From positions 75,268,001 to 75,332,000 of the forward strand of contig OX597826.1 in the NCBI GenBank assembly GCA_951406725.2: 64,000 bases of DNA, read 5' to 3'. The position numbers were made by a program, and so were the translations under genes. Source of the stretch: Octopus vulgaris (Eukaryota). This document shows positions 1-64,000 of the stretch, piece by piece. The notes beneath the pieces were generated by a model. It was not told the DNA's origin and did no database searches. It saw only the letters and a list, made by a program, of their open reading frames with translations. Every line of letters starts with the position of its first letter. The stretch's first letter is position 1.

Positions 1-53
1 TATGTATGTGTGTGTGTGTGTGTGTGTGTATGGGTAGATATATTATGCATGTA

Positions 54-98
<45 letters not shown>

Positions 99-1359
99 AC
101 ATATTACATGTACATCTATATATATACATCTACACATAAAATACAAAATAGAAAGTTATATCTTGATATCGCTAGTGATAACAATACTCAAAATATATAA
201 CAGACTGGAATTGTAGGCCCGTCTTTTGCAATTTTGATCAATTGGATTTTGTATAGAAGTGTACGGCTGCAGCGAAATTCATTTTTGGACTTTCTTCTAT
301 CGAAAGCATTTTAACAAAAATGCTTCCGTAAAGACGGTGAAAATATTGTCAATTTCCCCAAACAGGGACACAATTCAATTTTAAAACAATAACCAAAGCC
401 CCTTCTCCGAAAGGGGGAGGGTTACGAATTACAATTATTTAACAAATGCAACACAACAACGTTTCCCTGACGAGGAACCAACAAACGTGATTACAATAGT
501 CAAACAGTAATAATAATAACAACAAACCTTTTAATTTATCCCCATTTATGTGAAACCACTTGTTCAAGTCATTGATGCAATTTTATACGAATTGCTAATA
601 CACACACACACACATAATAAGGGTGAAAAATTGAATACTAATTTGATTAATATGAATTAAAAACCAGTGGTGTAGCATATAAGACCACAGCGGATTTTCT
701 TCTAGCAAAAAGGATGACCAGTATTAATTGCTCATCCCTTTTATATAAATACTTTCACTTTGTTTCACACTTGCAAAGAGAAAGGAGGAGAAAGTGTAGT
801 GGTAATGGTATGAGTGAAGCACTTGAAATGAAAGAGGGAAATGGTAAAATATTTACTTTTCTCGAATTTTTGCTTAATTGGGGGTGAAATTGAAAAAACT
901 TTACATGCCACGACCCGATGGAATCTACTTGTAAAAATGATAGGTAAATTCCAATTGAAGAAATTCTATATTGTAGAATTGTATAAAAAACAAACGGTTT
1001 ATCATAAGAGATTATCATAAGAGATGATGTACATGACAGGTGTACATAATACTGAAATATGCATAAAGTAAACACAGGTAACAGGTCATTTCACAGACGC
1101 TAAACTATAAATTTCACGGGGTACAACCTTAAAGTTGATACCGCTGTCTCACTATTGACTTAAAATACAGTTTTTTCGAAGTTTGAACCTCTAACTTTTT
1201 CCTCAAAATTTTTCTCCACAAGATCATGGATTCATAGCAATAAGAGTGGAAAACTACATCAATATAACCAGTTTTCAGATTTTTTACTTCCTTTTAAAAA
1301 ATGCAGATTCTGTGAATCAATTTAACTAGATCCTTAAAATCTATACTGCCCAGCTATTT

Positions 1360-1690
1360 GAACAAGTAAATGTTCAAACTGTATATTGGGGTACCTCCTC
1401 TGCTGCATGAATTCAATGAAATATGTAGGGAATAAGTCTGAGAGGTACCATAAATATGGTAGTATCTGCATTTGGCATGAATCCATTTTCCTTCCATATG
1501 ATTTGTGTGGACGCCTGTGGTTTCAATTACAAATGACATGGAATGGTTTACAGTGAAGTACAAGAATCCATGACTTGATAAGTTCTTGTATGCTGTTCAT
1601 TCATCAATAAATATCCATCCTGGGTGGACATGCTGGAGTCTCATTGTTTTGCAGGGGTGCAGTTGATTGGCTGTATGGATGAGAAACACT
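1360..1690 (-). mobile_element. Merlin / IS1595(ISXO2)-like DDE transposase relic
   Basis: Translation with stops and shifts HPG..IDE*TAYKNL.SHGF.YFTVNHS.SFV...[11 protein letters not shown] resembles the SDxxxAY...TVNHS..FV...G.HT..IE..W signature. Confidence 0.7.
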
Positions 1691-1992
1691 TTTAGTGAGT
1701 GATTTAATTCATATCCTTTTGTTATTAGTTGTTGTCCTATAATATTTTCTCATGGCTAGACTTGTGTTCAAGGATGACTGGGATCAAATGATGCTGCTTG
1801 CGCAATGGTGACAGGCTGCTCTTACAGCTAACATTTGACATTAAGGTGATGAGACATATTTCTCTACTCTAATTGTTTGGGTTAATGTGTACCCTGTACT
1901 ACATTTTTATGTTGATAAATTATAATTTCCTCTGTAGACCCTATTCTTTTTAAGTATCCTCTGTAATGTATAGTGTTTCTGTATCATTTCAG

Positions 1993-2388
1993 GATACTGG
2001 CTGAAACTTGCAGGAGAAATCTATTTACATCAGAAGCATCATCAATATTTATCATTATTTAAAGACTAAAAATGTTATTCAAAACAACTACAATTTTTTT
2101 ATGAATTTAATGAATTCTGGTGAAATGTTTATCAGCAACATTTAGTGTGTGTCACTGTCTGGAATGAGAACAAAATACTTTGAATTTTGTATAGACTTAG
2201 ATAAAATTTTTATAGGACTTTGTAGCTTAGATCATAGTTGATGGACATATTGAAGAAGGAATATTTGTTAGAAATGAATTATAGAAAGAGAAACCAGAAA
2301 CACATTCACATATTGTGGTGAGAGAAGGAACATGAATGTTAAATAAATCAAAAGATTGATTTTTTTTCTTTTTTTGTATTATGGAGAG
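1993..2388 (+). other. 5' UTR part of the coding exon of ZNF paralogue 1 (acceptor tttcAG at 1991-1992)
   Basis: tttcag|gatac acceptor and leader sequence are conserved in all four units (exon starts 1993, 12385, 21150, 30922). Confidence 0.7.
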
Positions 2389-3375
2389 ATGGCAAAAAAT
2401 TTAAGAAAGTCTTCATATGAATGTGATTTCTGTAAAAAGTCATTCACTACAAAAGGCCATCTTACTACTCATGTACGCATTCATACAGGAGAGAAACCAT
2501 ATCACTGTGGCATCTGTGGGAAATCATTCAATCAAAATGGTGAGTTAACTATTCATAAACGTCTTCATACAGGAGAGAAACCATATCATTGTGATATCTG
2601 TGGTCAATCATTCACTCGTAAAGATATTCTAACCACACACGTACGTATTCACACAGGAGAGAAACCATATCAGTGTGACATGTGCTGTAAATCTTTTGCT
2701 AAAAGTACCAATTTGACCGATCACAAACGCATTCATACTGGAGAAAAACCATATCACTGTGATTTCTGTGGTAAGTCGTTCAATCAAAGTAATCAGCTAA
2801 TTAAACACAAACGTATCCATACAGGAGAAAAGCCATATCACTGTGATATCTGTGACAAATCATTCTCTCGAAATGACGAGTTGACTGTACACAAATACAT
2901 TCATACAGGAGAGAAACCATATCACTGTGATTTCTGTGGCAAGTCATTCCATGAAAATAGTTCCTTGACTGGACACAAACGCATTCATACTGGAGAAAAG
3001 CGATTCCATTGTGATGTTTGTGGTAAAGGATTCATTCGAAGCATAGATTTAAGGGGACATATGCACATTCATACAGGAGAAAAACCCTACCGTTGTGATG
3101 TGTGTGGTAAATCATTCTCTCGAAATGGTGACTTAACAACACACAAACTCATTCATTCTGGAGAGAAACCACATCACTGTGATATCTGTGGCAAGTCATA
3201 CCGTCGAAATAACGAGTTAACTATTCACAAACGTACTCATACTGGGGAGAAACCATTCCATTGTGCCAGCTGTGGTAAATCATTCTCTTACAATTGTCGG
3301 TTAAATAAGCACAAATGTATTGGTATGGAAGAAAGACTATATCATCATAATGTGTTTGGTGAATCATTCTCTTGA
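2389..3375 (+). CDS. C2H2 zinc-finger protein, paralogue 1 (328 aa; 10 canonical fingers + 1 degenerate terminal finger; no effector domain)
   Basis: Tandem CxxC...HxxxH repeats with TGEKP linkers. ATG at 2389 (MAKNLRKSS) aligns with the start of the other paralogues; the ORF track's 2356 start is TTG. Confidence 0.95.
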   Translation: MAKNLRKSSYECDFCKKSFTTKGHLTTHVRIHTGEKPYHCGICGKSFNQNGELTIHKRLHTGEKPYHCDICGQSFTRKDILTTHVRIHTGEKPYQCDMCCKSFAKSTNLTDHKRIHTGEKPYHCDFCGKSFNQSNQLIKHKRIHTGEKPYHCDICDKSFSRNDELTVHKYIHTGEKPYHCDFCGKSFHENSSLTGHKRIHTGEKRFHCDVCGKGFIRSIDLRGHMHIHTGEKPYRCDVCGKSFSRNGDLTTHKLIHSGEKPHHCDICGKSYRRNNELTIHKRTHTGEKPFHCASCGKSFSYNCRLNKHKCIGMEERLYHHNVFGESFS

Positions 3376-3574
3376 CATAATTTAACAATTCACATTTGTA
3401 CTCTTACATGGGAGAAAACATGTCACATTGTTATTTATAGTATTTCACCAGTCACTGCACCCCCCACCTTTCCCATTTTTTTTTGCATTCTTGTGAACTC
3501 CCTACTCATGACCTTGGGCAATCCTCTACTATCCCATTTGTATTCACATCTTACCTTGAAAGTATGCTGTGGTA

Positions 3575-3922
3575 CATTGCCACACTTGCCTCCTTATGAG
3601 ACCTCAAAATCTCTCGTGGAAGCGCCATCCAACCAAAATGCAAATATATGGGAAACTACCACCTGTGTCATCTCTTGTGAAAGGTAGGAGAGTCCAGTTT
3701 GCTGGACTTTGTTGTAGAGCTGAAAACGAGGTAATTTCTACTCTTCTCCTCTGGAAGCCATCTGCTCACAATACCAGAGGGCACACACTCTCCTACCCTG
3801 ATGTAATCTCCAGGGATACCAGCATCCACCAACAGGACCTCTGTAATGCCATGATGGACCATGAAGTCTGGTGTAGCATGGTAAATTCTATTGTCTTGAC
3901 CACGGTCGAACAATGATGATGA
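3575..3922 (+). mobile_element. RTE-clade LINE 3' fragment in the ZNF1 3' UTR
   Basis: IYGKLPPVS...RRVQFAG.C.R...LLW.P C-terminus typical of RTE ORF2, ending in a (TGA)n tail. Confidence 0.75.
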
Positions 3923-4099
3923 CATTGCCACCATCTCTTGCTCATTCCCCCTTCTCTCGCACTCCCTTTGATTGGGGTAACCATCTATCTCCTCTACAGT
4001 AAAACACTTGTTTCTGCCCCTCTGTTATACTCTCTCACCTCTCATCACCTGGCACCCTGGCACAAAGCCACCTCCCTCAGTATCTCCACCCTCTCAAAG

Positions 4100-4405
4100 G
4101 ATCTTTGTCTTGCAAGTTTCTTGGTGACCTCACTGGTGTGGATGCCACGTAAAAAGCATCCAGTCCACTCTGTAAAGTGGTTGGACTTTGGAAGGACATT
4201 CAGCCATAAAAACCATGCCAAAGCAGACCTTGCCAGTGCTGGTGCCATATAAAAAGCACCCTTAGTCCACTCTGTAAAATGGCTGGCATAAGGGCGGACA
4301 TCCAGTCGTAGAAACCATGCCAAAGCACTCAGTTGGAGCCTGGTGCTAGCTCCTGTCAAGCCATTCATCTGATATTAGCTTGGAAAAATAAGTGTTAAAT
4401 GATGA
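4100..4405 (+). mobile_element. RTE-3'-end-related short element
   Basis: gccacgtaaaaagca / ggagcctggtgc / gttaaatgatga motifs shared with the 3' UTR of the RTE at 25678-26548. Confidence 0.6.
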
Positions 4406-4787
4406 TTATAATTATTATGATGAGGATATCTGTAAGTATTTTTTTAAATGCTTTTTAATGTACATCCTTTCAAGTATTCTTGGGTATATTCCACCAAGGG
4501 ACTAAATCTGTTGTTGATGACATCTCTGATTTTAGTTGTAAAATGGTTCCTTCATGACTATGTGAAACTAAAGATGAATTTGCAAGTGTCATTGTGACCT
4601 TATACATAATTACAAAGCGTGTGGAATAATCTTTGAATTATCATCATCAATATTTGTGTTCATTGTCAATGTTGGAATGTGTTGGAACACATTTTCTCAA
4701 ACATTTTGTCATTTCAACTGTAAATCTTAAAATTCAGGGTTCTTGATGCACCAATCTTTGTGAATATTCATAACAATTTGAAATCTA

Positions 4788-4793
4788 AATAAA
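4788..4793 (+). terminator. Putative poly(A) signal of ZNF paralogue 1
   Basis: AATAAA inside a 3' block conserved between units, followed by T-rich sequence. Confidence 0.55.
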
Positions 4794-5904
4794 GTTGGTT
4801 TGCTCTTATATTCTTCTTTTCTTGTTTTATATTTGAAACATCTTAATCAAGTCTCTGCTATAAATTCTGCACAGAACTTGCTAATTTGATCAGCGTATGA
4901 TGAAAGTTGCACATTTTCTAAACTGATTTTCACCAACTGCTTACTTTTAACCCTATATAATTTATTGACATTATTTGATACAAGATTTGATCTGATATTA
5001 TGAGGAAATGAATGAGATATAAGTAATAGGATGATATTGTAAATGAAATGGTGACGATGGTAGCTTTGTAGTGGAGCTGTGATATAGTGAGTTGGTTGAT
5101 GAGGCTGTCTAAGGACAAGATATTTCCCATTTTCAGATATTAAAATATGATTTCATCATTTTACATGCATTTTAAATACATATTGTAGTATAGAAACTTA
5201 CATATGTGATTGCTATTTGTATCAAGAACAAGCAACATGATAATACGAAACATCTGCAAAAGTCATTGCAATATTCAGAAGCGGAATAACTGAATTGCTG
5301 GAAACCTTATTTCTTCTTTTGGGGAATGATGTTAGCCTTGTGTGAAAAGTAATCTTCGAAATATTGATGATTTGAATGAACAACATTTCTCACCTGCTCA
5401 CCGTGAAAACATCTTTCAGTAAGAATGAGCACATCTTAACATTTACAGCTGTAAACAAAAAACTCGGATTTCATGATTTGACCCTGTTAGGGTGGAATAA
5501 ATATTTTTGAACAGAGTTTAGTTTGGAAAAATATTAAAGCAAGGCTAGACTTTTTCTTTAGACTTCCTTGTTTCTAGCATTGGAGTTTGTAGAAACTGTA
5601 AAGCCATTATAAAATGTTATTTCTGTTTTAAAGTATTTTCAGAACAAAGGATATAATTTGCATTTTCAGTAGAGTGAAATTACAAATGTTTGTGGAATGA
5701 AGTGGTGGTGAATTGCATATATTAACCACAATGTATTACTGTTATCTGTTTTTTAACTCCTAGTAAATGAAATCCCGGGTTGAACTTGGCAGGAATAAAA
5801 GAAAATATGGCAATTTATTAAATCCATAACTCTAGGCCTTTCAATTTGTCATCCTCCTATTTGGTGTAATCACTTTAATTGTAATATAAAAATATTAAGA
5901 GTGA

Positions 5905-6711
5905 TTTCAAATTTTGGCACAAGGCCAGTAATTTTAGGAAGAGGGAGTTAGTTGATTGCATCGACACCTGAACTTGATGAGTATTCTGTTTTCATAATGC
6001 AATGAAAGGCTAAGTTAACCTTGGCAGGATTTGAACTCCAAATGTAAAATGCAGGAAGAAACAGCGTTAAGCATTTTGCCTCACATGATTATTCTATCAG
6101 CTCCCTGCCTAGATAAAGATAAGTTTCAAATTTTGGCTCCAGGCCAGCAGCTTTGGAGTAAAGTATAAGTTGGCTACATTGCCCCCCTCCCTCAGTACTC
6201 AACAAGTATTTACTTTGACTCCCCCCAACCACCAAAAGGATGAAAGGCAAAGTTGACCTCTGCAGAATTTGAACTCAGAACCTAAAGACAGACAAGATGC
6301 TGCTAAGTATTTCACCCACCATGCTAATGATTCTTGATTCTAGTAATCTTTTCAACTCTAAGCACAAGACCCGATATTTTTGGGGAGGGTGCCAGTTGAT
6401 TAGCTTGACCTCAGTACGCGACTGGTATTTAATTTATCAATCTCGAAAGGATGAAAGGCAAAGTCAACTTCGGTGGAATTTGAACTCAGAACGTAAAGAC
6501 CACTAAGCATTTCGCCCAGCATGCTAACATTTCTTATTTCTTTACTGCCCACAAGGGGCTACACACACAGAGGACAAACAAAGACAGACAAATGGATTAA
6601 GTCGATTATATCGACCCCAGTGCGTAACTGGTACTTATTTAATCGACCCCGAAAGGACGAAAGGCAAAGTCGATCTCGGCAGAATTTGAACTTAGAATGT
6701 TAAGACAGACG
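5905..6711 (-). mobile_element. Cluster of tRNA-like-head SINEs (family C)
   Basis: Repeated core gaaaggatgaaaggcaaagtcgacctcggcggaatttgaactcaga; B-box-like GAGTTCAAATTCC on the minus strand. Confidence 0.8.
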
Positions 6712-6998
6712 GTCATAATATACAAACATTTCTCATGGCACCAGTACACTGTTTACAGGTACTTACATTTTTAATGTTTTCCATGAATTTTTCATGGGTC
6801 CAGCTAGTATATATAATTATTTTATTACTATCATAAATATTAATAATAATAATGATGGTTTCAAATTTTGGCACACGGCCAGCAGTTTTTGAGGGTAGGG
6901 GTACCAATTTTTCAGAGTAGACAGGCTAGTTTATCATTCTGGAAATATTACCCATGGGCAATTATAGAGTGAATTTTAGGGCTTATAAAGCTAATCTT

Positions 6999-7100
6999 TA
7001 CGTATCCTTCATTAATACCAGATCCCATATTCTACGTATCCTTCATTAATACCAGATCCCATATTCTACGTATCCTTCATTAATACCAGATCCCATATTC
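6999..7100. repeat. Three perfect 34-bp tandem repeats
   Basis: (tacgtatccttcattaataccagatcccatattc)x3. Confidence 0.95.
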
Positions 7101-7250
7101 TACTCATACCTGCACTAGGTCTACTTAGGAGGTTATTGTGCCCTAGCGTATGTGCTGCCTCTTTTAGTTTTCGTATTTTCCAGAGGTGTTTTCTGTCTAT
7201 TATTTTAACTTCATCCCACAGGGGGAGGCGGTCTCTGTTTTTCCATACTG
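7067..7250 (-). mobile_element. Penelope-like element, GIY-YIG C-terminal relic
   Basis: PLWDEVKIIDR..LWKIRKLKEAAH resembles the W..V.I.D.E.....R...EA end of PLE endonucleases. Confidence 0.65.
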
Positions 7251-7632
7251 ACAAGGTAAACATTACTTCTCATTTCTCTGGGATTGCTAAAATAATCTGG
7301 CAATCAAATACTGACGTCAGCACTTTCGGTTCAGATCCTCCAATCAAAATTGCTGACCTTATGTCTGAATTAGAAACAATTATTTATTAGCCCCATATCA
7401 GTCCTGCTCAACAGATATATAACCCAAGATATTTCTACATGACCGTTTAGTCTTCACTGGTATTGTACAATTTGTAATAAAGTCCTCAATTTCGAGATGT
7501 AGCAATACAGTCCAAGGGAGACTAGGCTGCTATTTCTAGCTGGTTATCTGTAGAGGCTACATAGTTTAGTCCTGAGAAACAATGATTGATCATACGAACA
7601 TTTTTTTCATTTCTTGGCCACGCTGCGTTTAA

Positions 7633-7849
7633 TCTTTATTTATTCGTTACATAACAAACTACTTTAAAAAAAGGGCCGTTATCGAATTTTATACGAAACA
7701 GTGGTTAACAATGAAGCTGAAAGTGTGTCCATATATATTCTTTTATATTTTTGATTAGAAACGAATTCCTCGGCGATTTCCTTCTCCGACCGATTCTTCC
7801 CAAGAACTTTCCGATCGACTCTTATCAGCGAAATATAAAAGAGAAACAA
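7633..7849 (+). promoter_or_regulatory. Putative promoter + non-coding exon 1 of ZNF paralogue 2 (donor GTAAGT at 7850)
   Basis: Non-repeat block homologous to 17881-18081 and 27612-27798, each ending in an aligned 5' splice site. Confidence 0.65.
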
Positions 7850-10800
7850 GTAAGTATTTCATGTATTTAAATCTATATAAAATATTTTCGGCCTTGCGGG
7901 TGTATAAAAATGTCAAAGAATTAAGAAGTTTTCTTTTTCTTCCTTTAATCTTTTAGTATTTCATAGAACAGAAATTACGATTCTGAAAAATTTATCAAAA
8001 ATTTAGAATTTCTTATATTTTTGCTCCCCATTCCCTAATTCTGTGTCCTTTTCCTTCACCATGAAGTACTGATTGCTATTTCGAAACACTGCTATTTTCA
8101 ATATTTCATTTAATTATTGTAATATTTTCCCTCCACCTCTACATTTCGTCTCCGCTCATAAGCTACACTCTCTACACCGAATAGAATTCCTATCGACTTC
8201 TTTTCTAAATTTCGCGCATGGCTATATCCCCGATAAGATCAGGATCTTGTCTTCTTTCCTACTCGCTAATAATGCTTTTAATCTTTGCTAAATTCACTTT
8301 GTGGTCTCGATTCTGGGTTTTCAATGTTAGGAATTTCTTTTCTAATTCTACAGATTCTAATTCTATAAGAACTAGGTGATAACGATGCTGCTATGCTAGT
8401 TATCGGGTATGAAGCTCTCGTATATCGGTAACTAGCACACACCCCACTTTCCTAGGTATCTTAAGCACTTTTTGTAGCGATTGAAACATCGGTTAATATT
8501 TTAATGCACATCAATTTTCACCATTTTAAACGCATTTCACACACATAGCCCAATGTCATAATTCAAAACTAACGCAGCGAAAATTTTGAAAAGTTCCCCC
8601 AGTTCTGAAAAAAATCGATTCCACCGGGTGCGGATCTAGATATTAACCGAAACGGTGCGGATCTAGATATTAACCGAAACATCTATTATTTTTAAGATTT
8701 CCTTGTGGCCATGCCTTCTTTGTACCCATAGAGTTTTCAAAGATGAATACGCCTGTATGGCCGTTTTCTATTCTATAAGCTTTAGTATACTAATGTGGTT
8801 TCTATTTCAGGGAAATGTAGAATTACGGTGATCTTCCAGGCTCGCCCTAGTGGAGTAGCGTGAACATCCCATCTTTCCTTTTCTCCATATTTTAGAGTTT
8901 AAAATATTATCACTGCCCCTGTTTCCGATGAAACCTGTGCCCATATTGTCTTTATTTATTTATTTATTTTTGTTTACATCATATTTAAAAGCATAGGAAT
9001 GTGATTGCTAATTCTAGCATATCGAACGATCATGATGGGGGTATATTTGATTTTCAAGCGGTTGGTTCTTGGATTCTTTGCTAGGAATCGAAACCATACC
9101 CTAAATGTTTCTGCTATCTTTTTGTTTTTTTCTTTTGGTCTGTCAAAATGCACTTCGAAATTTACAAGTCTTCTTTCTATCTTCTTGACTATATTGAAGG
9201 TCAACATTAGTTCCAGTTGGATAACTGACGAAAAAATCTTTTGTTCTCTTGGCCTACTTTAGCTAGGAAATTATCTTAAAAAAGGTGACCAAAGCAATCT
9301 TTCTTTTGTTACCTGGCTCTTGTTCGGAAGTAACTTGGCTACTATCTTGGCGCTGGTATCCCCCCCTCTTTCTACTAATAGCTGACATAGAGGTAGCATA
9401 TTCCTCTCCCTCTGTCTACTCGACAATCTAGATAAAGTGAATTCTGTAACTCTTCCTCTTCTTCCTTTGGCCACATATACAACAAAATGACTGATGCACT
9501 CTATCCGAATTACAACAGAACTTCTACTAATCTGTGTTCAACAACTCGAAGCCAGCAGTTGTTTTATTTTGTGACGGTAAATAAAGGCAATTTCGATTCT
9601 TATTTATGTCTTGTCAATTATACCCAAAACCACCACATTTATAACAGCATCCATTACGTTCCTGATAACTCCACGAAGAAACCAACTGCACATTGTTGTG
9701 ACGACTGGAGATCACGGATCAAACGCATGCTGCTTTCTAACCAACGTACAAAACCGTTACAAGTTAGTTGAAAAGAGATTAAACTCGCAATAAAATAATG
9801 AAAGAAATCGTCATTGTGGTTTTAACGTCCACTCTTCCAGTCGTGTATCGGCCTGAGTTCAAGGGTAGATTTTTCTATGGCCGAATGCCCTTTCCTTTTG
9901 CTAATCCTTCCCCGTTTTCAAGCTAGGTAATATTTCTCTACGGACAGACATGTTTTTGCATAATATTGGAAATGAATGGTATTCATTTACACCAATGACG
10001 CAAGGTCCAGGGGCGACACACACACGATGAGGTTCCTTCAGATTCCATCTGTCAAATTCATTCGAGTAGAAAAGACTTGGTCAAGATCTCATTCAGTGGC
10101 TGGAACCCAAAGGCATGTGGTTGCTTCCTAACCACACGACCATGCCTGCACCTACATGTATTCAATAATTGGTCTTTACAAATATTTCTTTCGGAGAGTT
10201 TTCCTAAGCAAAATGAGATAGTGATGAAAATGAAAAGTGCTCATTTTATTTCAAGTGAATTGTTGAATTCATAGAGATAACTGTAGATTCTCTCCTAGTT
10301 AATTACTAGTAAATCATAGCTACTGGTGGTCATAAGTCAAGGATAATCTGTAAGTGTTCCACTGTGATTTTATAATATATGTTCATTTTTGCTCTGTAAT
10401 ATAACAGAAAATGTACACAGTATCCCTTTTTTTTATTTATCAAGTTTCATCAGAATCGGTTGAAAGCCGTGGTCAGGGTGAGGGTACGAGAAAACAGACA
10501 CACAGAAACACGCACAGACAAACTGCCGTTTATATAGAGAGAGATGTTCATTTTTGCTCTGTAATATAACAGAAAATGTACACAGTATCCCTGCATACCA
10601 TAATGAGCAACTAATAGGGTTTGTATCACGAAAAGCCATTAAACTTTCGCAGTATGGAAAAGCTAAAGTATAAATGATGATGTCACATATTTTCTCATGT
10701 TTTTTTTTTTTGTTTTTTATGTCCCTTTTTCCATGCTTACATGAGTTAGATGAAATTCATTGAGGCAAATTTCCTTCATCTAAATGCCCTTCATGTTATC

Positions 10801-10921
10801 AACCCTCATCTTGTTTCCAAGTAAGGCTATAGTAGAAGACACTTGCCCAAGGTGCCATGCAGTTGGACTGAACCCAGAACCATGTGGTTGATAAATAAGC
10901 TACTTACCACACAGCCACTCT

Positions 10922-10959
<38 letters not shown>

Positions 10960-11650
10960 AAATATAGTCCTCTCCCTCTATATATATATATATATATATA
11001 TTGGAGCCTGGTGCAGCCATCTGGTTCGCCAGTCCTCAGTCAAATCGTCCAACCCATGCTAGCATGGAAAGCGGACGCTAAATGATGATGATGACGCACA
11101 CACACACACACGAAAAAATTTAATGATACACAAGAGTTCAGTTGTTCAGGTAAAGGTTTACTTTTACAATTTATAACAAATTTTTGCTTTAGAATCTACT
11201 GTTTAATTACATGTTATCAACCCTCATCTTGTTTCCAAGTAAGGTAATATCTCCTCATGGTAAGGCTCCAAGCTGGCAGAATACTTAGCATGTCAGGTAG
11301 AATGCTAAGTGGCATTTTGTCCATCTTTACGTTCTGAGTTCAAATTCCTCCTAGGGTCACTTTACCTTTCATTCTTTTGGGGCTGATAAAATAAGTAGCC
11401 ATAGAGCACTGGTTTTTGGAACTGGGATAAAAAATTTTGTTGTAAGCATCATCAATATTTATCATCTTTCAAAGGCAAAAGAAGATATACAGAACAGTTC
11501 GCTTCTTGAAAGTCTTCCTTGTCATTTGCTCTTTATTCTTTGAGTTTCAAAAATATTTCTATCCAAAGCTTGAATTGTTCACAGGATTATGGGGACACTT
11601 TTTTTAAAATCTGATCTTATATTCAGAACACAAGATATATAGATATATAT

Positions 11651-11851
11651 TCTTTTACTTGTTTGTCATTTGACTACGGCCATGCTGGAGCATCGCCTTT
11701 AGTCAAGCAAATTGACCCCAGAACTTATTCTTTCTAAGCCTAGTACTTATTCTATTGGTTTCTTTTGCTGAACCGCTAAGTTATGGGGGCGTAAACACAC
11801 CATATTCAGTTGTTAAGTGATGCTGGAGGGAAAAACACAGACACACACATA

Positions 11852-11891
<40 letters not shown>

Positions 11892-12054
11892 CACACACGA
11901 CAGGCTTCTTTCAGTTTCTGTCTACCAAATCCACTCACAAGATTTTGGTCGGCCCAAGGCTATAGTAGAAGACACTTGCCCAAGGTGCCATGCAGTTGGA
12001 CTGAACCCAGAACCATGTGGTTGATAAATAAGCTACTTACCACACAGCCACTCT

Positions 12055-12058
<4 letters not shown>
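11651..12058 (-). mobile_element. tRNA-like-head SINE, family A
   Basis: Head gagtggctgtgtggtaagtagctt...gggttcagtcc, internal (CA)n, tail atgac...aagtaaaaga. Confidence 0.85.
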
Positions 12059-12104
<46 letters not shown>

Positions 12105-12801
12105 AAATATAGTCCTCTCCCTCTATATATATATATATTGGAGCCTGGTGCAGCCATCTGGTTCGCCAGTCCTCAGTCAAATCGTCCAACCCATGCTAGC
12201 ATGGAAAGCGGACGCTAAATGATGATGATGACGCACACACACACACACACACACACACGAAAAAATTTAATGATACACAAGAGTTCAGTTGTTCAGGTAA
12301 AGGTTTACTTTTACAATTTATAACAAATTTTTGCTTTAGAATCTACTGTTTAATTACATCTTTCTCTTTTTCTTATTGTTTCAGGATACAAGCTGATACT
12401 GGCAGAAAAAAAAAAAAAGAAGAAAATTATATTCATATTAGAAGCATCCTCAACGTTTATGGGGTTTTAAAAACTAAAGATGTTATACAGAACCAATACG
12501 ACCATGTTTTTATAAATCTGGCAAAAGGTTTTCTCCGGTTGAGAATATTGGCAACCTTTGTGTAAATCAACTGTTTAGAATGTGTACGGGATAATTTTGC
12601 ATTCTAAATAGACTTAGATATTTTTTTTATAAAGGACCTTGCAGCATAGATTGCAGTTGATGGAAACAGCAAAAGGAATGTTTGTTAGAAGTGAATTATA
12701 GAAAGGAAAACAACAAACTTATTCACATATTGTGGTGAGAGAAGAAACTTTGTTAAATGAATTGAAAGACTGATTTTTTTTATTCTTCTTATTCTTCAGA
12801 G

Positions 12802-13869
12802 ATGGCAAAAAAATTAGGGAAATCTTCATATGTGTGTTGTATCTGTGAAAAGTCATTCTCTTCGAAAGGTCATCTTACTACTCATATACGTACTCATACG
12901 GGAGAGAAACCATATCACTGTGATATCTGTGGTAAGACATTCTCTCGAAAGGATGAACTGACTACTCACATACGCATTCATACAGGAGAGAAGCCATATC
13001 ATTGTGATATCTGTGGTCATTCATTCACTCGTAGAGATATTTTAACTACACACATACGCATTCACACGGGAGAGAAACCATATCAATGTAACATGTGCAG
13101 CAAATCATTCTCTAAAAGTACCAATTTGACCGATCACAAACGCATTCATACTGGAGAAAAACCTTATCAATGTAATTTTTGTGGGAGATCATTTAATCAA
13201 AGTAATCAGCTAATTAAACACAAACGTATTCATACAGGAGAAAAGCCATATCACTGTGATGTGTGTGGTGAGTCATATCCTCGAAATGACGAGTTAACTG
13301 CTCACAAATATATTCATACAGGTGAGAAACCATATCAGTGCGATACCTGTGGAAAATCATTCCGTCGAAATGGTGATTTAACTATTCACAAACGCTCTCA
13401 TACAGGTGAAAAACGCTTTTATTGTGATGTTTGTGGTACGGGATTCAGCCAGAGTAATGATTTAAGGGGACATATTCGCACGCATACTGGGGAAAAACCG
13501 TATCGGTGTGATATCTGTGACAAATCATTCACTCGAGGGGATGAGTTAACCGTCCACAAAAACCTTCATGCAGGAGAGAAGCCACATCAGTGCGATATCT
13601 GTGGGAAATCATTCAGTCGAAAATACGATGTAACTACACACAAATCCATTCATAGTGGAGTGAGGCCGCATCAGTGTGACATCTGTGGGAAATCATTTCT
13701 TCGCAAAAATCAACTGACCACTCACAAACGTAGTCATACTGGAGAGAAACCATATCATTGTTATAATTGTGGTCAGTCGTTCAGTTACAGTTATCGGTTA
13801 ACTCAGCACAAATGTATTGGTACGGGAGAAAATGTGTATCATAATATTTTTGATAAACCATTGTCTTAA
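12802..13869 (+). CDS. C2H2 zinc-finger protein, paralogue 2 (355 aa; 11 canonical + 1 degenerate finger)
   Basis: Intact [12 protein letters not shown]..., TGEKP linkers, fingers 1 and 3-5 match the other paralogues. Confidence 0.95.
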
Positions 13870-14338
13870 TTTGATTAAATTATTCACATTTGTATCTATA
13901 CATGAGAGAAAATGCATCACTTTATTTGTAGTATTTCATTATACTATAATTGGACCCTTGCGTGTCTTATACATAACTGAATTCTATGTGTATTTCTCGT
14001 GTATTTTAATGCACGTCCTTTTATGTTATGTATATTATTGTTTATTAATTTTTTGTATGTATTCCATACATTCTGATTAATTCTGTTGTTAGTAATAATA
14101 TCTATAAGCTTATCTGTGGTATGGTTCTGTCATGGTGAAACTTAATATAAATTTGTGATTGTATTATTAAACTTTACCTAAATACAAAATGTGTGGAACA
14201 ATCTTTGAATTATCAATGTTTTTATGTCCATTTTATGGAATGTGTTGGACCACATTTTGTCATTTCAAGTGTAAATCTCAAATTCCAGAGTTCTGACTGC
14301 ACCAATCTTTGTGAATATTTATAATGATTTCAAATGTA

Positions 14339-14344
14339 AATAAA
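14339..14344 (+). terminator. Putative poly(A) signal of ZNF paralogue 2
   Basis: AATAAA at the position aligned with 4788 and 33886. Confidence 0.55.
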
Positions 14345-14540
14345 ACTGGTTTACTCTTAAAATTATTCTTCTCTTATTTTTTATTTGGAACATCTTCCAA
14401 ATTCTTGTTTTGATCTCAGCTATAAATTATGCATAGAATTCACTGACTTGATCAATGCATGAGAAAGTTGCATGATTTCTGAACTGATTTTCATTAACTG
14501 TTTACTTCAAACCTATAAATTTGATGTTATGAGGAACTGG

Positions 14541-14922
14541 TGGAAGCACCCCGTCGGTTACGACGACGAGGGTTCCAGTTGATCCGATCAACGGAACAGC
14601 CTGCTCGTGAAATTAACGTGTAAGTGGCTGAGCACTCCACAGACACGTGTACCCTTAACGTAGTTCTCGGGGATATTCAGCGTGACACAGAGTGTGACAA
14701 GGCTGGCCCTTTGAAATACAGGTACAACAGAAACAGGAAGTAAGAGTGAGAGAAAGTTGTGGTGAAAGAGTACAGCAGGGATCACCACCATCCCCTGCCG
14801 GAGCCTCGTGGAGCTTTAGGTGTTTTCGCTCAATAAACACTCACAACACCCGGTCTGGGAATCGAAACTGCGATCCTACGACCGCGAGTCCGCTGCCCTA
14901 ACCACTGGGCCATTGCGCCTCC
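14541..14922 (-). mobile_element. tRNA-derived SINE, family B, full length with 11-bp TSD
   Basis: A-box TGGCCCAGTGGTTAG and B-box GTTTCGATTCC; TSD atgaggaactg/ataaggaactg; empty site visible in unit 1 near 5000. Confidence 0.9.
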
Positions 14923-15890
14923 ACATAAGGAACTGAATAAGATATAAATAACAAGATGATATTGTAGGTGAAATGGTGATGATGGTGGCTTTGTAGTGGA
15001 GCTGTGATATAGTGAGTTGGTTGATGAGAGCCAAGCGAGAGGCTGTCTAAGGACAAGATATTTCTCATTCTCAGATAATATTAAAATATGATTTCATCAT
15101 TTTACATGCATTTTAAATACATATTGTAGCATAGAAACTTACATATGTGATTGTTATTTGTATCGAGAACAAACCACATAATACAGAAACTGTTTGAGTC
15201 ATTGCTACACCGGGCGAAATGCGTGGCCGTATTTCGTCTGCCGTTACGTTCTGGGTTCAAATTCCGCTGAGGCCGACTTTGCTTTCATCCTTTCGGGGTC
15301 ATTAAATTAAGTACCAGTTACATACTGGGGTTGATATAATCGACTTAATCCATTTGTCTGTCCTTGTTTGTCCCCTCTGTGTTTTGCCCCTTGTGGGCAG
15401 TAAAGAAATGTATATTCAGAAGCAGAATAAATGAATTGCTGGAAATCTTATTTTGTTAGCATTGTGTAGAAAGTATTTTTCAAAACATCGATGGACAACA
15501 GTTTCTCATCAGCTCAAAAATAATGAAAACATTTTTCAGGAAGAATGTGCACATGCTAATATTCACAGCTGTAAACAAAGGTCTTTGATTTCATTATTTA
15601 ACCATGTTTGGACAAATGTCTTTGAACTGAGTTTAGTTTGGATAAATCTTCAAACAGGATTAGTGCTTTTCTTCAGTCTTCCTTATTTCTAGCAGTGGAA
15701 TTGGTGGAGACAATAAAGCTGAGAATAATGGATAGAATTTGAATTTTGAGTTGAGTAAAAGAATATTTGTGAAGTGAAGTGGTGGGGAGTAGCATATATC
15801 AACCCCGATATATTACTGTTAATTATTAACCCCAGTCGAACCTGTCAGGAATTATAAAGCAAGTTAACATCAAGACTGAACCCGGAACCA

Positions 15891-16443
15891 TGTGGTTCCA
15901 GGTTCAGTTCCACTGTGTGGCATCTTGAGCAAGTGTCTTCTGCTTTAGCCTCAGGCTGACCAAAGCCTTGTCAGTGGATCTGGTAGATGGAAACTGAAAG
16001 AAGCTTGTCATGTATATACACACACGTGTGTGTGTGTGTCCTGCCCCCACTGCTTGACAACCAGTATTAATGTTTATGTCCCTGTAACTTAGTGGTTTCA
16101 CAAAAGAGAACAATAGACTACTAGACTTAAAAGAAAATAGGTACTGAGGTCAATTCATGCAACCAAAAATCCCTCGGGTTGGTGCCCCAGCATGGCCAAA
16201 GTCTAATGACTGAAGCAAAAGAAATATATATAGGCACAGGAGTGGCTGTGTGGTAAGTAGCTTGCTTCCAAACCACATGGTTCTGGGTTCAGTCCCACTG
16301 CATGGCACCTTGGGCAAGTGTCTTCTACTATATAGCCTTGGGTCGACCAAAGCCTTATGAGTGGATTTGGTAGATGGAAACTGAAAGAAGCCAGTGAAAG
16401 ATGTATGTAAATGTGTGTATGTTTGTGTGTCTGCGTTTGTCCC
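15891..16443 (+). mobile_element. Two adjacent family-A SINE fragments
   Basis: Homology to 29373-29788. Confidence 0.75.
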
Positions 16444-16546
16444 AATTTTCGTGTCTGTAGGTTGTGCCATTTGCCTGCGGTAACACATTAAGTACAGACG
16501 TGAAGAGAGTGTTGTGCGATTTTTCTTTTCTTTTTTTTGAGTGAAG

Positions 16547-16730
16547 ATGACTGAGTAAAGATACTGCATCAAATTCTGCCAAAAACTTGGTGATAGGCAA
16601 ACTGAGACTTTCGAGAAAATTCAGAAGACCTTTTGAGATGATTCTAAGGGAAAAACACAAAGGAGTGGCACAACTGGTTCAAAGGTGGCTGCAACTCAGT
16701 GGACAGTAAGCCATTTTGTGACAGACCATT
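16547..16730 (+). mobile_element. Mariner transposase N-terminal relic
   Basis: MTE*RYCIKFCQKLGD..TET..KIQK.F.DD....TQ/KEWHNWFKGG..SV....C.RP; mariner HTH region with stops and a frameshift. Confidence 0.8.
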
Positions 16731-17051
16731 TGATTAGCAGAAGAGTGGAGAATAACGTAAATCTCTCTCAGCAAACATCATTTGTCAATATTTATTAGTG
16801 GCAGAATCATCATTGCATCATAAAAAAATGTTTTGCCTTATTTTTCTTTGCTCTTTGTGAGTCCAAATTTTGCAAAGGTCAGTTTTACCGTTCATCACTC
16901 TGAGGTCTGAGATCTTCTCTCAAAATTGCTGGCTTTGTGCCTAAATTAGAAACAATTATTCATTATCCTCAGACTTGCTGAGCAGACATCTGATCAAAGA
17001 TATTCCAGCCATAACAATTCAGTTCTTTTCTGTAGCATAGTATATCTTTTC

Positions 17052-17447
17052 TCCTCCAGGCACAAGGCCTGAAATTTTTTTGGGGCGCAGGGCCAGTCGA
17101 TTAGATCGACTCCAGCACGCAACTGGTACTTAGTTTATCGACCCCGAAAGGATGAAAGACAAAGTCAACCTCAGCGGAATTTGAACTCAGAATGTAACGG
17201 CAGACGAAGTACCTATTTCTTTACTACCCACAAAGGGCTAAACACAGAGGGGATAAACAAGGACAGAGACACGGATTAAGTCGATTATATCAACCCTAGT
17301 GTATAACTGGTATTTATTTAATCGACCCCGAAAGGATGAAAGGCAAAGTCGACCTCGGCGGTATTTGAACTCAGAACGTAACAGCAGACGAAATACGGCT
17401 ACGCTTTTCGCCCGGAGTGCTAACGTTTCTGCCAGCTCGCTGCCCTT
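17052..17447 (-). mobile_element. Family-C SINE dimer
   Basis: Core present twice; same junction as 51180-51502. Confidence 0.8.
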
Positions 17448-17880
17448 CTGTAGCATAGTATATGAAGAATACATTATTGAATAGATAAGTAAAGGTGCGT
17501 GGCTTAGGGGTTAGGTTATTCGACTCATGATCGTGAGGTAATATGAGTAATAACTGCATTTCAAAGGGTTTAGGCTTGTCACATTGAGCCACGCTGTATC
17601 TCCCTGAGAACTACATCGAAGGTACGCGTGTTTTATGAAGTGTTCAGCCACTCGTACGTTCATTTCACGCTAGGATCAAATGGAACACTCGTCGTCGTAA
17701 CGAAGAACCAGTTTATTGAATACAGTCCTCCAATTCAAGGCTGAAATATATAATCCGAGGGAAAATCAGGCTGCTGTTTCTAGTAGGTCATCTATAGCTG
17801 TTCCCTTGCTGCTATGTAGTTTTTAAACCCTGGGAAACTTAACATTTTGTTCACCTGTTGGTCACATTGCATTTCAGTTT

Positions 17881-18081
17881 TCTTTTATTTATTCGTTACA
17901 TAATAGCTACTTAAAAAAGGGCCGTTATCAAATTTTATACGAAACAGTGGCTGACAATCAATCTCAAAGTGTGTCCATATATTCTTTTATATTTTTAATT
18001 AGAAACGAATTTCTTGATTATTTTCTGGCGAAGAAATTCCAACTTAATCGATTCTATTTGCGAAATATAAAATAAAAAGAA
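17881..18081 (+). promoter_or_regulatory. Putative promoter + non-coding exon 1 of ZNF paralogue 3 (donor GTAAGT at 18082)
   Basis: High similarity to 7633-7849; homology continues ~600 bp into the intron. Confidence 0.65.
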
Positions 18082-18978
18082 GTAAGTATTTAATGTCTTT
18101 AAATCTATATAAAATATTTTTGCACTGATGGGTTTATGAAAAGGTCAACGAAACGGGAACCTGTTTTTTTTTAATTATCTCATAGAACAGAAATTACGAT
18201 TCTGAAAAGTTTTATCTTAAAATTTTAATTTCTTATTTTTGCTCCCTTTTCCCCAATTCTCTGTCCCTTTCCTTCACCATGAAGTACTGATTGCTATTTC
18301 GAAACATTGCCATTTTCAATATTTCATTTCATTTTTTTTTATACGGGTAAATTGTTGAGCAGGGCACTCCAATATTATGTTGTGGGGCACCTGAGCACTG
18401 TATACAATAATTTTATCATTATATTTTCCCTCCACCTCTACTTTTCGTGTCCGCTCATAAGCTACACTGTCTACACCGAATAGAATTCCTACCGACTGTT
18501 TTCCTGTATTTCGAGCATGGCTATATCCCTGTTAAGATCAGGGTCTTGTCTTCTTTCCTACTTGCTAATAATGCTTTTAATCTTTGCTAAATTCACTTTG
18601 TGGTTTCGATTCTGGGCTTTGTTTCAATGACTGGAAATTCTTTTCTAATTCTACAGATTCTAATTCTATAGGAACTAGGTGATAGCGATGCTGCTATGCC
18701 AGTTATCGGTTATGATGGACTAAGTACCAGTTACGCACTGGGGAACAATATAATCGACTTAATCCGTTTGTCTGTCCTTGTTTGTCCCCTCTGTGTTTAG
18801 CTCCTTGTGGGTAGTAAAGAAATAGGTTATGAAGGACTCGTATACCCAGAGACTAATCCATTCCCCACCCACCCAGACAGGTTTAGCTTCTCAGTACATA
18901 TTAGTTTTTTTTTTATAGCGATTGAAACATCTATCACTTCAAAGATTTCTTTGTAGCTATGCCTTTGGTCCTTTAGAG

Positions 18979-19179
18979 CAGTGGTTTTCAACCAGGGTTC
19001 CGCCAGTACAGTCCAGGGGTTCCGCAAGAAGTTACAAAACTGTTAAAATCGACAGTAATTTTTAATTCTCCTGTGCAGATATGTGTGCATAAGACTATTA
19101 AATTATTGCACAGGGGTTCCTCGAGCTAGTGGAATGTTTCCTTGGGGTTCCGCTCCAGCAAAAAGTTTGAAAAGCACTG
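18979..19179. mobile_element. hAT (Buster/Charlie-type) MITE
   Basis: TIRs cagtggttttcaac / tttgaaaagcactg; perfect 8-bp TSD CTTTAGAG. Confidence 0.9.
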
Positions 19180-19431
19180 CTTTAGAGTTTAAACAAACTT
19201 CTAGCCTAGCCTAAATCGTCAGTAGGCTTATAGGAACAACATCTTTTAATTTGATTTTCCGTCTTGAACATCAGCTGTTTGTCCATTTCGTGGATAGCCC
19301 CTTATTCCTTCTTTGTCATAATCATTGCGCATGGCAAGCGAAAGGTTTATTGGACCCAAAGTTTTAGCATAACTACAGATGCGTGCTCCTCTCTCTTAAT
19401 TTGTTTCCTCATAACTTCCTGAATATTTTAC

Positions 19432-19708
19432 AACGAAAACAATTGCAGCGTGGAAGGTGTTTGTAAGCCATTTAAGAAACACACAAAAACCGTTCGATTC
19501 ACTTCAACATTTAAATTTAATTTGTCAAAATATTTTCGTCTCTTTGAGATCGCGACCTGTTCACTGACAAAACTTCGTGCAGCATAATTGAATCTAACGG
19601 TTTTGTGTGTTTCTTAAATGGCTTATAAACACCTTCCACGCTGCAATTGTTTTCGTTCCAGCACACGATCTTAGATCAGGTCACTTGCTATGAAGTACAT
19701 CTCCGTAA
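19432..19708 (-). mobile_element. Penelope-like inverted pseudo-LTR remnant
   Basis: ~70-bp inverted arms (19432-19501 / 19588-19657) around a hammerhead-like motif; flanking direct repeat tttacaacgaa. Confidence 0.6.
19521..19571 (-). ncRNA. Minimal type-I hammerhead-ribozyme-like motif, G3-C8 variant
   Basis: uuuguca GUGAACA g gucgc-loop-gagac GAAA AUAU UU ugacaaa; 7-bp stem I. Confidence 0.6.
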
Positions 19709-19823
19709 TTTACAACGAAGTTTATGACAAATAGTTTTCAGATAGTATAGATTACAGTTATCTTTTCTTGTTTCAGTCATTGGACTGCGGCCATGTTGGG
19801 GCACTACCTCGAAGGGTCTAGTT

Positions 19824-19976
19824 CAGTGGTGGTTCCCAACCTTTTCACTACCAAGGACCCCTTTTATTTAAATGAGTTTTCCCACTGACTCCAGGATATT
19901 GAGAGGTCTGTCAGCTTAGCATGTTCACGGAGCCCTAGTACGGTTACCTTTGCGGACCACAGGTTGGGACCATCTG
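19824..19976. mobile_element. hAT-type MITE nested in a family-A SINE
   Basis: TIR-like cagtggtggttcccaacc / ggttgggaccatctg; TSD gtctagtt/gtctagtc. Confidence 0.75.
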
Positions 19977-20064
19977 GTCTAGTCTAACAAATCGACCCCA
20001 GTACTTATTTTTTATTAAAACCTCGTACTTTTTGTCGCACCACAACCCTTACCTTTTTCCAAGC

Positions 20065-20493
20065 TTTTATGTGCCACCGGCATGAGGGCCAGTCAGGTGG
20101 TACTGGCAACAGCCACGCTCAAATGGTGTTTTTTACGTGCCACCTGCACAGGAACCAGTCCAGCGGCACTAGCAACAACCTCACTCGAATGTTTTCTAAC
20201 GTGCCAGTAAGGCAACGCTGGTAATGATCACGCTTGAATGGTGCTTTTTACTTGCCTTCATCACAGAAGCCAGTTAGCTGCTCTGCAAAGATTACACTCG
20301 GATGGTGCTCTTAGCGCTCATCTAGCACGGATGCCAGTCATCGAATTTGATTTTGATTTCACTTGCCTCAACAGGTCTTCACAAGCAGAGTTACATGTCC
20401 AATGAAGGAAAGGTACACATAAGTGGACTGGTTACACCCCTGGCATAGGCCATGGGTTATGGTCTCACTTGGCTTGCTGGGTCTTCTCAAGCT
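20065..20493 (-). mobile_element. RTE-3'UTR-related element
   Basis: Repeated ggtgcttttta(c/t)gtgcc motifs and ttgattttgatt...gcctcaacaggtct shared with 25860-26090. Confidence 0.6.
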
Positions 20494-20603
20494 GTCAAAG
20501 TTTACCATATACCTTACCACAAATTTCATACTTGACAACCCAATAGTATTTACATTTGGCATAAGCCCATAACCCTTCCACATAAATTTTCGTTTCGTCA
20601 AGA

Positions 20604-20640
20604 CTATTGAAAAGGTTGCAAGACGCAACGAAAATTTTAG
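20604..20640 (+). ncRNA. Minimal type-I hammerhead-ribozyme-like motif, U3-A8 variant
   Basis: cua UUGAAAA g guugc-aagac-gcaac GAAA AU UU uag; perfect 5-bp stem II. Confidence 0.55.
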
Positions 20641-20733
20641 GAAAATAAAAATAAGAAATAAGTGGAAATTTTACCAGTGAGTGTGTAACATTATAAGGCA
20701 CAAAAAGAAAATGACTCTCCCCAGACACAACAG

Positions 20734-20771
<38 letters not shown>

Positions 20772-20930
20772 TTCACACACACACCACTGAACTTGTAATG
20801 AAAATTACACAGTTATGTTTCGAAAACATTTCACCCAATCAAATTTAAATGCTTATTCGTTGATTTAAATTATATCACATAACATTAATGTACCTGTACA
20901 ATCATGATTTAAATTCAGTATTCATTGCAG

Positions 20931-20969
20931 CTGTCTGACGGATGGGAATGTGAAACTCTTGAGTATCAG
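20931..20969 (+). ncRNA. Decayed minimal hammerhead-like motif (C3-G8, A9G)
   Basis: cugu CUGACGG aug-ggaa-ugu GAAACUC-uu-GAGUA ucag. Confidence 0.5.
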
Positions 20970-21532
20970 TTCTGTGACAATTTTGCAGCTTTAATAAAAA
21001 GTATATATATATAAAATTGTAGTGATGTGTGACTGGTTAGCTGAAAATTTACTTCTACAATTTATAGAAATGAAATAAAATTTCTGCTATAAAATCTCTA
21101 TTGTTTAAATATTCTCTATATCTTACACTGTTTCTCTTATTATTTTCAGGATACTAGCTGACATAAAAATTATATTTACATCAGAAGCATCCTCAATATT
21201 TATCATCTTTTCAAGGCAAAGGAATATGTTATACAGAAGAAATATAACCATGCTTATATAAGTCTGGTGAATTATGGCGAAATATTGCTTCTGACTAAAA
21301 TTATTAACATTTGTGTAATTCACTGTCTGGAATTAGTACAAAATAATTTTGCATTCTAAATAGACTCAGATAAATTTATAAAGGTCTTTGCAGTTTGATA
21401 GACATATAGCAGAAGGAATATTTGTTGGAAATAAATTATATAAAAGGAAAACAAGCAACATATATACTGTGGTGTGAGAAGAAAAGTTTTTTGGTTAAAT
21501 GAGTTGAAAGATTGAGTTTTTATCCCGAAGAA

Positions 21533-22519
21533 ATGGCAAAAAACTTAGCAAAGTCTTCATATGAATGTGATATCTGTAAAAAGTCATTCACTACAAAAGG
21601 CCATCTTACTACTCATGTACGTATTCATACAGGAGAGAAACCATATCACTGTGATATCTGTGGGAAGTCATTCAATCAGAATGGTGAGTTAACTATTCAT
21701 AAACGTCTTCATACGGGAGAGAAACCATATCAGTGTGATATCTGTGGTCAATCATTCACTCGTAAAGATATTTTAACTACACACAGACGTATTCACACAG
21801 GAGAGAAACCATATCAGTGTGATATGTGCTGTAAATCCTTCTCTAAAAGTACTAACTTAACCGATCACAAACGCATTCATACCGGAGAAAAGCCATACCA
21901 ATGTGATTTCTGTGGTAAATCATTCAATCAAAATAACCAGTTAATTAAACACAAGCGTATTCATACGGGAGAAAAGCCTTATCACTGTGATATCTGTGAC
22001 AAATCATTCTCTCGAAATGATGAATTAATTGCTCACAAACACATTCATACAGGTGAGAAGCCTTATCAGTGTGATACCTGTGGTAAGTCATACCCTCGAA
22101 ATAATCAATTAACTACCCACAAGCGCACCCATACTGGAGAAAAACGGTTTCATTGCGATATTTGTGGTAAAGCATTCTCTCATAGTAACGTTTTAAAGGG
22201 ACACAAACGCATTCATACTGGGGAGAAGCCCTATCACTGTGATATCTGTGACAAATCCTTCTCACGAAATGATGAATTAACCATTCACAAACATGTTCAT
22301 ACAGGAGAGAAACCGTATCAGTGTGACATGTGCAGTAAGTCATACCGTCGCAAAAACCAATTAACTGCTCACCGACGTATCCATACAGGAGAAAATCCAT
22401 ATCGTTGTGACAACTGTGGTAAATCATTCTCTCACAGTGGTCGGTTAGCTAAGCACAAATGTAACAGTGTAAGAGAAAAACTATATCACCGGAATATTTG
22501 TGGTAAATCATTCTCTTAA
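21533..22519 (+). CDS. C2H2 zinc-finger protein, paralogue 3 (328 aa; 10 canonical + 1 degenerate finger)
   Basis: ATG at 21533 (MAKNLAKSS); same length and finger 1-6 pattern as paralogue 1. Confidence 0.95.
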
Positions 22520-22724
22520 ACATGACAATTATTCCCATCTGTATTCTTACATGAAAGAAAACACATCACTTTGTTATTTGTACTCTCTCTTCATACTATA
22601 ATTGGATCTAATTATATTTTATATTCAACTGAACTGTATATATATATATTTTTTATGTATTCTCGTATATTCTTGTTTTGTTATTTTTTTTATGCATTCT
22701 TGTTTTGTTATTTTTTTTATGCAT

Positions 22725-23078
22725 TGACAGAGTGGCCAACCGGCTTCCGTGCCAGTGGCACTTAAAAGACACCATCCGAGCATGACCGTTACCAGCATCG
22801 CCTTACTGGCACCTGTGCTGGTAGCATGTGTAAAAGATTCGAGCGAGGTCGTTGCCAGTACCGCCTGACTGGCACTCATGCCGGTGGCACATAAAAACAC
22901 CCACTACACTCGGAGTGGTTGGCGTTAGGAAGGGCTTCCAGCTGTAGAAACTCTGCCAGATCAAGATTGAAGCCTGGTGCAGCCATCTGGTTCGCCAGCC
23001 CTCAGTCAAATCGTCCAACCCATGGAAAGCAGACGTTAAACTGCATGGAAAGCAGACGTTAAACAATGATGATGATGA
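22725..23078 (+). mobile_element. RTE-tail element in the ZNF3 3' UTR
   Basis: gagtggttggcgttaggaaggg...gacgttaaacaatgatgatgat tail. Confidence 0.75.
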
Positions 23079-24319
23079 TTCCATCAGATGACTAATTTTA
23101 TTTGTAATATGAACAGTTTTATCTATGGTCCCTTCATGACTGTATTGTGGCAATAAATATTAATTTGTCAATGTAGCGTTAAACTTTAAATAAATGCAAG
23201 GTGTTTAGAGTAATCTTTGAATTATCCTTAACGGTGTTTTTTTGCCCGTTGTATACAGGTATGTATTGGTTGACGTGAGACAAGTCAGAGGCTGTCCAAG
23301 GACAAGATATTTCCCATTTTCAGTTAATGTTAAAATGTGCTTTCATCACCATTTTCACATTTCCTTAAAATACATATTGGGGTATCGAAACTTACGTGTG
23401 TGGTGTCTCTCAAGAACAATCAACACAGCAACACAAATGTTGCATATAAGAAATTCCAGTTTTCAGAGGCAGAATAACTTAATTGCTGGAAATCTTATTT
23501 GTTGCTTTGAGGAATGCTGTTAGCATTGTATGAAAAGTAATTTTCAAAACATTGATGTTTTGGATGGGCAACATTTCTCATTCAATCACACTCAGTGCAA
23601 ATGTTTTTCAGTAAGAATGTGCACATCCTAACATTTACAGTTGTATTTAACCATGTTTTGGGTGAAATGAATATTATTTGAATTGATAATAATAATAATA
23701 GTGACAACAGTAATAATAAGAATGACAGTAATGATGATGATAATAATAATAATAATCCTTCCTACTGAAGGCACAAGGTCTGAAATTTTGGAGGAGAGGA
23801 CTAATTGATTACATCGACCCCATTGTTTCACTGGTACTTCTTATATTGATCCCCAAAATGTTTCTGGTTTCTGAAACAATTATTTTTATGATGAATTACT
23901 TCTCAGTAAATGCAAAACAAGGAAGACATTTTTTAACGTTAAAAAGAAAGCCTTAAGTCCTTAACTGGGAACATTTTACAATAAATAGAAGTGAATAGAG
24001 TTATGTAACCAGGAAGCATTGACTGCAATTTAAGACAAATTAAAAATTACACATAAAATTATGACACGAATGATGAAAAAATTCCAAGATGCTATGGATC
24101 CAGAAGTGGTTTCACTTGCCCTGCCTTTAATCAATTTGGTTCTTTCAAAAGCTGATTTTGTTACACAAGATAAAATGCAATGTGTTTATATGCATGAAGT
24201 TTTGTTAACCCTCTCTGAGTATTCCTTTTGTTTATGCTCAAAGATGAGCACATTAGCTGTTGAGTCACTTTGGATAGATTGCTCAGTGGTTATGGTACAC
24301 TGTTACTGTTTGTGGTTAT

Positions 24320-25023
24320 ATAGCTTCACTGAGGAAATGACGAAAGACTGGGAAACGTGGGATTTGCTGTTCTTGATAAGACATATCAAGCTAAGTAAAA
24401 CCACTGTCTTCCATATATACAGGTTTGTCCTTTCAGGTGTTGTTGCCACTTAAAAAGCACCTGTGCAGGTATTGTGTTGATGCACCTGTGCAGGTGCCAC
24501 TTAAAAAGCACATGTGCAGGTGTTGTGTTGATGCATCTGTGCTGGTGCCACTTAAAAACACCTGTGCAGGTGTTGTGTTGACGCAACTGTGCTGGTGACA
24601 CATAAAAAGCACCCAGCACACTCTACTAAGCAATTGGTGTTAGGAAGGGCATCCAGCCATACCATCTCCATGTCAAACTGTCCAACTCATACCAGCATGG
24701 AAAGCGGATGTTAAACAATGATGATGAAACTGATTTTTAAGAGACTCCCAAGAAGAATCACCTCTGTAATTGTTTGTATAAAACATACACACAGGTCGTT
24801 GCCAGTGCCGCCTGACTGGCTCCCTGTGCTGGTGGCATGTAAAAAGTACCTGCTACACTTTCGGAGTGGTTGGCATTAGGAAGGGCATTCACCTGTAGAA
24901 ACATTGCCAAATCAGAATGGAGCCTGGTGTGGCCTTCTGGCTTGCCAGTCTCCATTCAAACTGTCCAACCCATGCCAGCATGAAAAACGGGCGTTAAACG
25001 ATGTTGATGATGATGATGATGAT
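24320..25023 (+). mobile_element. RTE LINE 3' end with ~50-bp internal tandem repeats, followed by a second (GAT)n-tailed copy
   Basis: FTEEMTKDWETW resembles LTEAMTKD..LW of the RTE at ~26200; units gccacttaaaaagcacctgtgcaggtgttgtgttgatgca; tails at ~24726 and ~25023. Confidence 0.7.
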
Positions 25024-25051
25024 ACATATTGCTGTCTTATCAAAGGTAGGT

Positions 25052-25283
25052 GTGGAGACATGAACCTTAGTGATCAGAGTGTTGAACTGATAATCGTAAG
25101 GTTGTGGTTTCAATTCCTGGACCGGGTGATGCATTGTGCCCTTGAGCAAAACACTTCATTTCATGTTGCTTCAGCTCACTCCACTGGCAAAAATGAGTTA
25201 CCCTGTGATGGATTAGCGTCCCATCCTGGTGGGGAATATATACACCATGGGAACCAGGAAACTGACCTTTATGAGTCTATGCG
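25052..25283 (+). mobile_element. tRNA-like-head SINE, family D
   Basis: Head cttagtgatcagagtg...ggtttcaattcc; a reverse partial copy lies at 38074-38200. Confidence 0.65.
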
Positions 25284-25630
25284 ACCCGGGAAGGAACTTT
25301 ATCAAAGGTAGGACCAAGTTTAAAATAGGAAATAATATAATAGAACCATTAATGCTTCCTAATGAAGTTATTGTTTCATATATAGATAAGTTGAAAGAAA
25401 CCTGTTCTATATGTGTGTGTATTTGTATCTGTGTATGTTCTCTACCGCTGTTTGACAACTGGTGTTGGTTTGGTTACATCCCCATAACTTAGCAGTTCAG
25501 CAAAAGAGGTTGATAGAATAAGTACTAGGTTTAAAAGAAAAATAGTCCTGGGGTCAATTCATTCTTTCACCTAAAAATCAGCATGCCTGCAGTCTAATGA
25601 CTGAAACAGGTAAAAGATATATACATATAT

Positions 25631-25677
<47 letters not shown>

Positions 25678-25679
<2 letters not shown>

Positions 25680-26548
25680 CATCATCATCACCGTTTAATG
25701 TCTGTTTTCCATGTATTGGTGTTAGGAAGGGTATCCAGCCATATCAGCTGGATTGGACGGTTCAACCGGGGTCTGGGAAGCCAGGAGGCTGCACCAGGCT
25801 CCAGTCTGATCTGGTGGTGTTTCTACAGCTGGATGCCCTTCCTAATGCCAACCACTCCGTGAGTGTAGTAGGTGCTTTTTATGTGCACAGGGGCCAGCGG
25901 AGGTTGGCAACGTCCACGATTGGCTGGTGCTTTTTACGTTCAACTGGCACAGATGCCAGTCAAGGCGGCGCTGGCATCGGCTATGTTTGGACGGTATTTT
26001 TTATGTGCCACTGACACGGGTATCACAACTACAATTTCCATTTGATTTTTATTTTGATGTTGATGTACTTGACTCAATAGGTCTCCTCGAGCACAGCGGG
26101 TCGCCCTACGATCCAAGGTAAGCATGGCAGGCCGTCCTGCGAGCCATGAACTTACGTTATTTGTCAGGTCTTCGCTGTCACAGCATATCTCCAGAGGTCT
26201 CAGTCTTTCGTCATTGCCTCTGTGAGGCTCAAAGTATGAAGGTCATGCTTGACCACCTCGTCCTATGTCTTCCTGGGTCTACCTCTACTCCGGATTCCTT
26301 CAACAGTTTGGGAGTGGCACTTCTTCACACATCCCTCCTCATCCATCTGTAGTACATGACCATACCAATGCAAACGTCTCTCCTGTGCGCTGCATCCGAT
26401 GCTTTTTATGTCCAACATTTCTCTCAAGGCGCTTACACTCTGTCGTGCATGGACGCTGACATTACACATCCAGCAGATCATGCTAGCTTCATTTCTTTCA
26501 AGCCTATGCATGTCCTCTGTAGTCACAGCCCATGTTTCACTGCCGTTT
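25678..26548 (-). mobile_element. RTE (BovB-like) LINE, 5'-truncated, with 3' UTR and (GAT)n tail
   Basis: RLERNEASM..WMC...QERRL.WYGHV..M...RSRGRPRKT C-terminus; catcatcatc tail at 25678-25690. Confidence 0.85.
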
Positions 26549-27611
26549 AGTTAAGACACCATTTTCAGAAAACAATTTTGCTCAGATATCACAGTAATAC
26601 AGAATGTTGCCTGTATGAATAGGCCTTTAGAGTGCTGGTGTCACGTAAAAAGCACCCAGTCTGTTCTGTAAGGTGGTTAGTGTTAGAAAGAGCATCCACC
26701 CATGAAAACTCTGCCAAAATAGACAGTGAAGCCTGGTGCAGGTTTCTGCCTAGTCAGACCTTGTCAAAGCGTCCAACCCATGTTAAAACAGATGTTAAAT
26801 GATGATGGTGATGTTTAGTAAATTCACTTTTTTGAGGCAATGATTTATAATAGATATCATAGTCGCAAGGATGGCTGTGTGATAAAAAGTTTACTTCTCA
26901 CCGACATGGTTCTGGGTTCAGTCCTACTATGTGACATCTTAGGCAAGTATCTTCTTCTGTAACCTTGGACAGACCAAAGCTTTGTGAATGGATTTGATAG
27001 AAGGAAACTGAAAGAAACCTGTTGTGTCTGAGTGTGCATGTGTTTGAGTCTTCATGTGATAGTTGTAAACGAGCGTCACCATCATACAAGCAGGGTCATT
27101 CATATCCAATAGTCTGCAAGAGAACATGTCTCTAACCATGAGGAAATAACACCTAGCTTGGAAACAGATAAGGGTTGGTGAGAGGAAGGGCATTTGCCTC
27201 AAATAAACCCCGTGCAACCCATGCAAGCATGTAAAGAGGACTTTAAATGATGGTTAGGATTATAATGATGTGGATATCTCCATATGGATATGTTTGCGAT
27301 TGGTCAAGACACCTCTTTCAGATTTTTTTCTCAGATATTACCCATAGGATTCAGTTTTGTATGTGTGTGTGTGTATGTGTGTATTTATACATGATAGAAT
27401 ATAGTTTTAAATTTCAGGCTGAACGGTATGATGTGAGGGAAATTAGGCTGCTATTTCTAGCAAGTTGTGCTACTTCATAGTGGAACCATTGCTGCAACGT
27501 AATTGTTTAGCCCCAGAAACGACACGATCAAACAGACTTATGATTTCCTTTTGATGTCGTGGCTAAGCTGCATTGGTTGCTTTCAGTCAATACACGACAC
27601 CAGTTCTATAG

Positions 27612-27798
27612 CCAAGCTGTTACCGAAGTGACTACGAAACTGCGGTTAACAATAAATCTCTAAACATGTCCAAATATTCCTTTTCTTTGTGTTGTTGCTT
27701 CTCTTCTCTCCTGGGTCCACCGTTACCAATTCCAATTCAAAGGATCGAACTTCAGTGTTGTTAATCGAATTTATCGACGATAAACGAAAGCAAAAGAA
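27612..27798 (+). promoter_or_regulatory. Putative promoter + non-coding exon 1 of ZNF paralogue 4 (donor GTGAGT at 27799)
   Basis: More diverged homologue of the same block (gctgttaccgaagtgactacgaaactgcggttaacaat ... aagaa|gtgagt). Confidence 0.55.
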
Positions 27799-28240
27799 GT
27801 GAGTATTCTCGAGGCAAAGTTTTGAAATATCTCACTGGGGGGAGAAAAAGCATTTATAAACTGGGGCGGTTTTTCTTTTAATAGTATCGTTGTATTTCAT
27901 ACAAAAGAAATTACGATTCTATGGAATTCTATCCGAAAATTCCAGTTTTTCTTAATTCTGCTCCTCTTCTTCTTGTGTCCGTTTCCCTCCCCATGGCATC
28001 TATTCAGAAACTATTTAGTTTTCAGTATTTCATTTTCTTTTTTTTTAAATATATTCCCTCCTACATCAATCACTACATTTCTTGCCCGTCCATAGCAACA
28101 CGAAGTTCAGCGAATAGAAATGTCTATTTACTCCTTTTACACATTTGGAGCCTGGTCATTTTCCCGACGGGTAGGGGGATCTGGTCTTGTCTTCTTTTCT
28201 ACTTACCAATACTTCACACGATGGAGTTCTGGGCGGAGGT

Positions 28241-28339
28241 AAAGAATACGTACACCACCCGTTTTCGACGTAACAAAAACCCTAACTATAACCCTAAACC
28301 CCAAACCTTAACCCTACCCACCGGGTGTACGTAACTCTT
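28241..28339. repeat. Short element with inverted ends and degenerate AACCCT-like repeats
   Basis: tacgtacacc ... ggtgtacgta enclosing aaccctaa/aacccc units. Confidence 0.5.
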
Positions 28340-28687
28340 ATTTTTTGAATTTTCGGAATACCTTTGCGAATTTGTGTTCTATGCACTAGACATCGTACGA
28401 TTATGCAAAAAAAAAAAAAAAATTATAACCCCTCCCCCCACCAAACCATAAAACGTCTCTTTTTTCCAATTTAAAAAAGGAAAAAAATTCAGTTTTAGTC
28501 CGAATCTGCCATTTGTCTTTAACTAGTTCCTTTGATTTAAGGGAGATTTAGCTGTTGTTTCTAGCACACCCCACAACCGTCTGGTACCTTCCTCGTTTAT
28601 TTGTCACGTTGACGTTTTATTGTTCTTCGATTTTTTTTCTTGCTGTAAACACATTTAATGGAATGATGATGTGGAAGTAACACACGA

Positions 28688-29005
28688 GACTTATTCTTTT
28701 ATGTAGCCCAGTACTTATTCTATCGGTCTGTTTTGCCGAACCGCTAGGTAACTGGGACATAAACACACCAGCATCGGTTGTCAAGTAATGCTAGGGGGAC
28801 AAACACAGACACACAAACACACACACGCATATATATACATATATACGACAGGCTTCTTTCAGTTTCCGTCTACCAAATCCACTCACAAGGCTTTGGTTGC
28901 CCGAAGGCTATAGTAGAAGACACTTGCCCAAGGTGCCACGCAGTGGACTGAACCTGGGAACCATGTGGTTGGTAAACAAGCTACTTACCACACAGCCACT
29001 CCTGC
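28688..29005 (-). mobile_element. Family-A SINE
   Basis: Reverse-complement match to 29373-29788. Confidence 0.85.
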
Positions 29006-29372
29006 TATTAAAATAAATTATATTTTACATAATTTTATAAAATCATTGTCCCAGCGATGACCTTTTCAAACTTTCCAATACTGGTGTGATCAATATGGGT
29101 TAAGTCTAATCTGAGCATCTGGAAGGATCCATTGGGTGGGGGTGAAAAAAGTTTTAACCAAAAATTTTTGTTTTTTCATAATCATACAAGATAGATTTTG
29201 CAAAATACAAATTTGCAAAATAAAAACTTTCTGAAAATATCAAAAACTAGAGAAGTAATGATTGGTTTATGTGGTTTGTTTCAATCCAGAATCGATAATA
29301 CGTTATTTGCATGCGAAAATTGTTTTAATTTTTTGAATTTGGATTTTAAATTATTTTGAAATTATAAACTAT

Positions 29373-29788
29373 AGGCACAGGAGTGGCTGTGTGGTAAGTA
29401 GCTTGCTAACCAACCACATGGTTCTGGGTTCAGTCCCACTGCATGGCATCTTGGGCAAGTGTCTTCTGCTATTGCCCCAGGCTGACCAATGCCTTGTGAG
29501 TGGATTTGGTAGACAGAAACTGAAAGAAGCCTGTCGTATATATGTATATATATGTATATGTATGTATGTGTATGTGTTTGTGTGTCTGTGTTTGTCCCCT
29601 TAGCATTGCTTGACAACCGATGCTGGTGTGTTTACGTCCCCGTCACTTAGCGGTTCGGCAAAAGAGACCGATAGAATAAGTACTGGGCTTACAAAGAATA
29701 AGTCCTGGGGTCGATTTGCTTGACTAAAGGTGGTGCTCCAGCATGGCCGCAGTCAAATGACTGAAACATGTAAAAGAGTAAAGAGAGT
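29373..29788 (+). mobile_element. Family-A SINE, full length
   Basis: Near identical to 45991-46402 and 61657-62078; (gtaaaaga)n tail. Confidence 0.9.
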
Positions 29789-31359
29789 ATTATTTCAAAT
29801 AATTATTTGAAATTATAGGTAGTGGGGCTCCGAAATGGGTTTCAGGGAGTAGTTTCCCTGCCTTCCTGAGCTAGTTTTCCACCACATTTCTTAAAAATCG
29901 TGGTAGGGTCCTTGGTCTCGGGACAACTCATGCCTAGAAACTGAGGATGGGGGTAAGCAAGGGTATGCTCCCTGTAGAAAATCCAGCTCTAAAAAAGCCT
30001 CGTGATATCAAAGGAGAATGGGCACCAGCCAGACTGAAGGTTGGGGTGGGATGCACCTGCCTACCCCAATTGCTATGGCATTGAAGTAGAGCTGGCCACC
30101 CCTATTAATGGGGACAAAACCCAGATTTAAAATACCAGATTATGATGAAACAAACAAATGGCAGATTCGGGTTGTCTATAATTTAATACTGTGATTAAAA
30201 AAATAAATTTCGAAAAATGTGGAAATTTTAGGATTTATAGGGTGAGAGTGGGAAAATAAAAGATTTAATTAAAAAAAAATAGATTTTTTTTTTTTTACAT
30301 ACTGGTACAAGGTCCAGTGTGTAGAAGACAAATCTGCAAGCATTTTCTGAAAATTCCTAAGAAGCCTAAAAGCTATGAGGAGTTATATGGTGTTCTTTGA
30401 AAGGGGTAGGGTTTTATTTTTTTTCCTTACTTACTAATATTTTACTCTTTACTACATCCTGGAGCACCACTTTGAAAGATTTAGTTGAACAAATTGACCC
30501 CAGAACTTATTTTATTAAGTCTGGTACATATTCTGTGGGTGTCCTTTGCCATACTGCTAAGTTATGGGATGTGAACAAACCAACAATGACTGTCAAGCAG
30601 TAGTGGGTGGGGGGAAACAGAAACATCCCCCGTCTCCCCACACACACTGTCGGCTTCTTCTCAGTTGGCGTCTGCCAAATCCACTCAAGGTTTCGGTTGG
30701 TCTTGGGCTGTAGCAGAAAACACTTTCCCAAGGTGCCACACAGTGGAACTGAACCAAGAATCTTGTAGTTAGGAAGTAAACATCTTACCACACAGCCATG
30801 CCTACACTTTAGTAGAGGAATTCAGATGTTCAAGTAAAAAGAAATTAAATTTCTGCTCTAGAATCTTTACACTTAAAATAAATGTCCTCTCCATCTTATT
30901 CTCTTTTTCTTACTGTTTCAGGATACTTGCTGACGTTGACATTAAAATATTATATTCACATCAGAAGAATCTGCGGCATTTATCATCTTTTCAAGGCAAA
31001 GGAATATGTTATACAGAAGAAATATAACCATGCTTATATAAATTTGGTGAATTGTGGTGAAAGGTTTCTTCTGGGTAAAAATATTAGCAACATTTGTGTA
31101 ATTCACTGTCTGGAATAAGTACAAAATAATTTTAGATTCTAAATAGACTCTAGTTAAATTGAATTGATACAGGACTTTGCTGCATTTTCAGATGTTGGTA
31201 AAGATCATGGTTGATAGAAATACAACAGAAGGAATATTTGTTACAAATACATTATAAAAAAAAAAAGGAAAATGAGAAGCGTGTCCATATATTCTGGTAA
31301 GAGAAGTAAAACTTTGGTTAAATGAATTAAAAGATTGGTTTTTCTTTCATTCTGAAGAG

Positions 31360-32541
31360 ATGGCAAAAGATTTTGGAAAGTCTTCATATGAATGTGATAT
31401 CTGTGAAAAGTCATTCACGACAAAGAGTTACCTATCTGTTCACAAACGTCTTCATACAGGAGAAAAACCATATCTCTGTGAAACTTGTGGTAAAACGTTC
31501 TCTCGGAATGATAAGTTGAATATTCACAAATGCATTAAGAGAAGAGAGAAGCAATATAATTTTTCTTTTACTAAAGAGATGACAAAAATGTTAGAAAACT
31601 CATCCTATGAATGCTGCATCTGTAAAAAGTCATTCACTACAAAAGGCCATCTTACTACTCACGTACGTATTCATACAGGAGAGAAACCATATCACTGTGA
31701 TATCTGTGGTAAAGCGTTCTCTCGAACTGATGAGTTAACTACTCACAAGCGTGTTCATACAGGGGAGAAACCATATGAATGTGATATCTGTGGTCAATCA
31801 TTCACTCGTAAAGATATTCTAACCACACACAGACGTATTCACACAGGAGAGAAACCATATCAGTGTGATATGTGCAGTAAATCATTCGCTAAAAGTACCA
31901 ACTTGACCGATCACAAACGCATTCATACTGGAGAAAAACCATATCACTGTGATTTCTGTGGCAGATCATTTAATCAAAATAACCAATTAATTAAACACAA
32001 ACGCATTCATACTGGGGAAAAGCCCTATCACTGTGATATCTGTGGTGAGTCATTCTCTCGAAATGATAAGTTAAATGTTCACAAACGCTCTCATACAGGA
32101 GAGAAACCATATCAGTGTGATATCTGTGGTAAATCATTCCCTCAAAATAGCGGCTTGACTAGACACAAACGTATTCATACTGGAGAAAAGCCATTTCATT
32201 GCGATATTTGTGGTAAATCATTCCCTCGAAGTAACGCCTTAACTGCACACACACGTACTCATACTGGAGAAAAACCGTATCATTGTGATATCTGTGGTAA
32301 AGCATTTTCTCAAAGCCCTGCTGTAACTGTACACAAACGCATTCATACTGGGGAAAACCCATATCAATGTGATATCTGTGGTAAGGCATTTTCTCAAAGT
32401 CCTGCTGTAGTTGTACACAGACGTATTCATACTGGGGAGAATCCATATTATTGTGATATCTGTGACAAATCATTTCCTCAGAGAAATTCCTTGATTGATC
32501 ACAAACGTATTCATACTGAAGAAAATCTATTCCATTGTTGA
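31360..32541 (+). CDS. C2H2 zinc-finger protein, paralogue 4 (393 aa; 2-finger N-terminal module + 11 fingers)
   Basis: Intact ORF; second in-frame paralogue-type start (MTKMLENSS) at 31579; ends at a frameshift-created TGA. Confidence 0.93.
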
Positions 32542-33885
32542 TATCTGTGGTAAAGCATTAATTCGAAAAGGAACATAAACATTTGCTGGAGAAAACCCAT
32601 ATTGTGATCATCATCATCATCATCATCATCGTTTAACGTCCGCTTTCCATGCTAGCATGGGTTGGACAGTTCAACTGGGGTCTGGGAAGCCAGAAGGCTG
32701 CACCATGCCCAGTCTGATCAGGCAGTGTTTCTACAGCTGGATGCCCTTCCTAATGCCAACCACTTCGTGAGTGTAGTGGGTGCTTTGTGGGAAGTAATTC
32801 TCTCAAAATCATCAGTTAAGTCAGCACAAAGGTATTGGTACATTAAAAGAAAAACCCCAAAAAGCAAAAATTATGCCACTAATATTTGTGTTAATCCATT
32901 CTCAACAACATGACTTAACCATGATGTGTATTCTTACCTGAGAGAAATCACTCATGAAACTTATGTTAACCATTTCCACTGCAAAGTGTTTTAACAATAA
33001 GTATGTATTCATACCAAAGTATTGACCCTAAATAATGGTTTCAAATTTTATCACAAGGGCAGCAATTTTGGGGGAAGGGATGAGTCAATTACATCGACCC
33101 CCAATGTTCAACTATTACTTACCTTATCAACCCCTAAAAGATGAAAGGCAAAGTCGACTTCGGCAGAATTTGAACTCAGAATGTAGCAATAAGTGAATGG
33201 CCTGCTAACAATTCTATCAAGTTGCTGCCTTAGTTGACCCTAAAATAATCAGGAATAAATGAGCCATATAATATAGTATTTTCTCATACTTTCATAAGAC
33301 ATAAATATTCCTTAAATATATAGAAATATACCTGGATGTACATACCCTATGTACACTTTTTCAGGTACATTATGTTGATTGTTTTCAAATTTTTATTGTT
33401 ATTCCGCCAAGGGACTAGTTTTGTTGTTGGTGACTTCTGTAATTTTATTTACGGTGTGGTCCCTTCTTAACTTTATGCGGAAACTTTCATGCTCATTTGT
33501 GAGTGTCATTGTGATCTCAAACTCTACTTAGATAGAAAATGTGTGGACTGCGTAATCTTTGAGTTATCATCATCAACGTTTTTATGTCGATTGTCCAATC
33601 CATGCCAATATGGAAAAACGGACATGAAATGATTACCAAGATGTAAGCGCTGGAATGTGTTGAAACCACATTTTCTCAAACATTTCATCATTTCAATTGT
33701 AAATTTCAAATTCCAGAGTTCTGACTGCACCAATCATCATCATCATCATCATCATTTAACGTCCACTTCCCATGCTGGCATGGGTTGGACAGTTTGACTG
33801 AGGACTCAGGTGAATGCTGCTTCTTATGTGCCACCGGCATGGGTGCCAGTCAGGCTTGTGAATATTCATAACAATTTGAAATCTA

Positions 33886-33891
33886 AATAAA
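33886..33891 (+). terminator. Putative poly(A) signal of ZNF paralogue 4
   Basis: AATAAA in the same conserved block (gaaatctAAATAAAgttggtttgctctt). Confidence 0.55.
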
Positions 33892-34139
33892 GTTGGTTTG
33901 CTCTTATATTCTTCTTCTCTTATTTTTTATTTGGAACATCTAACCAAGTCTTGTACTCACTTCACTTATAAATTATGCATAGAATTCACTGACTTGATCA
34001 ATGTATGATGAAAGTTACCCTCATTTTCTAATCTGATTTTCACCAACTGTTTACTTTACAGCTATTTAATTTTTTGACACTATTTGACGCAAGATAATAT
34101 TTAGAGAATGCGCGGGCTAAGACTATGCACCTTCACTAG

Positions 34140-34480
34140 TCAATTAAGGTGAGACAGTGTCATGTGACAACTTACTGGGGCTGCCTGCTGGAGCCTAGCG
34201 GCAGGTATTTAAAGGGAAAAATTTGACAAGTCAGTCAGTCACTGGCTGACACTCGCTGACGATACATCAAAGAGGCCGGGGAACAGAAGAAAGAAGAAGA
34301 CATGCACCCAACACCAGATCTGAAGACACCTCCAAAAGGAGGGGGCGCCGCGTCAAGACGGTAGAGGAGTAAGGGCCAAAACCGGACGTGGTTCCTCCTG
34401 ATGATGTGAGCTAACTGGATCCTACAAAGGAGCTGTTGCGGTAGCAGACCACGAAACACAGTTGAAATTCCCCTACACAT
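34140..34480 (+). mobile_element. Penelope-like pseudo-LTR remnant with hammerhead core
   Basis: Homologous to 62245-62605 (minus strand); CTGATGA at 34398, GAAAC at 34453, GTT at 34461. Confidence 0.55.
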
Positions 34481-34639
34481 AGTGTAGTGAAAAATACGAT
34501 GTTTTAACTCCTTATTATTTATCACGTTTAAACTAAACTCAAAAGCACCAGAACCATTTAAGATTATCATGAATTAGGATTTATTCAATCATCAACAGTC
34601 TTTTTTTGTTATCTCTCACTGTTTTATTTGTTAGCGGAC

Positions 34640-35960
34640 ATTATTTCTCCAGGCCATGAAAGTAACAAGACTTCGTGGCAATTTAAACAAGTTTCGATTG
34701 TGTTTACCAACATCAACCAATTTGCATTTCATTGTCTGGTGATTTCATATTAGCATTGATTTGCCAGAATATTTCAACAACCGTATGGAAGCACTCCGTC
34801 GGTTACGGCGACGAGGGTTCCGGTTGATCCGAATCAACGGAACAGCCTGCTCGTGAAATTAACGTGTAAGTGGCTGAGCACTCCACAGACACGTGCACCC
34901 TTAACGTAGTTCTCGGGGATATTCAGCGTGACACAGAGAGTGACAAGGCCGGCCCTTTGAAATACAGGTACGATAGAAACAGGAAGTAAGAGTGAGAGAG
35001 AGAGTTGTGGTGAAAGAGTACAGCAGGGATCACCACCATCCCCTGCCGGAGTCTCGTGGAGCTTTTTAGGTGTTTTCGCTCAATAAACACTCACAACGCC
35101 CGGTCTGGGAATCGAAACCGCGATCCTATGACCGCGAGTCCGTTGCCCTAACCACTGGGCCATTGCGCCTCCACTCAACAACCGTATACCGAAAGCGAGG
35201 AAGAATTTGATATGTTATTCTTTTATACAGAAGTAGAATGGCTTATCAAAGGCGACTCTTTGTGTCGATTTTGGAATTATTCGGTAATATACAAAAGTTT
35301 CTTCAAAGGGAGAACTTAGAATAAATGGAAATTGTTTCGGAACGTTCAAAGATTAATATTTTCTATGTGGTACGGTTTTATTTACCAGATTTTTAATTAA
35401 TTTTAACAGAAAATTTTTCTTCCAAATCTTTCATCTGCGGCTCCAGGGTAAGATCGTGACTTTTATTATGAGTAAACGTATCTTTTATTTTTTTTCATTG
35501 AGGTAAACACAATTCTGTTGTTGCCATGTCCTACATAAAAATTAGCATTATTTCCCACAACTGGTAGGTGTTACAGAGAAATTATTAGTTATTGATAATC
35601 TATCCTTTGGCAAATATTTGAAATTTGTTTCAGAGGGCTTGGAGCCAGGATGTGTGGATATCATTAACATAGATGTCCCCGACGGAATTTTAGATCCCTT
35701 CATTATTGATGTGGATAATGTGAAAGATCCAAATATTGTTCAAGACTTTAATAAATGGAGCACACAAAGTTATGAAGTGGTTTGGATAACCAAGAGCATC
35801 GCTACTGTTATGTATGCGAATTTATAGTCGAAAGTAGAATTCTTGCCGTTTCTCGTTCCACCTTCTTTCATGTGCACGTGAATATATAATGGATTAGGAA
35901 TACGTCAACAAAGACTTATTGAAGACAAGGTAGCGTCTGGGCGGATCTTCGGAAAACCCC
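34640..35960 (+). mobile_element. hAT (Buster/Charlie-like) transposase relic interrupted by a SINE
   Basis: Removing the SINE restores RIFQQPYTESEEEFDMLFFYTEVEWLIKGDSLCRF (cf. HTEVRWLSKG); later VPDGILDPF (cf. PDWILDPF). Confidence 0.7.
34786..35172 (-). mobile_element. Family-B SINE, full length with 13-bp TSD
   Basis: TSD tcaacaaccgtat at 34774-34786 and 35175-35187. Confidence 0.92.
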
Positions 35961-36151
35961 GGTATGTGTAGCTTAAATACTGAGATTGAAAGGCAGGAGT
36001 GAATTATGCCAACCCAATCTGGAAAAGAATAAAATATTTTGCATTTTATGCCAAATAAACAAAGTAACCTTCATAATTTTATAGAATTTGGGGCATATTT
36101 TGCCATAAATGGAAGATGTTGCTATCGATCTATTTTATTCAAGGTAGGCAC

Positions 36152-37427
36152 TGTATGTATGTATGTATGTATGTATGTTTGTATGTGTATATGTATGTAT
36201 GTATGTATGTATGTTTGTATGTGTATGTATGTATGTATGTATGTATGTATGTATGTATGTATGTATGTATGTATGTATGTATGTATGTATGTATGTATGT
36301 ATGTATGTATGTATGTATGTATGTATGTATGTATGTATGTATGTATGTATGTATGTATGTATGTATGTATGCATGTATGTATGTATGTATGTATGTATGT
36401 ATGTATGTATGTATGTATGTATGTATGCATGTATGTATGTATGTATGTATGTATGTATGTATGTATGTATGTATGTATGTATGTATGTATGTATGTATGT
36501 ATGTATGTATGTATGTATGTATGTATGTATGTATGTGTATGTATGTATGTATGTATGTATGTATGTATGTATGTATGTATGTATGTATGTATGTATGTAT
36601 GTATGTATGTATGTATGTATGTATGTATGTATGTATGTATGTATGTATGTATGTATGTATGTATGTATGTATGTATGTATGTATGTATGTATGTATGTAT
36701 GTATGTATGTATGTATGTATGTATGTATGTATGTATGTATGTATGTATGTATGTATGTATGTATGTATGTATGTATGTATGTATGTATGTATGTATGTAT
36801 GTATGTATGTATGTATGTATGTATGTATGTATGTATGTATGTATGTATGTATGTATGTATGTATGTATGTATGTATGTATGTATGTATGTATGTATGTAT
36901 GTATGTATGTATGTATGTATGTATGTATGTATGTATGTATGTATGTATGTATGTATGTATGTATGTATGTATGTATGTATGTATGTATGTATGTATGTAT
37001 GTATGTTATGTATGTATGTATGTATGTATGTATGTATGTATGTATGTATGTATGCATATATGTATGTATCTATGTATGTATGTATGTATGTATGTATGTA
37101 TGTATGTATGTATGTATGTATGTATGTATGTATGTATGTATGTATGTATGTATGTATGTATGTATGTATGTATGTATGTATGTATGTATGTATGTATGTA
37201 TGTATGTATGTATGTATGTATGTATGTATGTATGTATGTATGTATGTATGTATGTATGTATGTATGTATGTATGTATGTATGTATGTATGTATGTATGTA
37301 TGTATGTATGTATGTATGTATGTATGTATGTATGTATGTATGTATGTATGTATGTATGTATGTATGTATGTATGTATGTATGTATGTATGTATGTATGTA
37401 TGTATGTATGTATGTATGTATTGTATG

Positions 37428-37459
<32 letters not shown>

Positions 37460-37475
37460 TGTATGTATGTATGTA
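36152..37475. repeat. (TATG)n microsatellite, ~1.3 kb
   Basis: Directly visible, with few interruptions. Confidence 0.98.
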
Positions 37476-38200
37476 CGAGTGTTATACAAACGTTTCTCAC
37501 TGTAGTCCAGTGACGAACAGATGTCTCTCTCTCTGTGGTGACCTCATTTGTCATTTCGTCTGCTGAAGTCTGGTGGCGATAGAAGAGTGGCAACATGTGC
37601 AGACCTAAACAGTTCGAAGTGTACGGTGAGTTACACCTTTCGTATGTCACCTGTGCTTCAAACCTGGCAGATCTGCAACAGGACTGAACATTCATCCGAC
37701 AGGTCATGGATGGGAAGTCAGAAATGCCATTGATAACGAAGAAGCACTTGACGGAGCAATCACCGCGCGTGTGTGTGTGTGTGTGGGTATATATAAACCA
37801 TCATCATCATCGCCATCATCATTTGATGTCTGTTTTCCAGAAAAACAGTAACAATAAAATTTATGCTGCCATTTTCCCATGGCTGTTTTCCTGACTTTCA
37901 CTATTCCTTTCGCGCATTCTGGACAGCGAACTACAAGCTTGGGTTTTGAATCTAACTAAATTTCCTGTAACATTATTCCTCTGCTAAAAGTTGGCTATAA
38001 ATCAACGAATGAAAGGCGGATAGAAGATTGGAACCCCCCCCCCAAAAAAAAACAACAAAACAAACTAAAATAAAGTTCCTTCCCGAATCACGTATACTCA
38101 CGGGGCCGGTTTCCATGGCGTATATATTTCCCACCTGGATGGGACGCCGGTCCATCGCGGGAATAATTCATTTTTGCCAGCTGAGTGGACTAGAGAAATG

Positions 38201-39424
38201 CGACACGGCTTCGTGCCGAAGAGATCATGCTTGACCAACTTACTGGTAATTGAAGAATTGGTGACGCGCATCCTCGATGATAGTGATGCTGTTGACATCG
38301 TTTTATTGGACTTTGCCAAAGCTTTTGACTCGGTAAACCACCGCCTATTACTTGTCAAGCTTCAAGCATATAGTTTCCATCCTGACATTGTACGATAGGT
38401 TGGTGCCTTCCTCTCAGATTGCTCCTTCCAAGTCCAAGTTAATGGTTCGCGGTCCGACGTCTCCAGTGCGAGCAGTGGCGTGCCTCAAGGTTCAGTGCTT
38501 GGGCCCTTATTGTTCTTAGTCTTCATAAATGACTTGCCCGACGACCTCACGCAACACACCCTTCTATTTGCCGATGATTTCAAACTGGTTGCTCCTCGCG
38601 GTGATATAGAGGATCTTCGTCGATGCCTCCACCAAATTTGGAGATGGTCTAACGAATGGGACCTGTGTCTGAACGTGTCAAAGTGCTGTCATCTGCCTGT
38701 TGGCTCTTCTCCTGCAACTCAACTTGATTTCGAGCCGGGTCGTCTGCTGCTGGAGAGGACCGACCAGGTAAAGGACCTGGGTATCTTGGTGGATTCTTCC
38801 TTTTCGCCTTCGGCCCAGTGCGTCCATGCTGCCAACAAAGCACGCGGAGTTCTGTTTTTGATTCGACGGTCATTCGGAATGCTCACAGTAGCCATATTCC
38901 TACCGCTCTATGTCACGCTGGTGAGACCCATATTGGAGTACCGGATTCAAGCCTCTTCTCCTTATCTCCTCAAAGACATACAGCATCTCGAAAGAGTCCA
39001 GAAGCTGGCTACCCGCATGATTCTTGGTCTCAAGCATTTGTCATATGAAGAAAGGCTGAAGACGCTCACCTTTATTCTCTAGAAAAACGACGACGCCGTG
39101 GTGATCTCATTCTTGCTCACAACATCATAAGCGGAAAGTGTAACCTCTCGAAAGAGCTGTTCTTCACTCCTGCTCCAGAGCGTCGGCTGCGGGGTCACTC
39201 CGAAAAGCTCTATCTGCGACGATTTCATCTCAATCGAAGGAGAGGGGCTTTCTCCGTCCGGGTTGCGCATCCGTGGAATAAGCTGCCGGACGAGATAGTG
39301 AAGATGCCGACGACCGCTCGGTTCAAAGTCTCCCTTGACCACAAGTGGCCTGAACTCTTTACATGAACACCACCCTGTACATAACTCCATGTCCCCCTAC
39401 ATGGCCTTGCTTTTGCTTTTTTGA
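38201..39424 (+). mobile_element. CR1-clade LINE 3' fragment, copy 1 (defective RT)
   Basis: HGF...RSCLTNLL, LDFAKAFD.V.H, GVPQGSVLGPLLF..FINDL, FADD; stop at 38396 and frameshift near 39067. Confidence 0.92.
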
Positions 39425-40077
39425 AAGTAAGGCCAATAAAACCAGTTATAGTCCTAACTAAGAGCGACATTTGGTTAGTTGGTGTCAGGAGCTCAATGTT
39501 TAAAATGCATAAGAAAATAACCGTTGATATGAAAGTATGCTTGTATGTAAGTGTGTTTCTTTAACTCTGGTTCAAGCCTATAAGGAATAAAACTGCAGTA
39601 TTTAGTACTTGTGCAATGTGACACCATTTGAAAGTGAAGTTTGTGGAAAGCAAACATAACGCGAGCTTTCATACAAATGTTTGTTGGTATGTGAAATGAA
39701 AAAAATGACATTAGTATCATACAAGGTACACGTGGTGACACATGTTTCCAACGAATGCAAAGTTGAATGCAAGGGCAAGAACTTACAGCCTGCAAAAACA
39801 GTGACTTGTATGTATTTGTATGCCTGTCAATAAGTATGCCAATGTGTGTGCAAACCCCCAAAACATCCAATATCAAAAAGAAAAAAAAAACACACACACA
39901 CACACAAGAAATAAAGGAATGCCGCTTTCTGCGTTTGTTAAACAGGTAGAGAAATATTGCAAACAGTGAAAAGTTGCAATGATTAATAACAATTTGAAAC
40001 TTAAAAGATTGTTTCAACGCCAAGGAAAATTAACGAAACGAGAAAACAAAACACAAAAAACAAAAACATTTCTCTTT

Positions 40078-41325
40078 GGCTTCGTGCCGAAGAGATCATG
40101 CTTGACCAACTTACTGGTAATTGAAGAATTGGTGACGCGCATCCTCGATGATAGTGATGCTGTTGACATCGTTTTATTGGACTTTGCCAAAGCTTTTGAC
40201 TCGGTAAACCACCGCCTATTACTTGTCAAGCTTCAAGCATATAGTTTCCATCCTGACATTGTACGATAGGTTGGTGCCTTCCTCTCAGATTGCTCCTTCC
40301 AAGTCCAAAGTTAATGGTTCGCGGTCCGACGTCTCCAGTGCGAGCAGTGGCGTGCCTCAAGGTTCAGTGTTTGGGCCCTTATTGTTCTTAGTCTTCATAA
40401 ATGACTTGCCCGACGACCTCACGCAACACACCCTTCTATTTGCCGATGATGTCAAACTGGTCGCTCCTAGCGGTGATATAGAGGATCTTCGTCGATGCCT
40501 CCACAAAATTTGGAGATGGTCTAACGAATGGGACCTGTGTCTGAACGTGTCAAAGTGCTGTCATCTGCCTGTTGGCTCTTCTCCTGCAACTCAACTTGAT
40601 TTCGAGCCGGGTCGTCTGCTGCTGGAGAGGACCGACCAGGTAAAGGACCTGGGTATCTTGGTGGATTCTTCCTTTTCGCCTTCGGCCCAGTGCGTCCATG
40701 CTGCCAACAAAGCACGCGGAGTTCTGTTTTTGATTCGACGGTCATTCGGAATGCTCACAGTAGCCATATTCCTACCGCTCTATGTCACGCTGGTGAGACC
40801 CATATTGGAGTACGGGATTCAAGCCTCTTCTCCTTATCTCCTCAAAGACATACAGCACCTCGAAAGAGTCCAGAAGCTGGCTACCCGCATGGTTCTTGGT
40901 CTCAAGCATTTGTCTTATGAAGAAAGGCTGAAGACGCTCGACCATTATTCTCTAGAAAAACGCCGCCGCCGTGGTGATCTCATTCTTGCTCACAACATCA
41001 TAAGCGGAAAGTGTAACCTCTCGAAAGAGCTGTTCTTCACTCCTGCTCCAGAGCGTCGGCTGCGGGGTCACTCCGAAAAGCTCTATCTGCGACGATTTCA
41101 TCTCAATCGAAGGAGAGGGGCTTTCTCCGTCCGGGTTGCGCATCCGTGGAATAAGCTGCCGGACGAGATAGTGAAGATGCCGACGACCGCTCGGTTCAAA
41201 GTCTCCCTTGACCACAAGTGGCCTGAACTCTTTACATGAACACCACCCTGTACATAACTCCATGTCCCCCTACATGGCCTTGCTTTTTGCTTTTTGAGCC
41301 AAAAATTAACTAACTAACTAACTAA
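40078..41325 (+). mobile_element. CR1-clade LINE 3' fragment, copy 2, with (TAAC)n tail
   Basis: Near identical to copy 1; stop at 40267; 1-nt insertion near 40308; ORF2 end at 41239. Confidence 0.92.
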
Positions 41326-41733
41326 AAAAATCTTTCCCTTATTTGCTAATATGTCACCAGTAGAAAGGCTTATTATTATTATTATCATCAAAAGCAGTGA
41401 GCTGGCAGCTTAGCGGCATTCCGTCCGGCCGCCACAGTGGATAATCTGCAACCAAAATCCCAAGGTAGACAAAATAAGCTTTGCTGTTACAGATTTTTTT
41501 CTATTTGCTTTCGCATTTTCATGAGATCGTACGGGAAAAAGTTAAGTTAAACGTGTGCTGGTATGGTTTCCTTGGTACCACGCAAACCAAAAAATTACAA
41601 CAGCGAGTAAAACCAAAATGGAGACGACAGTAGGAAATCAAATTGTACGACTTAAGACGAAAAGAAGAATATATTTTATAAATTTGATTTTACAAACTCG
41701 CCGCCTTAACTTGTTCACAATATTGTGTGTGTG

Positions 41734-41784
<51 letters not shown>

Positions 41785-42148
41785 GCATGCCCTCTCCACT
41801 CCGCTCATGCATTTTTGTTAGCCGTTGGTACAATGTTTCGAACCTCCGTTCTTTTGTAAGGGTTTCGATTTTATCCTCCTGGATTTCTAACAACCTTCCC
41901 CACCAGGCTGGTCTAATCAAAAGGCAAGTGAAATCGCCGGCGAAGTGACCATGCTACAGGTTGTACCGGATCAGGTGAAGTCCGTAGCCCTGAAAGTAGC
42001 CCTGAAAGTAGACAAGCATGCATAAATAGACACGCATGTGCTTGTCTATATGTGGCTCACACAGATATACACATAGACGGCTATGACATGCGTGCACACA
42101 CACGCATACACACAAACAAATATATACGCACACATATTGACACACAAA

Positions 42149-43139
42149 CAGTAATCTCTCGACCATCGCGAGTATTACGTTCCAAAACCACCCCCGCGAT
42201 AGGTGAAAATCCGCGAAGTAGAAACAATACCGTGCTGTATATTTTTTTCATTATTTTTATAATTTGTATTTATTTATTTTATTATAAATACAAAACAACA
42301 CCACGGAGCAATCAACGTACACAGGTGGAAATAGATTTAAGACCGATGATAAAAGTTCTATTTCTTACAAAATATTTTGTCATTAACACCATACAAATTA
42401 CCTCTATCTTTTACACCTTATACAGATCTTATTTCTCTTTCGAATGATGCAGACAATAACCGTTTTTATACAACTTGAAGAATTCTCTCTTACTCTTTAC
42501 TCTTTTACTTGTTTCAGTCATTTGAATGCGGCCATGCTGGAGCACCGCCTTTAGTCGAGCAACTCGACCTCAGGACTTATTCTTTTGTAAGCCCAGTACT
42601 TATTCTATCGGTCTCTTTTGCCGAATCGCCAAGTGACGGGGACATAAACACACCAGCATCGGTTGGCAAGCAATGATAGGGGGACAAACACAAACATACA
42701 CGCACACACACATATATATATACATATATATACATATACACGACGGGCTTCTTTCAGTTTCCGTCTACCAAATCCACTCACAAGGCTTTGGTCGGCCCGA
42801 GGCTATAGTAGAAGACACTTGCCTAAGGTGCCACGCAGTGGGACTGAACCCGGAACCATGTGGTTGGTAAACAAGCTACTTACCACACTGCCGCTCCTGC
42901 GCCTATTCTAATGCTAAATTAATCTAAACGTTTTAAATTTACCGGCAAAATTAGTTTAAGACCGTATCATTATAATTTTATGTAAAGGCGTAAAAGATAA
43001 AAATAATTTGTATGGTGTTAGTAACAAAATATTTTGTAAGAAATAGAGCTTCTATCATCGGTCTTAAATTTATTTCCGCCAGTGTAAGCTTAAATAATAA
43101 ACCGCGATTGACGAACCGCGATATAGCGAAGGATTACTG
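42149..43139. mobile_element. Tc1/mariner (pogo/Tigger-like) MITE carrying nested insertions
   Basis: TIRs cagtaatctctcgaccatcgcg / cgcgatatagcgaaggattactg, followed by TA. Confidence 0.7.
42486..42905 (-). mobile_element. Family-A SINE, full length
   Basis: Complete head and (cttttact)n tail. Confidence 0.9.
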
Positions 43140-43434
43140 TACTCACAATCACGCACGCGCATAGGTGTGCTGTGTGTTACATATTTGATTGAACCACATC
43201 AAGGCCGTTTACTGCAGCTATGGGAAGCGGTGCTACGATATACTGATGTATTCTGACAGCTGGATTGATAACGTTTACATGGTTTATTTCATTCTGGAGT
43301 AGGACATATTGGTAAATATCATTTTGTTGTCAGTGGAAGCCGGGTTCTTTTTTTGTTTTTACTTAAATGAAGAGAATCTAAAAATCTATGGTGTTGATGA
43401 AAACAAACATACTCACGGGTCACCGGATCTTTAA

Positions 43435-43436
<2 letters not shown>

Positions 43437-43502
<66 letters not shown>

Positions 43503-43587
43503 TCACGCATACATACATACATACACATTCACACATGCACATACACGCACACACACACACAAGCACAAGCACACACACACACACACA

Positions 43588-43640
<53 letters not shown>

Positions 43641-43654
43641 CAAGCACACGCATG

Positions 43655-43689
<35 letters not shown>

Positions 43690-43690
43690 A
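43437..43690. repeat. (CA)n compound microsatellite
   Basis: Directly visible. Confidence 0.95.
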
Positions 43691-43783
43691 TACGCCCCCC
43701 CCCGCGCATAATCTAATTGTTTTCTTTGACACAAACTTTTATTTATGTGATGTGATTCGGCATCATTTATGTATTGCTTTTTG

Positions 43784-43841
<58 letters not shown>

Positions 43842-43855
43842 TAATAATAATAAAT

Positions 43856-44177
43856 AGCCATGTGTTGAGAAGGATTCTGTGGGGTTTGAATAATTCACCT
43901 CTGGAAACATGGGTGTTTCATTCAACATCCTTAAACAACCCTTATTCAGGGACCTTTTGAGCGGGATGGGCTACTCAACCTGAAGAAAATTCTAACTGGG
44001 CCCCACCTGCAAGGTCATGTGCTGTTTATCTTGATATGAGATCACCATGTCGCGCACATATGGTTGTGATGCATGTGCCTAGTGTACCCTTATCAGACGG
44101 GTAGTCATGATGGGTATATTGGGCTTCGTATATTTTACCCCAGTGTCACTTTGATGGCATGCACTGCTCTCTCACTC
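43856..44177. mobile_element. Unclassified ~320-bp element embedded in (TAA)n
   Basis: Higher-GC segment with (TAA)n on both sides. Confidence 0.45.
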
Positions 44178-44404
44178 AATAATAATAATAGTAATTTCTA
44201 CTGGAAGCACATGGCCTGAAATCTGGGGGAAGGGATTTAGTCAATTACATCGACTCCAGTGCATAACTGGTACTAATTTAATCGACTTCGAAAGGATGAA
44301 AGGCAAAGTCGACCTCGGCGGAATTTGAACTCAGAACGTAGCGACGTGCGAAATACTGCTAAACATTTAGTCCAGCGTGCTAACGATTCTGCCAGCTCGC
44401 CGCC

Positions 44405-44472
<68 letters not shown>

Positions 44473-44544
44473 TTCGTCTTTGCATTTGCTTTGCAAGATT
44501 CTTGATGTGAACACCTTGATGAAACATTTTTTTATATCACAGGA

Positions 44545-44826
44545 GGATCATTACGCCAATAATAAACACACGCACCAGTTCCGTTTCACTTTATTGTTGG
44601 CCAATTTGTTACTATTTAACTAACTAATCGATTGCTTTGTTTAATCACCTGGTTAATCAATCAGTTGTTTGTCAACGGAAAGACTGACAGACACCTGGTT
44701 GGTTGATTAACTAAATGATTAAACAAGCGATCGTTTAGTTAGTTGGTTAAATTATTAAATAATTGGCGAATGATAAAGAAGTGAAAGTGAACCAGTGCGT
44801 GTGTTTTATTATTGGCGTAATGACCC
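44545..44826. mobile_element. Foldback / palindromic MITE
   Basis: Imperfect inverted repeat over the whole length (tcattacgccaataataaa...tttattattggcgtaatga). Confidence 0.75.
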
Positions 44827-45499
44827 TTTCAAGATACACCGACATAATAATAATAATGATTTTAAATTTTGGCAAAGGCTATTAATTTCAGGGGAGGGGT
44901 AAGTCGATTACAGCGACCCCAATGCTTGGCTGGTACTTATTTTATCCACCTCGAAACGACAAAAGGCAAAGTCGACCTCGGCGGAATTTTAAACCTAGAA
45001 CGTTAATGACGGACGAAATGTGTTAAGCATTTTGCCTGGCGTGTTAACGATTCTGCCAGCTTGCTGCCTTGAAATAATGATAATAATAATAATAATAATA
45101 ATAATAATCATTTCGCTATTACCTAAAAGAGCTCGAAGAGCTACAAAGATACGAAACTTTCACCAGGAGTTACAAAGGGGAAAAAAAGGAGAAAAGTGGA
45201 TTGTGAAAGACTACATACATACATACATACATACATACATACATACATACATACATACATACATACATAAATACATACGTACATACATACATACATACAT
45301 ACGTACATACATACATACATACATACATACATACATACATACATACATACATACATACATGCATACATACATACAAACAAAAATACCCTGTTGTTGATGT
45401 TGAAATTCCAATGAAGGAACCTTGAATCTAGGTTAGAAACCGGTTCTTTCTCTATTGGCAAGAAATTTTGAAATAAAACTGAATTATGACATAAATACA

Positions 45500-45870
45500 T
45501 ATATAAAAACTTCTGTCAAATGTAAGCATAACAGGCCAGATATTGTTGTTTGGGACAGAGGGGCAAAGATATGTACCATCATAGAGGTCAGCTGCTCTGT
45601 AGATATAAATATCTCTTTGAAAATCAAAGAAAAAGAGGATATCTATGGACAACTGCCTCGAAGCTTCCAGCTTCTATGTCCAGACTATGAATCCATATTC
45701 ATACCAATAATAATTGGAACACTAGGTTTTGTTAGTAAATGCTTAAAGGAGAATCTGGATAAACTAGGATTTTCAGAAAGAGAAATCGACCGGCTAATTC
45801 GTACATTACAAGTGCAATCTGTGAGTGGAACAGTAAAAATATGCAAGACTTTTCTCAAGTTCCAAATGCG
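45500..45870 (+). mobile_element. R4/Dong-like non-LTR retrotransposon, restriction-like endonuclease relic
   Basis: KHNRPDIVVWDR...CTIIEVSC..D.N...K..EK...Y..L...PIIIG.LG = PD-(D/E)xK REL domain. Confidence 0.8.
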
Positions 45871-45990
45871 AATTTGTCTGTGTTAATTACATCCGTGAGG
45901 TACTTCAAGATCGACAGATTTCCAGTTCTAAATTCTATTACCATTACAATTTGGATAGTTTAATATAAAATACAGATATAAAATACAGAT

Positions 45991-46402
45991 AGGCGCAGGA
46001 GTGGCTGTGTGGTAAGTAGCTTGCCTACCAACCACATGGTTCTGGGTTCAGTCCCACTGCGTGGCATCTTGGGCAACTGTCTTCTACTATAGCCTCGGGC
46101 CAACCAATGCCTTGTGAGTGGATTTGGTAGACGGAAACTGAAAGAAGCCTGTCGTATATATGTATGTATGTGTATGTATATGTTTGTGTGTCTGTGTTTG
46201 TCCCTCTAGCATTGCTTGACAACCGATGCTGGTGTGTTTACGTCCCCGTCACTTAGCGGTTCGGCAAAAGAGACCGATAGAATAAGTACTGGGCTTACAA
46301 AGAATAAGTCCCGGGGTAGATTTGCTCGACTAAAGTCGGTGCTCCAGCATGGCCGCAGTCAAATGACTGAAACAAGTAAAAGAGTAAAAGAGAGAGTAAG
46401 AG
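45991..46402 (+). mobile_element. Family-A SINE, full length
   Basis: Near identical to the other full copies. Confidence 0.9.
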
Positions 46403-46636
46403 TATATTTTCAAATAGTTATGAGAAAAACTATATCTTTATAATTATTGTTTACTAACCTGAATAAGAGAAGCAGTAACCCGGACAACGCCGAGTCATTT
46501 AGCTAGTTTTAAATAAACTAATCTACTTGAGTAATTTTATTAATATGGTTGCCGTTTTGTCTCTTTCAAATATTTTCTTACAGGAAAACAGAATTGGAGA
46601 TTTCGAGGCAGAATTAAGGCAAACTCTCTTTTTAAC

Positions 46637-63635
<16,999 letters not shown>

Positions 63636-63932
63636 AATAGTGATGAAAACGAAGAGGAATGACGATAAAATAGAAAAGAAAAACAAACAAAAATGAACTG
63701 TATATGCTTGAATTCCAGTTTCATAATTTTCTATGTTGGTTCTTTAAAATAAATAATTTTGAAAACAAAACCAAGTGATTTCGTGTTACTTTTGAAGCTG
63801 ATTAGAAAATATTATGCATGAAATTATTGTATTGTTTGTATTTAGAATATTTTGTTATACGCATGTTATGTTTGTGTATATATACGTTTGGGTATGTGTA
63901 TTCCCCTTTCATTCTCTCTCTCTTTCTGTGTG

Positions 63933-63975
<43 letters not shown>

Positions 63976-64000
63976 TATATACATATATATACATATATAT

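Follow-up and report, generated by a model that had tools for sequence, protein, structure and literature searches.

A family-wide G3–C8 pair in the hammerhead motif of a Penelope-like element of Octopus vulgaris

We analysed a 64,000-nt stretch of the Octopus vulgaris genome (hereafter, the window) and identified an insertion that, judging from its sequence, is one of approximately 5,000 copies of the beginning of a Penelope-like element (PLE) in which core pair 3–8 of a hammerhead motif is G3–C8 throughout the family. C3–G8 is the near-universal core pair of hammerheads. We give a probability of about 0.78 to the reading that the insertion stems from a Neptune-type PLE and that its family-wide G3–C8 leader motif is a ribozyme, likely slow and aided by dimerization or by protein. 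Hammerhead-bearing EN+ PLEs are already known, and what appears to be new is the fixed natural G3–C8 in a ribozyme core.

Results

The hammerhead motif in the window

The motif lies on the minus strand at window positions 19521–19571 and has the architecture of a type I hammerhead, with three helices around the core and the open end in stem I. Read from 19571 to 19521, it consists of uuuguca, the core GUGAACA, a g that is unpaired and separates A9 from stem II, gucgc, gaucucaaa, gagac, GAAA, auau, UU and ugacaaa. The initial annotation, made from the letters of the window, had proposed a 7-bp stem I and a self-complementary AAUAUU stem III; the pairing of stem I (19571–19565 with 19527–19521) was verified and the palindrome was found. 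The proposal that both deviations from CUGANGA fall at paired positions was likewise borne out, with G3 (canonically C) at 19564 and C8 (canonically G) at 19559, both on the minus strand. Stem II, described as 4/5, pairs in this way in the window copy, whereas the family has a perfect 5/5 GUCGC/GCGAC stem; by this sequence comparison the mismatch of the window copy is decay. The predicted cleavage bond, U17^U1.1 in hammerhead numbering, lies at 19527–19528 on the minus strand. The 3–8 pair is Watson–Crick, and U4, G5, A6, A9, G12, A13, A14, the A15.1–U16.1 pair and H17 are all present; as a sequence, the putative ribozyme departs only from the literal CUGANGA core and is otherwise like a minimal PLE hammerhead.

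In isolation, the 51-mer was no more stable than its shuffles (fold z = −1.23); the predicted fold of the window copy contains the stem II mismatch and a competing hairpin, and the AAUAUU duplex by itself amounts to only −0.2 kcal/mol. In the predicted fold of a young family copy, stems I and II were formed, and stem III only as an intermolecular palindrome. An Rfam scan of window positions 17000–22000 did not report a hammerhead at E ≤ 10, and returned only a miRNA-model match to the long hairpin and weak matches.

Structure of the inverted insertion

The insertion is flanked by an 11-bp direct repeat, TTTACAACGAA, at 19427–19437 and 19709–19719 (plus strand), which represents the target-site duplication; the last 6 nt of its first copy also match the element (microhomology). 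The sense arm (19438–19585, minus strand) extends from the element's 5′ end, close to position +3 in the inferred transcript, as far as the first of two fixed 3′ ends, and is tail-less; it shows 90% identity (blastn) to the full-length copy in locus L148 and includes the first codons of the PLE ORF (19438–19471, minus strand, with the ATG at 19471–19469). The inverted arm (19589–19709, plus strand) repeats the 5′ end once more but breaks off before reaching the hammerhead. It carries the ORF start (ATG at 19618, followed in the window copy by an early stop and a 1-bp deletion) and the 58-nt ‘tail’, ORF sequence located between the two fixed 3′ ends (19652–19709, plus strand). The arms match each other over 57 nt at 98% (19432–19488 with 19601–19657) and over a further 19 nt at 89% (19486–19504 with 19586–19604), a total of approximately 73 bp, so both the arms of about 70 bp and the 11-bp repeat described initially were recovered. 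The same description, of a PLE insertion with the ribozyme in the loop of the arms, was right about the link to PLEs, but the arms do not form a frame around the ribozyme, and one of them stops short of the motif. Both match the leader and first codons of an ORF for reverse transcriptase (RT) and GIY-YIG, and on this basis the window arms are two reverse-transcribed copies of one 5′ end, not terminal repeats.

As regards the surroundings, the window contains four tandem C2H2 zinc-finger exons on the plus strand (2347–3375, 12766–13869, 21503–22519 and 31276–32541), and the PLE insertion lies 1.8 kb upstream of the third. Taken with named homologues from Octopus (P0004, P0095), these exons point to a cephalopod-like host. 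A small separate element with 21-nt inverted ends (86%), possibly a MITE, is located 240 bp to the left of the insertion (18971–19187). Farther to the right are a (TATG)n microsatellite of approximately 1.4 kb (36033–37566) and two near-identical LINE reverse-transcriptase 3′ fragments in tandem (38399–39082 and 40208–41239).

The repeat family and its fixed G3–C8 pair

A 341-nt region of the window matched many places in the 2.8-Gb genome (the best 40 of 2,688 candidates were scored), and 30 aligned copies have both outer ends in common but differ in the junction between the sense and inverted arms. Using a 21-mer spanning G3 to C8, we detected 4,829 exact genome matches and none with the reversed control, indicating that the G3 to C8 core does not occur by chance. 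With positions 3 and 8 left free, the core pattern gave 5,345 matches, 4,829 (90%) of them with G3 and C8; random variation at these positions, which the initial annotation had named as evidence against its own reading, was not what the copies displayed. Among the first 100 matches listed for the free pattern, 93 were G3+C8, seven had single changes and none was C3–G8. A set of 151 copies unselected on positions 3 and 8 contained G3 in 147 of 150 (one gap excluded) and C8 in 139 of 151, the remaining catalytic core positions being canonical, and all 13 motifs found by descriptor beside family ORFs (20 large loci) were G3–C8. Apart from C8G, the only non-CpG subfamily variation in the motif was in loop II and at one stem I site (A>G, with a U·G pair retained).

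The pattern S3–G8 had 212 genome matches, and 100 of the 100 listed were unpaired G3·G8. These versions represent about 4% of copies, are present on every haplotype background and weigh against a strict requirement for the pair. C8G was found in 4 of 151 copies, compared with 21/4773 at other C/G columns, in a column picked post hoc and with a few other columns also reaching 3 of about 150 copies. The proposal that G3·G8 forms an older intermediate clade was not supported (divergence of 3.6% vs 2.1%, p = 0.09); enrichment on the older background was observed (18/21 vs 17/34, p = 0.01), as longer decay also predicts. The distribution in sequence leaves room for the view that unpaired versions may have spread, and G3·G8 copies may be relics of an intermediate, may come from a hotspot or may have been mobilised in trans.

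The autonomous element

Where copies extend further upstream, they run into a GIY-YIG frame. In a protein search (best 150 of 3,531 candidates scored), we identified open frames of up to 1,025 aa in the window family and of up to 1,312 aa in a sister family with approximately 54% identity. The 1,025-aa frame (L146) includes YVDD, a CX4CX2C linker and GIY-YIG (PF01541, E = 1.8e-05). Locus L148 has the arrangement pLTR–ORF–pLTR plus an inverted copy, with hammerhead motifs at 4242 and 8503 and the ATG at 4334, and carries frameshifts; pLTRs in direct and inverted orientation that hold the hammerhead were seen in this locus and in others. In such long copies the motif lies about 55 nt upstream of the RT + GIY-YIG ORF, and the linked ORF for which the initial annotation had advised a search was found in L148 and L146. 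Pfam gave no RT match on the family ORF, and the RT was recognized from its motifs and from homologues named as RT-domain proteins; a PDB sequence search of the ORF gave 0 matches. The single ORF with RT and C-terminal GIY-YIG is, at the sequence level, that of an EN+ PLE, and the linker joining RT to EN (CQSNCAVC in P0002) fits the CX2-5CxxC of the Neptune/Nematis clades. On its motifs, we provisionally take the family to belong to Neptune rather than to Nematis. As judged from the ORF, the family fits the descriptions of Neptune/Nematis in the sections of PMC8557442 considered here, and would represent a Neptune-type EN+ PLE.

Two further observations concern individual loci. Microsatellite sequence of the (CATA)n and (TA)n types is abundant over approximately 950 nt of the element's 3′ UTR/pLTR in L148 (7535–8480), and microsatellites may be seeded by the family. 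In L113, two same-strand copies separated by 3,455 bp were considered as a full element and rejected, being a segmental duplication.

Sister families and the direction of the exchange

A motif homologous to that of the window family precedes the ORF of the sister family and has C3–G8 (L152:7534–7581, minus strand; L151, L153–L157 and L166–L194), and sister families retain stem II GUC..GAC, the extra G and A15.1–U16.1 together with C3–G8. A pattern that excludes G3 and C8 matched 5,600 times, in the same stem II frame and from at least four lineages; in one of these (L173), stem I, N7 and the UU site are nearly identical to the window family and the core is CUGAAGA. When eight motifs were aligned, 95.5% of 88 cells paired, and stem I, stem II and pair 3–8 all showed two-sided changes, the rows being few and related and the shuffle figures not probabilities. 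A descriptor with positions 3 and 8 free was applied to 76 related metagenome loci and detected 12 motifs, 10 of them distinct (eight C3–G8, two U3–A8 and no G3–C8), with no match in the other 64 loci and a shuffle background of 0.33 per set. In a seven-row tree of the C-terminal region, from which two short rows (L173 and L212) were omitted, the window family joins its C3–G8 sister (99/98) among relatives with CG and UA pairs. The C3–G8 homologues of the sister family, and the absence of G3–C8 among the distinct motifs of relatives, indicate from sequence comparison that the family-wide G3–C8 swap is derived and compensatory; it is a single evolutionary event. Two random changes among the 11 core positions yield a complementary 3–8 pair in about 1 of 165 cases.

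Position 9 also varies in these relatives. In the sister family with the 1,312-aa ORF, C9 is the commonest state (CUGAUGC; 17 of the 30 first matches listed), other copies having A9, and a related metagenome element (L328) carries U3–A8 with C9. The descriptor also found an unrelated U3–A8 hammerhead-like motif with a CAUG palindrome at L153:8345 (plus strand).

Formation of the insertions

We identified 124 head-to-head pairs, 88 of which had enough overlap to score; in 76 of the 88, one arm ends after the 58-nt tail and the other before it. Their arms comprise the first 150–205 nt of the element and end at two fixed ORF-internal points. AT-rich duplications were seen in most of the 27 copies displayed, several being ambiguous within (TA)n. 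Among 30 loci in genome order, some of which are two arms of one insertion or duplicates, four run on upstream and the other 26 stop inside the 15-nt leader. We considered 36 short copies keeping AGATGCAGC, with 24 upstream-continuing copies and loci chosen by these letters set aside. The preceding letter, C in the element, is G in 22 of the 36 (p = 3e-8), and the letters further upstream vary; minus 11 cases explicable by fold-back or microhomology, the count was 11/25 (p = 0.004). In full-length L1 insertions, an added G is a sign of capped templates, according to the part of PMC11702581 considered, and the extra 5′ G in the present family suggests capped, uncleaved templates. In three insertions (L057, L065 and L067), the two arms have different multi-base loop II types, so that, by sequence, at least some insertions drew on two different templates. 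The use of two RNAs per insertion as a rule was rejected, with 8% discordant sites between arms vs 44% for random pairing.

The proposed transcription start is the A of AGAUGCAGC, which precedes stem I by 15 nt, and the templates would be mostly capped and uncleaved. The element protein would nick both strands of an AT-rich site approximately 9–13 bp apart, and reverse transcription would be primed at two sites in the ORF start, near +147 and +207. If the transcript started in the pLTR, such internal priming would copy only the first 150–205 nt and leave a head-to-head pair of arms, only one of which has the tail. The 76 of 88 pairs of tailed and tail-less arms match the two RT start sites described for PAc, the Poseidon element of Anolis carolinensis, in the sections of PMC11167929 considered, and support the internal-priming mechanism. 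Some PLEs have an intron in the 5′ UTR, and a splice acceptor might take the place of the transcription start: the 20 nt upstream of the inferred start resemble a branch point and 3′ splice site (at L148:4198–4222, a branch point, polypyrimidine tract and 3′ splice site in appearance), and a 31-mer across this acceptor-like sequence has 389 exact copies, whereas no GT..AG joint occurred among the joints listed from the RNA contigs of four runs, which argues weakly against splicing. RNA contigs from seven distinct runs displayed neither a start peak nor an end peak, although contigs are not suited to revealing ends of this kind.

Discussion

Cleavage and alternative readings

The clean flip of the 3–8 pair suggests that the motif likely still cleaves RNA, the pair being retained by selection, in our proposal, while its orientation flipped. 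Cleavage after U17 would remove a capped 58 nt, or split read-through tandem transcripts into units, and is predicted to require a second hammerhead pairing via AAUAUU. In the parts of the literature considered here, PLE hammerheads are slow cutters that act as dimers or with protein (PMC4209133, PMC11167929), and G8C alone lowers the rate approximately 1e5-fold (PMC8495972); mutating the PAc hammerhead leaves insertion in vitro unimpaired, and engineered C3G/G8C only partly rescues cleavage (PMC11167929). Natural U3–A8 hammerheads are known (PMC3088659, PMC4209133).

Genomic 5′ ends were compared with the predicted cut. A non-T letter stands right before the cut in 118 copies; of 30 examined, 20 were truncated according to the script and 17 after reading, three of those being stem I homology switches, giving an estimate of about 55–67 copies that end at the cut. 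Controls at −4 (12/30 of 118 matches, about 47) and at +2 (2/30 of 454, about 30) place the enrichment at the cut at no more than about twofold, with intervals that overlap the controls. A more elaborate version, in which the family is the first natural family-wide G3–C8 case, a two-transversion valley was crossed with the G3·G8 copies as its relics, the palindromic stem III joins two capped RNAs so that a dimer of the protein primes both DNA strands and produces the head-to-head insertions, and cleavage takes place only in that complex, is tentative and rather unlikely.

A true hammerhead homologue without a useful cutting rate, whose fold or palindrome is kept for protein binding, translation or packaging, would agree with the lack of a clear 5′-end peak at the cut and with the retention of the whole motif in most inserted copies, many with the cap-like G. 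The G3·G8 copies on all haplotype backgrounds, the spread of the sister family with A9C (17/30 of the first matches listed) and the occasional use of two templates, as in the arms of L057, L065 and L067 with their different loop II types, point the same way. We regard this reading as rather unlikely, since all other catalytic core positions are canonical and selection on fold only would not obviously retain G5, A6 and G12–A14. Moreover, the PAc motif leaves no genomic trace either, yet cuts with protein (sections considered of PMC11167929), and both arms mostly belong to one subfamily (8% discordant sites vs 44% for random pairing). Still less credible, and very improbable, is a neutral accident in a dead motif riding a successful retrotransposon: copy number reflects descent from a few source elements rather than per-copy selection and the swap is one event, but a complementary pair from two random core changes is expected only about once in 165, the stems covary across families, and the pair is also U3–A8 in relatives. 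A DNA-transposon MITE bearing terminal inverted repeats and a chance hammerhead look-alike is a reading that the inverted arms of about 73 bp and the 11-bp direct repeat might suggest; it is refuted by the long copies, the arms being the 5′ leader and ORF start of an RT + GIY-YIG element that vary in length and junction per copy, without fixed terminal repeats or fixed length and with many copies lacking an inverted arm, and we consider it next to impossible.

Significance

The putative slow, probably assisted ribozyme of a Neptune-type PLE bears on a role that is in question, as PLE hammerheads show poor cleavage in vitro and can be dispensed with for insertion in the one reconstituted system. 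Sparing the catalytic 3–8 pair, a natural double transversion is direct evolutionary evidence of selection on the fold and, being fixed in a system whose surroundings are already known, makes PLE hammerhead function directly testable; one genome with C3–G8, G3–C8, G3·G8 and A9C in homologous settings offers a ready panel for cleavage assays. Descriptors based on CUGANGA, and Rfam, can overlook whole families, here of approximately 5,000 copies. Internal initiation on uncleaved RNA gains genomic support in a second PLE clade from the cap-like G and the tail asymmetry.

Comparison with known systems

Our literature searches did not find a natural G3–C8 hammerhead, an earlier mention still being possible; the G3–C8 cases encountered were engineered (PMC3884650, PMC8495972 and PMC11167929), and the portions considered of PMC6155905, PMC6765202 and PMC11014351 contain nothing further on this pair. 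The comparisons below likewise refer to portions of each source. With the minimal PLE hammerheads of Cervera & de la Pena (2014, PMC4209133), the window motif shares the type I form, a palindromic stem III of the dimer type, an extra nucleotide between 9 and 10.1, G10.1–C11.1, often U17, a location in the pLTR and many solo or inverted copies. In contrast, none of the 56 representative motifs of their Fig. S3 has G3, whereas the window core is GUGAACA; the natural covariation reported there is U3–A8, not G3–C8, and the extra nucleotide is H in their consensus and G in the window family.

PAc (Frangieh et al. 2024, PMC11167929) resembles the window family in the hammerhead at the pLTR–ORF junction, in two internal RT start sites bounding the tail and in AT-rich targets, and its main template is unprocessed RNA, as proposed for the window family. 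Unlike PAc, the window family has a Neptune-type linker, a 58-nt tail (30–40 in PAc) and an ORF beginning approximately 55 nt past the motif and not, as in PAc, within stem II, and its G3–C8 pair is natural rather than engineered. The tertiary 3–8 pair also covaries in the natural U3–A8 hammerheads of Perreault et al. (2011, PMC3088659); that change consists of two transitions via U·G, whereas G3–C8 involves two transversions via G·G or C·C. The Neptune/Nematis EN+ PLEs of Craig et al. (2021, PMC8557442) have the C-terminal GIY-YIG and CX2-5CxxC linker seen here, and likewise show inverted 5′-truncated copies, a tail and a (TA)n target bias. Finally, the non-LTR retrozymes (bioRxiv 10.64898/2026.07.22.740005) are, like the window copies, short non-coding type I units from PLE pLTRs; retrozymes form head-to-tail arrays, whereas the copies described here are dispersed monomers or head-to-head pairs, which look like by-products of the autonomous element.
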